Shown: piece by piece, positions 1-64,000 of the stretch
Position numbering within the stretch: position 1 is the first letter of the stretch
How the letters are laid out: every line of letters begins with the position of its first letter
Source of the DNA: Escherichia phage vB_EcoM-UFV06
Length of the DNA: 64,000 nt
Sequence record: OP555980.1
Direction: 5' to 3' (one strand)
Notes under the pieces: model-generated
The model's database searches: none
Seen by the model: the letters and a program-made list of their open reading frames with translations, nothing else
Told to the model about the DNA's origin: nothing
Position numbers and translations under genes: made by a program

Positions 1-1
1 T

Positions 2-262
2 AGACCACCAATGTCTAAAGAACACAGAAATAATATCTCAAACGGGCTTAAAGCAATCGTTCTTGAAGAAACATCCTGCGAATTCTGCGGAATGATAGGC
101 AAGAAATGCGTTATCGCAGCGCATAGAAATTTCTGCAAGAAAAATCCAAATGGACGCAAGAAAACTGAAAAGACTGGTACTTGCGTCCATTGTGGTAAAG
201 TTACCACTTTCGGAAATTTATCAAGATGGCATAATGATAACTGTAAATATAAACTTAGCTAA
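2..262 (+). CDS. Partial ORF, frame open to window edge: putative homing-endonuclease-like C-terminal DNA-binding module
   Basis: Only plus-strand ORF in the minus-strand early region, converging on the gene 46 stop; SKEHRNNISNGLK resembles a NUMOD3-type motif; two CxxCG...H.N.C zinc-ribbon-like repeats. Confidence 0.3.
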   Translation, partial: RPPMSKEHRNNISNGLKAIVLEETSCEFCGMIGKKCVIAAHRNFCKKNPNGRKKTEKTGTCVHCGKVTTFGNLSRWHNDNCKYKLS

Positions 263-1943
263 TCTTAGCTAAACTAAATCTACCAACTTTTTCCATCTGA
301 ATATGCTGACCATATTCTTGTGGGTCATGGTCTTTATGTGAAATTATGAAGAAGTTGGTATCCTTCAAACCATCTAAAATTTTAGCTACATTTTTAATAC
401 CTTCAGCATCAAATGCACCGTCATACACTTCATCAAGAAATAAACAACTTATTTTAACACCTGAAACTTTTTCAGCAATATCACGCCAAGTAAATAAAAG
501 AGCAATATCAATTCGCGCTTTTTCACCTTGACTGAATGAAGCATAACTAAAATCTTCACGACCACGGGATTTAATTGTCTCATTAAATTCTTCATCTAAT
601 GTAAACACATAATCCGCTTCCATTATTTTAAGATAATGGTTAATCTGCTTATTAAATAATGGAATGTACTTTTTAATAATAGCACCTTTAATACCAGAAT
701 CTTTGAGCATATCAGTCAAAATTCCTCGGTGGTATTTTTCCATTACTAAATTAGTTTTTGTCTTAACAATTTTATCAAGTTCTTCTTGAAGCAGTGCTAT
801 TTCATCAGCATGGTCAATAAACTCAGAAGATGCTTTTTCTATAGCCGCTTTAACCTTTTTAGCTTTATCTACTGCTGCGATCAGAGATTGCTTTTTATTG
901 CGAATATCATTTGCCAACGACTGCTGGGTTTTAATATTATCTCGGTATTCATCAACAAGAACTTTTAAATTATCACGATGTGTTGAAAGATGTTCAAACG
1001 AATGCGTGCATTCAGAAACTTTATCTTTAATTTTAGAAACAACTTTATCACCGGAACTTAATTGTGACAAACAGGTTGGACATAATCCACCTTCGTGATA
1101 CATATTAATGACTTTATTATACGAGTCAATTTTTGATTTAATTAAAACTGCTTCTTGACCGATTTTATTAAATGCATCAGTCGGGTCTTCATCTAAAACA
1201 ATATTAACTAATCTTTCATTAGCTTCTTCTATTTCCGATTTTAGCGTTCTAGCTTCTTTTGCCAAATCATCATACATATTTTGAAGACGAGTAAGGTTGT
1301 CACCCGTTAATTTTTTCTGGCGTTCAACGTTATCATTATATATTTTAATTTGTTGGATAATACTATCTTTTTTAACATCAAGCACTTGGTTTTGTGAATT
1401 TAATTCACGTATTAGTGCTTTATTAAGCTTATCCATTTCAGCTAATGTTCCTACCTCGAGCAGGTCTTCCACAAGCTTTCTTCGCGCAGGGGTCGACAAA
1501 CCCATGAAAGGGGTATACCCTGCTGTACCAAGGACAACAATCTGCTTGAAACTGGCATATGACATTCCGATAAGCTGTTCAAATTCTGCTTGGAAATCTT
1601 TACTGCTGGCAGATTCATTAAGACGTGTACCGTTAACGGTGATTTCGAAAACGTTTGGTTTTTGTCCTCTTTTGATATAATACTTTTTCTCATCATATTC
1701 CATCCACAGTTCAACTAAAAGTTCTTTCTTATTTGTGCTGTTTATTAATTGACCTTTCTTTACATCACGAAATGGCTTGCCAAAAAGCCCAAATGTGATG
1801 GCTTCTAACATAGTAGACTTACCACCGCCATTTCGTCCAGTAATAAGAGTTTTTTGAACCTTATCTAATTGAATGTCAATAGGATTTCCACCTACTGACA
1901 TTATATTTTGATACCTAACTCGGTTTAGTTTAAAATTCTTCAC
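255..1943 (-). CDS. 46: Recombination endonuclease subunit gp46 (Rad50/SbcC-like ATPase)
   Basis: 562 aa; Walker A GRNGGGKST; long coiled coils with CPTC hook; D-loop LFLDEV; apparent GTG start; synteny with 47. Confidence 0.9.
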   Translation of the reverse strand: MKNFKLNRVRYQNIMSVGGNPIDIQLDKVQKTLITGRNGGGKSTMLEAITFGLFGKPFRDVKKGQLINSTNKKELLVELWMEYDEKKYYIKRGQKPNVFEITVNGTRLNESASSKDFQAEFEQLIGMSYASFKQIVVLGTAGYTPFMGLSTPARRKLVEDLLEVGTLAEMDKLNKALIRELNSQNQVLDVKKDSIIQQIKIYNDNVERQKKLTGDNLTRLQNMYDDLAKEARTLKSEIEEANERLVNIVLDEDPTDAFNKIGQEAVLIKSKIDSYNKVINMYHEGGLCPTCLSQLSSGDKVVSKIKDKVSECTHSFEHLSTHRDNLKVLVDEYRDNIKTQQSLANDIRNKKQSLIAAVDKAKKVKAAIEKASSEFIDHADEIALLQEELDKIVKTKTNLVMEKYHRGILTDMLKDSGIKGAIIKKYIPLFNKQINHYLKIMEADYVFTLDEEFNETIKSRGREDFSYASFSQGEKARIDIALLFTWRDIAEKVSGVKISCLFLDEVYDGAFDAEGIKNVAKILDGLKDTNFFIISHKDHDPQEYGQHIQMEKVGRFSLAKIS

Positions 1944-2203
1944 AAAAGATTCCTTTTAATGTATCTTTTAGACCATTCTATCATATCATCATAATCTAAA
2001 AAGTATTCATCAAATTCAGCCATGCAAACAACACCTTGTGCTGCTTTTGATGTGATATAAATTATTCCAACATATCTAGAATCTTCTTCGGTATAATCAA
2101 TATTTGCTATGAATTCATCATTAATGTCAAATGTCGAAAACTTCACAGTATGCATCCTTAATACAAGATACAGCCATATCTTGTAATGATTTAGGTGTAT
2201 CAT
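1940..2203 (-). CDS. Hypothetical small protein (87 aa)
   Basis: ORF abutting the gene 46 start; ATG start. Confidence 0.35.
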   Translation of the reverse strand: MIHLNHYKIWLYLVLRMHTVKFSTFDINDEFIANIDYTEEDSRYVGIIYITSKAAQGVVCMAEFDEYFLDYDDMIEWSKRYIKRNLL

Positions 2204-2390
2204 TATCTAAAATGTTGAAGTTAAAAGATACAGCCCAATCTGTACAGACCGTAACCTTTTTAATACAATTATCTTCAACCTCTAACGGTTCAAACCAATA
2301 TTCAATAATTTCTTTATGCCCAATATCATCTTTTACTTCGCATTCAAAATGCTGACTCATCATAACATTTTTAAATTCATCAAAAGTCAT
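2127..2390 (-). CDS. Hypothetical small protein (87 aa)
   Basis: ATG overlaps the gene 47 stop (ATGA-type coupling). Confidence 0.4.
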   Translation of the reverse strand: MTFDEFKNVMMSQHFECEVKDDIGHKEIIEYWFEPLEVEDNCIKKVTVCTDWAVSFNFNILDNDTPKSLQDMAVSCIKDAYCEVFDI

Positions 2391-3406
2391 TGTGTTGCCT
2401 CTACATATAGCTGGTTTGCATATTGAATAAGTGCTTCACGATCAGAATCAGTGATGTCTGGAATTGCATTAATGTATTCTTCCATCAACGTCTGAAGAGA
2501 TTGAACTTCAACTTCTTCACTGTCATCTGACTCGACAGAGTTATCAATTTTTGACACAACTCGTAATGAATGCACAACTTTTTCTAGTTCAGATTCGAAC
2601 TTCGTCAGATTTTTGTCTACTTCAGTTACTATAACACGTACTGATAGATTTGTAAAATCTTTATAGTCAATTTTTCCTTTAAATGGATAATGAATTCTAC
2701 GATGCCAGGTAGTATTGTTTGGAATAAATTCCATTCGTTCTGTTTCTGTATCAAACATCCAGAACCCACGAGGGTCATTCTCGTCACCTGCAGTTAGTGT
2801 CCATGGTGTCCCAATATATCTGACGTTAGCAGCCTCAGAGATAGTATGGAAGTGACCAGACCACACTTCTTTATAAGTCTTAAGGAAATCAGGTTCAAGA
2901 CCATGAGATTTCATTCCTTTATAAAAATAAAATCCGTTCAGTTCCCAGTGACCGACGCAAAAAGAAGCAGATGAAGTTTTGATGTGCTCAAGAATTTCAC
3001 CAGTATTTTCTTCACACATCCAAGGAATTAAATCAATTAAACATCCGTCAAAATCTACTGTAGTAGGCTTATCATATACTTTAACATTAGGATATTTAGC
3101 CAAAAGCTCAGTAGAAGCATTTGGATGCATTACATTTTTATAGTGGAGATCGTGATTTCCTACAATAGTATGTAGGGTAATACCAGCATCATCAAGCATT
3201 TGAACTATTTCACGGGCAAACTCCATAGTTTTATGCGTGATCGCTTTTCGCACATCAAAAATATCACCGTATTGAATCCAAGTAGTAATTCCATTTTTCT
3301 TAGAATATTCTATCGCTTGCTTAATTCCATCAATTTGAATACCGCGAATCCACTCATCATCGGCTTTAACGCCTAAATGCCAATCACCTAAATTTAAAAT
3401 TTTCAT
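2387..3406 (-). CDS. 47: Recombination endonuclease subunit gp47 (Mre11/SbcD-like nuclease)
   Basis: 339 aa; calcineurin-like phosphoesterase motifs GDWH, GNHD, GHFH. Confidence 0.9.
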   Translation of the reverse strand: MKILNLGDWHLGVKADDEWIRGIQIDGIKQAIEYSKKNGITTWIQYGDIFDVRKAITHKTMEFAREIVQMLDDAGITLHTIVGNHDLHYKNVMHPNASTELLAKYPNVKVYDKPTTVDFDGCLIDLIPWMCEENTGEILEHIKTSSASFCVGHWELNGFYFYKGMKSHGLEPDFLKTYKEVWSGHFHTISEAANVRYIGTPWTLTAGDENDPRGFWMFDTETERMEFIPNNTTWHRRIHYPFKGKIDYKDFTNLSVRVIVTEVDKNLTKFESELEKVVHSLRVVSKIDNSVESDDSEEVEVQSLQTLMEEYINAIPDITDSDREALIQYANQLYVEATQ

Positions 3407-3566
3407 ATATCAAGAACCGTCATTGAAATGCAAAATAAAATTATTGAAATAAAACCATCTGGAGTACTAAAGAATCCAACCCAACACGCTCTAGTGAAAA
3501 GATAAAACGCGAGAAAAAGTATCACATATCCAAGAAATATCATTATATCAAACTCCATATAAAGCT

Positions 3567-3584
3567 AAAGGGCCGAAGCCCTTT
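3567..3584 (-). terminator. UUCG-tetraloop hairpin overlapping the a-gt stop codon
   Basis: aaagggc-cgaa-gcccttt inverted repeat; U-run weak. Confidence 0.4.
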
Positions 3585-4785
3585 ATTTTGTAATAATGTC
3601 AAACTGCTCTTTAAAGCAGAAGCTTGAATCTTGGTGCTGATACAAAAATTCATAAGCTTTTTCGCGTTCACGGTCATAAAGAGTTCGGTCAGATGACAGT
3701 TCTTTAATACGTTCAAATGTTGATTCCATGTCATTTTCATCAAACCAAATGATACCGCTATCATGCGAGGTCAAAGGAGTATTATCAACACGGAATTTTA
3801 AATTTTCGCCTGTAGATTTCCAAAATACCGGAATTGTTCCACATGCACCAAGCTCGAGATGAGTATATTCTAAAGAACGTTGTAGATATTTTTTGTCCAA
3901 CTTACTCAGCTGATAACCAAATCCGGATTTACTCATGCGTTCAAGCATTTCGCTATTTACATAACGGTCAAGAATTTGCGTTGGCAAATTAGGAGCAATT
4001 TTAATTTGGTCTACTTGATGAAGACGATAATACTCGTATGGAATTCCTTTTTCTTTAATAGGAATGAACGCTGGAGAACGTTCCAGACCTTCCATAATAG
4101 TACTTAGTCCTGCAGGTTTAAGATGTTTTTCATGAAAATCAAACATCTGATAAAAACCTTTCCATGTAGTAGTACGACCAATCCAACGATTGATATTCAT
4201 GTTAATTTCAGAAACATCTTTCCAGTAGGTTGATCGAACCTTTGCAATATCCATCGGAGGCTGAAAGTTATATACTGTCGGTGCTTCTTCAATATCATCA
4301 AACAGAGAAACTGTTTCAGGATACCATTCTTTCATCAGAACTTTATTAAAATCGCCATTATCAGAATGGCTAAAAATAACATCAGCTCGACGAACAGTTT
4401 CTTCTAATCCCAAATTTCGACGCAAAGAAAGAGAAGAATGGTCATGTTGATAAACTACAACACGAACAGAAGGTTTAATGTTATCAATAATTTTTTTATA
4501 GTTATTAATAGTGTCTTCTTCAACTGAAGTAGCAGGAACTGAATTGATAATTAGAATATCACAATCATTTACCAGCTTAAGTGTTTTATCGTATTCTTTT
4601 GCCAATAAAACCGGAATTGAAAATGATTTATAATCATGCGCGCAATTACGAGTAAATGATTTATCTTTAGCATAAACCAAAGTTACTTCATGACCATTTT
4701 TAATAAACCAATCACGTTGCTCAAGAGAAAATTTAGTTACACCACAACCTTCAAGACCTCGAGCCATAAAAATACATACTTTCAT
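3583..4785 (-). CDS. a-gt: DNA alpha-glucosyltransferase
   Basis: 400 aa; matches my recollection of T4 AGT length and sequence; position between 47 and 55. Confidence 0.85.
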   Translation of the reverse strand: MKVCIFMARGLEGCGVTKFSLEQRDWFIKNGHEVTLVYAKDKSFTRNCAHDYKSFSIPVLLAKEYDKTLKLVNDCDILIINSVPATSVEEDTINNYKKIIDNIKPSVRVVVYQHDHSSLSLRRNLGLEETVRRADVIFSHSDNGDFNKVLMKEWYPETVSLFDDIEEAPTVYNFQPPMDIAKVRSTYWKDVSEINMNINRWIGRTTTWKGFYQMFDFHEKHLKPAGLSTIMEGLERSPAFIPIKEKGIPYEYYRLHQVDQIKIAPNLPTQILDRYVNSEMLERMSKSGFGYQLSKLDKKYLQRSLEYTHLELGACGTIPVFWKSTGENLKFRVDNTPLTSHDSGIIWFDENDMESTFERIKELSSDRTLYDREREKAYEFLYQHQDSSFCFKEQFDIITK

Positions 4786-4809
4786 TTAATATCCTCTTTG
4801 TTTTGGTTT

Positions 4810-4835
4810 ATTTTACCAAAAATTTATAAAGCAAT
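4810..4835 (-). promoter_or_regulatory. Candidate MotA-dependent middle promoter upstream of a-gt
   Basis: Minus-strand ATTGCTTTA (MotA box) then 11 bp then TAAAAT -10; about 25 bp upstream of the a-gt ATG. Confidence 0.4.
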
Positions 4836-4855
4836 ATAGGAGCCGAAGCTCCTAT
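4836..4855 (-). terminator. UUCG-tetraloop hairpin
   Basis: ataggagc-cgaa-gctcctat perfect 8-bp stem. Confidence 0.4.
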
Positions 4856-5197
4856 CCGCATAATACACCATACAAAGGCTCATTAGAGCTTCTAAATTTT
4901 ATGCGCTTATATGTTATAGTTCCTTCTGCTTTAGCTTTATCATGAGACTCTTTAAAGCGTCTCATCATTTCCTTTTTAGAGGAACGAATTTTATAATCTA
5001 TTTCAGAAGTCTGGGTGTTCATCTTTCATAACTGCCACCATTTTTTGACTTGATAAGAATCAACCCACACTTTCATATTAGGGTCTGCTCTTACAATAGG
5101 AGGATTAACTTCTTTAATTGAACTATCATGGTATTCTTTTTCAGAAATTTTCACACAAAGATGACCATTCAAAGATTCAGTAAATCCTGCATTAATT

Positions 5198-5515
5198 TTA
5201 AGACGCTTGAATTTTACGTGTGTAAGCATCAATCATATCCTCAATCTGCGATCTAGTAGTCTTCCAAAGAATACTAATGAGTTCATCGTTATATGGCTGT
5301 TTTAGAATATCCCGACTTTTCTTGATAGCATATTCGTATTGAGCAAAATTATTATTTTCAGCTGCAATCTGAGCGTGCTTATAAAGACGATTCAGTTCGC
5401 GTTTGTTTTTAGACAATAACTTATTTGCTTTTCTTTCTGCTTCAAGACGGTTCTTTTCTTCAATAGAAGAAATAAGCTTTTCCACTTCATCATTAATTTC
5501 GGGTTTATCAGTCAT
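5198..5515 (-). CDS. Hypothetical protein (105 aa)
   Basis: ORF between a-gt and 55. Confidence 0.45.
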   Translation of the reverse strand: MTDKPEINDEVEKLISSIEEKNRLEAERKANKLLSKNKRELNRLYKHAQIAAENNNFAQYEYAIKKSRDILKQPYNDELISILWKTTRSQIEDMIDAYTRKIQAS

Positions 5516-5516
5516 A

Positions 5517-5735
5517 TTATTTCTCTAATATAAAATAAAAATCATCATCTGTTAAATGATACCGATAGTTTAATTCTACACCATTAGATTTAAAAGCGGT
5601 ATCATACGGATTTTCTGGATCAATATCAATGTCAAGAGCTAAAACTTCCCTGAGATACATTTTAAGTAAATAGGGAATAGCTTCAACTTCAGGTATTTCT
5701 TCCAAGAATCCGGAGAGGTTAATCGTTAGCCTCAT
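5517..5735 (-). CDS. Hypothetical protein (72 aa)
   Basis: ORF abutting the gene 55 stop. Confidence 0.4.
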
Positions 5736-6276
5736 ATAAAAAATCCAAACTAGGAGAATCGTCTACAACACTTTTCTTTTCAGCCCCCGGTGTTCTATAG
5801 GTTGATTCTTCGTAATGCGTCATTTTATCGTAGATGTCTTGAATAAAAGTTTCATCTACTAACGCAACCATATCGTCGTCACGGCTGTCATAGACATTGT
5901 GAACGAAGTAACTATATTTCTTTGCAACTTCCTTACGTTCTTTTTTAATACGTTGGACGAATGCATTAAAACAAGCTTGAGTTATATACGCATGTGGGTT
6001 TTTATATTTCGTTTCATCAAAATTATGAAGCCCCTTAATAGAAGCTTCTATACCATCTGCAATCATTTCTTGTTTCCAAGATTGGGTGTATCCTGAAAAG
6101 TTGAAACGTTTAGATAAGCCTTCTGCAATAAGCATAATGGCTAATCCGATAGTATCATTCTGACGAACTACTTTATTTGGGTCTTTATTATTTGCTAATT
6201 CTGTTTTCCAATCAATAATAGCTTGTAAAAGCTCTTTATTGTTTACGTAATTATATTTAGGCTTAGTTTCTGACAT
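5719..6276 (-). CDS. 55: Late-transcription sigma factor gp55
   Basis: 185 aa from ATG at 6276 with GAGGTG Shine-Dalgarno; N-terminus [23 protein letters not shown] as recalled for T4 gp55. Confidence 0.9.
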
Positions 6277-6354
6277 TTTCACCTCTTAGCTCAATTCATA
6301 GATCTATTATATCATAATATTTGAAGATCTATCTTAAAGCATAGAGGATATCAG

Positions 6355-6624
6355 TTATCTAAGTAAACAGTATGCTTGGAACACTTTCTCCATCATCTTT
6401 TTAAATTCATGAATATCTATATAATGACTAGTTAGATCAGCATGATATAAAAAGTCTAAAAACTTTTCATGTGTACTAACATATTCGCTTTCATTTAATT
6501 CAGAAACATGGCTTTCCCAATATCCAACACCAGTCTTATTTGGGAAAAATGAAATTTTCATGTATTGGTCAACATAGAAAATGCCATAATTTTCAATAGT
6601 AATAGAAATATTAATAAATTTCAT
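6355..6624 (-). CDS. Hypothetical protein (89 aa)
   Basis: ORF in the 55-nrdH interval. Confidence 0.4.
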   Translation of the reverse strand: MKFINISITIENYGIFYVDQYMKISFFPNKTGVGYWESHVSELNESEYVSTHEKFLDFLYHADLTSHYIDIHEFKKMMEKVFQAYCLLR

Positions 6625-6836
6625 ACATTCATCAACTTAGCCGCTTCAAGAGCTGCATCTAGTGAATCAAATTGGTCAACATATTCAATCAATTCGCCGT
6701 AATTAGCGTATAACCACCATTGACTGAATTCATATTCAAGGATAAATCCATTTCCCTCAATTTGAGTTAAACCATTGCCGTTTGTATTTACTTCATATCC
6801 GGCAAGACGCAAATCGTTAATAAGAGCTTCGTTCAT
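6621..6836 (-). CDS. Hypothetical protein (71 aa)
   Basis: 4-bp overlap with neighbour. Confidence 0.4.
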   Translation of the reverse strand: MNEALINDLRLAGYEVNTNGNGLTQIEGNGFILEYEFSQWWLYANYGELIEYVDQFDSLDAALEAAKLMNV

Positions 6837-6838
6837 AA

Positions 6839-7165
6839 TTATACCTTAGTAATTTTCAGGTCTGCAAATTTTTTCTTGCGTTGATTTTTCATGCGACGAA
6901 TAGTTTTATCGGAAATTTCATGCTTTTGATAAGCTTTAGATTCTACACCGAAAGCTTTAACATCAAATTCTGACAAGATATATTGAACCAACAATTCGCG
7001 GATAGTGTTGCGTCCAATCTTCTGATCATTCTGTTTCATCGTCTGATGAAGCTCTTTTTCCCATTTATCCAAAATTTGAGGAGTTACAATATCGCCTTTT
7101 TCTAACAAAGAAACTACTTTATCATATGCGTAAGAATTGATGGCGTTTTTAATTTGAATAGTCAT
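6839..7165 (-). CDS. Hypothetical protein (108 aa)
   Basis: ORF; lysine/arginine-rich C-terminus. Confidence 0.45.
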   Translation of the reverse strand: MTIQIKNAINSYAYDKVVSLLEKGDIVTPQILDKWEKELHQTMKQNDQKIGRNTIRELLVQYILSEFDVKAFGVESKAYQKHEISDKTIRRMKNQRKKKFADLKITKV

Positions 7166-7196
7166 ACATTATCCTCAATTGCATTAAAATTTTATT

Positions 7197-7220
7197 ATCC
7201 AAAAAAGGGCCGAAGCCCTT
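7197..7220 (-). terminator. Intrinsic terminator
   Basis: aagggc-cgaa-gccctt stem-loop followed by a U-run on the minus strand. Confidence 0.6.
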
Positions 7221-7419
7221 AGCTAAACTTTTTGGCACCCTTCCAGCCTTCGTACATCATTGCGGCTGATATTAATATTGCTCCTGAGCAACTTGAATAT
7301 TTGTGATTCCAAAACCAGTTTAGAAAAACTTCGTCATCAATACCTTGGGCTATCATATTTTCAAAGAACTGACGACGAGATTCGGCAATTCGTTGCGATA
7401 ATTTAGATTCAGGATTCAT
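7219..7419 (-). CDS. Hypothetical protein (66 aa)
   Basis: ORF. Confidence 0.4.
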   Translation of the reverse strand: MNPESKLSQRIAESRRQFFENMIAQGIDDEVFLNWFWNHKYSSCSGAILISAAMMYEGWKGAKKFS

Positions 7420-7635
7420 TTAAATTTTCCAGTTACCATTTTCATCAATAAATTTAATCCAGTCATTTACTGACCACTTAGTTGTATCACCTTTTGGAGT
7501 AACATTTAAAGTATATAACCCCTGCTTAAAAAGCATTCGTTTGATATTCATATTTTCCTCAGCTGTAACGATAACACTCGTTTGATTTACGTTTAGCAAC
7601 TCGTTGAGAAGTATTATAATCAAAATCATCGTCAA
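7420..7635 (-). CDS. Hypothetical protein (71 aa)
   Basis: ORF. Confidence 0.35.
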   Translation of the reverse strand: MTMILIIILLNELLNVNQTSVIVTAEENMNIKRMLFKQGLYTLNVTPKGDTTKWSVNDWIKFIDENGNWKI

Positions 7636-7852
7636 TGTAAACTGATTTTTTCAACTTTCTTACTTCACCACGCAGTTGACGATTTAACTCATCTTTAACT
7701 TCTGAATCAATACCTTTCATTCTACGCCATTTATCTGAGCGAAAAATGTTTTCAACCATATCTTTATGACTTACACCATCAGGAGCTTTACGCTTTCCGA
7801 AATAGTCATAATCACGTACTTTTAAATCTCTACGACGATACGTTTTACCCAT
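7559..7852 (-). CDS. Hypothetical highly basic protein (about 97 aa)
   Basis: ATG at 7852 overlaps the upstream stop; RRR/KRK-rich, possible nucleic-acid binding. Confidence 0.4.
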   Translation of the reverse strand: MGKTYRRRDLKVRDYDYFGKRKAPDGVSHKDMVENIFRSDKWRRMKGIDSEVKDELNRQLRGEVRKLKKSVYIDDDFDYNTSQRVAKRKSNECYRYS

Positions 7853-8021
7853 GGAGTTTAATTTCCTTAGCAACTGAACTAAATACAGCACGGTCACAAA
7901 TCATACGTTTGTTCCATTTAATCACGGTATAATGAACATCTAAATCATCGACTGCTGTGACAATAACGATATGTCCGTTAACACGATAGTACTGGTCAAT
8001 TTTAATCTCTTTATCAACCAT
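7845..8021 (-). CDS. Hypothetical small protein (58 aa)
   Basis: Hand-translated ORF MVDKEIKIDQYYRVNGH... with GAGGAA Shine-Dalgarno; below the ORF-track length cutoff. Confidence 0.3.
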   Translation of the reverse strand: MVDKEIKIDQYYRVNGHIVIVTAVDDLDVHYTVIKWNKRMICDRAVFSSVAKEIKLHG

Positions 8022-8161
8022 ATCAATTCCTCAAAGGTAATTCATATGTTAATAATACCACGGTTTGAACTTGTTGTAAACAACTTTGTGAAAAATATTT
8101 TATGGAATGATAAGAAAGGAACGATAGCTTACAATGGTAATATACAGAATGTGAGAAAGAA

Positions 8162-8176
8162 GGGCCCAGAGGGCCC
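8162..8176 (-). terminator. Palindromic hairpin downstream of nrdH
   Basis: gggccc-aga-gggccc followed by a pyrimidine/U-rich tract. Confidence 0.35.
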
Positions 8177-8179
8177 GTC

Positions 8180-8503
8180 TTAGTCTTCTATGATATCTCT
8201 ATCATATCCAAGTGAAATGAGAGTTTCTTTGAAGTGTTTAATGTTCTTTTGTCTAGAATCATTAATGAAAATGACAGGATACCGAATATTAAGAGATGTG
8301 AATCCGGCGCGTTTGGCAAGAGATACAATCAGTGGACGATCATACTCAATCTTACCATTATTAGTAAGAACTTTATAGAAAGTAAAAGGAGCATTGAGCT
8401 CCTTTAGAAGTTTTGTAACTGATTGACATCCAGGACAACGACCTACTTCATCTGGAATTCCATAGACTTCAATCTTATTCTTTAAGTTCGAGTTTTGTTC
8501 CAC
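8180..8503 (-). CDS. nrdH: Glutaredoxin-like protein (NrdH-type)
   Basis: CPGC redox motif in a glutaredoxin-like domain (KIEVYGIPDEVGRCPGCQS); start uncertain (GTG 8503 or ATG 8602); the track N-terminal extension overlaps the upstream gene. Confidence 0.55.
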   Translation of the reverse strand: MEQNSNLKNKIEVYGIPDEVGRCPGCQSVTKLLKELNAPFTFYKVLTNNGKIEYDRPLIVSLAKRAGFTSLNIRYPVIFINDSRQKNIKHFKETLISLGYDRDIIED

Positions 8504-8786
8504 GAGAAATAATTCCTTGGTAAGCCCAATAAGGAGGATTAACAGAATCCTCACCAGAGTTTTCTTCAGGAAAATAAACCTGGATAACGAAGCCGGATTC
8601 ATCAAAGGTGAAATAAGTAGTAGGCAGTTCACCTAACAAATCGGCACGAGCATTAATTTCTTCGAGGTCTTGTTCACGTCCAACCCAGAAGCTTGGGTTC
8701 AGACTACATTCATAGAAATAATAGTCATTACCGAACATATCAAAACCATTCCAACTCTCTACTACATACCGCTCAAAACTAATCAT
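8475..8786 (-). CDS. Hypothetical protein (103 aa)
   Basis: ORF. Confidence 0.45.
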   Translation of the reverse strand: MISFERYVVESWNGFDMFGNDYYFYECSLNPSFWVGREQDLEEINARADLLGELPTTYFTFDESGFVIQVYFPEENSGEDSVNPPYWAYQGIISRGTKLELKE

Positions 8787-8788
8787 AA

Positions 8789-9004
8789 TTAAGCCTTTTT
8801 ATCAAGAACAGCATTCAGCTTGTTAGTAATTTTATCCAGACGCTCATTGAACTCACTAGAAGATAAGCCCTTTTCTGGAGAAATTAAACTAATAACGAAA
8901 AATACAACAATAAAAGGAATAAGGAAAATAGCTCCAACTGCCATAAACAGAAAGAATGTTACAGTTGTAAGAAAATCAGCTAAACCTTTACGAAATTTAT
9001 ACAT
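8789..9004 (-). CDS. Hypothetical small membrane protein (71 aa)
   Basis: One strongly hydrophobic predicted TM segment. Confidence 0.45.
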   Translation of the reverse strand: MYKFRKGLADFLTTVTFFLFMAVGAIFLIPFIVVFFVISLISPEKGLSSSEFNERLDKITNKLNAVLDKKA

Positions 9005-9119
9005 ATTTTACCCTTAATTGATTAACCAAGCATTGATAAACACTAAACTATATTGGGAATAAAATTCTGGACCAAAATGAAAAATCATATCATTTATAGT
9101 ATCCATAATGTAATTCAAT

Positions 9120-9590
9120 TTAATCATGTTTCCACACCCCATCGGTATTTGACCAAAGTCGCTGATTATCTGATCCTCGCCACAGCTTTTTAGTCGGAAG
9201 ATTTTTCTCATACTTCCCATCAATAATAACATCAACATATTTAAGCATTTCTAGTTGTTTAATATCTTCAAACTTATATCCTGTCCACAACCAAATGCTT
9301 TTATTAGGATAAAGATTTTTAATAGTTTGAACCACAGAGTGAATCACGTCTCTGTTATCAGGATAGAGAGGGTCACCTCCAGTTATAGTTAATCCTTCTA
9401 TATAATCATTATTCAAACATTCAATTAATTGTTCTAGTGTTTCACCAGTGAATGGAACGCCATTTCTAGCATTCCATGTTGATTTATTATAACACCCTTC
9501 ACATTTATGCAAACAACCTGTAACGAAAAGAACGACCCTGCATCCAGGGCCATTCACAAAATCACAGGGATAAAATCTATCGTAATTCAT
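9120..9590 (-). CDS. nrdG: Anaerobic ribonucleotide reductase activating protein (radical SAM)
   Basis: 156 aa; CLHKCEGC = Cx3Cx2C radical-SAM cluster motif; ATGA overlap with the nrdD stop. Confidence 0.9.
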   Translation of the reverse strand: MNYDRFYPCDFVNGPGCRVVLFVTGCLHKCEGCYNKSTWNARNGVPFTGETLEQLIECLNNDYIEGLTITGGDPLYPDNRDVIHSVVQTIKNLYPNKSIWLWTGYKFEDIKQLEMLKYVDVIIDGKYEKNLPTKKLWRGSDNQRLWSNTDGVWKHD

Positions 9591-11404
9591 TGGTGTTTAA
9601 CCCTATGCATGATTTCTTTATTTTTGCCGAGATTAAATCCGCGTTCGTTCGGATTTCCCAAATAACCACATGTTCTTCTTATTGTGTTCATCTTTTTAGG
9701 ATCAGTTTCTCCACAAATAGAACAAACAAATCCGTTTTCAGTAGGAGTCATTTCATGGGTACTTCCACATGTAAAACATTTATCTACTGGCATATTAACA
9801 CCAAAATAATCTAAATGTTGTGCAGCATAATCCCATACGGCCTCAAGACCCTTTAAGTTATTTTTCATATCAGGAAGTTCAACATAAGAAATGTGGCCGC
9901 CTGTCGCAATGAAATGATATGGTGCTTCGCGAGAAATCTTTTCAAACGGAGTAATATTTTCTTCTACTGAAACATGGAAACTGTTAGTGTACCAACCTTT
10001 ATCGGTAACATCCTTTACACTTCCATATTTTTCGGTATCAAGTTTACAGAAGCGATAACAAAGGTTTTCAGCAGGAGTAGAATACAAACTAAAAGCAAAC
10101 CCAGTTCTTTCAGTCCACTGTTTAAGACGAGCATTCATTTTAGTTAAAATTTCCTGTCCAATATCACGACCGACAAGAATATTCAATTCGTGAATACCAA
10201 TGTATCCTAGAGACACTGAACTTCTGCCATTTTTAAATAACTCAATTATATCGTCATCAGGTTTAAGACGAACCCCGAATGCACCTTCTTGATAAAGAAT
10301 AGGAGCAACAGTCGCTTTAACTCCTTTTAAGGAACTAATTCTACACATCAAAGCTTCAAAACATAAATCCATTCGTTCATTGAATAATTCAACAAATTTC
10401 TGTTCATTGAACTGTGTTCCAATATAAGAATCTAATGCGATACGAGGAAGATTCAGTGTTACAACACCGAGATTATTACGTCCATCAAGAATTTCATTGC
10501 CAGTCGAATCTTTCCATACGCTCAAGAAACTACGACAACCCATTGGAGAAACAGGAATAGATGAGCCGGTGATAGCTTTATTGTTCTTAGCCGAAATAAT
10601 ATCAGGATACATTCTTTTGCTTGCGCACTCTAGAGCAAGCTGTTTAATATCATAGTTCGGATCGTCTTTATAAAGATTAACACCTTCTTCAACGAACATA
10701 ACAAGCTTAGGGAAAATAGGAGTTATCCCATCACGACCAAGACCTTTAATACGATTTTTCAGAATTGCTTTCTGAATCATTCGTTCAGTCCAGTCAGTTC
10801 CTGTACCAAATGTAATTGTTACAAAAGGTGTTTGTCCGTTTGAGCTAAAGAGAGTATTTACTTCATATTCATAAGCTTGGAATGCATCGTATACATCTTT
10901 TTCTGTTTTAGATTGAGCATAATTCAACGCATCAGCGATTTGCCATTTTTCTGCATCCTCAATATGTTTTGCATAGGTGCGTTTAACATAAGGAGAAAGT
11001 ACTTTATCTACATTAGCAAAAGTCGTTCCGCCGTATTGATGGGAAGCAACCTGTGCAGTAATTTGTGCCATAATTGCAGTAGCAACACCGATTGATTTAG
11101 GAGTTTCAATCTGTGCATTACCAAGCTTAAATCCGTTCTCAAGCATTCCTTTTAAATCTACTAAACAACAATTAGTAAATGGAAGAGCAGGGGAATAATC
11201 AATATCGTGGAAATGAATAATTCCGCTTTCATGCGCTTTCATAATAAAAGACGGGACCATATTTTTGGCAATGTGTTTAGACACAATACCAGCCATAAGG
11301 TCCCGTTGAGTTGGAAAAACACGAGAATCTTTATTAGCATTCTCGTTTAAAAGGTCTTTATTAGTTTTATGAATCAATCCTTCAATTTCTTTTTCAATTG
11401 TCAT
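9587..11404 (-). CDS. nrdD: Anaerobic ribonucleoside-triphosphate reductase, uninterrupted
   Basis: 605 aa continuous ORF; C-terminal glycyl-radical motif RRTCGYLG and CxxC...CxxC zinc site. Confidence 0.95.
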   Translation of the reverse strand: MTIEKEIEGLIHKTNKDLLNENANKDSRVFPTQRDLMAGIVSKHIAKNMVPSFIMKAHESGIIHFHDIDYSPALPFTNCCLVDLKGMLENGFKLGNAQIETPKSIGVATAIMAQITAQVASHQYGGTTFANVDKVLSPYVKRTYAKHIEDAEKWQIADALNYAQSKTEKDVYDAFQAYEYEVNTLFSSNGQTPFVTITFGTGTDWTERMIQKAILKNRIKGLGRDGITPIFPKLVMFVEEGVNLYKDDPNYDIKQLALECASKRMYPDIISAKNNKAITGSSIPVSPMGCRSFLSVWKDSTGNEILDGRNNLGVVTLNLPRIALDSYIGTQFNEQKFVELFNERMDLCFEALMCRISSLKGVKATVAPILYQEGAFGVRLKPDDDIIELFKNGRSSVSLGYIGIHELNILVGRDIGQEILTKMNARLKQWTERTGFAFSLYSTPAENLCYRFCKLDTEKYGSVKDVTDKGWYTNSFHVSVEENITPFEKISREAPYHFIATGGHISYVELPDMKNNLKGLEAVWDYAAQHLDYFGVNMPVDKCFTCGSTHEMTPTENGFVCSICGETDPKKMNTIRRTCGYLGNPNERGFNLGKNKEIMHRVKHQ

Positions 11405-11874
11405 TTTAAACTCTTTCTAAGCTGCTTCTTAAATGAAGCTATTAATTGTGTTTTAGTGTCAGATTCATTATATTCAAATCCTCTTTGAAGCATCTCGGCC
11501 ATCATTTCCTCTTTTCCCAAACGAGAAAATTCCTTTGATTTATCTCCAACAAAGTTAGGGTGAATATTATTTTGGGTGTAATCGGATTTTAAATAAGTAA
11601 GTAAATTTTCTAACCATTCAAGATAATCAACACCTTGTCCCTTTAAGCCAGAACGATTAAATTTATGCTTCATTTGACCTTCTGCGGCATTACAGAGATT
11701 ACAAAGCAATCCACGCACCTTTCCTGCTTTCGGTCCATTTAATTCATGGTCATGGTCGAGGTGATTAGCTTGAACATCAGGATTTAGTTCTCGTTGGCAA
11801 ATTAAACATTTACCATTTTGTGCATCATAAAATTTCTGTTTTTCTTCTTTGTATAATTTGCCAGTCAATAACAT
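11401..11874 (-). CDS. 49: Endonuclease VII (Holliday junction resolvase)
   Basis: 157 aa; CLICQRELN...HLDHDHELNG...CNLCN as recalled for T4 gp49. Confidence 0.9.
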   Translation of the reverse strand: MLLTGKLYKEEKQKFYDAQNGKCLICQRELNPDVQANHLDHDHELNGPKAGKVRGLLCNLCNAAEGQMKHKFNRSGLKGQGVDYLEWLENLLTYLKSDYTQNNIHPNFVGDKSKEFSRLGKEEMMAEMLQRGFEYNESDTKTQLIASFKKQLRKSLK

Positions 11875-12091
11875 AATAAACCCTTACCTTAAATAGATAA
11901 GGGTATTTATTATTTTCAAGTATTGTAAAAGGCTCGATGCAATCGCTTATACTGCCGAATCATCTTTTTAGTAGGACGAGAATAAGTTCCTACACAAGTG
12001 GTCATATTAGGGTCGGTAGGACTTCCTTTAATAAAAAGTTTCCAAACCTTACCACCATTTAACTTTTCAGTATAAATCAATTCAGTTTTCA

Positions 12092-12538
12092 TTAAAACGC
12101 TCGGTCAGAAAAAGATTTTTGGGTTTCAAGCCATTCAATATATTCTGCCGCAGCTTGCATCAAATTTCCTTCATAGCCATCGTTATTTTCTTGTGCAGCT
12201 AATTTAGCCAATGCGTATGAAATACGTTCACCTTGAAAATCAGCTTTAGGCTTCTGGACAACTTGATTAGTTCGCTCTACAACTTCTTCAATTTCGCCAT
12301 TTTCGACTGATTCAGTATTCCACAAGCACCAATACGTAATTGGCTTATCGTAGATGTTAATAATCTTTCCATCAGAAAGTTCAATTTCAATAATTCCAGT
12401 GTCAGGCTCTATATCATCTTCACATTCTTTTGCAAGTTCACGAACTTTAAAGACAGTACCTGCACTAAGTTCCGGCCAGTAATTACATAGCCCTGTATCA
12501 GCACGATTAATTCTAAACCACTTATCTACTGTAATCAT
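12092..12538 (-). CDS. Hypothetical protein (possibly pin-like; unverified)
   Basis: ORF immediately downstream of 49 where T4 carries pin; probable ATG at 12538. Confidence 0.35.
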   Translation of the reverse strand: MITVDKWFRINRADTGLCNYWPELSAGTVFKVRELAKECEDDIEPDTGIIEIELSDGKIINIYDKPITYWCLWNTESVENGEIEEVVERTNQVVQKPKADFQGERISYALAKLAAQENNDGYEGNLMQAAAEYIEWLETQKSFSDRAF

Positions 12539-12661
12539 GTCCCATCTCCATATCAATTAAGTCATTTATCGTTGGTTCATTATATACTGTTTCTTCATCA
12601 GTGTAAACCGGTTCTTCCGGCTCTGGCTCTACAGTTTCCCATCTAGCCGCCCACCAAGGTT

Positions 12662-12982
12662 TTATAGCGTAATCCATTCTCGTACTATCTGAGTTACTAC
12701 ACGTTCACGGGGCTCGACTAGTTCAACAGTCGGAACTGCATAATACCAGTCAGAATGATAGGAACCTGACCGAGATTCATTTACAGCCACATGTACATTA
12801 TGTTTTGGACTAAAGTAAACACACTGACGATATTGGCATTTACCATCTTGCACCCAGTCTTCTATTTCGATAGGTTTAAGATAATCGGAAAAATCGAAAT
12901 CATAGTTTTCCGAAAATGCATCATGGTCTTCAATGATTTCGCTCAGAACTGCATCAACATCTAATTTATTTTCAATAGTCAT
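12662..12982 (-). CDS. Hypothetical protein (106 aa)
   Basis: ORF. Confidence 0.4.
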   Translation of the reverse strand: MTIENKLDVDAVLSEIIEDHDAFSENYDFDFSDYLKPIEIEDWVQDGKCQYRQCVYFSPKHNVHVAVNESRSGSYHSDWYYAVPTVELVEPRERVVTQIVREWITL

Positions 12983-13165
12983 TTTTCACCAATTAATTTC
13001 GCAATTTATTAAGTTCTTCATCATCAATCCAGGATTCTAATCCTGATGGCAGGGCACATTCAATTTCCCAAAGAAGTTCTTCAATTTTCTGAAGACGATC
13101 TAGTTCTTCGGCTGGAATAGTAACCATTGACGGAGCTCGTGATACATTAATATCGTAAATCATAT

Positions 13166-13381
13166 TTACCCCAATTTAACCATACAATCGCCGTATTTCC
13201 ACTTAGAAATAGACTTTTCACCATTAGAATAATAAACTTCGAGTTTAGCACGATTATTTTTAATTTGAATAACCTTTGCTGTCATCAAAGTTCCATACCC
13301 ATAATAAACTGCAACTTCATCACCTACATATACCGCGCTTCCGCGGTAATCATGGATATAATCAGTTCCTTCGAGAATCAT
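13166..13381 (-). CDS. Hypothetical protein (71 aa)
   Basis: ORF; stop overlaps the nrdC start. Confidence 0.4.
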   Translation of the reverse strand: MILEGTDYIHDYRGSAVYVGDEVAVYYGYGTLMTAKVIQIKNNRAKLEVYYSNGEKSISKWKYGDCMVKLG

Positions 13382-13641
13382 TTAAAGTATTCTCGCAGTT
13401 GGTCAAATCCACCAATATGACTTCCATCAGGAGCAAATACCTGAGGCATTGTCAAGCCGATTTGAGTATCACGACTTAGTTTAGTCAGAAGCTCAGCGAT
13501 TTTCTCATCATCAAAAACACCTTTTTCCGGCATAATGTTGATAAATTCAAACGGCTGTTTCTTCACGGTCAAAAGACGTTTTGCATTATCACAATACACA
13601 CATTTATGGATGTTGCTATCATAACCATATAATTTAAACAT
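13378..13641 (-). CDS. nrdC: Phage thioredoxin/glutaredoxin
   Basis: 87 aa; CVYC active site; matches recalled T4 NrdC. Confidence 0.85.
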   Translation of the reverse strand: MFKLYGYDSNIHKCVYCDNAKRLLTVKKQPFEFINIMPEKGVFDDEKIAELLTKLSRDTQIGLTMPQVFAPDGSHIGGFDQLREYFK

Positions 13642-13642
13642 A

Positions 13643-13885
13643 TTATTCCTTAATTCCTAGTACTTGTTTAAAAGTCTCGTCGTAATCAAGACTTTGGCCC
13701 GTTTGTTCTTTATGTTTGTATATAATATCACTTACTTCTGATAGCATATTTTTATATGAACGAGTTAAAGCAGATTTAAGCACGCTGTATCTATCAGGAA
13801 ATTTACCGTGTTCATTATAATAAGCTATTGCTAATTCACGGACTGCCTTTTCAGCAGCCTCCATATATTCTTTACGCTTGGTCAT
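13643..13885 (-). CDS. Hypothetical protein (about 80 aa)
   Basis: ATG at 13885 abuts the upstream stop. Confidence 0.4.
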
Positions 13886-13886
13886 T

Positions 13887-14276
13887 TTAATCCAAAATAT
13901 TATTAGGCATTGGTTGAACACTCACAAGTTCTTTAAAGAACTCAGTAGAGTCAGGCAATTTAACCATTTCCGGAGCATGCTTACTGAATTTATGTTTACA
14001 TTGACGGCATTTATATTCAAGCTCTGGTTTACGCCAGTTAATCAATTGAACTTGTTCAGTACCGCATTCAGGGCAATTAGGAACGTTTTTAGAAGCTCTT
14101 TCACGTCGTTCAACCATAGCCATAATAGCATCCCATGCTGGAGGTTTAAAATCTAAATCGTCGCAGCCGTGAATCTTTCCACGCATTTCCATATCATCTT
14201 CCTCACCAGCCATAATAATTTTAATTAGACTAGAATTACTTGAAGCTGCAATGTCTTCTAATAAACGCTTTTTCAT
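13887..14276 (-). CDS. Hypothetical zinc-ribbon protein (129 aa)
   Basis: CPECG...CRQC four-cysteine motif. Confidence 0.45.
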
Positions 14277-15199
14277 TTCAATACCTCAATAGCATTACGT
14301 AAACCATTTGCTTTTGCGTTAAGAGATTTTAACAATTTGGTGTGTTCTGCAATTTGGGCTTCAACTTCAATCAAACGGGCATTGAGATATTCGCGTTCTT
14401 CTTTCATAGTATCATTCCCATGATTGGGTTTTGGTGCAGATTTAAATTCACTAGGGTCCTTTAACTTAATAACAAATTTAGTTTCAAACAGTGAAAGACC
14501 ATAATTCGTATTATCATCAAAGGATTTAACTACATCCATATTAGATAATAACTCATGCAAATTATAAGACAAAGAACTAATAGTTTCATTGTGTTTATTA
14601 GCTTCGCGTGGTTTCATATACGGAAGATTTTTATATATCTCATGCGGAGCACAAATGATAATTGACAATTCAAATTGTCCATTCTGGGACGATGGAGTGA
14701 ATTTAGCCGTAACCCAGTCTTTTACATTCACATTAATAGTACGGTTATCACCATGACAAAACAATCTACGAGAATGCTTAAAAAGCATATTCACGTTATT
14801 ATTGAATTCGTGTGAAAATTCACTGGCAAATTTTTCTTTACTATCTTTAGAAAACCATTCTTCTAAATAAGTTCTTTTCACGTCGTTAATAATATTAAAT
14901 GTAACAACATTAGCATTTGATACATTAGTCTCAATGTAGCTTGGATACATAAATTTTTTAACATTATTAACAGCTATCACAGAAGATAGTAATCGGGAAC
15001 GTTTGAACCACTCGAGCAAAGAACCAAGAGAATGTGAATACGCGTTTTGCGTATCTTTACAAATATGGTTTTCCCATCCAATATAGTCTAAAAAATCACG
15101 AAGAATATTATTGATTACTGCTCTGTGTCCTATCTGATAATTACGATGTTTAGTAATAAGACTGTCAAAATAATCAATATAATGTTTACGAGTTTTCAT
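14273..15199 (-). CDS. Hypothetical protein (308 aa) with C-terminal coiled coil
   Basis: First of four tandem 300-340 aa ORFs with heptad-rich C-termini. Confidence 0.5.
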   Translation of the reverse strand: MKTRKHYIDYFDSLITKHRNYQIGHRAVINNILRDFLDYIGWENHICKDTQNAYSHSLGSLLEWFKRSRLLSSVIAVNNVKKFMYPSYIETNVSNANVVTFNIINDVKRTYLEEWFSKDSKEKFASEFSHEFNNNVNMLFKHSRRLFCHGDNRTINVNVKDWVTAKFTPSSQNGQFELSIIICAPHEIYKNLPYMKPREANKHNETISSLSYNLHELLSNMDVVKSFDDNTNYGLSLFETKFVIKLKDPSEFKSAPKPNHGNDTMKEEREYLNARLIEVEAQIAEHTKLLKSLNAKANGLRNAIEVLK

Positions 15200-15253
15200 G
15201 TTCTTCTCACTTGGTTAATGATTTATACTCCGAGCCATCCTTGGCTTTAAATT

Positions 15254-16255
15254 TTACTTAATTAACTGTAAAGCTTGTTCAAGACGATCAAGACGATTAA
15301 CGGATTCTTCCCAAATCTTTTTAGCCTTCTCATATTCTTTCTGTGCTTTATTAGAAATTTCTAGAGCTCCTTTATAAGCTTTTTCTAATGCAATAATTTC
15401 TGGACGAATTTCTACCGGTTCAGGCGAATCATCAAGATTATCCATTAGTTCCTCAAGGGTAGTTTCTTCTTTAGGGGTATTCACAATTTCTTCGCATTTT
15501 TGTTGGTAAATTTCTTTATCAGTCGGTGAATACGCACATTTCACTTCACGAAGACTAACTACAATTTTGTATCCTTCCCAACCACACATATTCTTAAAAG
15601 GATATGTATGAATATTTTCTACTGTTTCCATACAAAGTAATGCAGTCTCTAACTGACGAGTTATAGTGCTAGCAATTGAGAAAAATTTATTAATATTCTT
15701 TTGGTTAGCGTTTGGTGTAAAAAATCCATAATTCACAAAAATAGCTACTTTATTTTCGTCAAGCTCATATTCTTTTACGATAATCATATCAGAAGCCAAA
15801 GGATGAATTTGACGATAATCGCCATAACATAATTTAGAAGCTGATTTTAGAATTTGTCCTTTGAAAAGTCTGAAATTACTAATCCAACGACGAGTAAAAA
15901 TATTCTCAGGGTCTTCTTTATTATTAAGATGATAAGAATTAACATCACCGAACCAATTGTATCCTACTACATTTTTAGTTCGTTTAATTTCTTTCCCAAA
16001 TTTACCAAGAATATCTCTGTTAACTAAATATGAAAGAAGACGAGACCCTTTAAAGGTTTCCTTAATATCATCTTTATCTGCACGACTAGAAATTTTATGA
16101 ACTTCATGAATAAATTTGCTGGAAGAAACAATGCTTGCATCAGTATTATTGAGCCATTGATTGATAATAGAAATAACACTATTCTGACTAGACATAGGTT
16201 TAACTTTATCATCAATAACGCTATTGAATGATTTGATATATTCGTTGCGAGTCAT
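15254..16255 (-). CDS. Hypothetical protein (about 333 aa) with C-terminal coiled coil
   Basis: Probable ATG start at 16255. Confidence 0.5.
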   Translation of the reverse strand: MTRNEYIKSFNSVIDDKVKPMSSQNSVISIINQWLNNTDASIVSSSKFIHEVHKISSRADKDDIKETFKGSRLLSYLVNRDILGKFGKEIKRTKNVVGYNWFGDVNSYHLNNKEDPENIFTRRWISNFRLFKGQILKSASKLCYGDYRQIHPLASDMIIVKEYELDENKVAIFVNYGFFTPNANQKNINKFFSIASTITRQLETALLCMETVENIHTYPFKNMCGWEGYKIVVSLREVKCAYSPTDKEIYQQKCEEIVNTPKEETTLEELMDNLDDSPEPVEIRPEIIALEKAYKGALEISNKAQKEYEKAKKIWEESVNRLDRLEQALQLIK

Positions 16256-16312
16256 ATTAATCTCCTCAGTAGAAAGTAAGAACATTATACCACATCCTTG
16301 TGGCGAAGTAAA

Positions 16313-17332
16313 CTAGTTTAGTGCATTTAGTGCATTGTTCAATTTAGAACGTTGCTTTGTCAGATTTTGAACCCTTGACTGAGCTTGTTCTAACACCTTT
16401 TCAGCTTCTAGCACTTCATTGGTCGCTTTAATGAGTTCAGCATCTACTGCCTTAAGAGACTTCTCAATCGCGTCAGCGTGCCATTTTTCTACAGGTTTAA
16501 AATTTGAATTTTCAGTAGGAAGAAAATTCACTTTATTAAATTTCCATGCATCTTTATTACCTGAGCTATACATCCAAAATTTAGGATCGTTTGATGAGCA
16601 ATTAGATAAATTTAAGTTATCTTGTACTTCCTGCTTTTTCTCTTGCGGGACTTCATCCTTTCTCAAAAAATCGTATTTAAATGAAACGATCATATCAAGT
16701 TCATACGTTGTTGTATGTTCCCAATTTCGCTCAAAATGAGGTAAAATCTTAGACTGAACAGCGGCAACAACATCCATATACTTAAATGCTTCTGTCAACT
16801 GTGATTTAAGGCATTCACAAATTGAAAGAGAATTTTTTGTATTAGGCTTAAAGCTAATTCGTGCAGTTCTATTATTTTCTTTTAACGGTCTTACTTCCAT
16901 CTGAAGAGTATAACCATCAAATTTCAGGTTCTTTAAGTTAATGTCAGAACCTTTTAATCGACTAGCAGTAGACAAAATTTGCTTTAATTGTTTACGGAAT
17001 AAAGCAATAAATCTCCATTCAAGACGATAATGATTTGGATTAAAAAATCCTGTTGATAAATCAACCTTACTCTGACCAACGCCTTGAACAAATAGAGGAT
17101 TTTTATAATCAATAGTTTTACAGAAATCGGTGAGCTGCTCACGAGCAGTCATTTGTGTAATATATCCCGCTTTACTAAAATGACGTAACCATTCACTGCT
17201 ATTCATATACTTAAAGTGAATGGAACTATTAACTCTATCAGGGTCTAAATTATTTTGGCACAAAAATGTCATAACATTACGGGTATAGCTAGCATTACGA
17301 ACCATATCTTCAATTTGAGAACGAGTTTTCAT
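16313..17332 (-). CDS. Hypothetical protein (339 aa) with C-terminal coiled coil
   Basis: ORF. Confidence 0.5.
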   Translation of the reverse strand: MKTRSQIEDMVRNASYTRNVMTFLCQNNLDPDRVNSSIHFKYMNSSEWLRHFSKAGYITQMTAREQLTDFCKTIDYKNPLFVQGVGQSKVDLSTGFFNPNHYRLEWRFIALFRKQLKQILSTASRLKGSDINLKNLKFDGYTLQMEVRPLKENNRTARISFKPNTKNSLSICECLKSQLTEAFKYMDVVAAVQSKILPHFERNWEHTTTYELDMIVSFKYDFLRKDEVPQEKKQEVQDNLNLSNCSSNDPKFWMYSSGNKDAWKFNKVNFLPTENSNFKPVEKWHADAIEKSLKAVDAELIKATNEVLEAEKVLEQAQSRVQNLTKQRSKLNNALNALN

Positions 17333-17340
17333 AGTGTTCC

Positions 17341-18249
17341 TTAAGATTTAAGTAAATCAACAATTTTAATTAATTTTTCACGCTCAGATTTAGCTTTACT
17401 ACTCAATCCAGATAGTCTGAAAATTTCATCGTCATACTGTTGAATAGAAATATTTAGCTCTTCAATTTGCTTATTAAAATAATCAATTTGCTCAGAATGT
17501 TTTTCATTACTGCGAACTGGTATAGGGTTTGTAGGCAATTTAGTTGAACTAGATTCATCCGGGCGATAAATTAAAATACAACTTGAACCAATTGGACATT
17601 TTGCACCAGATGAATATTCTAATGTTCCGGCTTCTTTTAAAACTTCAAAAGCTAAACAGAGATGATGCCCCATATTAACATAATCTGTAGAGCGAGCTCT
17701 GATGTAATAATCATCTCCGCGAATACTAAATTTAAAGCATTTAAGGTCTTCTGTATTATTGGTCTTAAAAATCATTTGTTTATCTAGACCTTTAGCTAAT
17801 CGAGCGCCTAATGCTAATAATCGTCGTTGATTTTCCCACAAATCTGCGATCATTTGGTCAAATGATAATTTCGGCATTAGTCGACCATAAAGGTCATATC
17901 CTTTATTATAATTACGAAGGATTTCACTCGCGTTAATACGAGACAATGCTCCAATTTTATTAAGGGCTTTCATAATGCGATTAGATAAACCCATTCCAGA
18001 CCCGTTTGTTCGCTGCAAATGTTTTTCTAATCCAAATCCAATATCAACTTTAAACTTATCTAAAATTTCTGCATGAACATCTCTGTCAATAACATTCAAA
18101 TCCAAAGTTGGGTTAAATCTATGAAAAAATTTATCTGGCTCTCCACGACGAAGTACAGTCCATTCATTCATTTTTTTATTAACTAAAGATTTAATTACTG
18201 TATTGACATTATTAATTACTACTGACATATTTTCCTCACTCAATTTCAA
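17341..18249 (-). CDS. Hypothetical protein (302 aa) with C-terminal coiled coil
   Basis: ORF. Confidence 0.5.
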   Translation of the reverse strand: MKLSEENMSVVINNVNTVIKSLVNKKMNEWTVLRRGEPDKFFHRFNPTLDLNVIDRDVHAEILDKFKVDIGFGLEKHLQRTNGSGMGLSNRIMKALNKIGALSRINASEILRNYNKGYDLYGRLMPKLSFDQMIADLWENQRRLLALGARLAKGLDKQMIFKTNNTEDLKCFKFSIRGDDYYIRARSTDYVNMGHHLCLAFEVLKEAGTLEYSSGAKCPIGSSCILIYRPDESSSTKLPTNPIPVRSNEKHSEQIDYFNKQIEELNISIQQYDDEIFRLSGLSSKAKSEREKLIKIVDLLKS

Positions 18250-18643
18250 TTTTACTAAATATACAGAATATGATGGAAAAGACTATATAAGCACCACAAA
18301 CAGATTGAACTAATACCATTCCAAAGAACCAAACAATATTATCAAACCATGTCTGTTTTACGTCGAAAGGACGTAAACTTACAGTAATATTATCACCTTT
18401 TTCTATTGAAGAATACATCTCTGGGGAAATATATTCACTAAATCTATAACCGTCTTTGAGTTCATATACAGCAATAAACGATAAACTAGACCCCTTTCCT
18501 TGTGTTCCTGTAATAGTATTAACTACAGTAACATCATAATCTTTATAATGCATATAATCATTAATTGCGTAATAACCATATGCAACTACTACACATAAAC
18601 AACATATCAATAAATTCAATCTTTTAATTATCAACTGTTTCAT
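18236..18643 (-). CDS. Hypothetical membrane protein (135 aa)
   Basis: Hydrophobic N- and C-terminal segments. Confidence 0.45.
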   Translation of the reverse strand: MKQLIIKRLNLLICCLCVVVAYGYYAINDYMHYKDYDVTVVNTITGTQGKGSSLSFIAVYELKDGYRFSEYISPEMYSSIEKGDNITVSLRPFDVKQTWFDNIVWFFGMVLVQSVCGAYIVFSIIFCIFSKIEIE

Positions 18644-18698
18644 AATAATCTCAATTAAAAGGGCTTAGAACCATTATACCATCCTTGGTATAAAGCGG

Positions 18699-19226
18699 TT
18701 ATGCGAGTACCGTCTTTAACCGTTCTTCAAACTTCCGAAGAGTATTCTGGCGTTCAGCTCTTTGCTTTTTGTAAGTTTCAATACGCTCTGAAATGAGAGT
18801 GTATCGTTCATTTACTGATTCTTTCATAAAATCAGGAATTTCACGAGAAGCTTTAATCTCGTCAAATTTATCAATAACAGCTTGCTCTTCAGCAATTAAG
18901 TTATCATACATCAAAATATCTTTCTTGATGAACTCAATATCTTCTTGAGTTACACGAGATAATTTAAATGCTTTATCCTTTTTGTACTGTTCGTTAGTAT
19001 CACGAGACCAGTGTAATGTACGATTTTTATTCGTATTCTTATAAATTTCTACAATACCAATATCATCAATAATAACGATCCAATTCCAACGGGATTTGTA
19101 AATTTGTCCTCCATCAACTGTGATTTCACCTCCGATTGAGATGTCATTAAAGAACTTGCTTTGTGCTTCTGATTTAAATTTACCATCGTTGTAATTTACC
19201 AAGTTGAAAATATCTTTAGCGTTCAT
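18699..19226 (-). CDS. Hypothetical protein (about 175 aa)
   Basis: ATG at 19226 with GGAGG Shine-Dalgarno; the track N-terminal extension is translated promoter sequence. Confidence 0.5.
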   Translation of the reverse strand: MNAKDIFNLVNYNDGKFKSEAQSKFFNDISIGGEITVDGGQIYKSRWNWIVIIDDIGIVEIYKNTNKNRTLHWSRDTNEQYKKDKAFKLSRVTQEDIEFIKKDILMYDNLIAEEQAVIDKFDEIKASREIPDFMKESVNERYTLISERIETYKKQRAERQNTLRKFEERLKTVLA

Positions 19227-19254
19227 TTTCTGTTCCTCCGTAGTTGATAGTTGT

Positions 19255-19283
19255 ATAGTACCACAGAGGAACAGTCTTGTAAA
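19255..19283 (-). promoter_or_regulatory. Early promoter (sigma70-type)
   Basis: Minus-strand TTTACA, 17 bp, TACTAT; member of a conserved repeated block. Confidence 0.6.
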
Positions 19284-19286
19284 CAA

Positions 19287-19601
19287 CTAAAAGAAACTTC
19301 TTTCACAATTTTTTCCACTGAACCACGCGCTCACTGCTTTCTTAGTCTCAGGAGCAGTGTTATCCATAAACCATTCAAAGGCAGCCTTTTTATGATTCTG
19401 GAGGGCTTCTCGGGCTTTAATCTGCTCACGGTCTATTAACACTAACATATGAGCCTTTCTTGTCACCATGGGCTTCTTATGATTTTTTGAATATTCCCAA
19501 TCATTTGTCCATCGCATCGTTGTTGCGAATTGAAGTACAGCTTCTTTAATTTTAGTTTCGTAAATTTCACGAGCCTTTGAGTATAACATTACTACCTCCA
19601 T
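19287..19601 (-). CDS. Hypothetical protein (104 aa)
   Basis: ORF. Confidence 0.45.
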   Translation of the reverse strand: MEVVMLYSKAREIYETKIKEAVLQFATTMRWTNDWEYSKNHKKPMVTRKAHMLVLIDREQIKAREALQNHKKAAFEWFMDNTAPETKKAVSAWFSGKNCERSFF

Positions 19602-19690
19602 TTACCAGTTTAATTCTAGTCATCTTTTTGATGGCAGTCCATATAATCTATTTCTGAACTGCCTTTTTATCTTAGAAGGCCTCTTATGAA

Positions 19691-20659
19691 TTATTTCAGA
19701 AGAGTAACCTCAGCGATTTCTTCCCAACCGTTTTTGTCGGTCATAATAAAGTCAGCAAGATAAAGAGCAGTACGCAGTGAAACATTGCGTAAACGATTAA
19801 CATTGACTTTCATCCATGATAATGCTTTATAAGTTTCTTCATCAGAAAGACCGCGCTTTTGCATCATGTCAGTTGAAAGAATAACATCTTCAACCCTGAC
19901 CATAATTTCTTCATTAGTGTGAACACCCAAATCCAAATAAACTGAGCGGGACACTAATGCTTGTAAATGTGGAGCAAGTTTAGTACCACGGTCTAATTCG
20001 CGGTCAATGTCAACGTTTGTGATAAAAACAATCGTTCCTTTAAATTCAAACTCACGCTCAATGCCTTTTTCTTCTAAGTAAGAAGATGCAGTGCTCCAGC
20101 AGACTTTACGGGTCTCTCCAGTGTCCAGAGCAGCTTTCAGAAGATTAAGAATGTCCATATCAGAGAAAACATCCACATCATCAATCAAAAGGACAGAATT
20201 CTCTTCACGATTATTCCAAAGCTGCTCATAAAGACCAATACCAGAGATTTTACCATTAATGCTTTTATATTCAATGTATCCAATATCATTTGCTTTATTT
20301 AAAGCTTTATCTAAAGAATACGTTTTACCAATACCCGCCGCACCAGAGATAATTAATGAACGAATGTTTCCGTTAATAATACCATTCGTCATCATTCCCA
20401 TAACATTAAATCTTTTATTAATGCGGGTTTTCATATCTTCATATGATTCTTTAACTTCTTCAACTTTTACACCATCATATGAAATGTCTGATTTGTAAAC
20501 CCAAACACCGCGACGTTTACCGTCAATTTCAACAAAAACTTTACCATCTCCTTGTGCATCTACTGGGGCATTATCAGGGAACCACTCACCTAAGAGTTCA
20601 AAAGTTCCAGAGATTTCTTTGCCAAAGTAGATACCCTTATTGATAGTTACAGTTTTCAT
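19691..20659 (-). CDS. P-loop/AAA-type ATPase, function unknown
   Basis: Walker A GAAGIGKTYS and Walker B LLIDDVD; ATG at 20659 downstream of an early promoter. Confidence 0.6.
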   Translation of the reverse strand: MKTVTINKGIYFGKEISGTFELLGEWFPDNAPVDAQGDGKVFVEIDGKRRGVWVYKSDISYDGVKVEEVKESYEDMKTRINKRFNVMGMMTNGIINGNIRSLIISGAAGIGKTYSLDKALNKANDIGYIEYKSINGKISGIGLYEQLWNNREENSVLLIDDVDVFSDMDILNLLKAALDTGETRKVCWSTASSYLEEKGIEREFEFKGTIVFITNVDIDRELDRGTKLAPHLQALVSRSVYLDLGVHTNEEIMVRVEDVILSTDMMQKRGLSDEETYKALSWMKVNVNRLRNVSLRTALYLADFIMTDKNGWEEIAEVTLLK

Positions 20660-20693
20660 TTTATTCTCCAAATCCGTATCAGTTGATAGTTGT

Positions 20694-20722
20694 ATAGTAC
20701 CATAAAGCTTTATGCTTGTAAA
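20694..20722 (-). promoter_or_regulatory. Early promoter (sigma70-type)
   Basis: Minus-strand TTTACA, 17 bp, TACTAT; same conserved block. Confidence 0.6.
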
Positions 20723-20754
20723 CTGTTTTGTGAAAAAATTTTTGAAATAAAAAA

Positions 20755-20772
20755 GGGAGCCCGAAGGCTCCC
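20755..20772 (-). terminator. Intrinsic terminator
   Basis: gggagcc-cgaa-ggctccc stem-loop followed by TTTTTT on the minus strand. Confidence 0.65.
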
Positions 20773-20774
20773 TA

Positions 20775-21788
20775 TCATTTATAATAACTTCGGTGGTTTT
20801 CAAGATAGACCTTCTCAAGGAAGTCATCCCAGAAACCCATGTCTACTTTTTGCTGCATACCGTTCTTAGAAGCTTCAGTAGATGCTGCTTCTACTTGATC
20901 GACCACATCTTCCAAAAACTCTTGAACTGTTTTAAATGGATGTTTACCCAACTTCACGTCGAGAATAAATGGAGCGTCTTGAAGTGGATAAACTAAGTCA
21001 CCAGTTTTGTAAATTTCCAATAGTTGAAGTCCACCACGACAGGCATGGCTCAGAGCTTTCCAGTCAATACCTTCATTGGCTTCGGCCTTACGAGCACGTT
21101 CACCATATTCAGCATCTAATTTGTTCAGTGACTGCTTAAGCTCAATAAGAGAAAGCGTTGTCTGATATTTACGACCCAACACAGTGTAGAACGTTTGTGG
21201 GCCTGTTTTCTCATGATTATGGAACACCCATTCACAGAATTCGTTTTCTGGAAGACGATGCTTAATATCTTCAATTTTAGTGCGACGTTGTCCTTGTGTT
21301 CCATCTTCTCGGTAGACATTCCGTTGATCAGGAATTTGATTAACTACTTTCAACACATCACGTAATGCAGCCAAACGAGAACCCTTGACACCGTATTTAG
21401 AAGCTTGCTTGCGAACATATCCTAAATAGGATTTCATGTTAGTCGTATAAAAACGAGAACGATTGTCTTGAATAAACTTCCACACATCAGGCAAATCAGA
21501 TTTAACCACTAGTTCAGGTGGAGTGTGAAGCATATCCAATGCTACAGTTTCACCATCTGCTGCTAATTTAAAGAAATACTTAAGACTATACAATTCGTGG
21601 TCAATATCATCTTTAGTGTTTTTAGATGATGTGTTGTTAGTGTTTTTACTCATGTGCTCTTTGACATTTCCAATAAGAATATCGCGAGCAGGAGGAACAA
21701 AGATTTCTTTAAAATCTACATCAGATTCTGGAGTAGAAGTTCCATAAAGATGACTACCAAAATAGCTTTTCATTACTGTTTTCATCAT
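20775..21788 (-). CDS. Predicted nucleotidyltransferase (pol-beta superfamily fold)
   Basis: N-terminal GSHLYGTSTPESDVDF matches the G[SG]x(9-13)DxD nucleotidyltransferase signature; 337 aa. Confidence 0.5.
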   Translation of the reverse strand: MMKTVMKSYFGSHLYGTSTPESDVDFKEIFVPPARDILIGNVKEHMSKNTNNTSSKNTKDDIDHELYSLKYFFKLAADGETVALDMLHTPPELVVKSDLPDVWKFIQDNRSRFYTTNMKSYLGYVRKQASKYGVKGSRLAALRDVLKVVNQIPDQRNVYREDGTQGQRRTKIEDIKHRLPENEFCEWVFHNHEKTGPQTFYTVLGRKYQTTLSLIELKQSLNKLDAEYGERARKAEANEGIDWKALSHACRGGLQLLEIYKTGDLVYPLQDAPFILDVKLGKHPFKTVQEFLEDVVDQVEAASTEASKNGMQQKVDMGFWDDFLEKVYLENHRSYYK

Positions 21789-22246
21789 TCAGCCTTATAT
21801 TCAATAACAGGACATACTTTAGCTTTACGGGCTTTTAAAAATTCGACGATAATAGATTTCTTGGGTTGAATAGGAGGTAAACCTTTATACGCCCTATCAA
21901 TATTTTCTACATGTAAAGCATAATCCTTTTTCCATTTATAATCTTTATATTTTTCATGCAGTTGTGCAGGAATAACAAATGAACCAATAATAAGTAAAAC
22001 AAGCAAAATGGCAAGTATAAATGCCGATGGAATAAGAGTCCATAAACTACCAAAAATAAGCCATTTCTGTATGATTTCTGCGCAGATAATAGTTAGACCT
22101 GCGAGTATAGTACATCCGAAAAAAGAAACGAAAAATGTAGGGATAACAATAGACCAAAAGTATGCACACAGTGTCTTAGGTCGTTTCCATTCGTCGTTAA
22201 ACAGTTTGAATAATTTATAGTGCCAAGAGTTTTCATTAATAATCAT
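21785..22246 (-). CDS. Hypothetical membrane protein (153 aa)
   Basis: Two long hydrophobic segments. Confidence 0.45.
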   Translation of the reverse strand: MIINENSWHYKLFKLFNDEWKRPKTLCAYFWSIVIPTFFVSFFGCTILAGLTIICAEIIQKWLIFGSLWTLIPSAFILAILLVLLIIGSFVIPAQLHEKYKDYKWKKDYALHVENIDRAYKGLPPIQPKKSIIVEFLKARKAKVCPVIEYKAE

Positions 22247-22248
22247 AA

Positions 22249-22770
22249 TTATCCTTTCATTGAAGGTGTAACAGTTGTTAAATACTTAATCATAGCTTCA
22301 GCTTCTGATTTTGATAATGAAATTTCTCCATTGTTTTGACGAATAGAAATAAAATCCGGATGACGGTCACCACCAGCTTTTAAAACACACATATAAGTAT
22401 CAGTTTCATCTTCAATATCTGAAATGATTGAAGCAGTTCCGCATGAATGTGGTTTTTGATAAATCAATACAGCTTTTCTTCCACCATTTGACTGTTCATA
22501 GGCTTTTAATACATCAAACAAATCAGTTCTTTTATCAATAGCTAAAATGTTATTTTCATCTTCAATGTTAAATCCTTCGGATACTTCATAAAGTGTTACC
22601 CATAAATCACCGATGTCAATAACAGCATTTCCTTTTCCACGACTTTCAAGAATATGACAAATTTTCTTTATTTCGTCATAACTCATTTTAATAATATCAT
22701 CTCCTTGAATAAGGAAGATGTCATTTTTAAATTTAACGCGAATTAAACCGCTTTCACTAGAAATAAACAT
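22249..22770 (-). CDS. Hypothetical protein (173 aa)
   Basis: C-terminal segment SIRQ...EAxAxxxYLxxVxPxM shared with the adjacent ORF. Confidence 0.45.
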   Translation of the reverse strand: MFISSESGLIRVKFKNDIFLIQGDDIIKMSYDEIKKICHILESRGKGNAVIDIGDLWVTLYEVSEGFNIEDENNILAIDKRTDLFDVLKAYEQSNGGRKAVLIYQKPHSCGTASIISDIEDETDTYMCVLKAGGDRHPDFISIRQNNGEISLSKSEAEAMIKYLTTVTPSMKG

Positions 22771-22776
22771 ATTTCC

Positions 22777-23334
22777 TCACTTTGAAATCATAGTTGGAAT
22801 AACAGAATCAAGATAAGTTTTTAGTGCAATAGCTTCGTCTTTGTTTAATGTAATGATATGTGATCGAAAATCGTCAATTTGACGAATAGATACTACATCT
22901 CCCTCTTCATAGCATTTTGAAACATTTAAAATAGTTTCATCATTCTGATTACAGGAGTTAGTAATAATAGCATTACATTTTTTAAACCATTTTAAATTAT
23001 GTTTTCTTTTAGTAGAATCATAAAAATATTTAATGTTAGTTATAAAATTATCCCAATTATTAATTGATAAGCACATTGACTCGCTTTTAATATTAAATCC
23101 TGGGCATGAAGAATAAAAATGAATTTTATGCTCATCATTAATGCTTACAATTTTATCAGTGTAAGCATATTCAATTTGGGTTAAACGAACAATTTCACTA
23201 GGCGTAAAATATAACATGTCGTCTTCTTGCGTCAAACGATACATGTTATTTACTTTTTCGATCGCTAATTCACCAAAAAGCACACTATCTTCTAATACTA
23301 ATCGTTTCATATTGATTCTCTTCGACTCACTCAC
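22777..23334 (-). CDS. Hypothetical protein (185 aa), paralog-like of 22249..22770
   Basis: Shared C-terminal motif. Confidence 0.45.
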   Translation of the reverse strand: MSESKRINMKRLVLEDSVLFGELAIEKVNNMYRLTQEDDMLYFTPSEIVRLTQIEYAYTDKIVSINDEHKIHFYSSCPGFNIKSESMCLSINNWDNFITNIKYFYDSTKRKHNLKWFKKCNAIITNSCNQNDETILNVSKCYEEGDVVSIRQIDDFRSHIITLNKDEAIALKTYLDSVIPTMISK

Positions 23335-23664
23335 AATTACATACTCCTCTGAATCATATCAATAATGTTGTTCACCAGATTATAAGTAAACATTGGGTAA
23401 TTATATTGAATCATCACATACACAACAAACAAAACTTTCATTCTCTTCTCCTTGGCAGTTGACAAGATTACTATACCATAACCTTGCCAACTTGTAAACC
23501 ATTAAATGACGTTTTCAATAAAATTCTGAAGCTTTGTGTGAGCATCAACCATGATTTTCATTTCTTCTTTGGCGAAAGCTGTACCTCTTTCCCGAGAAGA
23601 ACACTCATAGTCAGAAACTGCATTAGCATATTCTTCAATTAGTTTCATTAAAAACATCTGCTTT

Positions 23665-23859
23665 TCAGTTTTCATTATTCCACCTAATCATTTCAAGATA
23701 TTGAACTAACTTAGCTTTAGATTTATCCAAATCCTTTTTAGCTGCTTCTATACCGTCGTATGAATATCCTTCACAATGCTCAACTGCTAATTGATATGAA
23801 TCTATTTCAACATCACGTGCTAATTTAATGATTTTTTCAAACTGTTCGTGTGTCAGCAT
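23665..23859 (-). CDS. Hypothetical small protein (64 aa)
   Basis: ORF. Confidence 0.35.
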   Translation of the reverse strand: MLTHEQFEKIIKLARDVEIDSYQLAVEHCEGYSYDGIEAAKKDLDKSKAKLVQYLEMIRWNNEN

Positions 23860-23861
23860 AC

Positions 23862-24101
23862 TTAAACTCTCGTATTGTGATCGATAATTTCATCAAGAAA
23901 CATATCTAAAGCTTCCACAGCATTATCAACTTTAGCTTCAAGTTCATCAATACCTTTATTTGCAATGCCTGACGAAAACCAAGCAAAGTCGCTAAGTTCC
24001 TCATCTGCTTTACGAATTAAAGCTACCAATTCCTTAATTTTATCCGCTTGTTCGATACTAATCATTATTCCACCACATATGAAAGAGAGAATATTGCACA
24101 T
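23862..24101 (-). CDS. Hypothetical small protein (79 aa)
   Basis: ORF. Confidence 0.35.
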
Positions 24102-24253
24102 GCCATGTGAGTTGCAACTTCATCACACATATTATAACGTTTCTTAAGAAGTTCTACAAGTTTTTCACTAGTAACTTCATCCATGTTGACGAAAAAATCA
24201 CCATTAATGATGACGTAGATATTTCCTTCTTGATTGAGTGCTTCAATTTTCAT
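24065..24253 (-). CDS. Hypothetical small protein (about 62 aa)
   Basis: ATG at 24253 downstream of an early promoter. Confidence 0.35.
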
Positions 24254-24281
24254 GATGTTCTCCTCTTTATCCGATAGTTGT

Positions 24282-24310
24282 ATAGTATAACAGCTCAAAC
24301 GGAAAGTAAA
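24282..24310 (-). promoter_or_regulatory. Early promoter (sigma70-type)
   Basis: Minus-strand TTTACT, 17 bp, TACTAT. Confidence 0.5.
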
Positions 24311-24327
24311 CCGGTAAAATGAAAAAA

Positions 24328-24343
24328 GTCTCCCGAAGGAGAC
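24328..24343 (-). terminator. Intrinsic terminator
   Basis: gtctcc-cgaa-ggagac stem-loop followed by TTTTTT on the minus strand. Confidence 0.65.
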
Positions 24344-24348
24344 TAATG

Positions 24349-24735
24349 TTATTCGAGGGAAAGAAGATACTTACTCTGGTAAAACATCCCAGTAATATCA
24401 TCTATCGTGCTTTGGATGGCTGGAGGCATTTCTTTATAAATGCTGTTAGATTGGTCTAGTATGCGATCAATCATTTTAATTGTGTCGGTAGGAAGTTTAC
24501 TGGCATCTGGAATTGAAGGCGTGTATTTTCTACCAGAATACCCCAAATATTGCTCACCAAATTTATCAATCAAATCTGGCAACTCGGAAAAAATAAAATC
24601 GTATGCTTTGTGTCTAGCATAACTTTTAGTTTCAAAATGTGCAGAATGAAAATAAGCTTGTGCAGCCATTAATAAACCTAAGTATTCATCTGCCTTTGAA
24701 GGTTTTCCACTTTGTGAAAAGTCGCTGAATTTCAT
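24349..24735 (-). CDS. Hypothetical protein (128 aa)
   Basis: ORF directly downstream of rI. Confidence 0.45.
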
Positions 24736-25025
24736 TCAGTCTCCAATTTAATGTTCATAATTCTAGCGTATGATTGTGCCATCTCCGCGCCTCGTTCTAT
24801 ACATTCAAAATCAGAAGAGCACGGGTCATTTTTATAGGTCGTTCTCATAAAACTATAGAATTGTTCAGACGATTCTACGCTTTTATTTTCAAAAAGTGTA
24901 TAAACGTGCCTAATACCAGATTCCATAAATTTATCAAAATGAGGATCGACATTCGCTTCAATTGATGGAGATAAAACAAATGACAATCCTAGCATGGCAA
25001 AAAGTGCCGTTGCTTTTAAGGCCAT
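24732..25025 (-). CDS. rI: Lysis-inhibition regulator (antiholin) RI
   Basis: 97 aa; signal-anchor N-terminus MALKATALFAMLGLSFVLSPSIEA; matches recalled T4 RI. Confidence 0.8.
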   Translation of the reverse strand: MALKATALFAMLGLSFVLSPSIEANVDPHFDKFMESGIRHVYTLFENKSVESSEQFYSFMRTTYKNDPCSSDFECIERGAEMAQSYARIMNIKLETE

Positions 25026-25037
25026 AAAGGCCTCCTA

Positions 25038-25250
25038 TCATTTTTGTCCTGTATTTACTTTATGCCGATGCACGGCCTTAACTTTATCAAGGTATTTTTC
25101 AAAATTTCGCAATCTAGTATAGTCTGCCGGAGATTGGTTGAGTGATACTTCTCGACGCAAAGCTGAAATGATATTTCCAACTTCCCTACGAATTTCATCT
25201 AATTGAAGCACAGTAAGATTGCGAAGTTGCTTTTCAGTTAATTGTAGCAT
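25038..25250 (-). CDS. Hypothetical protein (70 aa)
   Basis: ORF between tk and rI. Confidence 0.4.
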
Positions 25251-25292
25251 ATATACCCCTTTAGTTAGATAAACCTATTTATAACTTTTGCA

Positions 25293-25874
25293 CTAACCGA
25301 GCTTTTTAGTTAATTCATTCCAATGTTTTCTACACAAAGAAACATAAATTTCATCACCAATACAGATTTGATTACCTTCTTTAACTGGTGTTCCATCTTC
25401 CATTAATCGAGCTGTCATAATCGCTTTTTTACCGCAATGACAAACTGCCTTTAGTTCAATAAGTTTATCTGCAATCGCTAAAAGTTCTTTAGAACCTTCA
25501 AACAATTTTCCAGCGAAATCAGTCCTTAATCCATAAGCCATAACAGGAACATTATATGTATCAACAATTCGACTTAATTGATGCACCTGTTCAGTTTTTA
25601 AAAACTGAGCTTCATCTACAAATACGCAATGAATATCTTTTTGTGCTTCAGCCCATTTATAGAACTCGAAAATATCCATATCATCTGTAATAATATTCGC
25701 TTCCTGTTTAATTCCAATGCGAGAAACAACTTCACAGACAGAATCGCGAGTATCAATAGCAGGCTTAAGAACTAATACACTCATTCCACGTTCTTTATAA
25801 TTATGTGCAGCAGTCAAAAGAGAAGCAGATTTTCCAGCATTCATTGCTGCATAAGTAAAAATTAAACTCGCCAT
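25293..25874 (-). CDS. tk: Thymidine kinase
   Basis: 193 aa; P-loop MNAGKSASLL; CHCGKKA...C..C zinc ribbon. Confidence 0.9.
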   Translation of the reverse strand: MASLIFTYAAMNAGKSASLLTAAHNYKERGMSVLVLKPAIDTRDSVCEVVSRIGIKQEANIITDDMDIFEFYKWAEAQKDIHCVFVDEAQFLKTEQVHQLSRIVDTYNVPVMAYGLRTDFAGKLFEGSKELLAIADKLIELKAVCHCGKKAIMTARLMEDGTPVKEGNQICIGDEIYVSLCRKHWNELTKKLG

Positions 25875-25883
25875 ATCACCTTC

Positions 25884-26069
25884 TTAAAGCGTATTCACAT
25901 AAGCTATTAATTCATTTTCTTTCTTATCAAACCGATCAGCAAATTCTTCCTGCTGCTCGGGAGATAGCGGGCCGTATTCATCATAAAAGGTGTTTGCTTC
26001 TATATGCTCATCTAGAAGTTCATGGATAAGCTCAAACAATTTATCTTTTTGTTCTTTGCTTAGACTCAT
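25884..26069 (-). CDS. Hypothetical small acidic protein (61 aa)
   Basis: ORF. Confidence 0.4.
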   Translation of the reverse strand: MSLSKEQKDKLFELIHELLDEHIEANTFYDEYGPLSPEQQEEFADRFDKKENELIAYVNTL

Positions 26070-26235
26070 ATATTAATTTCCAGGAGTTTTAAAATAATTC
26101 GCTTTTGCTTAAATATTTCCATAGTTAAATGACCAGTATCTTTTTGACCGATTCCAATGGCAAAACCTTTATTAACAGCGAGTTCAATTAAATTATCAAG
26201 CTCACGTAACACTTCGTATTGTAACTCAAAACTAT

Positions 26236-26463
26236 TCATTTTGGTTTACCTTCTTTAACGAAATCAGGATAAGGGTAAAATCCTGAATAAAATCCTTCAC
26301 CTTTATGATTGATGCATCCTTTATTAGAACAATAGCACCAATAATCGAAATCACAAGCCATTTCATCGTTGCATAAAGCAAAAACAACCGGCCACTTACA
26401 CTTTTCACAGTGGGCATTTTTAAGAATACTAGTTTGGCTCATAACCATGTAACCTTTAAGCAA
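26236..26463 (-). CDS. Hypothetical cysteine-rich protein (75 aa)
   Basis: CEKCKW...C..C..C.C...C pattern; preferred over the overlapping alternative frame. Confidence 0.35.
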   Translation of the reverse strand: MLKGYMVMSQTSILKNAHCEKCKWPVVFALCNDEMACDFDYWCYCSNKGCINHKGEGFYSGFYPYPDFVKEGKPK

Positions 26464-26651
26464 TATTCTTCTACATGTTGTTTACGACCTTTCTTATCAA
26501 TAAAGGTATATTCAACGAATGTTCCAATGTAGTCTTTATCTACATCATGTGGACTATTAATTGGACATTTAGTACGGCAAATGCGTTCCCATTGACGAAT
26601 AATTTCCACTTTGTTTTTAGGATCAAACGGATGTGGGTAATGTACTTTCAT
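26439..26651 (-). CDS. Hypothetical protein (70 aa)
   Basis: ORF. Confidence 0.35.
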   Translation of the reverse strand: MKVHYPHPFDPKNKVEIIRQWERICRTKCPINSPHDVDKDYIGTFVEYTFIDKKGRKQHVEEYCLKVTWL

Positions 26652-27102
26652 AATCCACCACTATTAAATCAATATCAGGAGTAAACATGTCGATTAATTT
26701 AGAAACCTTATCCCAATCGCCGCCAGCAATACCACAACCTATGCGTGGAATGTAAATTACTGGTTTAAACAAAAGGGTTTCTGCCTGTAGATTTAATTCT
26801 ATCATGCAGTTTACTAAAGCACCATAATCAAGATTAGGACCTGGTTCGTATTGCGTATACAAGTTATAACATATGCCAAAACCATTAGGTTTATGTTTAA
26901 AAACAATAGACATATCGCCTAATTTATCACGAGAACCGTACTCGGTAGTGGTTTTATCTATTTCTAAAATTTTGGGATAGGCTCTTGCTAATTGACCAGC
27001 TACACCACTGCCCATTGTATGAAAACAATTGCACCCGTGCGCAATAATATTACCTTCAAGAAAGAGGGCGACAATATCGCCCTTGATATATTTTACAATC
27101 AT
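26623..27102 (-). CDS. Macro-domain protein (predicted ADP-ribose binding/hydrolase)
   Basis: KGDIVALFLEGNIIAHGCNCFHTMGSGVAGQL and IGCGIAGGDW resemble macro-domain binding-loop motifs. Confidence 0.55.
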   Translation of the reverse strand: MIVKYIKGDIVALFLEGNIIAHGCNCFHTMGSGVAGQLARAYPKILEIDKTTTEYGSRDKLGDMSIVFKHKPNGFGICYNLYTQYEPGPNLDYGALVNCMIELNLQAETLLFKPVIYIPRIGCGIAGGDWDKVSKLIDMFTPDIDLIVVDYESTLPTSV

Positions 27103-27446
27103 CTAGTACTCAATCCTCGATTATAAGAATCTACCAAACGGTCAACCATTGAATGACAAGCGGCTTTATCTTTCTCCTCCGCAACTGAACATTCTAAGGT
27201 ATTCCACTTTTTAGCATATCGTTTTAATAATGTATCGTTTTTGTATCTGCTTGATTTATCTCTTTCTCCGTCTTTATATGCATATATTAATTTCTGCGCA
27301 AATTCAGCTTGGCATGCTTTATTTTTCCCACAATAATCTGCCGCAGTGCGGTTCACATACTCCCTAATTTCAGTATATGATGTATCTGCTGACGCATAAG
27401 CAGAAAATGAAATTAATCCTATACATAAAACCAAAATTTTAGTCAT
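27099..27446 (-). CDS. Hypothetical secreted/periplasmic cysteine-containing protein (115 aa)
   Basis: Signal-peptide-like N-terminus MTKILVLCIGLISFSAYASA; four Cys; occupies the position where T4 has vs, identity unverified. Confidence 0.45.
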   Translation of the reverse strand: MTKILVLCIGLISFSAYASADTSYTEIREYVNRTAADYCGKNKACQAEFAQKLIYAYKDGERDKSSRYKNDTLLKRYAKKWNTLECSVAEEKDKAACHSMVDRLVDSYNRGLSTR

Positions 27447-27984
27447 TTACTATTTCCAAAAGTTTATTATTTTTAAGGTAGTTAGCCTTTTCTAGGACTT
27501 CAGAAGCATATTTAGAACCTGCTTTAACATTCCATCCCGAATTATAAGAGGATATTGCTTTTCTTATATCGCCCTTATGTATATTTAACCAATAAGAAAG
27601 TTCAATGTACGCCCAGGAAGCTGAATTGGATCGTTTATTCAACATTCTTTTTATTTCAGCATCGGTCATATTATAACCAAGTTCCTTAACTCTTGCTCGC
27701 ATAGTAGGCAAATAATTTTGGAACATTCCATAAGCGTGATGCTTTGGTTTAGATTTTAAATTAACTCCGCCAGAGCTTTCTTGCCATAAAATAGCAGCCA
27801 TTATATGACCTAATCCGCTCTTGTGGATATTTTTATGTGTTTTATATTTTCCATCCTTAGAAAACTGTTCCCCGAATTGATACGCGTAACGCATGTTATC
27901 GAGTTGGACATTACTGAAAGTATGCTCGGAGCTATGTGCCATCATTGAAATGGCCAATAGACCAGCGAGTAGTGCTTTTCTCAT
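27439..27984 (-). CDS. Secreted lytic-transglycosylase-like protein (SLT domain)
   Basis: Signal peptide MRKALLAGLLAISMMAHS; SLT-like motifs WQESSGG, GMFQ, SYNSG. Confidence 0.6.
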   Translation of the reverse strand: MRKALLAGLLAISMMAHSSEHTFSNVQLDNMRYAYQFGEQFSKDGKYKTHKNIHKSGLGHIMAAILWQESSGGVNLKSKPKHHAYGMFQNYLPTMRARVKELGYNMTDAEIKRMLNKRSNSASWAYIELSYWLNIHKGDIRKAISSYNSGWNVKAGSKYASEVLEKANYLKNNKLLEIVND

Positions 27985-27991
27985 GCTTACC

Positions 27992-28453
27992 TCATTGAGT
28001 TTTAATTACTGCTTTAGAAGCCTTTCCTGGTAAACGACGACTGTTAATAATTGCCATCCTGCATTGAAGCGACGGGTCTTTGAACTTCGCATTAGGTTTA
28101 CAAACTGTAAATCCAAGCCAAAGATTTCCATCTGTGATTTCTAAACGTCCAGGACGATATTCAACCCCATCAATAAAATCCTCGTCAATGTCAGGACGCG
28201 GAGGCATACTCAGGAATTCATTAACTTCTAAAACATGGTCTTTTATTTTATGGAATAATTCAAAAACGTATGTCTCATCAATCTCCCGTTGAATTGCGCG
28301 ATCAAGAAGATGTTGAGAATATTTTAGATGAAACGATGAGACCCCTGCTGCTTTTGATGCCTCACGAATCTCATTGTTAATTTGACGAAACTCCGACTCA
28401 AAGTGACGACGAAGCTTATTTCGACGGATAAAAACTTCTGTGTTGATAGTCAT
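27992..28453 (-). CDS. regB: Site-specific RNA endonuclease RegB
   Basis: 153 aa; length, position and sequence as recalled for T4 RegB. Confidence 0.8.
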   Translation of the reverse strand: MTINTEVFIRRNKLRRHFESEFRQINNEIREASKAAGVSSFHLKYSQHLLDRAIQREIDETYVFELFHKIKDHVLEVNEFLSMPPRPDIDEDFIDGVEYRPGRLEITDGNLWLGFTVCKPNAKFKDPSLQCRMAIINSRRLPGKASKAVIKTQ

Positions 28454-28480
28454 GTTATTCTCCTCTTAACTGATAGAAAA

Positions 28481-28509
28481 ATTATACCACAGTCAAGAGG
28501 AAAAGTAAA
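28481..28509 (-). promoter_or_regulatory. Early promoter (sigma70-type)
   Basis: Minus-strand TTTACT, 17 bp, TATAAT. Confidence 0.55.
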
Positions 28510-28512
28510 CAG

Positions 28513-28791
28513 TTATTCTTTAAATCTAATCAATTTATTCATAGACTTTGAAACTTCTGTACGAACCTCATGTAGATTTTTGAGTTGTTCAAGACGCTGC
28601 GTATAGTAAGCAATTTCATCTTCTTCGAGACAGTCCTGTGAATCTTCTTTAAGATAGCGTGCATAGTCCTGGAAAGCGTTACGGATTACTTCCTGGAAAT
28701 CATCAAGACTTTGAATTTTCTTAGGAGCAGCAGATACACGACGAGGGGCAGTATAATACTCATAACCAAACCCTGCGCTTAATTGAGCCAT
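28513..28791 (-). CDS. Hypothetical protein (about 92 aa)
   Basis: Internal ATG abuts the upstream stop. Confidence 0.35.
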
Positions 28792-29057
28792 TAGTATTTT
28801 TCCTCTGGTTGGAACACAGCACGACAAGCCCACATACTGGCTTCTTTGAGTTTCGTTTTAGCAATAGTTAACTGATCGAGGCTTTCGGCGTAATTCTTCG
28901 CGAGTTCATCATCTTCACAGCTATCAAATGCTTCCCAAAATTCATCGTATAAAGCATCAAAGATAAGTCCTAAACGAACTTCAGCGTCTTTAATAGCATT
29001 TACTTTACCGATTTTTTCGTCGGTATGTGGCTTATAACCTTTAATATCTTCAATCAT
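28791..29057 (-). CDS. Hypothetical protein (about 88 aa)
   Basis: ORF. Confidence 0.35.
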
Positions 29058-29271
29058 ATTTGACTTCCTCACCAGTACATAAATCGTATTCAACTAAACG
29101 AATAGGTTCATGAATGCCATATCCCTGAACAGAAATTTCTGTCGTAGGATAAATTCCATCAATATCACCCATATTCCAGGCTTCGTTAAATTGCTGTTCG
29201 CCTGAATTACTAAACCACTCGGCGAAAGCATTTAGCACATCTTTAGAACCTTCAATAATTATCTTTGCCAT
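29050..29271 (-). CDS. Hypothetical protein (73 aa)
   Basis: ORF. Confidence 0.35.
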   Translation of the reverse strand: MAKIIIEGSKDVLNAFAEWFSNSGEQQFNEAWNMGDIDGIYPTTEISVQGYGIHEPIRLVEYDLCTGEEVKYD

Positions 29272-29633
29272 TACAAACTCTCGGTAAAGGTACGAGCGAT
29301 AACGTCGCGCTGCTGTTCCGGAGTCAGAGAGTTAAAGCGAACTGCATAACCGGATACACGGATGGTCAGCTGCGGATATTTTTCCGGATGCTTAACTGCA
29401 TCTTCCAGAGTTTCACGACGCAGAACGTTAACGTTCAGGTGTTGACCACCTTCAATTTTAACTGTAGGCTGTTGCTCAATTTCAATTTCACGGGCATGCA
29501 AACCGTAGAAAATTTCTGGGTCTACAAAAGAGTCCTCTTTAAAAGTTTTAGAGACAATAATTCGTGCTTGAATACCATCTTCAAAATAAATAGTACCTTT
29601 ATGCGTGCCTTCAAGAATTTGATATGCTTTCAT
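29271..29633 (-). CDS. Autonomous glycyl-radical cofactor (GrcA/YfiD-like)
   Basis: C-terminal about 60 aa ([59 protein letters not shown]) match my recollection of E. coli GrcA including the RVSGYAV glycyl-radical motif; the 3-prime half is visibly more GC-rich than its flanks. Confidence 0.85.
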
Positions 29634-29640
29634 ATAAACC

Positions 29641-29970
29641 TCAATTAGAAAATAAATTTATCCAAGATTGTTCTTTAATTAAAAATGGCTCAGAATCATA
29701 TGCCATTAAACTCTGCGTGATTAGTCCTTTAAAAGGTCCATCAATAAATTCCATGGTAAAATATGGAATTTTATTCATTAGCCGTGCGTTAGGAGCAGTA
29801 CATAAAACTCTGCATCCTTTGAATACGCCTTTTTGTAATTTGTATTGCTTAGGATAAAATTCGCTCAAGACGTTGTTATTTGCCAAAATTTCAAAATGAT
29901 TCACCAATTTATTTTTAATAGTTTTTGGCGAAAAATAAAGATATTCGAAAAGTTGCGTGTCTGTCATCAT
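29641..29970 (-). CDS. Hypothetical protein (about 110 aa)
   Basis: Probable ATG at 29970 abutting the downstream gene. Confidence 0.4.
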
Positions 29971-30554
29971 TGCATTCCGATTATGAAAAACTGTGGACGA
30001 GTAATACCACCAATGCAACATTTAATATTACAGCAGCAGTGTACAGTTTCAATATGGACACTATAAATCTTATCCATATCAGGAGATTTGACAGGTTCAT
30101 CAATTATATACAAAATTCGCGAAAGCGATAAACCTCTGAACTTGCTTCCTTTATTACCAATAAAACTGCGCACAGAATCAGCAAATAAACGAAAACGTAT
30201 ATCATCATTAGAATAACGCGAAAATTCCTTTTTAATGTTATTTGAAGAAATTTTAGCGTAAGCTGAAGTATTAGAAAGAACAATAACTGTTCCGCCATCA
30301 TACAACCAATTAGCGGCAAAATTAGTTACTGCAGTTGATTTACCGGATTGACGTCCACCATCTAGTCGAAGTGTGCAATACTGCTTAAGTAAGTCTTCAA
30401 ATGGTGGGATATAATCGTTTTTACAAATTTCTTCTACTCTAGCGTCAGAATGGTGTGTAAAAGCATTCATCAGGGATAGATAAGGACCAGTTAAAAATGT
30501 TCTCATTTTATTCTCTCTAAATTTGGGCCATTCCATGGCGCATGAATTGTCCAT
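29967..30554 (-). CDS. Hypothetical P-loop protein (195 aa)
   Basis: GGRQSGKST Walker A-like and ILYIIDEP Walker B-like; start uncertain. Confidence 0.4.
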   Translation of the reverse strand: MDNSCAMEWPKFRENKMRTFLTGPYLSLMNAFTHHSDARVEEICKNDYIPPFEDLLKQYCTLRLDGGRQSGKSTAVTNFAANWLYDGGTVIVLSNTSAYAKISSNNIKKEFSRYSNDDIRFRLFADSVRSFIGNKGSKFRGLSLSRILYIIDEPVKSPDMDKIYSVHIETVHCCCNIKCCIGGITRPQFFIIGMQ

Positions 30555-30659
30555 TTCTGTATTTACCCATTACCGCACTTGGGCTCGACCTTATTACAGG
30601 TTGGCGGGAATCCCTCACAGAATCATGAGGTCCAGCTTGTTCCCATATTTCTTATTTGC

Positions 30660-31133
30660 TTATTTGAATGATTTAACGTACTGAATAGAACCTTTACTAT
30701 TCACAAAGGCAATTTTACCATTTTTGTTATACATAGTAGCAGTACGTTGATAGCCATAAGTTTGTTTACCAGATTGATAACCAACTAATGCGAAATTATC
30801 TTCACCCATTTTATTCTGTTTAGCGCGAATGCGTTCATGACCATGTGCCATAAGAACCTTAGCATCACCAGTTGCAATGGACCGACGAGTTTTTTCATCT
30901 TCAACTGTATTAACAAAGTCGTCAAATGAATCAAATTTAGCATGAGATTTATTATACAGTTTTCCATCTACTGCATAATTATATCCTTGTACATCCATCT
31001 CAACTTCTGTACCATCATCTAATACCGCAGTAATTTTCTGTCCTTTTTTAAATTTCAAAAGATCAGTAAAAGATTCAGCAATAATTTGAGAATTAATAGC
31101 TGCTTCAGTAATAAATTCTTTATACGTTTTCAT
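30660..31133 (-). CDS. Internal (capsid-targeted) protein, ip3-position
   Basis: N-terminus MKTYKEFITE matches the capsid-targeting-sequence pattern with an I-x-E cleavage site; 157 aa. Confidence 0.55.
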   Translation of the reverse strand: MKTYKEFITEAAINSQIIAESFTDLLKFKKGQKITAVLDDGTEVEMDVQGYNYAVDGKLYNKSHAKFDSFDDFVNTVEDEKTRRSIATGDAKVLMAHGHERIRAKQNKMGEDNFALVGYQSGKQTYGYQRTATMYNKNGKIAFVNSKGSIQYVKSFK

Positions 31134-31149
31134 GTGTATCCTTTAATTT

Positions 31150-31467
31150 TTATTCTTTAGGGAAGTTTTTAGAATATGCATCATAAAGCTTATTTCCAAT
31201 ACGGCGGAAAACTCTAGCCGCAAAACGATTTTCTGGGTTTTTAATCATGATTTGCATCATATAAGTACCCGCGTCAGAAAGAGCTTCTTCATAGTACCCG
31301 TTAATTTCTTTAAGAGTCCTACGTTTACCACCAGGACCATCAACAGTGATTTTCCATTTACCTGTAGAAGTGCGACTTGGCGGTTCAACTTGTTCAATCC
31401 AGATATAACCGCCTTCTACACGCTGTCCTGCAACAGATTCTGCAATAAATTCTTTATACGTTTTCAT
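31150..31467 (-). CDS. Internal (capsid-targeted) protein, ip2-position
   Basis: N-terminus MKTYKEFIAE; 105 aa, basic. Confidence 0.55.
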   Translation of the reverse strand: MKTYKEFIAESVAGQRVEGGYIWIEQVEPPSRTSTGKWKITVDGPGGKRRTLKEINGYYEEALSDAGTYMMQIMIKNPENRFAARVFRRIGNKLYDAYSKNFPKE

Positions 31468-31504
31468 GTGTTTCCTTTAAATATTTTAATTAGTAACTGT
31501 GAAT

Positions 31505-31533
31505 ATACTATCACAGTTTTAGGAGAAAGTAAA
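31505..31533 (-). promoter_or_regulatory. Early promoter (sigma70-type)
   Basis: Minus-strand TTTACT, 17 bp, TG-n-TAGTAT. Confidence 0.5.
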
Positions 31534-31538
31534 CAACT

Positions 31539-32507
<969 letters not shown>

Positions 32508-32526
<19 letters not shown>

Positions 32527-32849
32527 TCAGTGATAAAGTTATTTAAATTTTGAGTGTATTTCTTTTCATCAAAAATCTTTTGTTGTCTGCGTAGCCGCCA
32601 TGGCATTTCAATGAACGTGTACCATATCCCAGATAATATTGCTGCTGTAAAAATATTAACAAGTATGGTTAAAAGAATCCAATCTCCTATTCTGTCCATT
32701 GGATTTTTTATAAAAAAGTAAAATACGAATGATGTCACAGGACCTATTAATACATCAGTAGGAATTAGCTGACGCTTTAGTTCATACTTCACAGGTTCAC
32801 TTGGAAGGTATAGTGATGGCTTTGACATATTCTCTACATTCCTTAACAA
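32508..32849 (-). CDS. Hypothetical membrane protein
   Basis: Two hydrophobic segments; start uncertain. Confidence 0.4.
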
Positions 32850-33402
32850 ATTTTTCTAATAATAAATCGCTTTCAAAATTGGGATTTTCCACGAATTTAT
32901 CAAAAAGATCATCAACAATAGTTAAGATATTCTTTTTACTAAGAATACACTTATTTTCATGCTTCGTTTCAGAATCAACTATAAGAGTAAAGAAATATTT
33001 CTTGCCCTGAAATTTTACAGTAGTATCAATATAGAATAAATTTGACTTTTGTAAATTACGTTTAAACCATGCATCACTTAAACTATAAACGCCAAGATAA
33101 TCATAATCGTCGTTTAAATAACAGACCGTCCATTCAGGAGAAACAAAATCAGTAAATTCAACGTCAAAATCGCATGTTAATGAATGAATTGATTCAATAC
33201 TGTTAATAAGTATTCCAGGACGTATTAAAGACTTTTTACCTTTATAAAATCCAGAAAGACTTTCATCAGTTTCATATGAAGAACCCCAATAATAATTACG
33301 TCCTTCTGCCATACGTTTAAGAGCATTTAATAATTGATCTGGAACATCAACCTGTCTTTGGAACTCTTCAAACATTGAATTGAAATCACTTTGCATTTTC
33401 AT
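32797..33402 (-). CDS. Hypothetical protein (201 aa)
   Basis: ORF. Confidence 0.45.
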   Translation of the reverse strand: MKMQSDFNSMFEEFQRQVDVPDQLLNALKRMAEGRNYYWGSSYETDESLSGFYKGKKSLIRPGILINSIESIHSLTCDFDVEFTDFVSPEWTVCYLNDDYDYLGVYSLSDAWFKRNLQKSNLFYIDTTVKFQGKKYFFTLIVDSETKHENKCILSKKNILTIVDDLFDKFVENPNFESDLLLEKFVKECREYVKAITIPSK

Positions 33403-33422
33403 TCCTACTTACTTCAAGTAAT

Positions 33423-33438
33423 AGGGGCCGAAGCCCCT
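33423..33438 (-). terminator. UUCG-tetraloop hairpin
   Basis: aggggc-cgaa-gcccct stem; weak U-run. Confidence 0.4.
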
Positions 33439-33443
33439 TATCA

Positions 33444-34037
33444 TTATTTCAGAGAATTAATATATTCCTGAACATCGGCAGAGGTAGTTTCAACCCCGGA
33501 AATATTACCGTTAAAGGTTTCAACTCGAGCAAGAGTATCTTCAATATCAACCTTAGTCAGTGCTGCAATTTCAACTACATCATCAGCAGTACTAATTCCG
33601 AGGGCATTCGCGGCGCGAGTTTCACGGATATATTCCAATTTAACTGCAAGTTCTTGGCGAGCATCATCCAATTCAACTACTTTCTTGGCGATTTCAATTC
33701 GCATTTCAGCATACCCATCAGCTTTAGTAGTTAACTGCTCAGCTGTTCGACGATATAGCAAGCCGAGTTTAGCATGCATTGTTACATCTTGACCTTCGGA
33801 AAGAAGCTTGCGAATTTCACGCTCTTTTGATTCGGCCTGTCGATTCTTTTCGATAACAAGTTCACGAATACGTTTTTCTTCATTAATAGATTTAACAGAA
33901 GCAGTTTTTAAATCTTTAATTTTATCAAGTAGTTTTGCTGCTGCAGCAGTATACTGTTCTTCAACAGATAGATTTTTAGCCATAGCAGAACCAAGTTTAG
34001 TGCGAATAAACTCAACAATTTTCTTCAGTGTGTTCAT
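33444..34037 (-). CDS. Hypothetical coiled-coil protein (197 aa)
   Basis: Heptad-rich, charged. Confidence 0.45.
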
Positions 34038-34080
34038 AGTATTTCCTTAGGTTGATTAAGATTTAAAATCCGTGAGAGTA

Positions 34081-34257
34081 TTATACTCCGGATAGTTTGT
34101 AAACTATTTCAACATCGCCTTTTGCTGCTTTATAACCTTCAGCCCAAGATATAACCGAGTTTTTATCCGAAGATTCAAATTCTGGCATTGGGCTTTCGCC
34201 AATGTTCACGCAGTATGTTTCTTCATTTTCGTCAAACCAAATAATTAAAGTAGTCAT
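34081..34257 (-). CDS. Hypothetical small protein (58 aa)
   Basis: Hand-translated ORF MTTLIIWFDENEETY...; below the track cutoff. Confidence 0.3.
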   Translation of the reverse strand: MTTLIIWFDENEETYCVNIGESPMPEFESSDKNSVISWAEGYKAAKGDVEIVYKLSGV

Positions 34258-34325
34258 TTATTTCTCCGTTTCTGTATTTGTTTTGATAAGTCTATAATAA
34301 CACCGTCCTTGGTGTTTGTACACAA

Positions 34326-34589
34326 TTATTTCATATTATTGAAATATTCTTCTGCAATTTCGTCGTTATCATGGTAAACTTTAGAAGACAGTTTAACATA
34401 ACCTTCAGCAGTGAACATGTTAATCACAACCTTTACAGTATACCACTGACCATCTTCATTACCCATTACTGCGTAAGTTTCAAACATCGGATGATCAGGA
34501 CCGATAACTTTAATATCATTCACTGTACGACCAAAATCTTCTGAAACACATTTCATAAAGAAGTTGAACAGTTCGCCGTAATTATCCAT
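34326..34589 (-). CDS. Hypothetical protein (about 87 aa)
   Basis: ATG at 34589 with GGAG Shine-Dalgarno downstream of an early promoter. Confidence 0.45.
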   Translation of the reverse strand: MDNYGELFNFFMKCVSEDFGRTVNDIKVIGPDHPMFETYAVMGNEDGQWYTVKVVINMFTAEGYVKLSSKVYHDNDEIAEEYFNNMK

Positions 34590-34632
34590 TTCATTCTCCA
34601 AGTTGTTTTCTGTATCAGTAGTTGATAGTTGT

Positions 34633-34661
34633 ATAGTACCATAGAAGAACAGGGATGTAAA
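34633..34661 (-). promoter_or_regulatory. Early promoter (sigma70-type)
   Basis: Minus-strand TTTACA, 17 bp, TACTAT with upstream A/T-rich element; same conserved block. Confidence 0.6.
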
Positions 34662-34795
34662 CAGTTTTGTGAAAAATTTTTTAAAAAGTTTTGGGGAATT
34701 CTAGGGCAAGGAGGGGAAATTAAAGGATAGGATAATATATTATAAAGGGTAGAAACTAAATGATGCCTAGAGAGGCCTGGAAAGGCTTAGATACC

Positions 34796-34826
34796 AAAAA
34801 GCCCCAACCTTTTGGTCGGGACTAAG
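34796..34826 (-). terminator. Intrinsic terminator, copy 1 of a 31-bp direct repeat
   Basis: Minus-strand 10-bp stem, AAAA loop, then UUUUU; 30/31 identical to 35351..35381. Confidence 0.7.
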
Positions 34827-34830
34827 AATG

Positions 34831-35304
34831 TTATTTGATTTGTTTAGCAGACCAAATGCGGTCTTTAATAATTTTTTGGATGTCTTCAACATACTCAAGA
34901 GAATGAGCATGTGGGTTATCTTTAAAGCTATGAGCACGAGCTAGCTTTTGGCCTTCAGTTTTGATTACTAAAAGCTCTTTAAGGATAGCTTCATATTTGG
35001 AGATAATTCCTTTAACGATATTTTTTTCTTGTGCGACTTTAGGATCTGCTTTAGGAGCAGGTTTACCCGAAGCCTTTGCAAAAGCAGCGCCAGTAGCAAC
35101 TAAACTTTTCCAGGCCATACTAACTGCATTTCCCGTAAATCCTTCCGCTTTCATGTCGCGTGCGAACTGGAATCGTGATTCATCAGAAGCATCTTTGTAA
35201 GAATATTTACCCGCTGCAATGGCTGCTTTTGCGACAGCTTGAATTTCGGTGCTAGATGCTTCATTTAACACCGCTTCATTTAAAAATTGAGTATATGATT
35301 TCAT
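34831..35304 (-). CDS. Putative capsid-targeted internal protein (157 aa), function unknown
   Basis: N-terminus MKSYTQFLNE resembles the capsid targeting sequence with an L-x-E site; late promoter upstream; flanked by duplicated terminators. Confidence 0.5.
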   Translation of the reverse strand: MKSYTQFLNEAVLNEASSTEIQAVAKAAIAAGKYSYKDASDESRFQFARDMKAEGFTGNAVSMAWKSLVATGAAFAKASGKPAPKADPKVAQEKNIVKGIISKYEAILKELLVIKTEGQKLARAHSFKDNPHAHSLEYVEDIQKIIKDRIWSAKQIK

Positions 35305-35340
35305 CTTATTTCCTGTTTTAATTCGTGGATTTAATATACT

Positions 35341-35348
35341 TATTTATA
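35341..35348 (-). promoter_or_regulatory. Late promoter box TATAAATA
   Basis: Perfect TATAAATA on the minus strand about 36 bp upstream of the ATG at 35304. Confidence 0.55.
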
Positions 35349-35350
35349 CT

Positions 35351-35381
35351 AAAAAGCCCCAACCTTTTGGTCGGGGCTAAG
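35351..35381 (-). terminator. Intrinsic terminator, copy 2 of the 31-bp direct repeat
   Basis: Minus-strand 10-bp stem, AAAA loop, then UUUUU. Confidence 0.7.
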
Positions 35382-35429
35382 CCTTGCGGCAACCTTGTCG
35401 GGGTTCCACCTGCTAAGGCAAGTGTTTGT

Positions 35430-35521
35430 ACGAAACGCCGGGATTCGAACCCGGTTATTAAGCAGTTGACGCTACTCAATATTTTTAAAAGGCCATATCT
35501 CGACCATATCCGAACGTTCCG
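35430..35521 (-). ncRNA. Candidate tRNA-like/structured small RNA
   Basis: Canonical T-arm ccggg-TTCGAAT-cccgg with an acceptor-like 7-bp pairing, but no clean D or anticodon arm; T4 is reported to encode stable RNAs near its tRNAs. Confidence 0.3.
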
Positions 35522-35685
35522 TCAAAAACGCTACTCGGCTTACGGCAAAGATATTTCCTCGAATCGATAATTCGGTGCGCCGTTTCTGCTGTGATAGTAA
35601 AGAGCCAGAACACAGTAAAACTGTGGGAGGAAACTATACTCCAGGGAACATCAGTCCGACGACTTACCGGTAGCGACCCGGTTTC

Positions 35686-36036
35686 TTAGTATTCTTTTAA
35701 AGCATCAATTTGTTCACGGCGTTTACGCCATAAATCAATTGCTTCATAAGCAGATTCAGCATTTCGAATTAGCCGACATTTATATAAAGACTTGTGATTT
35801 TGGTATTGCGTAGATAATGGAATTTTATCTAAAAGGTCTTTGCGTTCAAAGTATTCGTAACCATCTAAACCAAATGAACGATTTTTGAGAAATTGCCAAT
35901 GACCATATTCGTTTTCGACATAAACATAATCTGCATGCTGATAAAGCAAATTAATTACACGTTCAGAAATAACAGTATCATTATGATTAAAATAGAATGT
36001 TAAATCATGAACTACTAAATAAACATTACCTTTCAT
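35686..36036 (-). CDS. Hypothetical protein (116 aa)
   Basis: ORF immediately downstream of tRNA-Arg. Confidence 0.45.
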   Translation of the reverse strand: MKGNVYLVVHDLTFYFNHNDTVISERVINLLYQHADYVYVENEYGHWQFLKNRSFGLDGYEYFERKDLLDKIPLSTQYQNHKSLYKCRLIRNAESAYEAIDLWRKRREQIDALKEY

Positions 36037-36054
36037 ATTTTCCTCACTTATAAT

Positions 36055-36130
36055 TGGTCGAGGCAGTAGGGATCGAACCTACGACCCAGGACTTAGAAGG
36101 TCCTTGCTCTTCCTTCTGAGCTATGCCCCG
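36055..36130 (-). tRNA. tRNA-Arg (anticodon UCU)
   Basis: Hand-folded cloverleaf; anticodon loop CUUCUAA; CCA encoded. Confidence 0.8.
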
Positions 36131-36134
36131 TAAT

Positions 36135-36210
36135 TGGGGTGACCGATGGGAGTCGAACCCATGACTACGAGAATCACAATCTCGAGTTCTACCAACTGAA
36201 CTACGGCCAC
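36135..36210 (-). tRNA. tRNA-His (anticodon GUG)
   Basis: Cloverleaf; anticodon stem CGAGA/UCUCG, loop UUGUGAU; discriminator C73; no encoded G-1. Confidence 0.75.
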
Positions 36211-36324
36211 ATTAATACCTACTCCAACAATCATGATGTCTTCACACGAAATTAAGAGAAGAGTGATCAGTTCAACCCCTATAATCGCGTCAAGTAGATA
36301 TTAATGTGACAGTTGTCACAAATT

Positions 36325-36399
36325 TGGCGGACGTGATAGGATTCGAACCTATAACCAATCGCTTAACAGGCGATCGCTCTGCCATTGAGCTACACATCC
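36325..36399 (-). tRNA. tRNA-Asn (anticodon GUU)
   Basis: Cloverleaf; anticodon stem AUCGC/GCGAU, loop CUGUUAA. Confidence 0.75.
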
Positions 36400-36403
36400 A
36401 AAT

Positions 36404-36490
36404 TGGTGGGGAGTGATGGAGTCGAACCACCCGAGTCGCAATGACAATGAATTTACAGTCCACACCGCTACCTCTACGGGATAACTCCCC
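36404..36490 (-). tRNA. tRNA-Tyr (anticodon GUA), class II, probable
   Basis: 87 nt with long variable arm; GACUGUAAAU anticodon region as in bacterial tRNA-Tyr; anticodon stem has two G-U pairs. Confidence 0.55.
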
Positions 36491-36496
36491 TTAATT

Positions 36497-36571
36497 TGGT
36501 GGCCCTGGGTGGAATTGAACCACCATCTGGCGATTATGAGTCGCTTGCTTGAACCTTCCAGCTACAGGGCC
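36497..36571 (-). tRNA. tRNA with anticodon CAU (Ile2 or Met)
   Basis: Cloverleaf; loop CUCAUAA; T4 tRNA-Ile is reported to use a modified CAU-type anticodon. Confidence 0.7.
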
Positions 36572-36572
36572 T

Positions 36573-36648
36573 TGGTGCTGATTGACGGAATCGAACCGCC
36601 GACATCCTCATTACAAGTGAGGTGCTCTACCTACTGAGCTAAATCAGC
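36573..36648 (-). tRNA. tRNA-Thr (anticodon UGU)
   Basis: Cloverleaf; loop CUUGUAA. Confidence 0.8.
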
Positions 36649-36653
36649 AAAGC

Positions 36654-36743
36654 TGGCGGAGGCGATAGGATTTGAACCTATGAATCGCCGGAGCGACTGC
36701 CGGTTTTCAAGACCGGTGCATTAAACCACTCTGCCACGCCTCC
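36654..36743 (-). tRNA. tRNA-Ser (anticodon UGA), class II
   Basis: 90 nt; anticodon stem CCGGU/ACCGG, loop CUUGAAA; long variable arm. Confidence 0.8.
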
Positions 36744-36745
36744 AG

Positions 36746-36819
36746 TCTCCATACAAGGATTTGAACCTTGGACCTCCTGATCCCAAATCAGGCGCTCTAC
36801 CAAACTGAGCTACACGGAG
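36746..36819 (-). tRNA. tRNA-Pro (anticodon UGG)
   Basis: Cloverleaf; loop UUUGGGA; CCA not encoded. Confidence 0.75.
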
Positions 36820-36829
36820 TAAATTAAAT

Positions 36830-36903
<74 letters not shown>

Positions 36904-36908
36904 AAATT

Positions 36909-36995
36909 TGGTGCGAGAAGTGGGACTCGAACCCACAAGGAAATCATTCCGCAGCATTTTAAGTGCTGTGCCTTTACCAATTTGACCATTCTCGC
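36909..36995 (-). tRNA. tRNA-Leu (anticodon UAA), class II
   Basis: 87 nt; anticodon stem CAGCA/UGCUG, loop CUUAAAA. Confidence 0.8.
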
Positions 36996-36996
36996 G

Positions 36997-37069
36997 CTGG
37001 GAATAAAGGATTCGAACCTTTGCATCTAGCAGTCAAAGTGCTATGCCTTACCAACTTGGCTAATTCCCA
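36997..37069 (-). tRNA. tRNA-Gln (anticodon UUG)
   Basis: Cloverleaf; anticodon stem UAGCA/UGCUA, loop CUUUGAC; CCA not encoded. Confidence 0.75.
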
Positions 37070-37155
37070 ATTATTAACAAAGGCTCTTTAGCAAGAACCC
37101 TTGATGATAGAGGGTATTAATCAGTGCGGTATGAGTTAATAATAACAAATAATTC

Positions 37156-37680
37156 TTAAAGCAAATTAAACATTTTAACAGTCGGCAAAACAATTTCTTT
37201 TTCTATATAAGAGTATTTAACACTCTCAACTACACGCAAAAAATCATAATCATAATACTCAGAAGCACTGCCTAAAATATTAATAAGTCCTTCAAGCACT
37301 TTATTACCATTCACAAAGAATAAGTCAAATACACGTTCTTCGTCTTCTTCGGATTTATTACCAAGGTCAACTTCTATGTCAAAGACCTTTTTAATGAATT
37401 CTGGATAAAGTTGTTCTGAGAACAGTCCTTCAACCAAGTATTCATAAATAAAAAGCGATTGCTCGCTGAACAAGCCATTACCACAATAACGTTCAGCTTT
37501 AGTACTAGAATGTCTGCTTTTAAACTTCTTTAAAAGATATTGGAATTGTAAGATTTCATGCTCTTCTACGCCAAACAGTGTTTTAGTTTTATAGTTGTCA
37601 CCATCATTTTCCCAGGTAGTGACATCAATTACGTAACCCTGTGGAATTGTAGTACCTAAACAAATATTCATTTTCACCAC
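37156..37680 (-). CDS. Hypothetical protein (174 aa)
   Basis: ORF upstream of the tRNA cluster. Confidence 0.45.
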   Translation of the reverse strand: MVKMNICLGTTIPQGYVIDVTTWENDGDNYKTKTLFGVEEHEILQFQYLLKKFKSRHSSTKAERYCGNGLFSEQSLFIYEYLVEGLFSEQLYPEFIKKVFDIEVDLGNKSEEDEERVFDLFFVNGNKVLEGLINILGSASEYYDYDFLRVVESVKYSYIEKEIVLPTVKMFNLL

Positions 37681-37964
37681 GCTGCATTAATATACGTTTT
37701 CTGAATGCATTCAAGACCTAAAGGATTCTTGAAAATATCATATTCAAGAGGACCTTTTTCTGTTTCAATAAAGAAATCAAAATTTACTGTATTAAATTTA
37801 CGGTCTTCCTTCACTAATTTAACTTGAGAAGATGAACGGTCAACATAAACCTTTTCAACTTCAAAACATGTTAAAACGCCATAATCATCAATCAAGGCTT
37901 TAGCCGCGTCTTGATCATATTTATATCCATTTTCAATGGATGATACTTTCGCATAAAGAATCAT
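37674..37964 (-). CDS. Hypothetical protein (96 aa)
   Basis: ORF. Confidence 0.4.
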   Translation of the reverse strand: MILYAKVSSIENGYKYDQDAAKALIDDYGVLTCFEVEKVYVDRSSSQVKLVKEDRKFNTVNFDFFIETEKGPLEYDIFKNPLGLECIQKTYINAAW

Positions 37965-37966
37965 TA

Positions 37967-38371
37967 TTAACCTTTATCAACAATAGTATGTGTATGGGCA
38001 TTTACGATTTGCCACCAGTCAAAACTATCGCCAAATCGTTTTGATTTATTGTCTTCAATAATTTGGCGTAATTCATCTTCTGTTTCAGCATACGCAATCA
38101 AATCATCATATCCACCGCAAGGATAGTAATTATCGCCTGCGAACAAAAGAAAATTTACTTTAGATGGGTCTACATAATAATGCTCTTTAGGATATTTAGT
38201 TCCTTTCCAATCAGTTACTTCAACATAACGATAAGAAAATCCATTTTTACTTTCAACCCAACTCCACGCTTCAAAAGGAGTATTAAAAACTCTATCAGGT
38301 ATTAAATTACCTTCAAAATGAGAAGGATTTGCATAATCCCCAGCATAAACATAATATTCGTTAATATTCAT
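37967..38371 (-). CDS. Hypothetical protein (134 aa)
   Basis: ORF. Confidence 0.45.
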   Translation of the reverse strand: MNINEYYVYAGDYANPSHFEGNLIPDRVFNTPFEAWSWVESKNGFSYRYVEVTDWKGTKYPKEHYYVDPSKVNFLLFAGDNYYPCGGYDDLIAYAETEDELRQIIEDNKSKRFGDSFDWWQIVNAHTHTIVDKG

Positions 38372-38557
38372 TTATTCACCTTTAGAAATTTTATCCATAA
38401 CAATAGCGATTAAACCAATTAAAAATGCTACTACAAGTGAAAAAACATTTTCTGCTGTAGTCAATAATCCGCATATAAATCCAACAAACATTGAAAAACT
38501 AAAAGCGGAAGCAGAAATTGCAATAGCAACATTTCGAATTAATTCACAACGTTTCAT
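38372..38557 (-). CDS. Hypothetical small membrane protein (61 aa)
   Basis: Hydrophobic throughout; early promoter upstream. Confidence 0.4.
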   Translation of the reverse strand: MKRCELIRNVAIAISASAFSFSMFVGFICGLLTTAENVFSLVVAFLIGLIAIVMDKISKGE

Positions 38558-38585
38558 TTTATTCTCCTCGGTAGTTGATAGGGTA

Positions 38586-38614
38586 ATAGTATCACAACTA
38601 AAACCCTATGTAAA
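38586..38614 (-). promoter_or_regulatory. Early promoter (sigma70-type)
   Basis: Minus-strand TTTACA, 17 bp, TG-n-TACTAT; GAGGAG Shine-Dalgarno downstream. Confidence 0.6.
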
Positions 38615-38633
38615 CAACTTTGTGAAATATTTA

Positions 38634-38918
38634 TTACAAAAGATTTTTAGCAATAATTTTAAGCTGAGCTACTGAAATATGCTTGGCTTTAAACAAAGCA
38701 GTTTCTTCAGCAGGGGAGATAACGATTGTAGCACCATCTTTCTTAGCGGACCATCCATCACCCAGGTAAACAGTACCTTTGACTTCTTCGCCATCAACCA
38801 GGCTAATCATCGGTTTACCTTCACGTCCTTTGTTTGCTTTAATAACTTCAGAAGTAAGGGTCGCTTCAGTCAAAGTAGAAGCGTTAGTGGTTGAAGTGAA
38901 TTCTTGATAAGTTTTCAT
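38634..38918 (-). CDS. ipI: Internal protein I
   Basis: 94 aa; N-terminus MKTYQEF capsid-targeting sequence; position upstream of 57B. Confidence 0.7.
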   Translation of the reverse strand: MKTYQEFTSTTNASTLTEATLTSEVIKANKGREGKPMISLVDGEEVKGTVYLGDGWSAKKDGATIVISPAEETALFKAKHISVAQLKIIAKNLL

Positions 38919-38948
38919 TTTATTTTCCTAATTAATTTTGATGAGGTA

Positions 38949-38977
38949 ATAGTATCACTACCTCATCAGCATGTAAA
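38949..38977 (-). promoter_or_regulatory. Early promoter for ipI
   Basis: Minus-strand TTTACA, 17 bp, TACTAT; the -10 lies inside a perfect 10-bp inverted repeat. Confidence 0.6.
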
Positions 38978-38990
38978 CAACTTTGTGAAA

Positions 38991-39687
<697 letters not shown>

Positions 39688-39688
<1 letters not shown>

Positions 39689-40401
39689 TATAGTACCTTT
39701 AGTGTATTTTTAATTTTAGAAAAAAGTTCTTCAAGAGAACCATCGTTTGTAATTACTAAATCGCCATCACGAATTGGCAATCCAGCTTCTGTAATATGTG
39801 TATCATTGGATTTTTGACCAGGACGAACTACATGAATTACTGTAGCACCCATCGCCCTAGCCGCATCCATTTCATGATCTTGACGAGTATCAGGAACGAT
39901 ATAATAATCATAACCTGAGTTAAATTTATCAAGATAATCTAAAGCAAATAATTTTACCCAATACATGCGGTCGAAGTTATTAACAATCAAATCCGTACCT
40001 AGGGCTTGCATCAGACGACGGACTGACCATTGATCTTCAATATTATTTATAACGTCAGCAATCTTGTTAAATGCTACGAAATTAACTGCGTCATCAAAAA
40101 CAAACACACCTTTAATTGGGCTTTTACCATTAAGATAGCAAAATGCTTGTTCCATAATCGTGATTACTTCTAATTTAGTCAGATTTAAATTAGTCTCACG
40201 ATCATAGTCAATTCCTTCAAACTCTTTACGAGTTAAGCAAGGATAGCCAGTGTTTGCTGCAAATACACCCCATGCATAAGCCAATGCATCCTTAATAGGA
40301 CCAGCAAGTTGGTATTTAACTGCAGAATAATTGCTCATGATAAAATCAGCAGTAGTATCTTTTCCACTACGCTTTACACCACTTAAAAAGATTAGTTTCA
40401 T
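39688..40401 (-). CDS. 1: Deoxynucleoside monophosphate kinase
   Basis: P-loop LSGVKRSGKDT; N-terminus MKLIFLSGVKRSGKDTTADFIMSNY as recalled for T4 gp1; ATG at 40401. Confidence 0.85.
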
Positions 40402-40450
40402 GTGTTTCTCCTCAAATTTAATTAAGATTATAACACACAAAACTGAAGCA

Positions 40451-40981
40451 TTAAACTTCTGCTATAATTTTTCCATCTTTTTCTACTTGAAAATAGGTGT
40501 AAGGAATCGTTGCAGTACATACTAAAGCCGGGTCTGAATCTTCCGTATAGCTAAATTCTACTTCAGATAGGTCAGAAACCCAAGGCTTATAAAAATTTAT
40601 TGACATCACGATTTCAGTTTTGCTATTATCTAAGATGTAAAGCGTAATGTACTCAGGACCTGTTTTTTGGGCAGTATTTTCACCTGTAAGATAGTTGCTA
40701 GTTCCTAGCATCCATTCATACATTCCTATCCATGACTTAAGTTCTTCATCAACTATAAATCTCACAATGAGTGGATCATACTCAAATGTAACACCTGGAC
40801 GTTGTGCTCGGCCCAGTCCAAACGGCCCAGTCACGGTATCAGTAACAGGTATCCTAATTCCCGGAATAGGAACTGACTGAGCATTTAAAGTAAAAGCAGA
40901 TGTAGTATTACTATGCGGTATTGATACTACAAAGTTAGTTGTATTTGCTTGGTTAAAAATTTGTTGTAGTGCTTGCGACAT
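40451..40981 (-). CDS. 3: Tail tube terminator/sheath stabilizer gp3
   Basis: 176 aa from the internal ATG; synteny 1-3-2-4. Confidence 0.75.
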   Translation of the reverse strand: MSQALQQIFNQANTTNFVVSIPHSNTTSAFTLNAQSVPIPGIRIPVTDTVTGPFGLGRAQRPGVTFEYDPLIVRFIVDEELKSWIGMYEWMLGTSNYLTGENTAQKTGPEYITLYILDNSKTEIVMSINFYKPWVSDLSEVEFSYTEDSDPALVCTATIPYTYFQVEKDGKIIAEV

Positions 40982-41087
40982 ATATTCCTCATAATGCTTC
41001 ATAAATGTTGGTGGTATAATGGGTCTAAGTCCCTTCCATTCAATTCCAATTAGAACAAACAATAGAAAAGAATGGAAGATAATAGAA

Positions 41088-41912
41088 TTAAATATTTGAC
41101 CAGACTTTGTTTGCAGAGAAACGTTTTCCTTTTGAAACGAACTGCTGAAGTGGCATCAACACAACGTTCGCCCAGTCTTTCGGGGCGATTTCAACAAGGC
41201 TACCCATAATATTACCGGGTATATATGCCTTAATCATTTGGTCTGCACCCCTAAATCCTTTCACTTGACTCCAATCAATTTTTAATTTCGTTTTATTAGT
41301 AATAGTAGGTGTATTTGAGTATTGCTTTAAAAGCTCTTCTAGAAATTGCTGACGAGCTTTAGGTGGAATATAGTGCAAGTTTAATCCGTACATTAAATTA
41401 TGCTTACCTAAACCAAGGTAAATTATCAAAGGAAATTTATCCCAGTAAGGAAGAGTTTCCTTGTGTTTAGCATCATAAGCAAAAGCATATATTCGTCCCG
41501 GCTGCGGGCGAACAACTTTATGTCCTTTTACTTGCTTAATAGTTTCAGCAAACCATTTTCTGGTTTTATTATTAATTGCTGCGCCTTCATTACGAATTTT
41601 ATCACGCAATGTTTGTCTGAATGAATTTATCATAAGCAGTTGTCTTTCTTGCTTATTGAGCTTATTCATTGGTTTTGATTCAAGCTTTTGAATCTTTTCA
41701 GCTGTTTTAATTCCTGAAGCATATTTTGACATTGCCGAAGTAAACGTAGAGTATTTGATTCCTCTTTCTTCAGCAAATTGTTTTCCTGTCATTCCTTTTG
41801 CTTTGGCCTTTTTATATTCAAGACCTATTTGAATCCATTTCTTTTCGTTTAATGATTGCTTAACCTTTGGAACTTGGGGAGTGCTTTCATTAATTATTTG
41901 AAAAATAGCCAT
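41088..41912 (-). CDS. 2: DNA end protector gp2
   Basis: 274 aa; synteny. Confidence 0.8.
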
Positions 41913-42364
41913 TATGCCCCCTTAAAGCCAAGAGCTCGTAATCCATCTTCTGTTAGAATTCTAAATTTTATTCCACGCTTTTCAGCTAAAGCTTGCGCTG
42001 CTTTCCATTTGTCAGTGTTCACAGACCAGGTATAAATTTCATTCATAAATCTTTTCTTCGCTGCGGTTGTTAGATGTGCTGGTTTAACTGGTGGTTGTGT
42101 TTCTTTTTTAGGCTTTATTTCAATAAAAAATTCTTGTCCAGAAGAATCTTTCATCCAAATATCCATGAAGTATCTACGTTTTTTCCCTTCGGCATTACAA
42201 AAATAAGGAATTACTGCTGTTTCACTACCCCATGCAATAATTTCTGGATTTTTATCTAACCATTCAAAAAAGAATTTTTCCCAATTTGATCTATACGTAA
42301 TTTTTTTAGGGTCACCTCTATACTTTGATATATTTTTAGGAACCCATTTTCCAGAATATGCCAT
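41912..42364 (-). CDS. 4: Head completion protein gp4
   Basis: 150 aa; synteny; late promoter upstream. Confidence 0.8.
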
Positions 42365-42375
42365 TGGATTCTCCT

Positions 42376-42383
42376 TATAAATA
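42376..42383 (+). promoter_or_regulatory. Late promoter box TATAAATA for gene 53
   Basis: Perfect TATAAATA 28 bp upstream of the gene 53 ATG. Confidence 0.65.
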
Positions 42384-42390
42384 GATAATA

Positions 42391-42398
42391 TATTTATA
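42391..42398 (-). promoter_or_regulatory. Late promoter box TATAAATA for genes 4-2-3
   Basis: Perfect TATAAATA on the minus strand 27 bp upstream of the gene 4 ATG; divergent from the gene 53 promoter. Confidence 0.6.
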
Positions 42399-42411
42399 AA
42401 CAGGAGGGCCC

Positions 42412-43002
42412 ATGCTCTTTACATTTTTTGATCCGATTGAATATGCGGCCAAAACGGTGAATAAAAACGCGCCGACTATTCCTATGACAGATATTTTTAG
42501 AAACTATAAAGACTATTTCAAACGTGCTCTTGCGGGATACCGCTTACGTACTTATTATATTAAAGGTTCACCTCGTCCCGAAGAATTAGCAAATACTATA
42601 TATGGAAATCCACAGTTGTATTGGGTTTTATTGATGTGTAATGATAATTATGATCCATATTATGGATGGATTACTTCACAAGAAGCTGCTTATCAAGCAT
42701 CTATACAAAAATACAAAAACGTAGGTGGAGACCAAATAGTATATCATGTAAATGAGAACGGTGAAAAATTTTATAATTTAGTATCATACGATGATAATCC
42801 ATATGTTTGGTATGACAAAGGTGATAAAGCTAGAAAATATCCTCAATATGAAGGAGCACTTGCTGCTGTTAATACGTATGAAGCTGCTGTTCTTGAAAAT
42901 GAAAAACTTCGTCAAATAAAAATAATAGCAAAATCAGACATCAATTCATTTATGAACGACCTTATACGTATAATGGAGAAATCTTATGGAAATGATAAGT
43001 AA
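42412..43002 (+). CDS. 53: Baseplate wedge protein gp53
   Basis: 196 aa; synteny. Confidence 0.85.
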   Translation: MLFTFFDPIEYAAKTVNKNAPTIPMTDIFRNYKDYFKRALAGYRLRTYYIKGSPRPEELANTIYGNPQLYWVLLMCNDNYDPYYGWITSQEAAYQASIQKYKNVGGDQIVYHVNENGEKFYNLVSYDDNPYVWYDKGDKARKYPQYEGALAAVNTYEAAVLENEKLRQIKIIAKSDINSFMNDLIRIMEKSYGNDK

Positions 43003-44713
43003 TAACCTTAATTGGTTTGTTGGTGTTGTTGAAGATAGAATGGACCCATTAAAATTAGGTCGTGTTCGTGTTCGTGTGGTTGGTCTGCATCCACCACAAA
43101 GAGCACAAGGTGATGTAATGGGTATTCCAACTGAAAAATTGCCATGGATGTCAGTTATTCAGCCTATAACTTCGGCAGCTATGTCTGGAATTGGAGGTTC
43201 CGTTACTGGACCGGTAGAAGGAACTAGAGTTTATGGTCATTTTTTGGACAAATGGAAAACTAATGGAATTGTTCTTGGCACGTATGGTGGAATAGTTCGC
43301 GAAAAACCGAATAGACTTGAAGGATTTTCTGACCCGACTGGGCAATATCCTAGACGTTTAGGAAATGATACTAACGTACTAAACCAAGGCGGAGAAGTAG
43401 GATATGATTCGTCTTCTAACATTATCCAAGATAGTAACTTAGACACTGCAATAAATCCTGATGATAGACCACTATCAGAGATTCCAACTGATGATAATCC
43501 AAATATGTCAATGGCTGAAATGCTTCGCCGTGATGAAGGATTAAGACTAAAAGTTTATTGGGATACCGAAGGATATCCGACAATTGGTATTGGTCATCTT
43601 ATCATGAAGCAGCCAGTTCGTGATATGGCTCAAATTAATAAAGTTTTATCGAAACAAGTTGGTCGTGAAATTACTGGAAACCCAGGTTCTATTACAATGG
43701 AAGAAGCGGTAACTTTATTTGAACGCGATTTGGCTGATATGCAACGTGACATTAAATCACATTCTAAAGTAGGACCAGTCTGGCAAGCTGTCAACCGTTC
43801 TCGTCAAATGGCATTAGAAAATATGGCATTTCAGATGGGTGTTGGCGGTGTAGCTAAATTTAACACAATGTTAACTGCTATGTTAGCAGGAGATTGGGAA
43901 AAAGCATATAAAGCTGGTCGTGATTCATTGTGGTATCAACAAACAAAAGGCCGTGCATCCCGTGTTACCATGATTATTCTTACGGGGAATTTGGAATCAT
44001 ATGGTGTTGAAGTGAAAACTCCAGCTAGGTCTTTGTCGGCAATGGCTGCTACTGTGGCGAAGTCTTCTGATCCAGCTGACCCTCCTATTCCAAATGACTC
44101 AAGAATTTTATTCAAAGAACCAGTTTCTTCATATAAAGGCGAATATCCTTATGTGCATACAATGGAAACTGAAAGTGGACATATTCAGGAATTTGATGAT
44201 ACCCCTGGGCAAGAACGATATAGATTAGTTCATCCAACTGGAACTTATGAAGAAGTATCACCGTCAGGGAGAAGAACAAGAAAAACTGTTGATAATTTGT
44301 ATGATATAACCAACGCTGATGGTAATTTTTTGGTAGCCGGTGATAAAAAGACTAACGTCGGTGGTTCAGAAATTTATTATAACATGGATAATCGTCTTCA
44401 CCAAATAGATGGAAGCAATACAATATTTGTACGTGGCGATGAAACTAAGACGGTTGAAGGTAATGGAACTATCCTAGTTAAAGGTAATGTTACTATTGTA
44501 GTTGAAGGTAATGCTGACATTACAGTTAAAGGAGATGCTACTACGTTAGTTGAAGGTAATCAAACTAATACAGTAAATGGAAATCTTTCTTGGAAAGTTG
44601 CTGGGACAGTTGATTGGGACGTTGGTGGTGATTGGACAGAAAAAATGGCATCTATGAGTTCTATTTCATCTGGTCAATACACAATTGATGGATCGAGGAT
44701 TGACATTGGCTAA
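42986..44713 (+). CDS. 5: Baseplate hub/cell-puncturing protein gp5 with lysozyme domain
   Basis: 575 aa; internal lysozyme domain MLRRDEGLRLKVYWDTEGYPTIGIGHL; C-terminal VEGN beta-helix repeats. Confidence 0.95.
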   Translation: MEMISNNLNWFVGVVEDRMDPLKLGRVRVRVVGLHPPQRAQGDVMGIPTEKLPWMSVIQPITSAAMSGIGGSVTGPVEGTRVYGHFLDKWKTNGIVLGTYGGIVREKPNRLEGFSDPTGQYPRRLGNDTNVLNQGGEVGYDSSSNIIQDSNLDTAINPDDRPLSEIPTDDNPNMSMAEMLRRDEGLRLKVYWDTEGYPTIGIGHLIMKQPVRDMAQINKVLSKQVGREITGNPGSITMEEAVTLFERDLADMQRDIKSHSKVGPVWQAVNRSRQMALENMAFQMGVGGVAKFNTMLTAMLAGDWEKAYKAGRDSLWYQQTKGRASRVTMIILTGNLESYGVEVKTPARSLSAMAATVAKSSDPADPPIPNDSRILFKEPVSSYKGEYPYVHTMETESGHIQEFDDTPGQERYRLVHPTGTYEEVSPSGRRTRKTVDNLYDITNADGNFLVAGDKKTNVGGSEIYYNMDNRLHQIDGSNTIFVRGDETKTVEGNGTILVKGNVTIVVEGNADITVKGDATTLVEGNQTNTVNGNLSWKVAGTVDWDVGGDWTEKMASMSSISSGQYTIDGSRIDIG

Positions 44714-44723
44714 TATACTTCCA

Positions 44724-45242
44724 ATGAGCGCTGATTTAGGAGAATCCATGGAAGGTTCTTCTATCGACGTCACCTTTACCGCTCAATTAGAAACAGGTGA
44801 AACGTTAGTATCTATAAATATAACTAGTTACGAAGAAACTCCTGGGGTTTTAGTAGAAGAAAGTCGCTTATATGGAACATATGAATCTGTATTTGGTTTC
44901 GGAAATGACGCGTTGAAATATCGTTTAGGTGATGAATTTAAAACTGCTGCTTCATGGGAAGAACTTCCTACTGATTCTGACACCCAGTTGTATTTGTGGA
45001 AAGCTCCTCAAAATCTCCAGAAGACATTCACTTACGAAGTAACATTAATATATGACTACCAAGAACAAAGTGAATCTGGAGGTTCTGGCAGTAATTCTAG
45101 GTCATCTTCTGATACTACTGAACCGACAGATCCTCCTGCTCCGGTAAGAAAAACTCTAGTTAAAAATTATACTAAAACTATAGTTGGAAATTGGAGTCGT
45201 TGGGCTAATAAATTAAGAAGCTATGTGTATGAGAGGTCATAG
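44724..45242 (+). CDS. Hypothetical protein (gp5.1-position)
   Basis: ORF between 5 and 5.4; start uncertain. Confidence 0.45.
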   Translation: MSADLGESMEGSSIDVTFTAQLETGETLVSINITSYEETPGVLVEESRLYGTYESVFGFGNDALKYRLGDEFKTAASWEELPTDSDTQLYLWKAPQNLQKTFTYEVTLIYDYQEQSESGGSGSNSRSSSDTTEPTDPPAPVRKTLVKNYTKTIVGNWSRWANKLRSYVYERS

Positions 45243-45536
45243 ATGTCAGGATTAAGTTATGATAAATGTGTTACTGCTGGTCATGAAGCATGGCCTCCAA
45301 CAGTTGTGAATGCTACACAAAGTAAAGTATTCACTGGAGGAATTGCTGTTCTAATAGCAGGCGATCCAATTACAGAACATACAGAAATCAAAAAGCCATA
45401 TGAAACACATGGCGGAGTGACACAACCTAGAACTTCTAAGGTATATGTCACAGGAAAGAAAGCTGTTCAAATGGCTGATCCAATATCATGCGGTGATACT
45501 GTGGCTCAGGCATCATCTAAAGTATTCATTAAATAG
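45243..45536 (+). CDS. 5.4: Spike-tip PAAR-like protein gp5.4
   Basis: 97 aa; position after gene 5. Confidence 0.75.
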
Positions 45537-45544
45537 GATTTAAA

Positions 45545-47527
45545 ATGGCAAATACCCCTGTAAATTATCAATTAACAAGAACAGCAAATGCTATTCCCGA
45601 GATATTCGTCGGGGGTACGTTTGCTGAAATAAAACAAAACCTCATTGAATGGCTTAATGGCCAAAATGAATTTTTGGATTACGATTTTGAAGGCTCAAGA
45701 TTAAACGTTCTGTGCGACCTTTTAGCTTATAATACATTGTACATTCAGCAGTTTGGTAATGCTGCTGTGTATGAAAGCTTTATGCGTACTGCTAACTTAC
45801 GAAGTTCAGTTGTTCAGGCTGCACAAGATAATGGATATTTACCTACTTCAAAATCCGCTGCACAGACCGAAATTATGTTAACGTGTACAGATGCATTGAA
45901 TAGAAATTACATTACTATTCCTCGCGGTACTCGCTTTTTAGCATATGCAAAGGATACTTCTGTTAATCCATATAACTTCGTTTCTACCGAAGACGTTATT
46001 GCTATTCGTGATAAAAATAACCAATATTTTCCACGATTAAAATTAGCCCAGGGACGTATAGTAAGAACTGAAATCATTTATGATAAATTAACACCTATTA
46101 TCATTTATGACAAAAACATAGATAGAAACCAAGTTAAACTATACGTTGATGGAGCAGAATGGATTAACTGGACAAGAAAGTCAATGGTTCATGCTGGTTC
46201 TACATCAACAATTTACTACATGCGTGAAACTATTGATGGAAACACTGAATTCTATTTTGGCGAAGGTGAAATTTCTGTTAATGCGGCAGAAGGAGCTCTA
46301 ACTGCTAACTATATTGGAGGTCTTAAACCTACCCAGAACTCTACTATTGTTATTGAGTACATCAGTACTAACGGTGCAGATGCGAATGGTGCAGTCGGAT
46401 TTTCATACGCAGATACATTAACAAATATAACTGTCATCAATATTAACGAAAATCCAAATGATGACCCAGATTTTGTTGGGGCAGATGGCGGTGGCGATCC
46501 AGAAGATATTGAGCGTATTCGCGAATTGGGTACTATTAAACGCGAAACCCAGCAACGCTGCGTAACTGCGACCGACTATGATACATTCGTCTCAGAAAGA
46601 TTCGGTTCTATTATTCAAGCTGTTCAGACTTTCACTGATTCTACTAAACCTGGTTATGCATTTATTGCTGCTAAACCTAAATCAGGACTATATTTAACTA
46701 CTGTGCAACGTGAAGATATTAAAAATTATCTCAAAGACTATAATTTAGCGCCTATTACACCGTCAATTATTTCTCCTAATTATCTTTTTATTAAGACTAA
46801 TTTAAAAGTCACATATGCTTTAAATAAACTACAAGAATCCGAACAGTGGCTTGAAGGTCAAATAATTGATAAAATTGATCGCTATTATACCGAAGATGTA
46901 GAAATTTTTAACTCATCTTTTGCCAAGTCTAAGATGTTAACTTACGTAGATGATGCAGATCATTCTATCATTGGTTCATCAGCGACTATTCAAATTGTTC
47001 GTGAAGTACAAAACTTCTATAAAACGCCTGAAGCAGGTATTAAATACAATAATCAAATAAAAGATCGTTCTATGGAATCTAATACGTTTTCATTTAATTC
47101 TGGACGAAAGGTTGTAAATCCTGATACCGGTTTAGAAGAAGATGTATTATATGACGTTCGTATAGTATCAACAGACCGAGATTCTAAAGGAATTGGTAAA
47201 GTTATTATTGGTCCATTTGCTTCTGGCGATGTTACAGAAAATGAAAACATTCAGCCGTATACAGGCAACGATTTTAACAAATTAGCAAATTCTGATGGAC
47301 GCGACAAATACTATGTTATCGGTGAAATAAATTATCCAGCTGACATGATTTATTGGAATATCGCTAAAATTAATTTAACATCTGAAAAATTTGAAGTTCA
47401 GACTATTGAATTATATTCTGACCCAACCGATGATGTTATCTTTACTCGCGATGGTTCACTGATTGTATTTGAAAATGACTTACGTCCACAATACTTAACT
47501 ATCGATTTGGAGCCTATATCACAATGA
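45545..47527 (+). CDS. 6: Baseplate wedge protein gp6
   Basis: 660 aa; synteny. Confidence 0.9.
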   Translation: MANTPVNYQLTRTANAIPEIFVGGTFAEIKQNLIEWLNGQNEFLDYDFEGSRLNVLCDLLAYNTLYIQQFGNAAVYESFMRTANLRSSVVQAAQDNGYLPTSKSAAQTEIMLTCTDALNRNYITIPRGTRFLAYAKDTSVNPYNFVSTEDVIAIRDKNNQYFPRLKLAQGRIVRTEIIYDKLTPIIIYDKNIDRNQVKLYVDGAEWINWTRKSMVHAGSTSTIYYMRETIDGNTEFYFGEGEISVNAAEGALTANYIGGLKPTQNSTIVIEYISTNGADANGAVGFSYADTLTNITVININENPNDDPDFVGADGGGDPEDIERIRELGTIKRETQQRCVTATDYDTFVSERFGSIIQAVQTFTDSTKPGYAFIAAKPKSGLYLTTVQREDIKNYLKDYNLAPITPSIISPNYLFIKTNLKVTYALNKLQESEQWLEGQIIDKIDRYYTEDVEIFNSSFAKSKMLTYVDDADHSIIGSSATIQIVREVQNFYKTPEAGIKYNNQIKDRSMESNTFSFNSGRKVVNPDTGLEEDVLYDVRIVSTDRDSKGIGKVIIGPFASGDVTENENIQPYTGNDFNKLANSDGRDKYYVIGEINYPADMIYWNIAKINLTSEKFEVQTIELYSDPTDDVIFTRDGSLIVFENDLRPQYLTIDLEPISQ

Positions 47528-50500
47528 CAGTAAAAGCACCTTCAGTCACTAGTCTCAGAATTTCCAAGTTATCCGCTAATCAGGTGCAAGTACGCTGGGA
47601 TGACGTTGGTGCTAATTTCTACTATTTTGTAGAAATCGCTGAGACAAAATCAAACTCGGGAAAAAATCTCCCGAGTAATCAATATCGTTGGATTAATTTA
47701 GGATATACAGCAAATAATAGTTTCTTTTTTGATGATGCTGATCCATTGACATCATATGTTATTAGAGTAGCTACAGCTGCGCAAGATTTTGAGCAGTCTG
47801 ATTGGATTTATACCGAAGAGTTTGAAACTTTTGCTACAAATGCTTATACATTTCAAAACATGATTGAAATGCAATTAGCCAATAAATTCATTCAGGAAAA
47901 ATTTACTCTTAATAATTCTGATTATGTTAATTTCAATAATGACACAATAATGGCTGCGTTGATGAATGAATCATTTCAGTTCAGCCCATCGTATGCTGAT
48001 GTCTCATCAATCAGTAATTTTATTATTGGTGAAAATGAGTATCATGAAATACAAGGTTCTATTCAGCAAGTATGTAAGGATATTAACCGAGTTTATTTGA
48101 TGGAATCAGAAGGAATTCTATATCTTTTTGAGCGCTATCAACCTGTAGTTAAAGTATCCAATGATAAAGGACAAACCTGGAAAGCTGTAAAGCTCTTCAA
48201 TGACCGTGTAGGATATCCTTTATCTAAGACTGTATATTACCAATCTGCAAACACAACATACGTTCTAGGATATGATAAGATTTTCTATGGCCGTAAATCG
48301 ACTGACGTTAGATGGTCAGCAGATGATGTCAGATTCAGTTCGCAGGATATAACATTTGCTAAATTAGGAGACCAACTTCATTTAGGATTCGATGTTGAAA
48401 TCTTCGCTACTTATGCGACTTTACCAGCGAATGTATATCGTATAGCTGAAGCCATCACTTGTACGGATGATTATATCTATGTTGTTGCCAGAGATAAAGT
48501 TAGATATATAAAAACGAGTAATGCACCTATAGATTCTGACCCGTTATCACCAACATACTCGGAAAGACTTTTTGAACCTGATACAATGACTATAACTGGA
48601 AATCCTAAAGCTGTATGCTATAAAATGGATTCTATCGGTGATAAAGTTTTTGCTCTTATTATTGGTGAAGTTGAAACATTAAATGCTAATCCTAGAACAT
48701 CAAAAATAATTGATTCTGCTGATAAAGGAATATATGTTTTAAATCACGACACAAAAACGTGGAAAAGAGTTTTTGGCAACACCGAAGAAGAAAGAAGACG
48801 TATTCAACCTGGATACGCAAACATGTCAACTGATGGTAAATTAGTTTCTCTGTCTTCGAGTAATTTTAAATTTTTAAGTGATAACATTGTTAATGACCCT
48901 GAAACTGCTGTAAAATACCAGTTAATCGATGCTGTTAAATATGAATTTCCTCGCGAATGGTTAGCTGATAAACATTATCATATGATGGCGTTTATAGCGG
49001 ATGAAAAATCTGATTGGGAGACTTTTACTCCTCAACCGATGAAATACTACGCAGAACCGTTCTTTAATTGGTCTAAAAAATCTAACACTCGTTGTTGGAT
49101 AAACAACTCTGATAAAGCTGTTGTAGTTTATGCAGATTTGAAATACACCAAAGTTATTGAAAATATTCCAGAAACGTCACCAGATAGATTAGTACATGAA
49201 TACTGGGATGATGGCGATTGCACTATAGTAATGCCAAATGTTAAATTCACTGGATTTAAAAAATACGCATCAGGAATGCTTTTTTATAAATCTTCTGGTG
49301 AAATAATTTCTTATTATGATTTTAACTATCGTGTGAGAGATACAGTAGAAATTATTTGGAAGCCGACTGAAGTATTTTTAAAAGCATTTTTACAAAACCA
49401 AGAGCGTGAAACTCCTTGGTCACCAGAAGAAGAACGTGGATTAGCTGACCCTGATTTAAGACCATTAATTGGCACAATGATGCCTGATTCTTATTTGTTA
49501 CAAGATTCTAATTTTGAGGCATTTTGTGAAGCATATATTCAATATCTTTCTGACGGATATGGAACTCAGTATAACAATTTACGAAATTTAATTCGTAACC
49601 AATATCCACGAGAAGAGCATGCGTGGGAATATTTATGGTCAGAAATATATAAAAGAAACATTTATTTAAATGCTGACAAACGCGATGCTGTTGCAAGATT
49701 TTTTGAATCACGTAGCTATGATTTTTATTCTACTAAAGGAATTGAAGCATCATATAAATTTCTTTTTAAAGTTCTTTATAATGAAGAAGTTGAAATTGAA
49801 ATTGAATCGGGAGCAGGTACTGAATATGATGTAATCATTCAATCTGATTCTCTTACAGAAGATTTAGTAGGACAAACTATCTATACTGCAACTGGAAGAT
49901 GTAATGTTACTTATATAGAAAGAAGTTATTCTAACGGTAAATTGCAATGGACCGTGACTATACATAATCTTTTGGGGCGGTTAATAGCAGGACAAGAAGT
50001 TAAAGCAGAAAGACTTCCGGGCTTTGAAGGCGAAATTATTCGTGGGGTTAAAGGAAAAGATTTGCTTCAAAATAATATAGACTATATTAATAGAAGTAGA
50101 TCATATTATGTAATGAAAATTAAATCCAATTTACCTTCTTCCCGCTGGAAATCTGACGTTATTCGTTTTGTTCACCCAGTAGGATTTGGATTTATAGCAA
50201 TCACGCTTTTAACTATGTTTATTAATGTCGGTTTAACTCTTAAACACACAGAGACAATAATTAATAAATATAAAAACTACAAATGGGATTCTGGATTACC
50301 TACTGAATACGCAGACCGTGTAGCTAAATTGACTCCTACCGGTGAAATTGAACATGATTCAGTAACGGGTGAAGCAATTTATGAACCTGGTCCAATGTCC
50401 GGTATAGAATATCCTCTTCCTGGCGACTATAATACCGAAAATAATAATTCAGTATTTCAAGGTCAATTGCCGTCTGAACGACGTAAATTAATGAGTCCTT

Positions 50501-50622
50501 TATTTGATGCATCTGGAACAACATTTGCACAATTTAGAGATTTAGTTAATAAACGTCTAAAAGATAATATAGGAAATCCAAGAGACCCTGAAAATCCAAC
50601 ACAGGTTAAAATAGATGAATGA
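47524..50622 (+). CDS. 7: Baseplate wedge protein gp7
   Basis: 1032 aa; synteny. Confidence 0.9.
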   Translation: MTVKAPSVTSLRISKLSANQVQVRWDDVGANFYYFVEIAETKSNSGKNLPSNQYRWINLGYTANNSFFFDDADPLTSYVIRVATAAQDFEQSDWIYTEEFETFATNAYTFQNMIEMQLANKFIQEKFTLNNSDYVNFNNDTIMAALMNESFQFSPSYADVSSISNFIIGENEYHEIQGSIQQVCKDINRVYLMESEGILYLFERYQPVVKVSNDKGQTWKAVKLFNDRVGYPLSKTVYYQSANTTYVLGYDKIFYGRKSTDVRWSADDVRFSSQDITFAKLGDQLHLGFDVEIFATYATLPANVYRIAEAITCTDDYIYVVARDKVRYIKTSNAPIDSDPLSPTYSERLFEPDTMTITGNPKAVCYKMDSIGDKVFALIIGEVETLNANPRTSKIIDSADKGIYVLNHDTKTWKRVFGNTEEERRRIQPGYANMSTDGKLVSLSSSNFKFLSDNIVNDPETAVKYQLIDAVKYEFPREWLADKHYHMMAFIADEKSDWETFTPQPMKYYAEPFFNWSKKSNTRCWINNSDKAVVVYADLKYTKVIENIPETSPDRLVHEYWDDGDCTIVMPNVKFTGFKKYASGMLFYKSSGEIISYYDFNYRVRDTVEIIWKPTEVFLKAFLQNQERETPWSPEEERGLADPDLRPLIGTMMPDSYLLQDSNFEAFCEAYIQYLSDGYGTQYNNLRNLIRNQYPREEHAWEYLWSEIYKRNIYLNADKRDAVARFFESRSYDFYSTKGIEASYKFLFKVLYNEEVEIEIESGAGTEYDVIIQSDSLTEDLVGQTIYTATGRCNVTYIERSYSNGKLQWTVTIHNLLGRLIAGQEVKAERLPGFEGEIIRGVKGKDLLQNNIDYINRSRSYYVMKIKSNLPSSRWKSDVIRFVHPVGFGFIAITLLTMFINVGLTLKHTETIINKYKNYKWDSGLPTEYADRVAKLTPTGEIEHDSVTGEAIYEPGPMSGIEYPLPGDYNTENNNSVFQGQLPSERRKLMSPLFDASGTTFAQFRDLVNKRLKDNIGNPRDPENPTQVKIDE

Positions 50623-51718
50623 TTCAAGTGTTATCTATCGTGCGATAGTTACTTCAAAATTTAGAACAGAAAAAATGTTGAATTTTTATAATTCAATTGG
50701 AAGTGGTCCGGATAAAAACACTATCTTTATCACATTTGGAAGATCAGAACCGTGGTCATCAAATGAAAATGAGGTGGGCTTTGCCCCACCTTATCCTACC
50801 GATTCTGTATTAGGTGTAACTGACATGTGGACTCATATGATGGGAACAGTAAAAGTTCTTCCATCAATGCTTGATGCTGTTATTCCTCGCAGAGATTGGG
50901 GAGATACTAGATATCCGGATCCATACACATTTAGAATTAATGATATTGTAGTGTGCAACTCAGCTCCTTACAACGCTACTGAATCAGGCGCAGGCTGGTT
51001 AGTATATCGTTGTTTAGATGTTCCTGATACCGGAATGTGTTCAATAGCATCTTTAACTAATAAGGATGAATGTCTTAAATTAGGTGGAAAATGGACTCCT
51101 TCTGCTAGGTCAATGACTCCTCCTGAAGGCCGAGGAGATGCTGAAGGAACAATTGAACCTGGCGATGGATATGTATGGGAATATCTTTTTGAGATTCCGC
51201 CTGATGTATCTATAAATAGATGCACGAATGAGTATATTGTAGTTCCTTGGCCTGAGGAATTAAAAGAAGACCCGACTAGATGGGGGTATGAAGATAATCT
51301 CACTTGGCAGCAAGATGATTTTGGATTAATTTACCGTGTTAAGGCAAATACTATCCGTTTTAAAGCATATTTAGATTCAGTTTATTTTCCTGAAGCTGCA
51401 TTGCCGGGAAATAAAGGATTTAGACAAATATCAATAATTACGAATCCTCTTGAAGCTAAAGCTCATCCAAATGACCCAAATGATTTTCCTGAAGCTGCAT
51501 TGCCGGGAAATAAAGGATTTAGACAAATATCAATAATTACGAATCCTCTTGAAGCTAAAGCTCATCCAAATGACCCAAATGTTAAAGCTGAAAAGGATTA
51601 TTATGATCCGGAAGATTTAATGAGGCATTCGGGCGAAATGATTTATATGGAAAATAGGCCACCTATTATTATGGCAATGGATCAGACAGAAGAAATCAAT
51701 ATTCTGTTTACATTTTAA
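50615..51718 (+). CDS. 8: Baseplate wedge protein gp8, with internal 33-aa tandem duplication
   Basis: 367 aa, which is the recalled T4 length of 334 plus 33; residues 258-290 repeated as 291-323. Confidence 0.85.
   Translation: MNDSSVIYRAIVTSKFRTEKMLNFYNSIGSGPDKNTIFITFGRSEPWSSNENEVGFAPPYPTDSVLGVTDMWTHMMGTVKVLPSMLDAVIPRRDWGDTRYPDPYTFRINDIVVCNSAPYNATESGAGWLVYRCLDVPDTGMCSIASLTNKDECLKLGGKWTPSARSMTPPEGRGDAEGTIEPGDGYVWEYLFEIPPDVSINRCTNEYIVVPWPEELKEDPTRWGYEDNLTWQQDDFGLIYRVKANTIRFKAYLDSVYFPEAALPGNKGFRQISIITNPLEAKAHPNDPNDFPEAALPGNKGFRQISIITNPLEAKAHPNDPNVKAEKDYYDPEDLMRHSGEMIYMENRPPIIMAMDQTEEINILFTF
51384..51582 (+). repeat. Perfect 99-bp direct tandem duplication inside gene 8
   Basis: Two adjacent 99-bp copies, identical by eye, in frame. 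Confidence 0.9.
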
Positions 51719-51723
51719 ATTAA

Positions 51724-51746
51724 GGGAGCCCATGGGCTCCCTTTTT
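51724..51746 (+). terminator. Intrinsic terminator after gene 8
   Basis: gggagcc-catg-ggctccc stem-loop followed by TTTTT. Confidence 0.7.
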
Positions 51747-51749
51747 CTT

Positions 51750-51757
51750 TATAAATA
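51750..51757 (+). promoter_or_regulatory. Late promoter box TATAAATA for gene 9
   Basis: Perfect TATAAATA 25 bp upstream of the gene 9 ATG. Confidence 0.65.
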
Positions 51758-51781
51758 CTATAAACTCATAAGGAAACCGCT

Positions 51782-52648
51782 ATGTTCATTCAAGAACCAA
51801 AGAAATTGATTGATACCGGCGAAATTGGTAACGCTTCTACTGGTGATATCTTATTCGACGGTGGTAATAAAATTAATAGTGATTTTAACGCAATTTATAA
51901 CGCGTTTGGCGATCAACGTAAAATGGCAGTAGCAAATGGCACTGGAGCAGATGGTCAAATTATCCATGCTACTGGATATTATCAAAAACACTCTATTGCA
52001 GAGTATGCAACTCCAGTAAAAGTTGGCACTAGGCATGATATTGATACCTCTACTGTAGGTGTTAAAGTTATCATTGAAAGAGGCGAACTTGGCGACTGCG
52101 TTGAATTTATTAACTCAAATGGATCAATATCAGTTACTAATCCTTTAACGATTCAAGCTATTGATTCAATTAAAGGCGTTTCAGGTAATTTAGTAGTAAC
52201 TAGTCCATATAGTAAAGTTACCTTACGTTGTATTTCATCTGATAATTCTACGTCGGTTTGGAATTATTCTATTGAAAGTATGTTTGGTCAAAAGGAATCA
52301 CCTGCTGAAGGTACATGGAATATTTCTACATCTGGATCAGTTGACATTCCACTATTTCATCGCACTGAATACAATATGGCTAAATTGCTAGTTACGTGCC
52401 AATCAGTAGATGGAAGAAAAATTAAAACAGCAGAAATAAATATTCTTGTGGATACTGTTAATTCAGAAGTTATTTCTTCTGAGTATGCTGTCATGCGAGT
52501 TGGAAATGAAACAGAAGAAGACGAAATCGCTAATATTGCATTTAGTATTAAAGAAAATTACGTAACGGCGACTATAAGTTCTTCAACTGTCGGTATGAGA
52601 GCAGCAGTTAAAGTTATCGCTACGCAGAAAATCGGGGTGGCTCAATAA
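51782..52648 (+). CDS. 9: Baseplate wedge tail-fiber connector gp9
   Basis: 288 aa; synteny. Confidence 0.9.
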   Translation: MFIQEPKKLIDTGEIGNASTGDILFDGGNKINSDFNAIYNAFGDQRKMAVANGTGADGQIIHATGYYQKHSIAEYATPVKVGTRHDIDTSTVGVKVIIERGELGDCVEFINSNGSISVTNPLTIQAIDSIKGVSGNLVVTSPYSKVTLRCISSDNSTSVWNYSIESMFGQKESPAEGTWNISTSGSVDIPLFHRTEYNMAKLLVTCQSVDGRKIKTAEINILVDTVNSEVISSEYAVMRVGNETEEDEIANIAFSIKENYVTATISSSTVGMRAAVKVIATQKIGVAQ

Positions 52649-54453
52649 TGAAACAAAATATTAATATCGGTAATGTTGTAGATGATGGTACCGGTGACTA
52701 CCTGCGTAAAGGTGGTATAAAAATAAATGAAAACTTTGATGAGCTTTATTATGAACTCGGTGATGGTAATGTTCCATATTCAGCCGGTGCCTGGAAAACT
52801 TATAATGCTTCATCTGGGCAAACATTAAAAGCTGAATGGGGAAAATCATACGCTATTAATACTTCGTCTGGAAGAGTAACACTGCAACTTCCTAAAGGAA
52901 CTGTTAATGATTATAATAAAGTAATTAGAGCTAGGGATGTATTTGCAACATGGAATGTTAATCCAGTTACTTTAGTAGCCTCTTCTGGTGATACTATCAA
53001 AGGATCATCGTCATCGGTTGAAATTAACGTTCAATTTAGTGATTTAGAGCTAGTTTATTGCGCTCCGGGTCGTTGGGAATATGTCAAAAATAAACAAATT
53101 GACAAAATTATTAGTTCAGACATTAGCAATGTAGCTCGTAAAGAATTTTTAGTCGAAGTTCAAGGACAAACAGACTTTTTAGATATTTTCCGTGGAACTA
53201 GTTATAATGTTAATAACATCAGAGTAAAACACCGCGGTAACGAATTGTATTACGGCGATGTTTTTAGCGAAAACAGTGACTTTGGCTCTCCAGGGGAAAA
53301 TGAAGGAGAATTGGTTCCTCTTGATGGATTTAATATTAGATTAAGACAGCCTTGTAATATTGGTGACACTGTTCAAATTGAAACATTTATGGATGGTGTA
53401 TCGCAGTGGAGAAGTTCATACACAAGACGTCAAATAAAAGTATTAGATTCAAAATTAACATCAAAAACTTCTTTGGAAGGAAGTATTTACGTTACTGATT
53501 TATCGACAATGAAATCAATTCCATTCTCCGCATTTGGATTAATTCCAGGAGAACCTATTAATCCTAATTCTCTTGAAGTTCGTTTTAATGGAATTTTACA
53601 ACAACAAGCTGGAACAGCAGGATATCCTCTGTTTTTATGTGAAGGCGCTAATTCAGATACACAAGAAGGATGTATATCTCTTGGTGGTGAATGGAAAGAA
53701 TCAAACACAGATTATTCTATAGAATATGAAGATGGAAAACCGATCAGTCTTTTATTTGATAGAAAATTTGAATCAGGTGATATAATCGTTATAACATGGT
53801 TCAATAATGATTTAGGAACTCTTTTGGAAAAAGATGACATTATTGAATTAACTGATGAACGCTATGTTAGCAAAGGATCATCTACTGAAGTTACTGGTGA
53901 TGTAGCCTTAACTGATTTTGATAAAATCGGTTGGCCAAATGTTGAAAAAGTTGATTCTTATACTAGAACATATAATTCAATATCATCTATTTTCGATAGC
54001 ATTTATCCCATTGGTTCAATTTATGAAAATGCTATAAACCCAAATAATCCGGTGACTTATATGGGATTTGGTTCATGGAAATTATTTGGTAAAGGACAAG
54101 TTTTAGTAGGATGGAATGATGATGTTACGGATCCAAACTTTGCATTAAATAACAATGATTTAGATTCTAGCGGAAATCCTTCGCATACTGCCGGTGGAAC
54201 AGTTGGAACAACATCAGTGACACTTGAGAACGCAAATCTTCCTGCGACTAAAACTGATGAAAAAGTTTTAATTGAAGATGAAAACGGATCAGTTATTATT
54301 GGAGGTTGCCAATATGACCCAGATGAAACTGGTCCTATATATACAAAATATCGTGAAGACTACGCAACAACAAACTCTTCACATACTCCTCCTGCTAATA
54401 TTAGTAATATTCAACCGTCTATTACTGTATACCGTTGGATAAGGATTGCATAA
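52648..54453 (+). CDS. 10: Baseplate wedge protein gp10
   Basis: 601 aa; synteny. Confidence 0.9.
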
Positions 54454-55112
54454 TGAGTTTACTTAATAATAAAGCGGGAGTTATTTCCCGCTTAGCAGAT
54501 TTTCTTGGTTTTAGAACTAAGAAAAATGATATTTCGGTTATGAATAATCAGCCGGTAGGTGCTGTAACAATTTCACAAATAGCAAAAGGTTTTTATGACC
54601 CAAATGTAGAATCTGCTATCAATGATGTTAGAAATATGGCAGAGCAACAGGTTGGAGCTGTATTAGTTAATATAAGTGGCGTATCTCCTACCGGCGTGCA
54701 GCAAACAGACTATTGGTCATTTGAAGGAACTGTTACTGATACTTCAGCCAAACCAGGTGACCCAGTTATTGTTAATATGTTTGGCATTCCTGTTAAAGCT
54801 ACTAATGGAATGACTTCAATCGAATTTACCAGTGCCGTTAGAACAGCTCTGCAGGAAATGGTTGCAAAATTTATTGCAATTGATTCATTTGAAGACCATC
54901 CTACCATAGGAAATAAAATACAAGTTAAGTATTTAGATAACCAAGAACATATCTTAGAACAATACTCTGATAAAGGAATTACTTTCAAACAGGAAATAAT
55001 TTCTCCTTCTAAACCTGGGTATGGAACTTGGCAATTATTAGGTGCGCAAACTGTTACGCTAGATAGTCACACCCAACCTACAGTATTTTATTATTTTGAG
55101 AGAATAGCATGA
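54453..55112 (+). CDS. 11: Baseplate wedge protein gp11
   Basis: 219 aa from the ATG overlapping the gp10 stop. Confidence 0.85.
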
Positions 55113-56659
55113 GTAACAATACATATCAGCACGTATCAAATGAATCAAAATACGTTAAATTCGATCCTGCAGGATCGAATTTTCCTGACACTGTCACGAC
55201 AGTGCAGTCAGCATTATCAAAAATAAGTAATATCGGCGTAAATGGTATTCCTGATGCAACTATGGAAGTTAAAGGAATAGCAATGATTGCATCGGAGCAA
55301 GAGGTTTTAGATGGAACTAATAATTCTAAAATCGTTACACCAGCTACATTAGCAACAAGATTATTGTATCCAAATGCTACTGAAACTAAATATGGATTAA
55401 CGCGCTATTCAACAAATGAAGAAACTTTAGAAGGCTCAGATAATAATTCATCAATAACGCCGCAAAAACTGAAATACCATACTGACGATGTATTCCAAAA
55501 TAGGTATTCATCTGAATCATCAAATGGAGTTATTAAAATATCATCTACTCCTGCGGCTTTGGCTGGTATAGATGATACTACGGCGATGACTCCGTTGAAA
55601 ACCCAAAAACTCGCAATAAAATTAATTTCGCAAATAGCTCCTTCAGAAGACACAGCATCAGAATCTGTTAGAGGTGTAGTTCAGTTATCAACTGTCGCTC
55701 AAACTCGTCAAGGAACTCTCCGCGAAGGATATGCAATTTCTCCGTATACCTTTATGAATTCTGTTGCAACACAAGAATATAAGGGTGTTATACGTTTAGG
55801 AACACAATCAGAAATTAACAGTAATTTGGGAGATGTTGCAGTAACAGGTGAAACATTAAATGGTCGAGGAGCTACCGGTTCTATGCGTGGGGTAGTAAAA
55901 TTAACGACGCAAGCCGGTATTGCCCCTGAAGGTGATAGCTCTGGAGCATTAGCATGGAACGCAGATGTAATTAATACTCGCGGTGGACAAACTATTAATG
56001 GTTCTTTAAATTTAGATCATTTAACAGCAAATGGAATTTGGTCGCGCGGCGGAATGTGGAAAAATGGCGATCAACCTGTTGCCACTGAAAGATATGCGTC
56101 CGAAAGGGTTCCAGTTGGAACTATTATGATGTTTGCTGGAGATTCAGCTCCTCCTGGTTGGATTATGTGTCATGGTGGAACCGTGTCAGGAGATCAATAT
56201 CCTGATTATAGAAACACAGTTGGAACGAGATTTGGTGGCGATTGGAATAATCCTGGCATTCCTGATATGCGAGGTCTTTTCGTCAGAGGAGCTGGTACTG
56301 GTGGTCATATTTTAAATCAACGAGGGCAAGATGGTTACGGGAAGGATAGACTTGGTGTAGGATGTGACGGAATGCATGTTGGCGGTGTTCAAGCACAACA
56401 GATGTCATACCATAAACATGCTGGTGGTTGGGGAGAATACCAAAGACATGAAGCTCCATTTGGCGCGTCCGTTTATCAAGGATATCTTGGAACTAGAAAA
56501 TATGCCGACTGGGATAATGCTTCATACTTCACTAATGATGGATTTGAATTAGGTGGACCGAGAGATGCCCTTGGTACACTTAATCGTGAAGGATTAATTG
56601 GTTATGAAACTAGACCATGGAATATATCATTAAACTATATTATTAAAATTCATTACTAA
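55109..56659 (+). CDS. 12: Short tail fiber protein gp12
   Basis: 516 aa; synteny. Confidence 0.9.
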
Positions 56660-56668
56660 GGATTACAA

Positions 56669-58126
56669 ATGATTGAATTAAAAGATTTACCTTTTGTTGA
56701 TAGCGTTCCTGACGAAGGTCAGGAGCGTATTTCATGGATTAAAAATGGTGAAGAAATACTAGGAGCTAGTACTAAGTATGGAAACGATGGATCAATGAAT
56801 AGACCAACTGTGTCCGTATTTAAAAATGTTGAGGTTCTTGATGAAAATATAGGAATTCTTAAAACTGCCGTTGAAACATCACAGGAAGATATTAAAACAA
56901 TTCAAGGCATTTTGGATGTATCTGGAGATATCGAAGCACTATCACAGATTAGCGTTAATAAAAATGACATATCAAATTTAAAGACGCTTACGAATGAACA
57001 CACTGATATATTAAATGGTACAAATGCCACTGTTGACCGCATTCTTTCTGATATAGGTCCATTTAATGAACACGCAAATTCAGTTTATAGAACAGTTCGA
57101 AATGATTTGTTATGGATTAAAAGAGAATTAGGGCAATATGCTGGACAAGATATTAATGGTCTTCCTGTTGTAGGAAATAGCAGCACGGGTATGAAGCACC
57201 GTATCATTAATAATACAGATGCTATAACTTCCCAAGGAATACGTCTAAGTGATTTGGAAGAAAAATTTATTGAATCTGATGTAGGTTCACTGACAATTGA
57301 AGTTGGAAATCTTAGACAAGAACTTGGACAAAGACCATCTTCATTTAGTGAAAGCATATATTCACGTGTGCATAATTTAGATCAATCGCAGATTAATCTT
57401 AGTTCCGAAATTAAATCTATCAAAACTTCTATTGGATATCCAGGAAATACTTCAATAATCACAGATGTCAATGTCAATAGTCAAGAAATTTCAGCTTTAA
57501 ATGATGAACTAAATAAAAGTGGCGGCGTTAAACAGCGATTAACTGTTATTGAAACATCGATTGGTTCAGATGATATTCCTTCTAGTATTAAAGGTCAAAT
57601 TAAAGATAATACAACTTCTATTGAATCTTTAAATGGAATTGTAGGTGAAAACACCTCGTCCGGTTTAAGAGCTAACGTTTCATGGCTAAATCAGATAGTT
57701 GGAACTGATTCTAGCGGAGGTCAACCTTCTCCTCCGGGGTCTCTTTTAAATAGAGTTTCAACAGTTGAAACCTCTGTTAATAGACTTAACAATGATGTTC
57801 AAAACTTACAGGTTGAAATTGGTAATAACAATTCCGGAATTAAAGGGCAAGTTGTAACACTAAATAAATTAGTAAATGGAACAAATCCGAATGGTTCAAC
57901 TGTCGAAGAACGCGGATTGACTAATTCAATAAAAGCTAATGAGACTAACATTTCTTCAATTAATCAAGAGATTCGTAGTATTAAAGGTAATGTGTCCTCA
58001 TTACAGAGGGATGTCCAGACTTTACAAGAAGCTGGTTATATTCCTGAAGCTCCAAAAGATGGTCAAGCTTACGTTCGTAAAGACGGCGAATGGGTATTGC
58101 TTTCTACCTTTTTATCACCAGCATAA
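56669..58126 (+). CDS. wac: Fibritin (whisker/neck protein)
   Basis: 485 aa; segmented coiled coil; C-terminal foldon [27 protein letters not shown]. Confidence 0.9.
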
Positions 58127-58130
58127 CATG

Positions 58131-58144
58131 GGGCCGCAAGGCCC
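58131..58144 (+). terminator. Hairpin after wac
   Basis: gggcc-gcaa-ggccc stem-loop; weak U-run. Confidence 0.4.
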
Positions 58145-58157
58145 TAAAGGATTTTAA

Positions 58158-59859
<1,702 letters not shown>

Positions 59860-59900
59860 TAAATATTATAAACTAATTAAAGCCCAGATTAGGAGAAATC

Positions 59901-63038
<3,138 letters not shown>

Positions 63039-63069
63039 ATATATTAAAGCATATTAAAGAGGATTAAAA

Positions 63070-64000
63070 ATGACTTTATTATCTCCGGGCATTGAGCTCA
63101 AAGAAACTACGGTTCAAAGCACCGTGGTTAATAACTCTACTGGTACAGCAGCTTTGGCCGGTAAATTCCAGTGGGGTCCTGCTTTTCAGATTAAACAGGT
63201 TACAAATGAAGTAGATTTAGTTAATACTTTTGGTCAACCAACCGCTGAAACTGCTGACTATTTTATGTCTGCGATGAATTTCTTGCAGTACGGAAATGAC
63301 TTACGAGTAGTTCGTGCTGTTGATAGAGATACCGCTAAAAACTCATCTCCGATTGCTGGTAATATTGAATACACAATTTCTACCCCAGGTAGTAACTATG
63401 CAGTTGGAGATAAAATCACGGTCAAATATGTTTCAGATGATATTGAAACTGAAGGTAAAATTACTGAAGTAGACGCAGATGGAAAAATTAAGAAAATTAA
63501 TATTCCTACTGCAAAAATTATCGCTAAAGCAAAAGAAGTCGGTGAATATCCAACACTAGGTTCTAACTGGACTGCAGAAATTTCTTCATCTTCTTCCGGT
63601 TTAGCTGCAGTAATAACTCTTGGAAAAATTATTACTGATTCCGGTATTTTATTAGCTGAAATCGAGAGCGCTGAAACTGCTATGACAGCAGTTGATTTTC
63701 AGGCAAATCTTGAAAAATATGGAATTCCAGGAGTAGTAGCTCTCTATCCAGGCGAATTAGGCGATAAAATTGAAATTGAAATCGTATCTAAAGCTGACTA
63801 TGCGAAAGGCGCTTCTGCATTACTCCCAATTTATCCAGGTGGTGGTACTCGTGCATCTACTGCTAAAGCGGTGTTTGGATATGGACCACAAACTGATTCA
63901 CAGTACGCTATTATAGTTCGTCGAAATGATGCTATTGTTCAAAGCGTTGTTCTTTCAACTAAGCGTGGTGAAAAAGATATTTACGATAGTAACATCTATA
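63070..64000 (+). CDS. 18: Tail sheath protein gp18 (5-prime partial, runs off the window)
   Basis: ATG at 63070; N-terminus MTLLSPGIELKETTVQSTVVNNSTG as recalled for T4 gp18. Confidence 0.9.
   Translation, partial: MTLLSPGIELKETTVQSTVVNNSTGTAALAGKFQWGPAFQIKQVTNEVDLVNTFGQPTAETADYFMSAMNFLQYGNDLRVVRAVDRDTAKNSSPIAGNIEYTISTPGSNYAVGDKITVKYVSDDIETEGKITEVDADGKIKKINIPTAKIIAKAKEVGEYPTLGSNWTAEISSSSSGLAAVITLGKIITDSGILLAEIESAETAMTAVDFQANLEKYGIPGVVALYPGELGDKIEIEIVSKADYAKGASALLPIYPGGGTRASTAKAVFGYGPQTDSQYAIIVRRNDAIVQSVVLSTKRGEKDIYDSNIY

Follow-up and report, generated by a model that had tools for sequence, protein, structure and literature searches.

A terminator-flanked, putatively late cassette encoding a candidate internal head protein between rnaC and e.8 in Tequatrovirus and related phages

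The window analysed here is the whole 64-kb stretch (64,000 nucleotides) of Escherichia phage vB_EcoM-UFV06 (OP555980.1). The gene order of the window is that of T4, with ip genes, e, nudE, the e.2-e.8 region, rnaC, tRNAs, ipI, 57B, 57A and gene 1. Over the 801 bases around the cassette described below, Escherichia phage vB_EcoM-UFV09 and its siblings showed 100% identity and hundreds of other Tequatrovirus genomes showed 97-99%; judged by sequence, the source of the window is a Tequatrovirus. The features found between and including the homologs of rnaC and e.8 were the following.

35429..35567, minus strand: rnaC (species 1 RNA) homolog, upstream neighbour, sharing about 98% identity with T4 rnaC and placed by alignment with the annotated T4 sequence; its transcript is predicted to end at the first terminator.
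35346..35381, minus strand: upstream terminator copy; stem-loop 35378..35355, then a T run whose final GTAT runs into the late box; -24.1 kcal/mol, z = -4.5.
35341..35348, minus strand: putative late promoter box of the T4 type, TATAAATA, 36 nt before the ATG at 35304.
35309..35314, minus strand: Shine-Dalgarno sequence AGGAAA, read from the sequence.
34831..35304, minus strand: coding sequence of the candidate internal protein, 157 aa (cassette A, PHROG 2280); ORF with a phrog_2280 profile match.
35260..35304, minus strand: codons 1-15, capsid-targeting-like leader MKSYTQFLNE plus duplicated AVLNE, by the criteria of PMC9026906.
34791..34826, minus strand: downstream terminator copy; stem-loop 34823..34800, then a T run; -17.0 kcal/mol, z = -3.7.
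34633..34661, minus strand: early-type (sigma-70-like) promoter of e.8, TTTACA, 17-nt spacer, TACTAT, with an upstream TG; conserved in T4.
34326..34601, minus strand: e.8 homolog, downstream neighbour and right edge of the slot; ORF and alignment with T4.

An initial annotation of this DNA had placed a 157-aa ORF at 34831..35304, starting with MKSYTQFLNE and carrying an L-x-E site, and its coordinates and translation were correct. The N-terminus reads MKSYTQFLNEAVLNE, and L-x-E sites end at residues 10 and 15. The two near-identical terminators said to bracket the unit were also found, each a strong 10-bp GC-rich hairpin followed by a T run and each called by the terminator scan. They are identical at 30 of 31 positions (35381..35351 versus 34826..34796), and BLAST lengthened the repeat to 36 bp with 34 identities (35381..35346 versus 34826..34791). 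The repeat occurred twice in the 64-kb window versus 0 occurrences expected by chance. The early-type promoter of e.8 comes after the second terminator of the cassette.

Variants private to one genome were seen in both of its terminator copies. In the window each loop reads AAAA, versus GAAA in T4, T2, T6 and RB14, and both stems in Mosigvirus SF are CCCCTTCC. This sharing suggests gene conversion between the two copies.

A T4 late unit is recognised by its box at -10, the lack of a -35 element, a short leader and a Shine-Dalgarno sequence, and depends on gp55, gp33 and gp45. The sequence features of such a unit are present ahead of the candidate gene and are positionally conserved across genera, although the motif itself is at chance frequency in the AT-rich window, with 12 occurrences of TATAAATA observed and 10.95 expected. 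The claim of a perfect late box 36 nt upstream therefore held for its location and its recurrence in other genera, while the motif alone was not significant and was ruled out as proof of a late promoter. The weight of the box comes solely from its conservation at the equivalent position in other genera. The neighbours had been described as early-promoter genes, and this agreed with our results: besides the promoter of e.8, early-type promoters precede both ipI and the ip gene at 31150..31467, and no TATAAATA late box was found ahead of either in the window. The early-type promoter upstream of ipI (to 38990) consists of TTTACA, a 17-nt spacer and GATACT and overlaps a small hairpin. Immediately upstream of the lysozyme gene e there are two tandem TATAAATA boxes, 13 bp apart (32047..32067, minus strand).

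Several other features of the region were recorded. The rnaC homolog (35429..35567, minus strand) was called by neither ARAGORN nor Rfam in the window, and one depositor annotates it as tRNA-Lys. rnaD was not seen between rnaC and tRNA-Arg, where its place is taken by a 116-aa ORF (35686..36036, minus strand; phrog_3355, unknown function). The tRNA cluster (36055..37069, minus strand) contains 11 genes (Arg, His, Asn, Tyr, Met/CAU, Thr, Ser, Pro, Gly, Leu and Gln) versus 8 in T4, and the T4 homing endonuclease gene segB is absent from it. At the T4 e.7 position, between e.8 and e.6, lies a 58-aa ORF (34081..34257, minus strand); ORFs of equal length occur there in RB14 (ncORF134c) and fD1 (g138), which makes this another small replacement polymorphism. 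The early-promoter region of e.8 (34587..34686) has copies at 20657..20747 and 19226..19285 of the window that are 76-85% identical. These copies may form an extended early-promoter sequence family, which could double as recombination linkers.

Homologs of the candidate gene were located in five Tevenvirinae genera, between rnaC (three genera) or tRNA genes on one side and e.6 on the other, with e.8 additionally found downstream in Mosigvirus and Dhakavirus. The homologs in all five genera retain the leader, and most also retain a terminator followed by a late box. Upstream of the Dhakavirus ESCO10 homolog the T run of the terminator is followed by GGTATAAATA, and upstream of the Jiaodavirus KEN39 homolog a terminator with a different stem (CCCCGTC/GACGGGG) is followed by AGTATAAATA; in both genera, as in the window, the box comes directly after the T run. 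In Tegunavirus fHe-Yen9-01 a two-gene operon is preceded by a terminator and then, about 20 nt past its T run, by TATAAATA. Late boxes with one mismatch were found in Mosigvirus SF (AATAAATA) and in a metagenomic contig (CATAAATA). The initial annotation had proposed a self-contained late transcription unit, and this agrees with the recurrence, ahead of the homologs of five genera, of a terminator and then TATAAATA or a box with one mismatch. The layout predicted to give late, insulated expression is conserved even where the sequence of the terminator stem differs. The two-gene unit of the Yersinia phage fHe-Yen9-01 (L012 1922..3037) contains a B-like gene (189 aa, MLQYNEFLKE; see below for cassette B) and then an A-like gene (178 aa, MLEYSEFLKE), with one terminator and TATAAATA in front and another terminator at the end.

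When the window was aligned with T4, exactly 555 extra bases were found. T4 runs from the end of the rnaC region to the e.8 promoter region with a single terminator, and T2 and T6 have the same empty site with a single terminator. No trace of the candidate gene was detected by tblastn in the loci taken from T4, T2 and T6. For a wider survey of the slot, the T4 empty site was used as query and the span of the joined flanks was read in a spread sample of 42 Tequatrovirus-like rows. An insert of 555-559 bp (cassette A) was present in 26 of the 42 rows, the site was empty in 5, and a single row had an insert of 683 bp containing cassette B only. Only the e.8-side flank matched in the remaining 10, and both of those opened (ESh32 and OE5505) contained A and then B, with a copy of the same terminator ahead of each. 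Gene A was found by tblastn in 511 phage records, 469 of them at a coverage of at least 80%, and cassette B in 165 phage records. RB33, RB18, AR1 and BASEL Bas42 are among the carriers of gene A. The locus comparison across Tevenvirinae that had been proposed with the initial annotation thus found the cassette variably present, and the idea of a swappable module was upheld: what is missing from T4, T2 and T6 is precisely the unit and one repeat, and among the phages the slot is empty or holds A, B or A and B.

The 683-bp insert of RB14 corresponds to RB14ncORF136c, which encodes 187 aa starting with MKTYAEFLTEAAK. Cassette B (RB14ncORF136c, or RB69ORF148c-149c) resembles A in its slot, its leader type (MKTYAEFLTE), its PHROG (2280), and its similar size and charge; in some phages the two genes stand in tandem. 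It differs from A in that pairwise similarity is marginal (hhalign probability 46%), the terminator is its own and a different one, and the upstream late box has one mismatch (GATAAATA). That A and B are unrelated genes was rejected on the common PHROG 2280, although the pairwise similarity is marginal, and they are best seen as remote paralogs. The loci of cassette B were L003 1817..2380 (RB14), L005 2416..2976 (ESh32) and L004 2414..2976 (OE5505), either alone or downstream of A. The B gene is split by a frameshift in OE5505 and in RB69 (ORF148c/149c), and gene A of OE5505 has lost its leader through a frameshift. The most parsimonious reading of the slot states is that the cassette is ancestral in Tevenvirinae and that T4, T2 and T6 lost their copy by recombination between the terminator repeats.

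In the capsid targeting sequence (CTS) of T4 IPIII the first ten residues suffice, with positions 4 and 7 important for targeting and positions 8 and 10 for processing, and gp21 cleaves after L/I-X-E (PMC9026906, reviewing Black's work). The candidate leader has Tyr4, Phe7, Leu8 and Glu10, followed by Ala, and so agrees with a CTS at all four experimentally mapped IPIII positions. A five-residue duplication creates two candidate gp21 sites, in which LNE is followed by A after residue 10 and again after residue 15. Relatives that are only 26-51% identical overall retain M-x-x-[YF]-x-[EDQS]-F-L-x-E, and the leader is the best-conserved stretch of the protein; the N-termini of distant members include MLKFNEFLAE, MINFSDFLNE, MKSFSSFLNE and MLEYSEFLKE. 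These results sustain the description of the leader as capsid-targeting-like. At the DNA level the leader was identical to the other leaders of the window at only 15-25 of 33 positions, a divergence that indicates constraint on the peptide and not a recombination linker.

The three other small proteins with similar leaders that had been listed in the window (30660..31133, 31150..31467 and ipI, 38634..38918) are encoded by real genes. A loose leader pattern was matched by only 3 ORFs in the 64-kb window, the other two being the internal-protein genes next to e. One of these (31150..31467, minus strand), at the ipII/ipIII locus, encodes a 105-aa protein with a perfect CTS, MKTYKEFIAE followed by S; its sole match is phrog_3966 ('unknown function'), which makes it another unnamed internal-protein family. 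The gene at 30660..31133 (minus strand), in place of T4 ipII/ipIII, encodes a 157-aa CTS protein (DUF7412, phrog_3155 'internal virion protein'). This gene also occurs in T2 (62429..62902), under the erroneous name 'valyl tRNA synthetase modifier'. The ipI allele of the window (38634..38918, minus strand) has a leader of 18 residues, MKTYQEFTSTTNASTLTE followed by A, versus 19 residues in T4.

The candidate protein is basic, with a pI of 9.5 and 21 Lys; T4 IPI-III and T2 Ip7 have pI values of 8.9-9.6. Among Tequatrovirus, Mosigvirus and Dhakavirus alleles dN/dS was 0.05-0.12, values at which the candidate is a real gene under strong purifying selection. The AlphaFold model (pLDDT 74) is all-helical: a leader of low confidence precedes a four-helix N-domain, which is joined by a KPAPKADPK linker to a long C-terminal hairpin. 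The N-domain is conserved, and relatives from Klebsiella and Yersinia phages have a different C-terminal half. Within a long, confidently predicted helix lies a third L-x-E site, LKE, which ends at residue 110.

The profile search that had been proposed returned PHROG 2280 only and no characterised family. The phrog_2280 profile matched residues 1-157 with E = 3e-60 and carries the label 'unknown function'; it also matches cassette B along its entire length, as well as the relatives from Klebsiella and Yersinia phages. An HMM search of 1.84 billion representative proteins gave 13 matches only, a tiny family, with nothing beyond that family and no functional clue. In Pfam and NCBIfam the candidate had no match, whereas the ipI of the window matched its Pfam family at 1.3e-51. 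The PDB profile search yielded a single spurious match to a repeat protein with no valid stretch, and Foldseek against PDB and BFVD returned nothing but the candidate's own ortholog. No sequence or structural similarity of the candidate was found to Ip1/IPI* (PF11634, GmrSD inhibitor) or to any characterised inhibitor, and Rfam had no match inside the cassette. Homologs are named 'hypothetical protein' throughout the databases, except for one Klebsiella phage homolog that a single depositor called 'internal head protein'.

The ortholog in Yersinia phage fD1 (HE956711), g140, is 98% identical to the candidate, and the published LC-MS/MS analysis of purified virions scored it as particle-associated (at least 2 peptides, mean spectral count at least 2) in a list that is unspecific. 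The fD1 virion table (data set PXD026812) flags 113 phage proteins, among them DenV, lysozyme, NudE and thymidine kinase. Since many of these are non-structural, the detection of g140 gives weak support for encapsidation. According to the table, no T4 protein resembles g140.

From the anatomy of the unit, the leader, the promoter and terminator layout, the polymorphism of the slot and the purifying selection we infer packaging, cleavage, injection and an anti-defence target, as follows. The 555-bp unit would be a self-contained late cassette for a head-packaged, injected protein of the internal-protein class, probably acting against host defence, that is ancestral and has been lost, duplicated or replaced via its terminator repeats. 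We give this reading as a whole a probability of about 0.7. The first terminator would stop transcription coming from the tRNA genes and rnaC. Late in infection, RNA polymerase modified by gp55 and gp33 would initiate at TATAAATA, transcribe the 157-codon gene and halt at the second terminator; with a late box of its own and two terminators, expression would be late only and insulated from the early e.8 unit. The leader MKSYTQFLNE would direct the precursor into the scaffolding core of the prohead, where the gp21 prohead protease would cleave after Glu10 and/or Glu15, at L-N-E before A. The predicted new N-terminal peptide is AVLNEASSTEIQAVAK for a cut after E10 or ASSTEIQAVAK for a cut after E15. 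The basic product of about 15.5-16 kDa (pI 9.5) would remain in the head with the DNA and be ejected together with it into the next host, where it would most likely neutralise a host defence that acts ahead of phage gene expression. The analogy with Ip1, Ip2 and Ip3 would make a type IV (GmrSD-like) restriction enzyme a possible target. Finally, recombination between the flanking terminator repeats would account for loss, duplication or replacement of the cassette, with T4, T2 and T6 as deletion derivatives.

Internal-protein genes have been assigned to two loci only, with T4 early promoters and weak AT-rich stem-loops as flanks, and are described as absent elsewhere (PMC2839356). As summarised in the same source, Repoila et al. 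1994 described CTS-bearing, highly variable internal-protein genes between conserved regulatory flanks, and more than 30 variants were counted later (PMC2839356). Silas et al. 2025 likewise recognised two Ip loci and found that each of Ip1, Ip2 and Ip3 blocks a GmrSD type IV restriction enzyme of its own (PMC12373910). The same authors tested ip1-10 against further GmrSD groups, which gave no new pairs and left five active groups without an inhibitor (PMC12373910); the sequence strings of the candidate were not found in the supplements of that paper. The candidate has in common with T4 IPI-III and Ip4-Ip10+ (Repoila et al. 1994; Mullaney & Black 1996; Silas et al. 2025) a 10-residue leader with Tyr/Phe4, Phe7, Leu/Ile8 and Glu10 followed by Ala. 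Like the T-even internal proteins it is small, basic, Lys-rich, non-essential and variably present, and its gene, like theirs, lies between conserved regulatory sequences able to recombine. It differs from them in that there is no sequence or fold similarity past the leader and in that it occupies a third locus, rnaC to e.8, and not the ipI or the ipII/ipIII locus. The cassette also has a late box only and GC-rich intrinsic terminators, whereas the described ip loci have early promoters and AT-rich stem-loops, and it is conserved across five genera, which Ip1-3 are not. On these sequence comparisons the candidate would be an unnamed, uncharacterised member of the T-even internal-protein class, an assignment that forms part of the reading preferred above. 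The family may already be among the more than 30 published IP variants. The candidate had been called novel, which fits insofar as it is unnamed and uncharacterised; however, it is already present in about 470-510 deposited genomes as 'hypothetical protein', and the idea of shuffled CTS genes dates, according to the later account, from 1994 (PMC2839356).

The layout can also be compared with the PeSL (promoter-early stem-loop) cassettes, mobile regulatory units known from phages of the RB49/phi1 type (Arbiol et al. 2010; Comeau et al. 2014). In both, repeated terminator stem-loops surround a single accessory ORF, presence or absence is attributed to recombination between the repeats, and the unit has its own promoter and terminator and leaves its neighbours undisturbed. 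In contrast, PeSLs use a strong sigma-70-like early promoter and occur in many copies in hyperplastic regions, while the candidate unit has a T4 late box and 2 copies of its repeat in the 64-kb window.

The anti-defence role proposed here for the candidate is drawn by analogy only, and the DNA modification of some carrier genera may differ from glucosyl-hmC, which weakens a strictly GmrSD-specific role. A more far-reaching version, which we put forward tentatively and consider rather doubtful in its full extent, would regard PHROG 2280 as a third, ancestral internal-protein locus, late-only and terminator-insulated, from which injected A, B and C-terminal-hairpin variants inhibit a defence other than the GmrSD enzymes blocked by Ip1-3; the products would then share the conserved N-domain as their scaffold and owe their target specificity to the variable C-terminal hairpin.

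The strongest competing explanation, although unlikely, retains packaging through the leader and gives the protein a structural or generic role in charge neutralisation, DNA condensation or ejection, or end protection, with no specific defence inhibited. The basic composition with 21 Lys and the KPAPKADPK linker would suit such a role, as would an all-helical model with fold matches only to generic helical hairpins, and in T4 heads the lysines of internal proteins contact DNA phosphates (PMC3012670). Strong purifying selection and conservation in five genera are likewise unusual for a gene in a fast arms race. However, the gene is dispensable, being absent from T4, T2, T6 and others; a very divergent paralog takes its place or accompanies it; relatives from Klebsiella and Yersinia phages carry a swapped C-terminal domain; and frameshifted copies exist. 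This combination of dispensability, replacement, domain swap and frameshifts fits the pattern of accessory counter-defence genes. Moreover, all three T4 internal proteins are specific inhibitors (PMC12373910).

It is considerably less probable that the product stays out of the head as a late cytoplasmic protein and that its resemblance to a CTS is a functionless remnant of recombination with internal-protein genes. In favour of this reading, the fD1 particle list is rich in non-structural proteins, and both the locus and the promoter type are unlike those of the described internal-protein loci. Against a remnant, the leader is the most conserved segment in proteins of 26-51% overall identity, with all four mapped positions kept, and its DNA has diverged from the other leaders, which argues against a recent recombination scar; late-only timing would also match prohead assembly. 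Least credible of all is a scaffold accessory that enters the prohead core and is then degraded by gp21 like gp22, gp67 and gp68, so that it is not delivered to the next host: core proteins are indeed cut at several internal L-x-E sites (PMC9026906) and the candidate has a third one (LKE, residue 110), but this site lies within a confident helix while the leader that holds the two N-terminal sites is modelled with low confidence, mature fD1 particles yielded at least 2 peptides of the ortholog, and the gene is non-essential.

The candidate gene for a packaged, probably anti-defence internal protein is thus widespread, occurring in about 470-510 deposited genomes and in five genera. The cassette was overlooked because T4, T2 and T6 have no copy and because its locus lies outside the two at which internal-protein genes were expected. 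With five active GmrSD groups left without an inhibitor among the ten ip genes (PMC12373910), there is a context in which this cassette is a candidate.

What the first reader, a model, noticed from the sequence alone, without database searches (positions are those of the whole stretch)
35386..35685. About 300 bp of non-coding sequence with a tRNA-like T-arm next to the tRNA cluster
Between terminator copy 2 and the ORF ending at 35686 there is no convincing ORF. The sequence contains a canonical T-arm (ccggg-TTCGAAT-cccgg) with an acceptor-like pairing (35430..35521) and further hairpins, but no clean D or anticodon arm. T4 is reported to encode small stable RNAs of unknown function near its tRNAs; this could be a counterpart, a degenerate tRNA, or a tRNA-like processing or mimicry element.
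Basis: partly seen in the sequence, partly recalled or inferred. Interest (0 to 1): 0.45.

Follow-up and report, generated by a model that had tools for sequence, protein, structure and literature searches.

The report
T4 small stable RNA genes rnaD/rnaC
The 300-bp "non-coding" stretch holds, on the minus strand, this T2-like phage's copies of the two small stable RNAs long known from phage T4 (species 2/rnaD and species 1/rnaC); the genes are already known and their function is still unknown.

Summary
The window is a Tequatrovirus, 100% identical here to Escherichia phage vB_EcoM-UFV09. On the minus strand, 35689..35574 is the orthologue of T4 rnaD (species 2). 35566..35430 is the orthologue of T4 rnaC (species 1, 135/137 identical). 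An intrinsic terminator follows at 35378..35355. GenBank AJ880101 (phage T2L) already annotates this same layout: tRNA-Arg, a 116-aa ORF, rnaD, rnaC. Rfam has no family for either RNA, and ARAGORN finds nothing here.

The T arm belongs to rnaC. In 30 distinct homologues from at least eight named phage genera, the 3' tail instead pairs with the extreme 5' end. This gives a cloverleaf-like RNA: a 7-position acceptor-like stem, a 71-nt arm, a 26-nt arm and the T arm. 98% of pair cells are paired, and 25 of 43 pairs show compensatory changes. The loops of the two non-tRNA arms (UUGACG, CGUCAA) are complementary in all 30, with one compensatory change in Marfavirus.

Separately, a published convergent host-adaptation SNP in phage BW-1 restores a base pair in the central hairpin of rnaD. 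This window carries the intact allele.

Verdict: already known, function open, modest interest.

The parts
35574..35689 (-). rnaD orthologue (T4 species 2 RNA), 116 nt. The 5' ~45 nt and 3' ~25 nt are essentially invariant among relatives. The central ~45 nt is of the T2 type and differs from T4.
   Evidence: Alignment to T4 rnaD 71171..71053. Same limits as rnaD in the T2L record AJ880101. 12 variants aligned. Four variants with different central sequences give the same predicted shape.
35666..35682 (-). rnaD 5' hairpin ACCGG-GUCGCUA-CCGGU: 5-bp stem, 7-nt loop, invariant in all 12 variants.
   Evidence: The '+ strand terminator-like site' is its complement.
35611..35625 (-). rnaD central hairpin CACAG-UUUUA-CUGUG. 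G35613 pairs with C35623. This is the position of the convergent adaptive SNP reported in phage BW-1.
   Evidence: The BW-1 ancestor has A here (a C.A mismatch, MFE -25.9). With G, as in this window, the MFE is -31.0 kcal/mol and the fold matches the window and T4 shape.
35567..35573 (-). Spacer GAAUUAU between rnaD and rnaC. An A/U-rich spacer also precedes rnaC in most other genera, where it follows a tRNA 3' end: AAUUAU in Moon, SonariX, ZX13 and EcS1; AAUAAU, AACAAU or AAUAUU in several others. Kanagawavirus- and Marfavirus-type copies have a different upstream sequence.
35430..35566 (-). rnaC orthologue (T4 species 1 RNA), 137 nt using the ends given in GenBank X03016 (NC_000866 adds one nt at each end: 35429-35567). 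It forms a cloverleaf-like, tRNA-shaped RNA.
   Evidence: 135/137 identical to T4. Own covariance model gives 165 bits, E = 3.5e-31, the only hit in the window. Covariation. MFE z = -4.4.
35560..35566 (-). rnaC acceptor-like stem, 5' strand CGAUUCG.
   Evidence: Pairs with 35437..35431. 99.3% of cells paired. One covarying pair (A-U in 14, G-C in 16 sequences). Two central U.U positions.
35489..35559 (-). rnaC long arm P2 (71 nt), in the position of a tRNA D arm. Apical loop UUGACG at 35525..35520.
   Evidence: Fourteen of its 18 pairs show compensatory changes (helices 2-6).
35456..35481 (-). rnaC arm P3 (10-bp stem), in the position of the anticodon arm. Loop CGUCAA at 35471..35466, complementary to the P2 loop (proposed kissing loop).
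   Evidence: 8 of 9 counted pairs are compensatory. The loop-loop pairing is intact in 30/30 sequences, and Marfavirus has UUGGCG with CGCCAA.
35438..35454 (-). rnaC T arm CCGGG-UUCGAAU-CCCGG.
   Evidence: One stem pair covaries (U-A 15 / G-C 13). Loop variants keep U54 U55 C56 R57 A58, except in phage CIP9 and contig L084.
35431..35437 (-). rnaC acceptor-like stem, 3' strand CGUUUCG, directly after the T stem. U35430 sits at the discriminator position and is the annotated 3' end.
35386..35429 (-). 3' trailer with an imperfect hairpin that contains a degenerate copy of the terminator sequence (CCCCGAC..AAGGUU).
35350..35378 (-). Intrinsic terminator of the tRNA-rnaD-rnaC transcription unit: 10-bp stem (35378..35355) followed by the U run 35354..35350.
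   Evidence: Homologous to the T4 terminator annotated in X03016.

Best explanation
On the minus strand, the stretch encodes the last two genes of the phage's tRNA transcription unit. These are rnaD (35689..35574) and rnaC (35566..35430), the orthologues of T4 species 2 and species 1 small stable RNAs. They are followed by the unit's intrinsic terminator.

Shown here:
- Homology, synteny and strand.
- A conserved cloverleaf-like fold for rnaC. Its 5' and 3' ends form a 7-position acceptor-like stem that continues straight into a canonical T arm.
- Two other arms take the places of the D and anticodon arms, and their loops are mutually complementary.
- The RNA ends annotated for T4 fall exactly on the first nucleotide of that stem and on the discriminator position.

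Inferred:
- rnaC is cut out of the precursor the way tRNAs are, by RNase P at the 5' end and by trimming at the 3' end. It is stable because it is compact and looks like a tRNA to the cell.
- Its job is most likely to engage a protein that recognises the acceptor/T-arm half of tRNA, as a mimic or decoy that matters only in some hosts. It is unlikely to decode or to base-pair with mRNAs.
- rnaD is a rod-shaped companion RNA whose central hairpin has to be intact for full virulence on at least one natural E. coli host.

The biological function of both RNAs remains experimentally unknown.
For: Identity:
- Near base-for-base alignment with T4 rnaD/rnaC/terminator; rnaC is 135/137 identical.
- The T2L record AJ880101 annotates the same order (tRNA-Arg, trna.2 CDS, rnaD, rnaC). 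It differs from the window at 5 of about 260 nt.
- The stretch lies on the same strand as, and downstream of, 11 tRNA genes, with a terminator after it.

rnaC structure:
- On 30 distinct sequences, 98.0% of pair cells are paired, against 39-49% when partners are slid. 25 of 43 pairs have compensatory changes, and 0 of 500 shuffles reach the observed values for four of the five measures (3 of 500 for the fifth).
- The single-sequence MFE gives the same fold, z = -4.4.
- The loop-loop pairing is complementary in 30/30, with one double change (A-U to G-C) in Marfavirus.

Processing:
- X03016 places species 1 RNA from C of CGAUUCG to the U after CGUUUCG.
- In Moon-, Karam- and Gelderlandvirus, rnaC sits directly between two tRNA genes.
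- Marfavirus copies read ...CCGU-CCA.
- T-loop variants keep the tRNA pattern UUCRA.

Expression:
- T4 RNAC and RNAD were detected by RNA-seq, and the paper reports validating them by Northern blot (the probe described is for RNAC); both were classed as late RNAs (PMC9697503).

Host-specific role:
- All three BW-1 lines adapted to ECOR34 share a single SNP in rnaD (PMC12685909).
- I find that this SNP restores the C-G pair equivalent to 35623-35613.
Against: - No experiment on this phage was available. Ends, stability and modifications are carried over from T4.
- The acceptor-like stem has only 5 Watson-Crick pairs and two U.U positions. Only one of its pairs covaries, and that split follows the phylogeny, so it may reflect very few events.
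- The kissing loop rests on a single compensatory event. The complementarity could also serve dimerisation or an alternative fold.
- Two relatives (phage CIP9 and contig L084) lack the canonical T loop. This weakens any model that needs T-loop recognition.
- The window's rnaD fold is no more stable than shuffled sequence (z = -0.3), and its conserved parts are invariant, so nothing about them can be tested by covariation.
- Reviews state that the function is unknown (PMC3014915).
- From my own recollection of the older T4 literature, not checked here: deletions of the T4 tRNA region are viable on laboratory hosts.
Confidence: 0.8

Rival explanations
1. The two RNAs are evolutionary leftovers, degenerate tRNA genes. 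They persist only as processing and terminator scaffolding for the tRNA operon: they give nucleases defined sites and protect the 3' end. They have no function of their own as free RNAs.
For: - rnaC occupies a tRNA slot between tRNA genes in several genera.
- rnaD is restricted to T4-near genera, and its centre has been swapped between lineages.
- T4 rnaD ends in ...ACCA, like a tRNA.
- ARAGORN even calls one rnaC copy a 95-nt 'tRNA-Met'.
- No function was found in 50 years.
Against: - A relic would not keep two 6-nt loops and a 14-nt 5' box invariant, or maintain four helices by compensatory change, across at least eight genera.
- The RNAs accumulate as discrete stable species.
- A single rnaD base change was selected three times independently, and it restores a pair.
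Confidence: 0.2
2. They are trans-acting regulatory small RNAs that base-pair with host or phage mRNAs.
For: - They are classed as late RNAs and loosely called 'regulatory' in recent papers.
- rnaD has long invariant segments that could be seed regions.
- The BW-1 authors favour a regulatory reading.
Against: - Nearly all conserved nucleotides of rnaC lie in helices or in the loop-loop pair.
- No complementary or similar stretch was detectable in 5,426 E. coli genomes, although BLAST is a weak test for short seeds.
- The adaptive BW-1 change restores a stem pair; it does not alter a single-stranded segment.
- No small trans-acting regulatory RNA from T4 had been functionally characterised as of 2010.
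Confidence: 0.12
3. The stretch is protein-coding after all, as several GenBank records of close relatives imply by placing small 'hypothetical protein' CDSs on it.
For: - Records such as vB_EcoM-UFV09 list four hypothetical proteins under a 451-bp query, where only two flanking genes are expected.
- ORFs of 24-81 aa exist there.
Against: - Substitutions among relatives are paired across stems, and indels are tolerated.
- The T4 and T2L records annotate RNAs here.
- T4 RNAC was detected by Northern blot and both RNAs by RNA-seq.
Confidence: 0.02

Closest known systems
Phage T4 species 1 RNA (rnaC) and species 2 RNA (rnaD), and their annotated copies in phage T2L (GenBank AJ880101)
   Same: - Same genes. 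rnaC is 135/137 identical to T4.
- rnaD shares the invariant 5' and 3' modules.
- Same strand, same position at the end of the tRNA cluster, same terminator.
- The layout is identical to T2L, including the 116-aa ORF whose stop codon overlaps the start of rnaD.
   Different: - Compared with T4, a 116-aa ORF separates tRNA-Arg from rnaD, where T4 has a 1-nt spacer.
- The central ~45 nt of rnaD is a different sequence with the same predicted rod shape.
- The T4 rnaD 3' end ...ACCA reads ...ACCG here.
- An extra ORF with a second terminator copy follows.
Transfer RNA (Rfam RF00005)
   Same: - A four-arm layout in the same order.
- A 7-position stem made by the two ends, running straight into a 5-bp T stem with a UUCGAAU loop.
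- One unpaired nucleotide after the stem at the annotated 3' end.
- The gene is embedded among tRNA genes.
   Different: - No D arm and no 7-nt anticodon loop.
- A 71-nt arm and a 10-bp arm with a 6-nt loop stand in their places, and those two loops pair with each other.
- Two U.U positions in the acceptor stem.
- ACA instead of CCA after the discriminator.
- Not detected by ARAGORN or by the Rfam tRNA model.
tRNA-like domains of other non-tRNA molecules (tmRNA, bacterial Y-RNA-like YrlA, plant-virus 3' tRNA-like structures, mascRNA)
   Same: An acceptor/T-arm half that imitates tRNA is joined to a non-tRNA body. The general idea is that tRNA enzymes are used for maturation or recruitment. (Comparison from established knowledge of these families.)
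   Different: No sequence or model match. ARAGORN finds no tmRNA. In the E-value scan, the YrlA and mascRNA models score only on the true tRNA genes, not here. There is no tag reading frame and no Ro-binding stem.
Phage-encoded tRNAs that counter tRNA-targeting defences (for example the T5 tRNA that neutralises PARIS, PMC11464382)
   Same: A phage RNA of tRNA shape, dispensable in laboratory hosts, whose value would depend on the host's defence repertoire.
   Different: Those are functional, decodable tRNAs. rnaC has no anticodon loop, and no link to any defence system has been shown. This is an analogy for the proposed function only.

Membership tests
T4-type rnaC (species 1 RNA) | Sequence homology to T4 rnaC over its whole length | tested here: met
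   135/137 identical; alignment; own covariance model gives 165 bits.
T4-type rnaC (species 1 RNA) | Position: distal end of the tRNA gene cluster, same strand, followed by an intrinsic terminator | tested here: met
T4-type rnaC (species 1 RNA) | Accumulates as a discrete stable RNA of about 140 nt during infection | not testable with these tools
   Reported for T4 only (Northern blot with an RNAC probe, PMC9697503).
T4-type rnaD (species 2 RNA) | Sequence homology to T4 rnaD | tested here: met
   The 5' ~45 nt and 3' ~25 nt are near identical. The centre is replaced. The T2L record uses the same criterion: 'predicted by 5'- and 3'-end homology'.
T4-type rnaD (species 2 RNA) | Lies immediately upstream of rnaC, separated by the AAUUA spacer | tested here: met
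T4-type rnaD (species 2 RNA) | Follows tRNA-Arg directly, as in T4 | tested here: not met
   ORF116 (35686-36036) intervenes, as in T2L. This is a feature of the T4 layout, not of the RNA itself.
tRNA (RF00005 / ARAGORN) | Cloverleaf with D arm, 7-nt anticodon loop and T arm, scoring above the model threshold | tested here: not met
   No ARAGORN call. No RF00005 hit at the gathering score or at E <= 10. Only tRNA-Sec at 16.6 bits against 47.
tmRNA | tRNA-like ends plus a tag-peptide reading frame | tested here: not met
   ARAGORN reports no tmRNA, and there is no Rfam hit.
Any curated Rfam 15 family | Match at the family's gathering score | tested here: not met
   Only the tRNA genes match in the window. 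Matches within 35340-35700 are all below 17 bits.

The most novel reading that the evidence does not exclude
rnaC is a purpose-built tRNA mimic. Its acceptor/T-arm half is presented on a rigid body that is locked by a kissing loop. It binds or diverts a tRNA-recognising host factor, for example a tRNA-targeting defence nuclease or a tRNA-modifying or charging enzyme. rnaD works with it. This would explain why a single base change that repairs the rnaD hairpin was selected three times when a close relative adapted to a semi-permissive E. coli host. If true, the 50-year-old question of what the T4 species 1 and 2 RNAs do becomes directly testable, with defined structure mutants and a defined host (ECOR34).
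Probability: 0.2. Interest if true: 0.7.

Novelty: already known. Interest (0 to 1): 0.3.

Why it matters
For annotation, these two RNA genes are missed by Rfam, ARAGORN and most phage pipelines. In many GenBank records they are left blank, covered by spurious small CDSs, or in one case called a 95-nt tRNA.

For biology, nothing new is discovered by finding them here. The comparison does give two usable handles on RNAs whose role has been unknown since the 1970s:
- a fold for rnaC supported by covariation, whose ends match the mapped RNA ends and which includes a testable loop-loop contact;
- the observation that a published adaptive SNP repairs a base pair in rnaD.

Tried and rejected
- Rfam at gathering and at E-value thresholds gave nothing but tRNAs and sub-threshold noise.
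- ARAGORN made no call in the stretch.
- Pfam and PHROGs on the flanking ORFs gave only families of unknown function.
- BLAST of rnaD + rnaC against 5,426 E. coli genomes found no match, so there is no host homologue and no long antisense target.
- A loose pattern scan of IMG/VR returned 120 loci. Of the roughly 95 I re-searched with the covariance model, all but six were chance matches.
- Exact-pattern scans of IMG/VR and of the metagenome collection added only a few new variants.
- RNAalifold on rnaD could not test its conserved modules, because they are invariant and the centres of the three types are not alignable.
- A TATAAAT-like motif inside ORF116 (35789..35781) was considered as a late promoter for rnaD. 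I dropped it because T2L has a C in it.
- Literature searches for a demonstrated function found none. The T4 genome review (PMC150520) is not in the held library.

Full report
**What the window is.**
The 451 bp around the finding are 100% identical to Escherichia phage vB_EcoM-UFV09. They match 760 phage records at 80% identity or more, nearly all of them T4-like phages of enterobacteria. ARAGORN finds 11 tRNA genes at 36055-37069, all on the minus strand. The stretch under study therefore lies downstream of a tRNA cluster when read on the minus strand.

**Checking the observation.**
It reads that way on the minus strand at 35454..35438.
ACGGAACG (35522..35515) pairs with CGUUUCGU (35437..35430).
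- Rfam's tRNA-Sec model weakly picks up the same span, at 16.6 bits against a threshold of 47 and E = 3.7.
- Only short, unsupported ORFs overlap the stretch.
- Rfam at gathering thresholds reports only the tRNA genes, and ARAGORN reports nothing here.
- The 305 nt fold better than shuffled sequence, z = -3.0.

**Identity.**
- The T4 reference genome annotates two miscellaneous RNAs right after tRNA-Arg: rnaD (species 2 RNA, 71053-71171) and rnaC (species 1 RNA, 70908-71046).
- The minus strand of the window aligns with T4 rnaD, the spacer, rnaC, the trailer and the terminator almost base for base. The exception is about 45 nt in the middle of rnaD.
- By that alignment, rnaD is 35689..35574. 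rnaC is 35566..35430, using the ends given in the older T4 record X03016. rnaC is 135/137 identical to T4.
- The terminator hairpin is 35378..35355.
- The phage T2L tRNA-cluster record AJ880101 already annotates exactly this layout. It lists tRNA-Arg, a 351-nt CDS called trna.2, rnaD of 116 nt and rnaC.
- That record labels rnaD 'putative; predicted by 5'- and 3'-end homology with T4 species II RNA', and its start overlaps the stop codon of the CDS.
- The window differs from T2L at 5 of about 260 nt across rnaD and rnaC. Its ORF116 is 113/116 identical to the T2L trna.2 protein.
- The paper behind that record maps the species I and II genes of T2L (PMC2330249).

The genes are therefore known, and known in this arrangement.

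**What is known about them.**
- A 2010 review says the biological roles of RNAC and RNAD are unknown (PMC3014915).
- A 2022 transcriptome study classes both as late RNAs 'of yet unknown functions' and reports validating them by Northern blot, for which an RNAC probe is described (PMC9697503).
- A 2025 evolution experiment with phage BW-1 found one shared SNP in all three lines adapted to host ECOR34. BW-1 is 97% identical to the window here. The authors placed the SNP in the rnaD homologue (PMC12685909).
- I found no paper that demonstrates a function.

**Distribution.**
- Sensitive BLAST shows rnaD plus rnaC together in Tequatrovirus, Gaprivervirus, Dhakavirus and Mosigvirus.
- rnaC alone occurs in Moonvirus, Karamvirus, Kanagawavirus, Gelderlandvirus, Marfavirus and unclassified relatives.
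- In several of the rnaC-only genera, rnaC sits directly between two tRNA genes. It comes after the ...CCA of tRNA-Trp or tRNA-Met plus an AAUUA-like spacer, and a few nucleotides before tRNA-Gly.
- One record, and ARAGORN itself, call part of it a 95-nt 'tRNA-Met'.

**Structure of rnaC.**
I collected 30 distinct homologues and aligned them with MAFFT, without reference to any structure.

RNAalifold predicts a four-arm fold:
- The 5' box CGAUUCG (35566..35560) pairs with the 3' tail CGUUUCG (35437..35431).
- A 71-nt arm P2 spans 35559..35489.
- A 7-nt A-rich linker follows.
- A 26-nt arm P3 spans 35481..35456.
- One further nucleotide leads into the T arm (35454..35438), which runs directly into the 3' tail.

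Counting pairs on the alignment gives strong support:
- 98.0% of cells are paired, against 39-49% when partners are slid by 1-3 columns.
- 25 of 43 pairs have compensatory changes.
- None of 500 column shuffles reaches the observed values for four of the five measures, and 3 of 500 do for the fifth.

The stem made by the two ends has one covarying pair (A-U in 14 sequences, G-C in 16) and two constant U.U positions.

It is 86% paired, has no compensatory change, and is broken in 14/30 and 11/30 sequences at two positions.

The window sequence on its own folds into the same cloverleaf-like shape at -50.1 kcal/mol, z = -4.4.

A covariance model built from the alignment finds one copy in the window at 165 bits. 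It also recovers further copies in other phages, including unannotated ones in RB69 and CIP9.

**Loop-loop contact.**
The P2 loop UUGACG (35525..35520) and the P3 loop CGUCAA (35471..35466) are exact reverse complements in every sequence. In the Marfavirus group they read UUGGCG and CGCCAA, which is a compensatory double change.

This is one evolutionary event on top of a complementarity with roughly a 1 in 4,000 chance per loop pair. I regard the contact as likely but not proven. It could also be an intermolecular contact.

**Ends.**
X03016 annotates species 1 RNA from the C of CGAUUCG to the U that follows CGUUUCG. That is, it runs from the first nucleotide of the stem to the position a tRNA discriminator would occupy.

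This agreement between independently annotated ends and the predicted stem is the main reason to infer tRNA-type maturation, with RNase P at the 5' end and trimming at the 3' end.

After that U, T4-like copies read ACA and Marfavirus copies read CCA.

The T loop varies only in the way tRNA T loops do (UUCRA kept). The exceptions are phage CIP9 and contig L084, which have UGCAUGC.

**rnaD.**
Among 12 variants, the first ~45 nt and the last ~25 nt are invariant. The centre comes in three unrelated versions. T4, the window and two other variants still give the same predicted shape: a 5' hairpin (35682..35666) followed by one long irregular rod.

The fold energies are not unusual, with z = -0.3 for the window. 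The invariant parts cannot be tested by covariation.

Mapping the BW-1 SNP onto the window gives position 35613. The deposited BW-1 sequence has A there in the RNA sense, opposite C35623, in the middle of the 5-bp hairpin CACAG-UUUUA-CUGUG. The reported T-to-C change makes it G.

That change restores the pair, lowers the predicted energy from -25.9 to -31.0 kcal/mol and recovers the common rod shape. The window, T2L and most relatives already carry G.

The direction of the change is inferred from two things: the paper's wording ('T-C transition'), and the deposited record being the ancestor.

**How it most likely works.**

Shown:
- The gene identities.
- The conserved fold of rnaC.
- The loop complementarity.
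- The match between the annotated T4 ends and the stem.
- The structural effect of the BW-1 SNP.

Inferred:
- Both RNAs are cut from the tRNA-operon transcript, which here also carries ORF116.
- rnaC is matured like a tRNA.
- It acts through its tRNA-like half on a tRNA-recognising protein, in a way that matters only in some hosts.

Rival readings:
- A functionless relic that serves operon processing. This is hard to square with invariant loops and compensated stems across at least eight genera.
- A base-pairing regulator. The conserved nucleotides are mostly structural, and no match was found in E. coli genomes, though that is a weak test.
- Small proteins. This is contradicted by the substitution pattern.

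**Comparison with known families, and verdict.**
This is a member of the T4 rnaC/rnaD gene pair by homology and synteny. It is not a tRNA or a tmRNA, and it does not belong to any Rfam family by the tests run.

Its remaining interest lies in the unresolved function and in the two structural leads above.

Noticed in passing
window 36211-36324 (minus strand): The 114-nt spacer between tRNA-Asn and tRNA-His folds into one long hairpin (MFE -37.9 kcal/mol, z = -3.8, 0 of 200 shuffles as good). It has no Rfam or ARAGORN match. It could be a processing site, or a remnant of an insertion in the tRNA cluster.
   Followed up: partly
window 34800-35378: ORF157 (34831-35304, minus strand; PHROG 2280, unknown function) is bracketed by two nearly identical terminators (35378..35355 and 34823..34800). 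It is preceded by the T4 late-promoter motif TATAAATA (35348..35341). T4 and T2L lack this ORF at this place, so it looks like an inserted cassette that duplicated the terminator.
   Followed up: partly
window 35686-36036 (minus strand): ORF116 (PHROG 3355, unknown function, no Pfam hit) lies between tRNA-Arg and rnaD, and its stop codon overlaps the first nucleotides of rnaD. It equals the 'trna.2' protein of phage T2L (113/116 identical). T4 has nothing here.
   Followed up: partly
GenBank records of close relatives (e.g. MZ291552.2, hits H1-H4): Four 'hypothetical protein' features lie under a 451-bp query where only two flanking genes are expected. Spurious small CDSs appear to have been annotated over rnaC and rnaD. 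Most other records leave the RNAs unannotated.
   Followed up: no
L004:1554-1648 (Enterobacter phage SonariX): The record and ARAGORN both call the 3' two-thirds of rnaC a 95-nt 'tRNA-Met (CAT)'. This is a false tRNA call that uses the non-conserved acceptor pairing.
   Followed up: yes
L162:221-369 (Enterobacter phage CIP9) and L084:5956-6104: These rnaC copies keep every helix but have UGCAUGC in place of the canonical T loop UUCGAAU. The T-loop sequence is therefore not indispensable for whatever rnaC does.
   Followed up: partly
L038, L039, L046, L068, L075 (Marfavirus-type rnaC): The nucleotides after the acceptor-like stem read U-CCA, an encoded CCA end, whereas T4-like copies read U-ACA. 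The same group carries the compensatory change in the two kissing loops.
   Followed up: partly
window 35666-35682 (plus strand): The consensus scan reports a 'terminator-like' site on the plus strand. It is simply the complement of the invariant 5' hairpin of rnaD followed by a T-rich run, and it is an artefact.
   Followed up: yes
L161:423-570 (phage RB69, NC_004928 about 74155-74302): RB69 has a full-scoring rnaC copy (162 bits) and the 3' module of rnaD in an intergenic gap. The reference record has no annotation there.
   Followed up: partly

What the first reader, a model, noticed from the sequence alone, without database searches (positions are those of the whole stretch)
36135..36490. 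Three additional tRNAs with GUN anticodons (His, Asn, probable Tyr) inserted between the CAU tRNA and tRNA-Arg
Hand-folding gives 11 tRNAs on the minus strand. Eight (Gln, Leu, Gly, Pro, Ser, Thr, CAU-type Ile/Met, Arg) match the T4 set as I recall it. The other three sit together: His GUG at 36135..36210, Asn GUU at 36325..36399, and a class II tRNA with the bacterial tRNA-Tyr anticodon region at 36404..36490. These are three of the four tRNAs carrying queuosine-type G34-U35 anticodons, the substrate class of colicin E5-type anticodon nucleases. A phage-borne set of exactly these could replace host tRNAs cut or depleted by a tRNA-targeting defense, or could simply serve codon adaptation.
Basis: partly seen in the sequence, partly recalled or inferred. 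Interest (0 to 1): 0.7.

Follow-up and report, generated by a model that had tools for sequence, protein, structure and literature searches.

The report
Known extra tRNAs in T4-like phage
The three extra tRNA genes (Tyr, Asn, His) are real, but they are an already annotated, variable part of the tRNA cluster of T2/T4-type phages; only the tyrosine tRNA has a demonstrated anti-defence role, and that role does not depend on the shared anticodon type.

Summary
The window is 100% identical over the 2 kb compared to Escherichia phage vB_EcoM-UFV09 (Tequatrovirus), whose GenBank record already annotates these tRNAs.

They are not an insertion into a T4-like array. In T4 this slot holds the homing endonuclease gene segB. 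The whole block from the CAU tRNA to tRNA-Arg here is the T2-type allele: 100% identical to T2, only 61-62% to T4. The 3' end of tRNA-Asn is the published preferred SegB cleavage site.

The trio is not one unit. About three quarters of Tequatrovirus records carry Tyr+Asn and about one third also carry His. T6 has Tyr only and T4 has none. His travels separately with a 95-nt structured leader shared with Klebsiella and Enterobacter T4-like phages.

The tRNA-Tyr is 98.9% identical to T6 tRNA-Tyr, which counters Septu (PtuAB) cleavage of the tRNA-Tyr variable arm (Chihara 2026).

The queuosine/colicin E5 idea is not supported. Asp is absent, and the anticodon loops equal the host's.

Side observations: the phage tRNA-His lacks the encoded G-1, and the leader looks like an undescribed structured RNA.

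The parts
36404..36490 (-). tRNA-Tyr (GUA), class II, encoded CCA. Its variable arm is 2 nt longer than that of E. coli tRNA-Tyr.
   Evidence: ARAGORN. Identity to T2 and RB14 is 100%, T6 98.9%, an rV5-like phage 95.4%, T5 84.4% and E. coli tyrT 66.3%. Cloverleaf covariation is shown. The Rfam tRNA model score is below threshold.
36325..36399 (-). tRNA-Asn (GUU), encoded CCA.
   Evidence: ARAGORN. Rfam 74.1 bits. 100% identical to T2 and RB14, 61.8% to E. coli asnT.
36323..36349 (-). 27-bp sequence GGTTCGAATCCTATCACGTCCGCCAAA at the 3' end of tRNA-Asn. It fits the published preferred SegB homing-endonuclease recognition site.
   Evidence: Sequence. The consensus GGTTCRANTCC...CCAR and the discriminating bases G6, A16, G18, A26, A27 come from PMC2330249. 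One search shows 100% identity between the T2 record PV958097 and the window over Tyr+Asn; the site was mapped in strain T2L, so equivalence is inferred.
36211..36305 (-). Conserved 95-nt structured element (three-way junction: a 14-bp closing stem plus two hairpin arms). It ends exactly at position -1 of tRNA-His.
   Evidence: Fold z-score -3.7. Found in 355 phage records. 88% of cells are paired against 32-47% in slid controls, 7 pairs change on both sides, and two helices are 100% paired. No Rfam match. Single copy in the window by covariance-model search.
36135..36210 (-). tRNA-His (GUG), with C73 and encoded CCA but T instead of G at position -1.
   Evidence: ARAGORN. Rfam 65.1 bits. 97-99% identical to the tRNA-His of Enterobacter phage SonariX and the Jiaodavirus KpnM6E1, 79% to E. 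coli hisR. Covariation is shown.
36497..36571 (-). CAU-anticodon tRNA (Met/Ile type), T2-type allele. It forms the left edge of the variable block.
   Evidence: ARAGORN. 61.0% identical to T4 tRNA-Ile(CAU), 100% to T2.
36055..36130 (-). tRNA-Arg (UCU), T2-type allele. It forms the right edge of the variable block.
   Evidence: ARAGORN. 62.5% identical to T4 tRNA-Arg, 100% to T2 except 1 nt in the acceptor stem.
36573..37069 (-). Six tRNAs shared with T4: Thr, Ser, Pro, Gly, Leu and Gln.
   Evidence: ARAGORN. 95.6-100% identical to the T4 genes.
35355..35686 (-). Downstream end of the same operon: stable RNAs rnaD (35574-35686) and rnaC (35429-35567), then a terminator-like hairpin (35355-35378).
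   Evidence: blastn against T4 rnaD gives 78.8% and against rnaC 98.6%.

Best explanation
These are three genuine, co-transcribed phage tRNA genes. They lie in the hypervariable slot of the Tequatrovirus tRNA operon, and this phage carries the segB-free, T2-type allele of that slot.

What sits in the slot is set largely by the homing endonuclease SegB. Its preferred cleavage site lies in the 3' end of tRNA-Asn. Phages invaded by segB have lost Asn (T6) or both Tyr and Asn (T4).

The three tRNAs have separate histories and probably separate roles.

1. tRNA-Tyr belongs to a phage-specific tRNA-Tyr family shared by T2, T6, T5, rV5-like and FelixO1-like phages and phage-plasmids. It supplies extra tRNA-Tyr when PtuAB nucleases (Septu, retron-Eco7) cut host tRNA-Tyr in the variable arm. 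This was shown experimentally for the near-identical T6 gene and is inferred here.

2. tRNA-Asn most likely tops up supply for the AT-rich phage proteome, which uses Asn 1.6 times and AAU 3.4 times as often as the host sample. This is inference; no defence target is known.

3. tRNA-His came in as a separate module together with a 95-nt structured leader RNA. Its role is unknown. It lacks the encoded G-1 that E. coli HisRS normally needs, so efficient charging is in doubt.
For: Identity of the genes:
- ARAGORN, Rfam and covariation confirm them.
- The window is 100% identical to UFV09 over the 2 kb compared, and that record annotates the tRNAs.

Slot architecture:
- T4 has Ile-segB-Arg.
- T6 has Met-Tyr-segB-Arg.
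- T2 and RB14 have Met-Tyr-Asn-Arg.
- The window has Tyr-Asn-element-His.
- The CAU and Arg tRNAs are T2-type alleles.
- The window has no segB homologue (tblastn).

SegB:
- Its preferred site lies in the tRNA-Asn of T2L, RB1 and RB3, and segB homing erases the T2L markers (PMC2330249).
- The window's Asn 3' end fits that site.

Distribution in the phage collection:
- 519 records carry the Gln-Leu-Gly block.
- 395 carry Tyr+Asn.
- 186 carry all three.

tRNA-Tyr:
- It differs from T6 tRNA-Tyr by 1 nt, and its variable arm and T arm are identical to T5's.
- T6 tRNA-Tyr overexpression or amplification rescues infection from Septu, and a T6 mutant deleted for the whole tRNA-rich region is more sensitive.
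- T4, which lacks tRNA-Tyr, could not escape Septu, and T2 is resistant (PMC13096335).
- T5 tRNA-Tyr counters retron-Eco7 (PMC11555353).
- A phage-tRNA library screen against PtuAB also returned tRNA-Tyr (PMC12445682).

Codon demand.

His module: shared with Jiaodavirus, Karamvirus and Gelderlandvirus.
Against: - No expression, charging or phenotype data exist for this phage.
- Septu also cleaves T6 tRNA-Tyr, so protection depends on dosage. This phage has a single copy and no segB to amplify it.
- The reason T2, which has an identical tRNA-Tyr, resists Septu was not established in the paper.
- Which state of the slot is ancestral is inferred from homing-endonuclease biology, not from a phylogeny.
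- The record counts include duplicate GenBank/RefSeq entries and use approximate denominators.
- The codon-supply argument fails for His.
Confidence: 0.8

Rival explanations
1. Tyr, His and Asn form a functional set of queuosine-class (G34-U35) tRNAs that replaces host tRNAs cut by a colicin E5-type anticodon nuclease used as a phage defence.
For: All three have GUN anticodons with U33-G34-U35. Asn and Tyr are also adjacent in unrelated phages: a FelixO1-like phage has Asn-Tyr-Asp in a row and a phage-plasmid has Asn-Tyr-Thr. Phage tRNAs are established counter-measures to tRNA nucleases (PMC11555353, PMC11464382, PMC12445682).
Against: - tRNA-Asp(GUC) is absent from the array.
- The three are not inherited together; T6, T2/RB14, REP3 and the window all differ, and His has a different origin.
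- The anticodon loops (CUGUAAA, UUGUGAU, CUGUUAA) are identical to those of E. coli tyrT, hisR and asnT, so an enzyme that reads the anticodon should cut the phage copies as well.
- The one demonstrated nuclease target, tRNA-Tyr, is cut in the variable arm.
- No E5-type phage defence turned up in the papers read. E. coli tRNA-His and both phage and host tRNA-Asn served only as negative controls in rescue tests.
Confidence: 0.07
2. Pure translational supply. All three tRNAs are kept only to match the codon and amino-acid demand of an AT-rich phage, with no role in defence evasion.
For: The window's ORFs use Tyr 4.69% and Asn 6.18% against 2.60% and 3.77% in a 42-gene E. coli sample. UAU is 2.6 times and AAU 3.4 times as frequent. 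The eight classical T4 tRNAs are usually explained the same way (established knowledge).
Against: His is used less than in the host (1.78% vs 2.60%), and CAU is about equal. T4, with the same composition, grows without all three. Experimental data give tRNA-Tyr a defence phenotype. The variable arm of tRNA-Tyr is invariant across unrelated E. coli phage families while its stems co-vary, which points to selection on the site that PtuAB cleaves.
Confidence: 0.2
3. Selfish-element bookkeeping. Presence or absence of these tRNAs reflects only whether SegB homing and recombination have overwritten the slot, and the tRNAs themselves are close to neutral passengers.
For: The tRNA region is dispensable for T4 growth, and segB is inherited at nearly 100% in T4 x T2L crosses with loss of the T2L markers (PMC2330249). 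The slot has mosaic architectures.
Against: The cloverleaves are maintained by compensatory changes across genera. Tyr+Asn persist in about three quarters of records despite SegB pressure. tRNA-Tyr has a measured benefit against Septu.
Confidence: 0.15

Closest known systems
tRNA gene region of phage T2/T2L, also RB1, RB3 and RB14 (Brok-Volchanskaya et al. 2008, PMC2330249)
   Same: Same operon and same segB-free allele. The CAU tRNA, Tyr and Asn are 100% identical to T2, and Arg differs by 1 nt. tRNA-Asn carries the preferred SegB site. A small ORF lies between Arg and rnaD.
   Different: The window additionally has tRNA-Thr (absent from the T2 record), the 95-nt element and tRNA-His between Asn and Arg. 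T2 and RB14 go directly from Asn to Arg.
T6 tRNA-Tyr, anti-Septu (Chihara et al. 2026, PMC13096335) and T5 tRNA-Tyr, anti-retron-Eco7 (Azam et al. 2024, PMC11555353)
   Same: The tRNA-Tyr here differs from T6's by one T-stem base. It shares an identical variable arm and T arm with T5's.
   Different: T6 has segB next to Tyr and escapes by SegB-driven tandem amplification; this phage has no segB. T5 drives its tRNA-Tyr from its own strong promoter; here Tyr sits 6 nt after the preceding tRNA inside the operon. No phenotype was tested for this phage.
Phage T4 tRNA cluster (eight tRNAs, segB, rnaC, rnaD)
   Same: Six tRNAs are 95.6-100% identical. rnaC is 98.6% identical. Gene order and strand are the same.
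   Different: T4 has segB in place of Tyr-Asn-element-His. Its CAU and Arg tRNAs are only about 61-62% identical, and its rnaD only 78.8%.
Colicin E5 substrate class (tRNA-Tyr, His, Asn and Asp with Q34-U35; established knowledge)
   Same: Three of the four isoacceptor types are present, with unaltered U33-G34-U35 anticodon loops.
   Different: Asp is missing. There is no co-inheritance, no loop divergence from the host, and no evidence of an E5-type phage defence.
tRNA arrays of Jiaodavirus, Karamvirus and Gelderlandvirus (Klebsiella, Enterobacter and Salmonella T4-like phages)
   Same: They share the 95-nt element plus tRNA-His module. The element is 79-89% identical and the tRNA-His of SonariX and KpnM6E1 97-99% identical.
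   Different: There the module follows tRNA-Gln and precedes tRNA-Ser inside much larger arrays.

Membership tests
Canonical bacterial-type tRNA genes (Rfam RF00005) | Cloverleaf with an anticodon loop, called by a tRNA finder | tested here: met
   ARAGORN calls all three with anticodons gtg, gtt and gta. tRNAscan-SE annotation is present in the identical GenBank record.
Canonical bacterial-type tRNA genes (Rfam RF00005) | Covariance-model score at or above the gathering threshold (29 bits) | tested here: inconclusive
   His scores 65.1 bits and Asn 74.1 bits, so both pass. Tyr fails; its best clan hit is tRNA-Sec at 29.9 bits against a gathering score of 47. This is consistent with a weak, shifted D-stem and a long variable arm.
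Canonical bacterial-type tRNA genes (Rfam RF00005) | Stems maintained by compensatory substitutions among homologues | tested here: met
   Tyr: 12 of 22 pairs change on both sides. His: 11 of 22. Asn was not tested this way because its close homologues are identical.
E. coli-type tRNA-His identity set | Genome-encoded G-1 pairing with C73 | tested here: not met
   Position -1 is T, while C73 is present. E. coli hisR has G-1. Position -1 is also T in all six other phage tRNA-His genes compared, and in 11 of 19 tRNA-His genes found inside tRNA arrays in IMG/VR.
segB-free (T2-type) allele of the Tequatrovirus tRNA slot, the SegB homing target | No segB between the CAU tRNA and tRNA-Arg | tested here: met
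   tblastn of T4 SegB against the whole window finds nothing at E<=1. The slot is filled by tRNAs.
segB-free (T2-type) allele of the Tequatrovirus tRNA slot, the SegB homing target | tRNA-Asn carries the 27-bp preferred SegB site (GGTTCRANTCC...CCAR with G6, A16, G18, A26, A27) | tested here: met
   GGTTCGAATCCTATCACGTCCGCCAAA lies at 36349-36323. The criteria come from PMC2330249. The T2 record PV958097 is 100% identical over Asn.
segB-free (T2-type) allele of the Tequatrovirus tRNA slot, the SegB homing target | Actual cleavage by SegB and loss of the block in crosses with T4 | not testable with these tools
   This needs an in vitro cleavage assay or co-infection experiments.
Phage tRNA-Tyr that counters PtuAB nucleases (Septu, retron-Eco7) | Sequence membership in the T6/T5 phage tRNA-Tyr family, including the distinctive variable arm | tested here: met
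   98.9% identical to T6 and 84.4% to T5, with the segment TTGTCATTGCGACTCGGGTGGTTCGACTCCATC identical to T5. Only 66.3% identical to E. coli tyrT.
Phage tRNA-Tyr that counters PtuAB nucleases (Septu, retron-Eco7) | Rescue of infection on PtuAB-expressing hosts | not testable with these tools
   Shown for the T6 and T5 genes only (PMC13096335, PMC11555353).
Phage tRNA-Tyr that counters PtuAB nucleases (Septu, retron-Eco7) | High dosage, through a dedicated strong promoter (T5) or SegB-driven amplification (T6) | tested here: not met
   The gene is single copy. It starts 6 nt after the preceding tRNA, so there is no room for its own promoter. The window has no segB.
Replacement set against a colicin E5-type (Q34-U35) anticodon nuclease | All tRNAs of the substrate class present (Tyr, His, Asn, Asp) | tested here: not met
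   There is no tRNA-Asp in the window.
Replacement set against a colicin E5-type (Q34-U35) anticodon nuclease | The set is inherited as a unit | tested here: not met
   395 records carry Tyr+Asn and 186 carry all three. T6 has Tyr only. REP3 has Tyr, Asn and the element but no His. The His module is shared with other genera.
Replacement set against a colicin E5-type (Q34-U35) anticodon nuclease | Phage copies differ from host copies at the nuclease recognition site (anticodon loop) | tested here: not met
   The seven-base anticodon loops are identical to those of E. coli tyrT, hisR and asnT.
Replacement set against a colicin E5-type (Q34-U35) anticodon nuclease | Selective advantage on hosts that express such a nuclease | not testable with these tools
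   This needs plaque assays with deletion mutants.

The most novel reading that the evidence does not exclude
The His module is a new kind of RNA unit rather than a plain decoder. It consists of a 95-nt structured RNA that ends exactly at position -1 of a tRNA-His, and that tRNA-His, like a whole clade of phage tRNA-His genes, lacks the encoded G-1 identity nucleotide. The leader could be a processed stable small RNA or a 5'-end processing device. The G-1-less tRNA-His could be poorly charged and act as a decoy or sensor for a host factor. Separately, tRNA-Asn or tRNA-His could be supply tRNAs against tRNA-targeting defences that have not yet been identified.
Probability: 0.2. Interest if true: 0.65.

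Novelty: already known. Interest (0 to 1): 0.3.

Why it matters
For the finding as written, little is new:
- The genes are annotated in this exact genome and in hundreds of relatives.
- Tyr and Asn were described in T2L in 2008.
- The anti-defence role of the T-even tRNA-Tyr was published in 2026.

The value of the check is in three corrections:
- T4's eight-tRNA set is the minority state, shaped by a homing endonuclease, not the baseline.
- The three tRNAs have independent histories.
- The queuosine-class link is not what the known defence recognises.

Two by-products may deserve their own follow-up. One is a conserved structured RNA in the tRNA arrays of several T4-like genera with no Rfam family. 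The other is a clade of phage tRNA-His genes without G-1, which raises the question of whether and how these tRNAs are charged in enterobacteria.

Tried and rejected
- Rfam at permissive thresholds over 35200-37300 gave nothing beyond tRNAs. The sub-threshold hits (Plastid-ycf2, sX4, YrlA) all overlap tRNA genes. There was no hit on the 95-nt element.
- The 95-nt element is not related to the T4 stable RNAs rnaC or rnaD; only chance 5-7-mers matched.
- The spacer is not a sigma-70 promoter. The consensus scan found no minus-strand site there, and total hits equalled the shuffled expectation.
- The spacer is not a protein-coding gene. A 41-codon ORF runs from the element through tRNA-His, but its ATG is TTG in REP3 and the downstream sequence is not conserved where His is missing.
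- An IMG/VR pattern scan for more distant copies of the element returned only T4-like contigs plus chance matches.
- Literature searches for a phage tRNA-His without G-1 found nothing relevant. A search for Tequatrovirus Tyr/Asn/His tRNAs was swamped by mitochondrial genome papers.
- The PARIS, Schlafen and OLD papers report no defence that targets tRNA-His. E. coli tRNA-Asn was cleaved by P2-OLD in vitro, more slowly than tRNA-Thr, but phage tRNA-Asn gave no rescue.
- The ORF between Arg and rnaD (35686-36036) belongs to a PHROG of unknown function and has no Pfam match.
Full report
1. OBSERVATION

- Arg-UCU 36055-36130
- His-GUG 36135-36210
- Asn-GUU 36325-36399
- Tyr-GUA 36404-36490 (87 nt, class II)
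- CAU tRNA 36497-36571
- Thr, Ser, Pro, Gly, Leu and Gln, running up to 37069

The Rfam tRNA model passes its gathering score for ten of them, including His (65.1 bits) and Asn (74.1 bits). Tyr does not pass. At permissive settings its best hit in the tRNA clan is tRNA-Sec at 29.9 bits, E = 0.0024.

Tyr is nevertheless a real tRNA. tRNAscan-SE calls it in the GenBank record. An alignment of nine tRNA-Tyr genes, eight from phages or a phage-plasmid plus E. coli tyrT, folds into a class II cloverleaf in which 12 of 22 pairs keep pairing through changes on both sides. The tRNA-His family gives 11 of 22.

2. WHAT THE WINDOW IS

The 2-kb region is 100% identical to Escherichia phage vB_EcoM-UFV09 and its sister isolates (genus Tequatrovirus). 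It is 95-97% identical to dozens of other T-even-type phages. Those records already annotate tRNA-Tyr, tRNA-Asn and tRNA-His. The operon continues downstream through a 116-codon ORF, then rnaD and rnaC, to a terminator-like hairpin.

3. NOT AN INSERTION INTO A T4 ARRAY

The slot between the CAU tRNA and tRNA-Arg has several architectures:
- T4: the GIY-YIG homing endonuclease gene segB.
- T6: tRNA-Tyr followed by segB.
- T2 and RB14: Tyr-Asn, then Arg directly.
- REP3: Tyr-Asn-element, then Arg, with no His.
- The window: Tyr-Asn-element-His.

The flanks are not conserved either. The window's CAU tRNA is 61.0% and its tRNA-Arg 62.5% identical to T4's, but both match T2's, while the other six tRNAs are 95.6-100% identical to T4's. 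The whole CAU-to-Arg block is therefore an alternative, T2-type allele.

This matches Brok-Volchanskaya et al. 2008:
- T2L, RB1 and RB3 lack segB and the flanking T4 tRNA genes, and carry extra tRNAs (Met, Tyr, Asn and an Arg isoacceptor).
- The preferred SegB cleavage site is a 27-bp sequence inside tRNA-Asn.
- In T4 x T2L crosses segB is inherited at nearly 100%, with loss of the T2L markers.

The window's tRNA-Asn ends in GGTTCGAATCCTATCACGTCCGCCAAA. That fits the consensus GGTTCRANTCC...CCAR and the five discriminating bases G6, A16, G18, A26 and A27. The window contains no segB homologue. The T6 sequence tracks the window through tRNA-Tyr and the 5-nt spacer, then diverges exactly where tRNA-Asn would begin.

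4. DISTRIBUTION

Counts in the phage collection:

| Feature searched | Records |
|---|---|
| Conserved Gln-Leu-Gly block | 519 |
| Tyr+Asn pair, at least 80% covered | 395 |
| Whole Tyr-Asn-spacer-His stretch | 186 |
| Spacer element at 90% identity or more | 197 |

So roughly three quarters of the genus has Tyr+Asn and about one third also has His. T4's eight-tRNA set is the minority state. These are approximate counts that include duplicate GenBank and RefSeq records.

5. THE THREE tRNAs HAVE DIFFERENT RELATIVES

Identity of each window tRNA to its relatives:

| tRNA | Comparison | Identity |
|---|---|---|
| Tyr | T2, RB14 | 100% |
| Tyr | T6 | 98.9% |
| Tyr | rV5-like phage | 95.4% |
| Tyr | about 110-kb E. 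coli phage-plasmid | 93.1% |
| Tyr | T5 | 84.4% |
| Tyr | FelixO1-like phage | 81.8% |
| Tyr | E. coli tyrT | 66.3% |
| Asn | T2, RB14 | 100% |
| Asn | other phage Asn genes | about 70% |
| Asn | E. coli asnT | 61.8% |
| His | Enterobacter phage SonariX, Klebsiella Jiaodavirus KpnM6E1 | 97-99% |
| His | E. coli hisR | 79% |

The tRNA-Tyr variable arm TGTCATTGCGACTC is invariant, or differs by one base, in all the E. coli phage versions, while the anticodon and acceptor stems co-vary. It is 2 nt longer than the host's.

tRNA-His is always preceded in those genera by the same roughly 95-nt leader.

6. FUNCTION

Tyr has direct published evidence.
- Chihara et al. 2026 show that Septu (PtuAB) cleaves tRNA-Tyr in the variable arm during T6 infection.
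- T6 tRNA-Tyr overexpression rescues plating.
- A deletion of the T6 tRNA-rich region increases sensitivity.
- Escape mutants amplify a Tyr-segB repeat.
- T4, which has no tRNA-Tyr, could not escape. T2 is resistant.
- Septu also cuts the phage tRNA-Tyr, so protection is a matter of dosage.
- Azam et al. 2024 show the same logic for T5 tRNA-Tyr against retron-Eco7 PtuAB.
- A phage-tRNA library screen against PtuAB again returned tRNA-Tyr. The same approach returned tRNA-Lys for PARIS and tRNA-Thr(UGU) for OLD.

Transfer of this role to the window's gene, one base different from T6's and identical to T2's, is an inference.

For Asn and His I found no defence target in the papers read.

Codon demand, measured on 90 window ORFs against 42 E. 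coli genes:

| Amino acid | Window | E. coli sample |
|---|---|---|
| Tyr | 4.69% | 2.60% |
| Asn | 6.18% | 3.77% |
| His | 1.78% | 2.60% |
| Asp | 6.41% | 5.39% |

UAU is 2.6 times and AAU 3.4 times as frequent as in the host sample, while CAU is about equal. Supply therefore plausibly explains Asn and contributes to Tyr, but it does not explain His.

7. THE QUEUOSINE / COLICIN E5 IDEA

The anticodons are indeed GUN. Against the idea:
- tRNA-Asp is absent.
- The trio is not co-inherited.
- His has a separate origin.
- The seven-base anticodon loops equal the host's, so an anticodon-reading enzyme should cut the phage copies as well.
- The known nuclease for Tyr reads the variable arm.

One point is in its favour. 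Asn and Tyr are neighbours in unrelated elements: Asn-Tyr-Asp in a FelixO1-like phage and Asn-Tyr-Thr in a phage-plasmid. I did not test whether this exceeds chance.

I rate the idea at about 0.07.

8. SIDE OBSERVATIONS INSIDE THE FINDING'S COORDINATES

(a) A conserved structured RNA. The 95 nt at 36211-36305 (minus strand) form a conserved structure.
- It has a 14-bp closing stem and two inner arms.
- The fold z-score is -3.7.
- On 11 sequences from five phage groups, 88% of cells pair, against 32-47% when partners are slid. Seven pairs change on both sides, and two helices pair in 100% of cells.
- Several invariant G-U pairs make the structure specific to the tRNA-sense strand, which points to RNA rather than DNA.
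- It has no Rfam match and no similarity to rnaC or rnaD.
- It is single copy in the window, and absent from the T4, T6, T2, RB14 and T5 loci.
- It occurs in 355 phage records.
- It usually abuts tRNA-His, but it precedes tRNA-Arg in REP3, tRNA-Gln in the Vequintavirinae phage W70, and tRNA-Asn in STP4-a.
- Its function is unknown. A processing signal or a processed stable RNA are the obvious candidates.

(b) A tRNA-His without encoded G-1. The gene has T at position -1 (ATTAAT|GTGGCC), with C73 and an encoded CCA. E. coli hisR encodes G-1.
- All six other phage tRNA-His genes compared also have T at -1, including a Mydovirus and a mycobacteriophage.
- In an IMG/VR sample, solitary tRNA-His genes have G-1 in 28 of 29 cases. 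These are probably mostly host genes at prophage edges; that reading was not checked. Genes inside tRNA arrays split 11 T to 8 G.
- G-1 is the major HisRS identity element (PMC9976931). Whether this tRNA is charged is therefore an open question. I found no paper that addresses it.

9. VERDICT

They are already annotated and largely explained, as the segB-free T2-type allele of a known hypervariable tRNA slot. tRNA-Tyr is a member of a phage tRNA family with a published anti-PtuAB role.

Novelty: already known. Interest: about 0.3, most of it coming from the two side observations.

Noticed in passing
window 36211-36305 (minus strand): A conserved 95-nt structured RNA-like element lies between tRNA-Asn and tRNA-His and ends exactly at His position -1. 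It is a three-way junction with compensatory changes, occurs in 355 phage records across Tequatrovirus, Jiaodavirus, Karamvirus, Gelderlandvirus and one Vequintavirinae phage, and has no Rfam family. Its hairpin loops carry the palindromes UGAUCA or UCAUGA.
   Followed up: partly
window 36210-36211 (minus strand; 5' end of tRNA-His): The tRNA-His gene has T rather than G at position -1, so it lacks the encoded G-1 identity nucleotide that E. coli hisR has. All six other phage tRNA-His genes compared directly also have T at -1, as do 11 of 19 tRNA-His genes found inside tRNA arrays in IMG/VR.
   Followed up: partly
window 36055-36130 and 36497-36571: The tRNA-Arg(UCU) and the CAU tRNA are only about 61-62% identical to their T4 counterparts but match T2's. 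The 'T4 set' is therefore really two allelic versions of the block around the segB slot.
   Followed up: yes
window 36404-36490; loci L010, L011, L012, L014, L041: The variable arm of the phage tRNA-Tyr (TGTCATTGCGACTC) is essentially invariant across unrelated E. coli phage families (T-even, T5, rV5-like, FelixO1-like) and in roughly 110-kb phage-plasmids, while the stems co-vary. This is the arm that PtuAB nucleases cut.
   Followed up: partly
L012 211-462 (FelixO1-like phage) and L014 527-773 (E. coli phage-plasmid pEC881_2): Asn and Tyr tRNAs are adjacent in unrelated elements: Asn-Tyr-Asp in the FelixO1-like phage and Asn-Tyr-Thr in the phage-plasmid. Whether this adjacency exceeds chance was not tested.
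   Followed up: no
window 36306-36319 (minus strand): A small perfect hairpin (GUGACA-AC-UGUCAC) lies just after tRNA-Asn and before the 95-nt element. It is present in Tequatrovirus, REP3 and STP4-a but not in the Klebsiella or Enterobacter phage versions.
   Followed up: no
window 35686-36036 (minus strand): A 116-codon ORF sits inside the tRNA operon between tRNA-Arg and rnaD. It is absent from T4 at this position, present in T2, and belongs to phrog_3355 (unknown function) with no Pfam match.
   Followed up: partly
window 35429-35686 (minus strand): The stable RNA rnaC is 98.6% identical to T4's, but the neighbouring rnaD is only 78.8% identical. The two RNAs of unknown function evolve at very different rates.
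   Followed up: no
L021 (Escherichia phage REP3) 253-378; L018 (Salmonella phage STP4-a) 351-380: These relatives keep the 95-nt element but have lost tRNA-His, leaving a short GTG... remnant. The element can therefore persist without the tRNA.
   Followed up: partly

Follow-up and report, generated by a model that had tools for sequence, protein, structure and literature searches.

The genomes of T4-type phages are circularly permuted. Genuine tandem duplications in T4 are known from classical genetics, where they typically arise between short direct repeats and are unstable. Repeats have also been traced to the assembly of sequencing reads. In the CheckV study, the terminal repeats of contigs pile up at lengths of 55, 77 and 99 bp, and the study (PMC8116208, Extended Data Fig. 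3 legend) puts these lengths down to assembler k-mers and to the opening of circular templates at random places, by which a repeat is left. A related case is the Klebsiella phage Tokugawa, where hybrid assembly and Sanger sequencing showed that an internal repeat of 79 bp in the short-read assembly was an artefact (PMC10438801).

Here we describe a tandem repeat of 99 bp in the baseplate gene 8 of Escherichia phage vB_EcoM-UFV06 (OP555980.1). The analysis covers a stretch of 64,000 nucleotides of this record, referred to as the window, and all positions are given in window coordinates unless another record is named. We compared the window with the records of UFV05, UFV09, UFV10 and UFV11, which like UFV06 are Tequatrovirus isolates from one Brazilian laboratory. 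The repeat is a real feature of the sequence record, and it is almost certainly not a feature of the phage itself.

Results

The repeat was delimited using Tandem Repeats Finder, which reported an array at 51384..51581 with a period of 99, 2.0 copies, 100% matches, no indels and a score of 396. Copy 1 (51384..51482) and copy 2 (51483..51581), both on the plus strand, were the same letter for letter in a direct string comparison. The initial annotation had described two adjacent, identical copies of 99 bp lying in frame inside gene 8, and both methods uphold this description. Its end coordinate of 51582 was one base too far, as the array ends at 51581. In a scan of the 64-kb window for perfect tandem duplications with periods from 15 to 400, the array at 51384..51581 was the only one found, which places it far beyond chance.

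The joining of the two copies creates a new junction at 51476..51489 on the plus strand, where the sequence reads CCAAATG/ATTTTCC. The base preceding copy 1 is a T compared to the final G of the unit, and the base following copy 2 is a T compared to its initial A. Comparison of the flanks thus gave a junction microhomology of 0 bases. Within the unit itself the heptamer CCAAATG occurs twice, at unit positions 84-90 and 93-99.

The array lies in an open reading frame for 367 aa at 50615..51718 on the plus strand. When the predicted protein was compared with T4 gp8 (PDB 1n7z, 334 aa), the match had an E value of 1e-247 and fell into two stretches, residues 1-288 of the query aligning to residues 1-288 of gp8 and residues 291-367 to residues 258-334. 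The Pfam family PF09215 (Phage-Gp8) likewise matched in two stretches (E 2.5e-209). The gene is situated between homologues of genes 7 and 9, and the products of its upstream and downstream neighbors are annotated in a sister record as baseplate wedge initiator and baseplate wedge tail fibre connector, respectively. Judged by its sequence, the reading frame therefore encodes a homologue of T4 gp8, the baseplate wedge protein of the PF09215 family, with 33 extra residues. The length of 334 aa that the initial annotation had given for T4 gp8 agrees with the PDB entry.

The first base of the unit is the second of codon 257, and the residues repeated exactly are therefore 258-289 (32 aa). The junction codon, G/AT, is predicted to add a new Asp, so that the total gain is 33 residues and the peptide across the two copies is predicted to read ...AHPNDPNDFPEAALPGNK... 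The repeated segment had been given as residues 258-290; the number of extra residues was correct, and the exact repeat is one residue shorter, the junction contributing the Asp. When one of the two copies is removed, the protein has the 334 aa of T4 gp8, and the aligned part differs from T4 gp8 at a single position, N for D near residue 149. The remaining difference is the 33 extra residues after residue 289, which are absent from the other listed members of the protein cluster. A prediction of the 367-aa protein with AlphaFold2, run on the single sequence without an alignment, had a mean pLDDT of 30 and a pTM of 0.18, values too low for the model to be of use.

Two further sequence elements were observed in the surroundings of gene 8 and in another baseplate gene. 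At 51722..51749, directly downstream of the stop codon of gene 8, the GC-rich sequence GGGAGCCCATGGGCTCCC forms a perfect palindrome and precedes a T run, an arrangement that resembles an intrinsic terminator placed between genes 8 and 9. At 44453..44584, imperfect tandem repeats of 24/48 bp with 73-83% matches are found in a gene whose annotation in a sister record reads baseplate hub structural protein / lysozyme. They may reflect the C-terminal beta-helix of T4 gp5, which is repetitive and with which they are consistent.

We then looked at the distribution of the duplicated gene among known sequences. The exact 367-aa protein occurred once in approximately 15 billion proteins, as UYL84018.1, the ‘baseplate wedge subunit’ of vB_EcoM-UFV06 itself. 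The other listed members of its cluster have 334 aa or are shorter fragments. At the nucleotide level, gene 8 matches in 654 phage records spanned 1005 bp, as expected for a single copy, the one exception being UFV05 with 1014 bp; in UFV06 the gene is 1104 bp long. A 60-mer placed across the UFV06 junction matched phage records only in split form, its two pieces lying at a distance of 99 bases, and a 38-mer across the same junction had no exact match in the collections viral_contigs, metagenome_contigs and genome_contigs. The initial annotation had considered that all orthologs might already carry two diverged copies. Instead, a single copy was found in T4 gp8 and in all relatives.

Over 24 kb the window was 100.0% identical to UFV09 (MZ291552.2), UFV10 (OP555981.1) and UFV11 (OP555982.1), apart from the 99 extra bases in the window. 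Deleting either of the two copies restored the sequence of all relatives. After removal of 51483..51581, the window differed from MZ291552.2 32012..95912 by 3 mismatches in 63,901 bases, and the comparison with version 2 of the UFV09 record is thus essentially one within the same phage.

The three mismatches, the only base differences between the window and UFV09 version 2, are located at 4165, 56495 and 56501. One of them falls in the alpha-glucosyltransferase gene. The other two, at a distance of 6 bases from each other, lie towards the 3′ end of a gene annotated as ‘straight tail fiber’ which occupies the place of gene 12 in T4, and this pair of substitutions might bear on receptor binding.

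To see how the UFV06 repeat compares with the sister assemblies, these were scanned for perfect tandem duplications with the same range of periods (15-400). For UFV06 the scan covered the 64-kb window. UFV10 and UFV11 were scanned directly over 1-72 kb, and for the remainder we relied on colinearity and the arithmetic of coordinates. The UFV06 window, UFV09 version 2, UFV10 and UFV11 each contained one perfect tandem duplication and no more. The period was 99 in every case, and the four sites were all different. In UFV09 version 2 the duplication is located at MZ291552.2 148775..148972, in a long-tail-fibre CDS (homologue of gp34), where the matching region has 397 bases compared to 298 in more than 500 other records. 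It is private to MZ291552.2, as UFV05, UFV10 and UFV11 are among the records with 298 bases. The UFV10 duplication, at OP555981.1 11793..11991, extends an ADP-ribosyltransferase CDS to 702 bp from the 603 bp seen in UFV11. The one in UFV11, at OP555982.1 55601..55798, falls in a small hypothetical CDS of 273 bp (174 bp in UFV09), and the corresponding site is present in a single copy in the UFV06 window. By coordinate arithmetic, the interval from rIIA to gene 8 is 99 bases longer in UFV10 and in UFV11 than in UFV09.

The lengths of the records show the same increment. UFV09, UFV10 and UFV11 are all 165,859 nt long, which equals 165,760 + 99. The UFV06 record, with 165,858 nt, is one base below this sum. 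UFV05 has 165,776 nt, or 165,760 + 7 + 9, and by this arithmetic is without a 99-bp extra. Microhomology at the four 99-bp junctions amounted to 0, 0, 0 and 1 bases (0 in UFV06), which does not exceed what is expected of arbitrary breakpoints. All sister records that we examined begin at rIIA, the offset ranging from 0 to 11 bases, which indicates that they were rotated after assembly. The two ends of UFV09 version 2 (MZ291552.2) share no exact overlap; its 99-bp extra is internal instead.

UFV05 shows two smaller private changes. One is a 9-bp insertion, CCAAATGAC, which adds Pro-Asn-Asp and sits precisely on the right-hand boundary of the 99-bp unit, where the wild-type sequence already reads CCAAATGACCCAAATG (OP572230.1 about 83485..83502; window 51467..51482). 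This insertion was found in no other of the 654 records. If a 99-bp end overlap had been trimmed at the wrong CCAAATG, that is by 90 and not 99 bases, a residue of exactly 9 bp would be left, and the UFV05 contig would then have broken where that of UFV06 did. Alternatively, the insertion could be a real slippage event. The second change is a 7-bp tandem duplication in rIIA (ACAATCC ACAATCC, at about 1486-1500 of the analysed stretch of OP572230.1) relative to UFV09. It splits rIIA into two CDS, 12..1385 and 1438..2196; either UFV05 is truly mutant, with a frameshift in rII, or its sequence contains a further error here.

The UFV09 record exists in more than one version. Version 2 (MZ291552.2) contains new accessions for gp8 (UXR08749.1), for the long tail fibre with the 99-bp duplication (UXR08759.1) and for approximately 30 other proteins, which suggests that with the re-assembly of UFV09 the artefact ended up in a different gene. 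We considered whether the position of UXR08749.1 among neighbors with old QWT accessions could prove that version 1 carried a duplication in gene 8. As new UXR accessions are also found for approximately 20 proteins across the 64 kb, the change is not specific to gp8, and we rejected it as proof and regard it as a weak hint.

The annotation of the sister records has peculiarities of its own. In MZ291552.2 45654..53799 (window about 13640..21790), approximately ten consecutive CDS are labelled ‘thioredoxin’, including ORFs of approximately 1 kb, and OP555981.1 contains further runs of this kind labelled ‘molybdenum ABC transporter’. All these runs look like spill-over from an automated annotation pipeline and not like real functions.

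Discussion

From the sequence alone, a real duplication of 99 bp that was correctly assembled is in principle compatible with what is seen in gene 8. Taking the sister assemblies into account, we are highly confident that the 99-bp duplication in UFV06 is an artefact of assembly and curation and does not belong to the phage genome. We base this on the repeat, its absence from near-identical genomes, the private repeats of the sister records, the arithmetic of the record lengths, the rotation seen in the sister records and a lack of microhomology at the junction. Several marks of an assembly artefact are present: the period of 99 is a common assembler word length; the two copies match at 100% and abut each other, their breakpoints being arbitrary; near-identical genomes and independent assemblies are without the second copy; a repeat of the same length occurs once each in UFV09, UFV10 and UFV11, with a total equal to the circle plus k; and the start points of the sister records point to re-orientation after assembly.

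The repeat most probably arose as follows. Short reads from a circularly permuted, T4-like genome assemble as a circle. A de Bruijn graph assembler with a final k of 99 would open this circle at an arbitrary place and emit a linear contig that ends with the same 99 bases with which it begins. If the submitters then rotated the contig to the start of rIIA, following the T4 convention, and left the overlap untrimmed, the two identical 99-mers would come to lie side by side at the former contig ends, which in UFV06 would fall inside gene 8. Copy 1 (51384..51482) would then probably be the 99 bases that closed the original contig, and copy 2 (51483..51581) the 99 that opened it. Neither PMC11425119 nor PMC8468216 gives an assembly method for the UFV phages; we thus infer the k value of 99, and likewise the assembler and the manual rotation step. 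An insertion of 99 bases, a multiple of 3, leaves the reading frame open in whichever gene it hits. Gene callers consequently report a 367-aa ‘baseplate wedge subunit’, and the error passes through annotation into the protein databases.

The foremost alternative is a genuine and very recent in-frame duplication in gene 8 of UFV06, generated by replication slippage or illegitimate recombination and tolerated in the wedge, which would lengthen gp8 by 33 residues. We consider this highly improbable. It would explain why the duplication is in frame and leaves the gp8 ORF intact, and private mutations are possible since UFV06 is a separate isolate that differs from UFV09 by 3 SNPs. The 9-bp expansion in UFV05 at the short CCAAATGAC/CCAAATG repeat, located at the right edge of the unit, could moreover mark a slippage-prone site. 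Against this stands, above all, the finding that three sister assemblies have perfect 99-bp repeats in unrelated genes, which is not expected of independent real mutations. The length of 99 is in addition a known assembler k value (PMC8116208). Slippage would normally leave microhomology at the endpoints, where we found 0 bases, and an independent molecule with the same junction was seen neither among all other phage records nor in the three contig collections. The biology of T4 argues in the same direction, as gp8 is essential and tightly packed in the wedge, and a perfect direct repeat of 99 bp would rapidly be collapsed through T4 recombination unless it were selected.

The initial annotation had left two readings of the repeat standing, a very recent real duplication and a sequencing or assembly artefact. 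The private 99-bp repeats of the sister records lend strong support to the latter, and the former is not borne out. The biology that had been built on it, in which a 33-residue surface segment is added to a wedge protein and structural genes grow by slipped duplication, finds no support in view of near-identical sisters without the second copy that have their own 99-bp repeats elsewhere, and of the lack of microhomology. There is only a very slim chance that the duplication is physically present in UFV06 virions and that the 99-bp lengths in the sisters are a coincidence or a separate artefact. If this were true, UFV06 would be a viable T4-like phage whose baseplates contain gp8 with a 33-residue in-frame insertion.

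The repeat could also be an artefact of another origin, such as a collapse or expansion during polishing, or an error in scaffolding or merging two contigs that overlap in gene 8. The 9-bp residue in UFV05 at the same site and the replaced gp8 accession in MZ291552.2 suggest recurrent trouble with gene 8 in the assemblies of this laboratory. The constant length of 99 bp, its occurrence once per genome and totals of circle + 99 are better accounted for by a circular k-mer overlap, and we regard a polishing or merging error as very unlikely. The verdict would in any case be the same, namely that the repeat is not biology. Lastly, a phage-encoded or host process that makes one tandem duplication of exactly 99 bp per lineage at a random site can practically be dismissed: four near-identical genomes with one 99-bp duplication each at different sites are what it would produce, yet we know of no such mechanism, each duplication is private to one database record, the length is that of an assembler parameter, essential genes (gp8, gp34) are struck by copies without divergence, and UFV05 by length arithmetic has none.

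As a retained k-mer overlap, the duplication has no biological significance and is a matter of data quality only. Four public ‘complete genome’ records would each hold a silent in-frame duplication of 99 bp, affecting gp8, gp34, an ADP-ribosyltransferase and a small ORF, and the over-long proteins that result are now in NCBI nr and the databases derived from it. The divisibility of 99 by 3 lets k-mer artefacts of this class pass through gene calling. A useful screen would be to search for perfect tandem duplications that lie internally and have the period of a standard k (21, 33, 55, 77, 99, 127 and so on). Such repeats, in particular those of the frame-preserving k = 99, should be filtered out before they are read as recent evolution.

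Among the systems described previously, the genuine duplications of T4 resemble the UFV06 repeat in being head-to-tail repeats in a T4-type genome. They differ from it in that UFV06 has no microhomology at the junction and that the same length recurs at unrelated sites in its sisters. The 79-bp repeat of Tokugawa is closer, being a short, k-mer-sized internal repeat in a phage assembly made from short reads only. It comes from another phage family and has another length, and its artefactual nature was verified experimentally, whereas for UFV06 we deduce it from the sister assemblies. The direct terminal repeats of k-mer length described with CheckV are found at contig ends, whereas the UFV06 copies are internal and adjacent, as would result from rotation to rIIA without trimming. 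Once the copies have become internal in this way, repeats of the UFV06 type are invisible to the detection of terminal repeats at contig ends. With the CheckV repeats the duplication in UFV06 shares perfect copies, a standard k length, an arbitrary breakpoint and a circular or permuted template.
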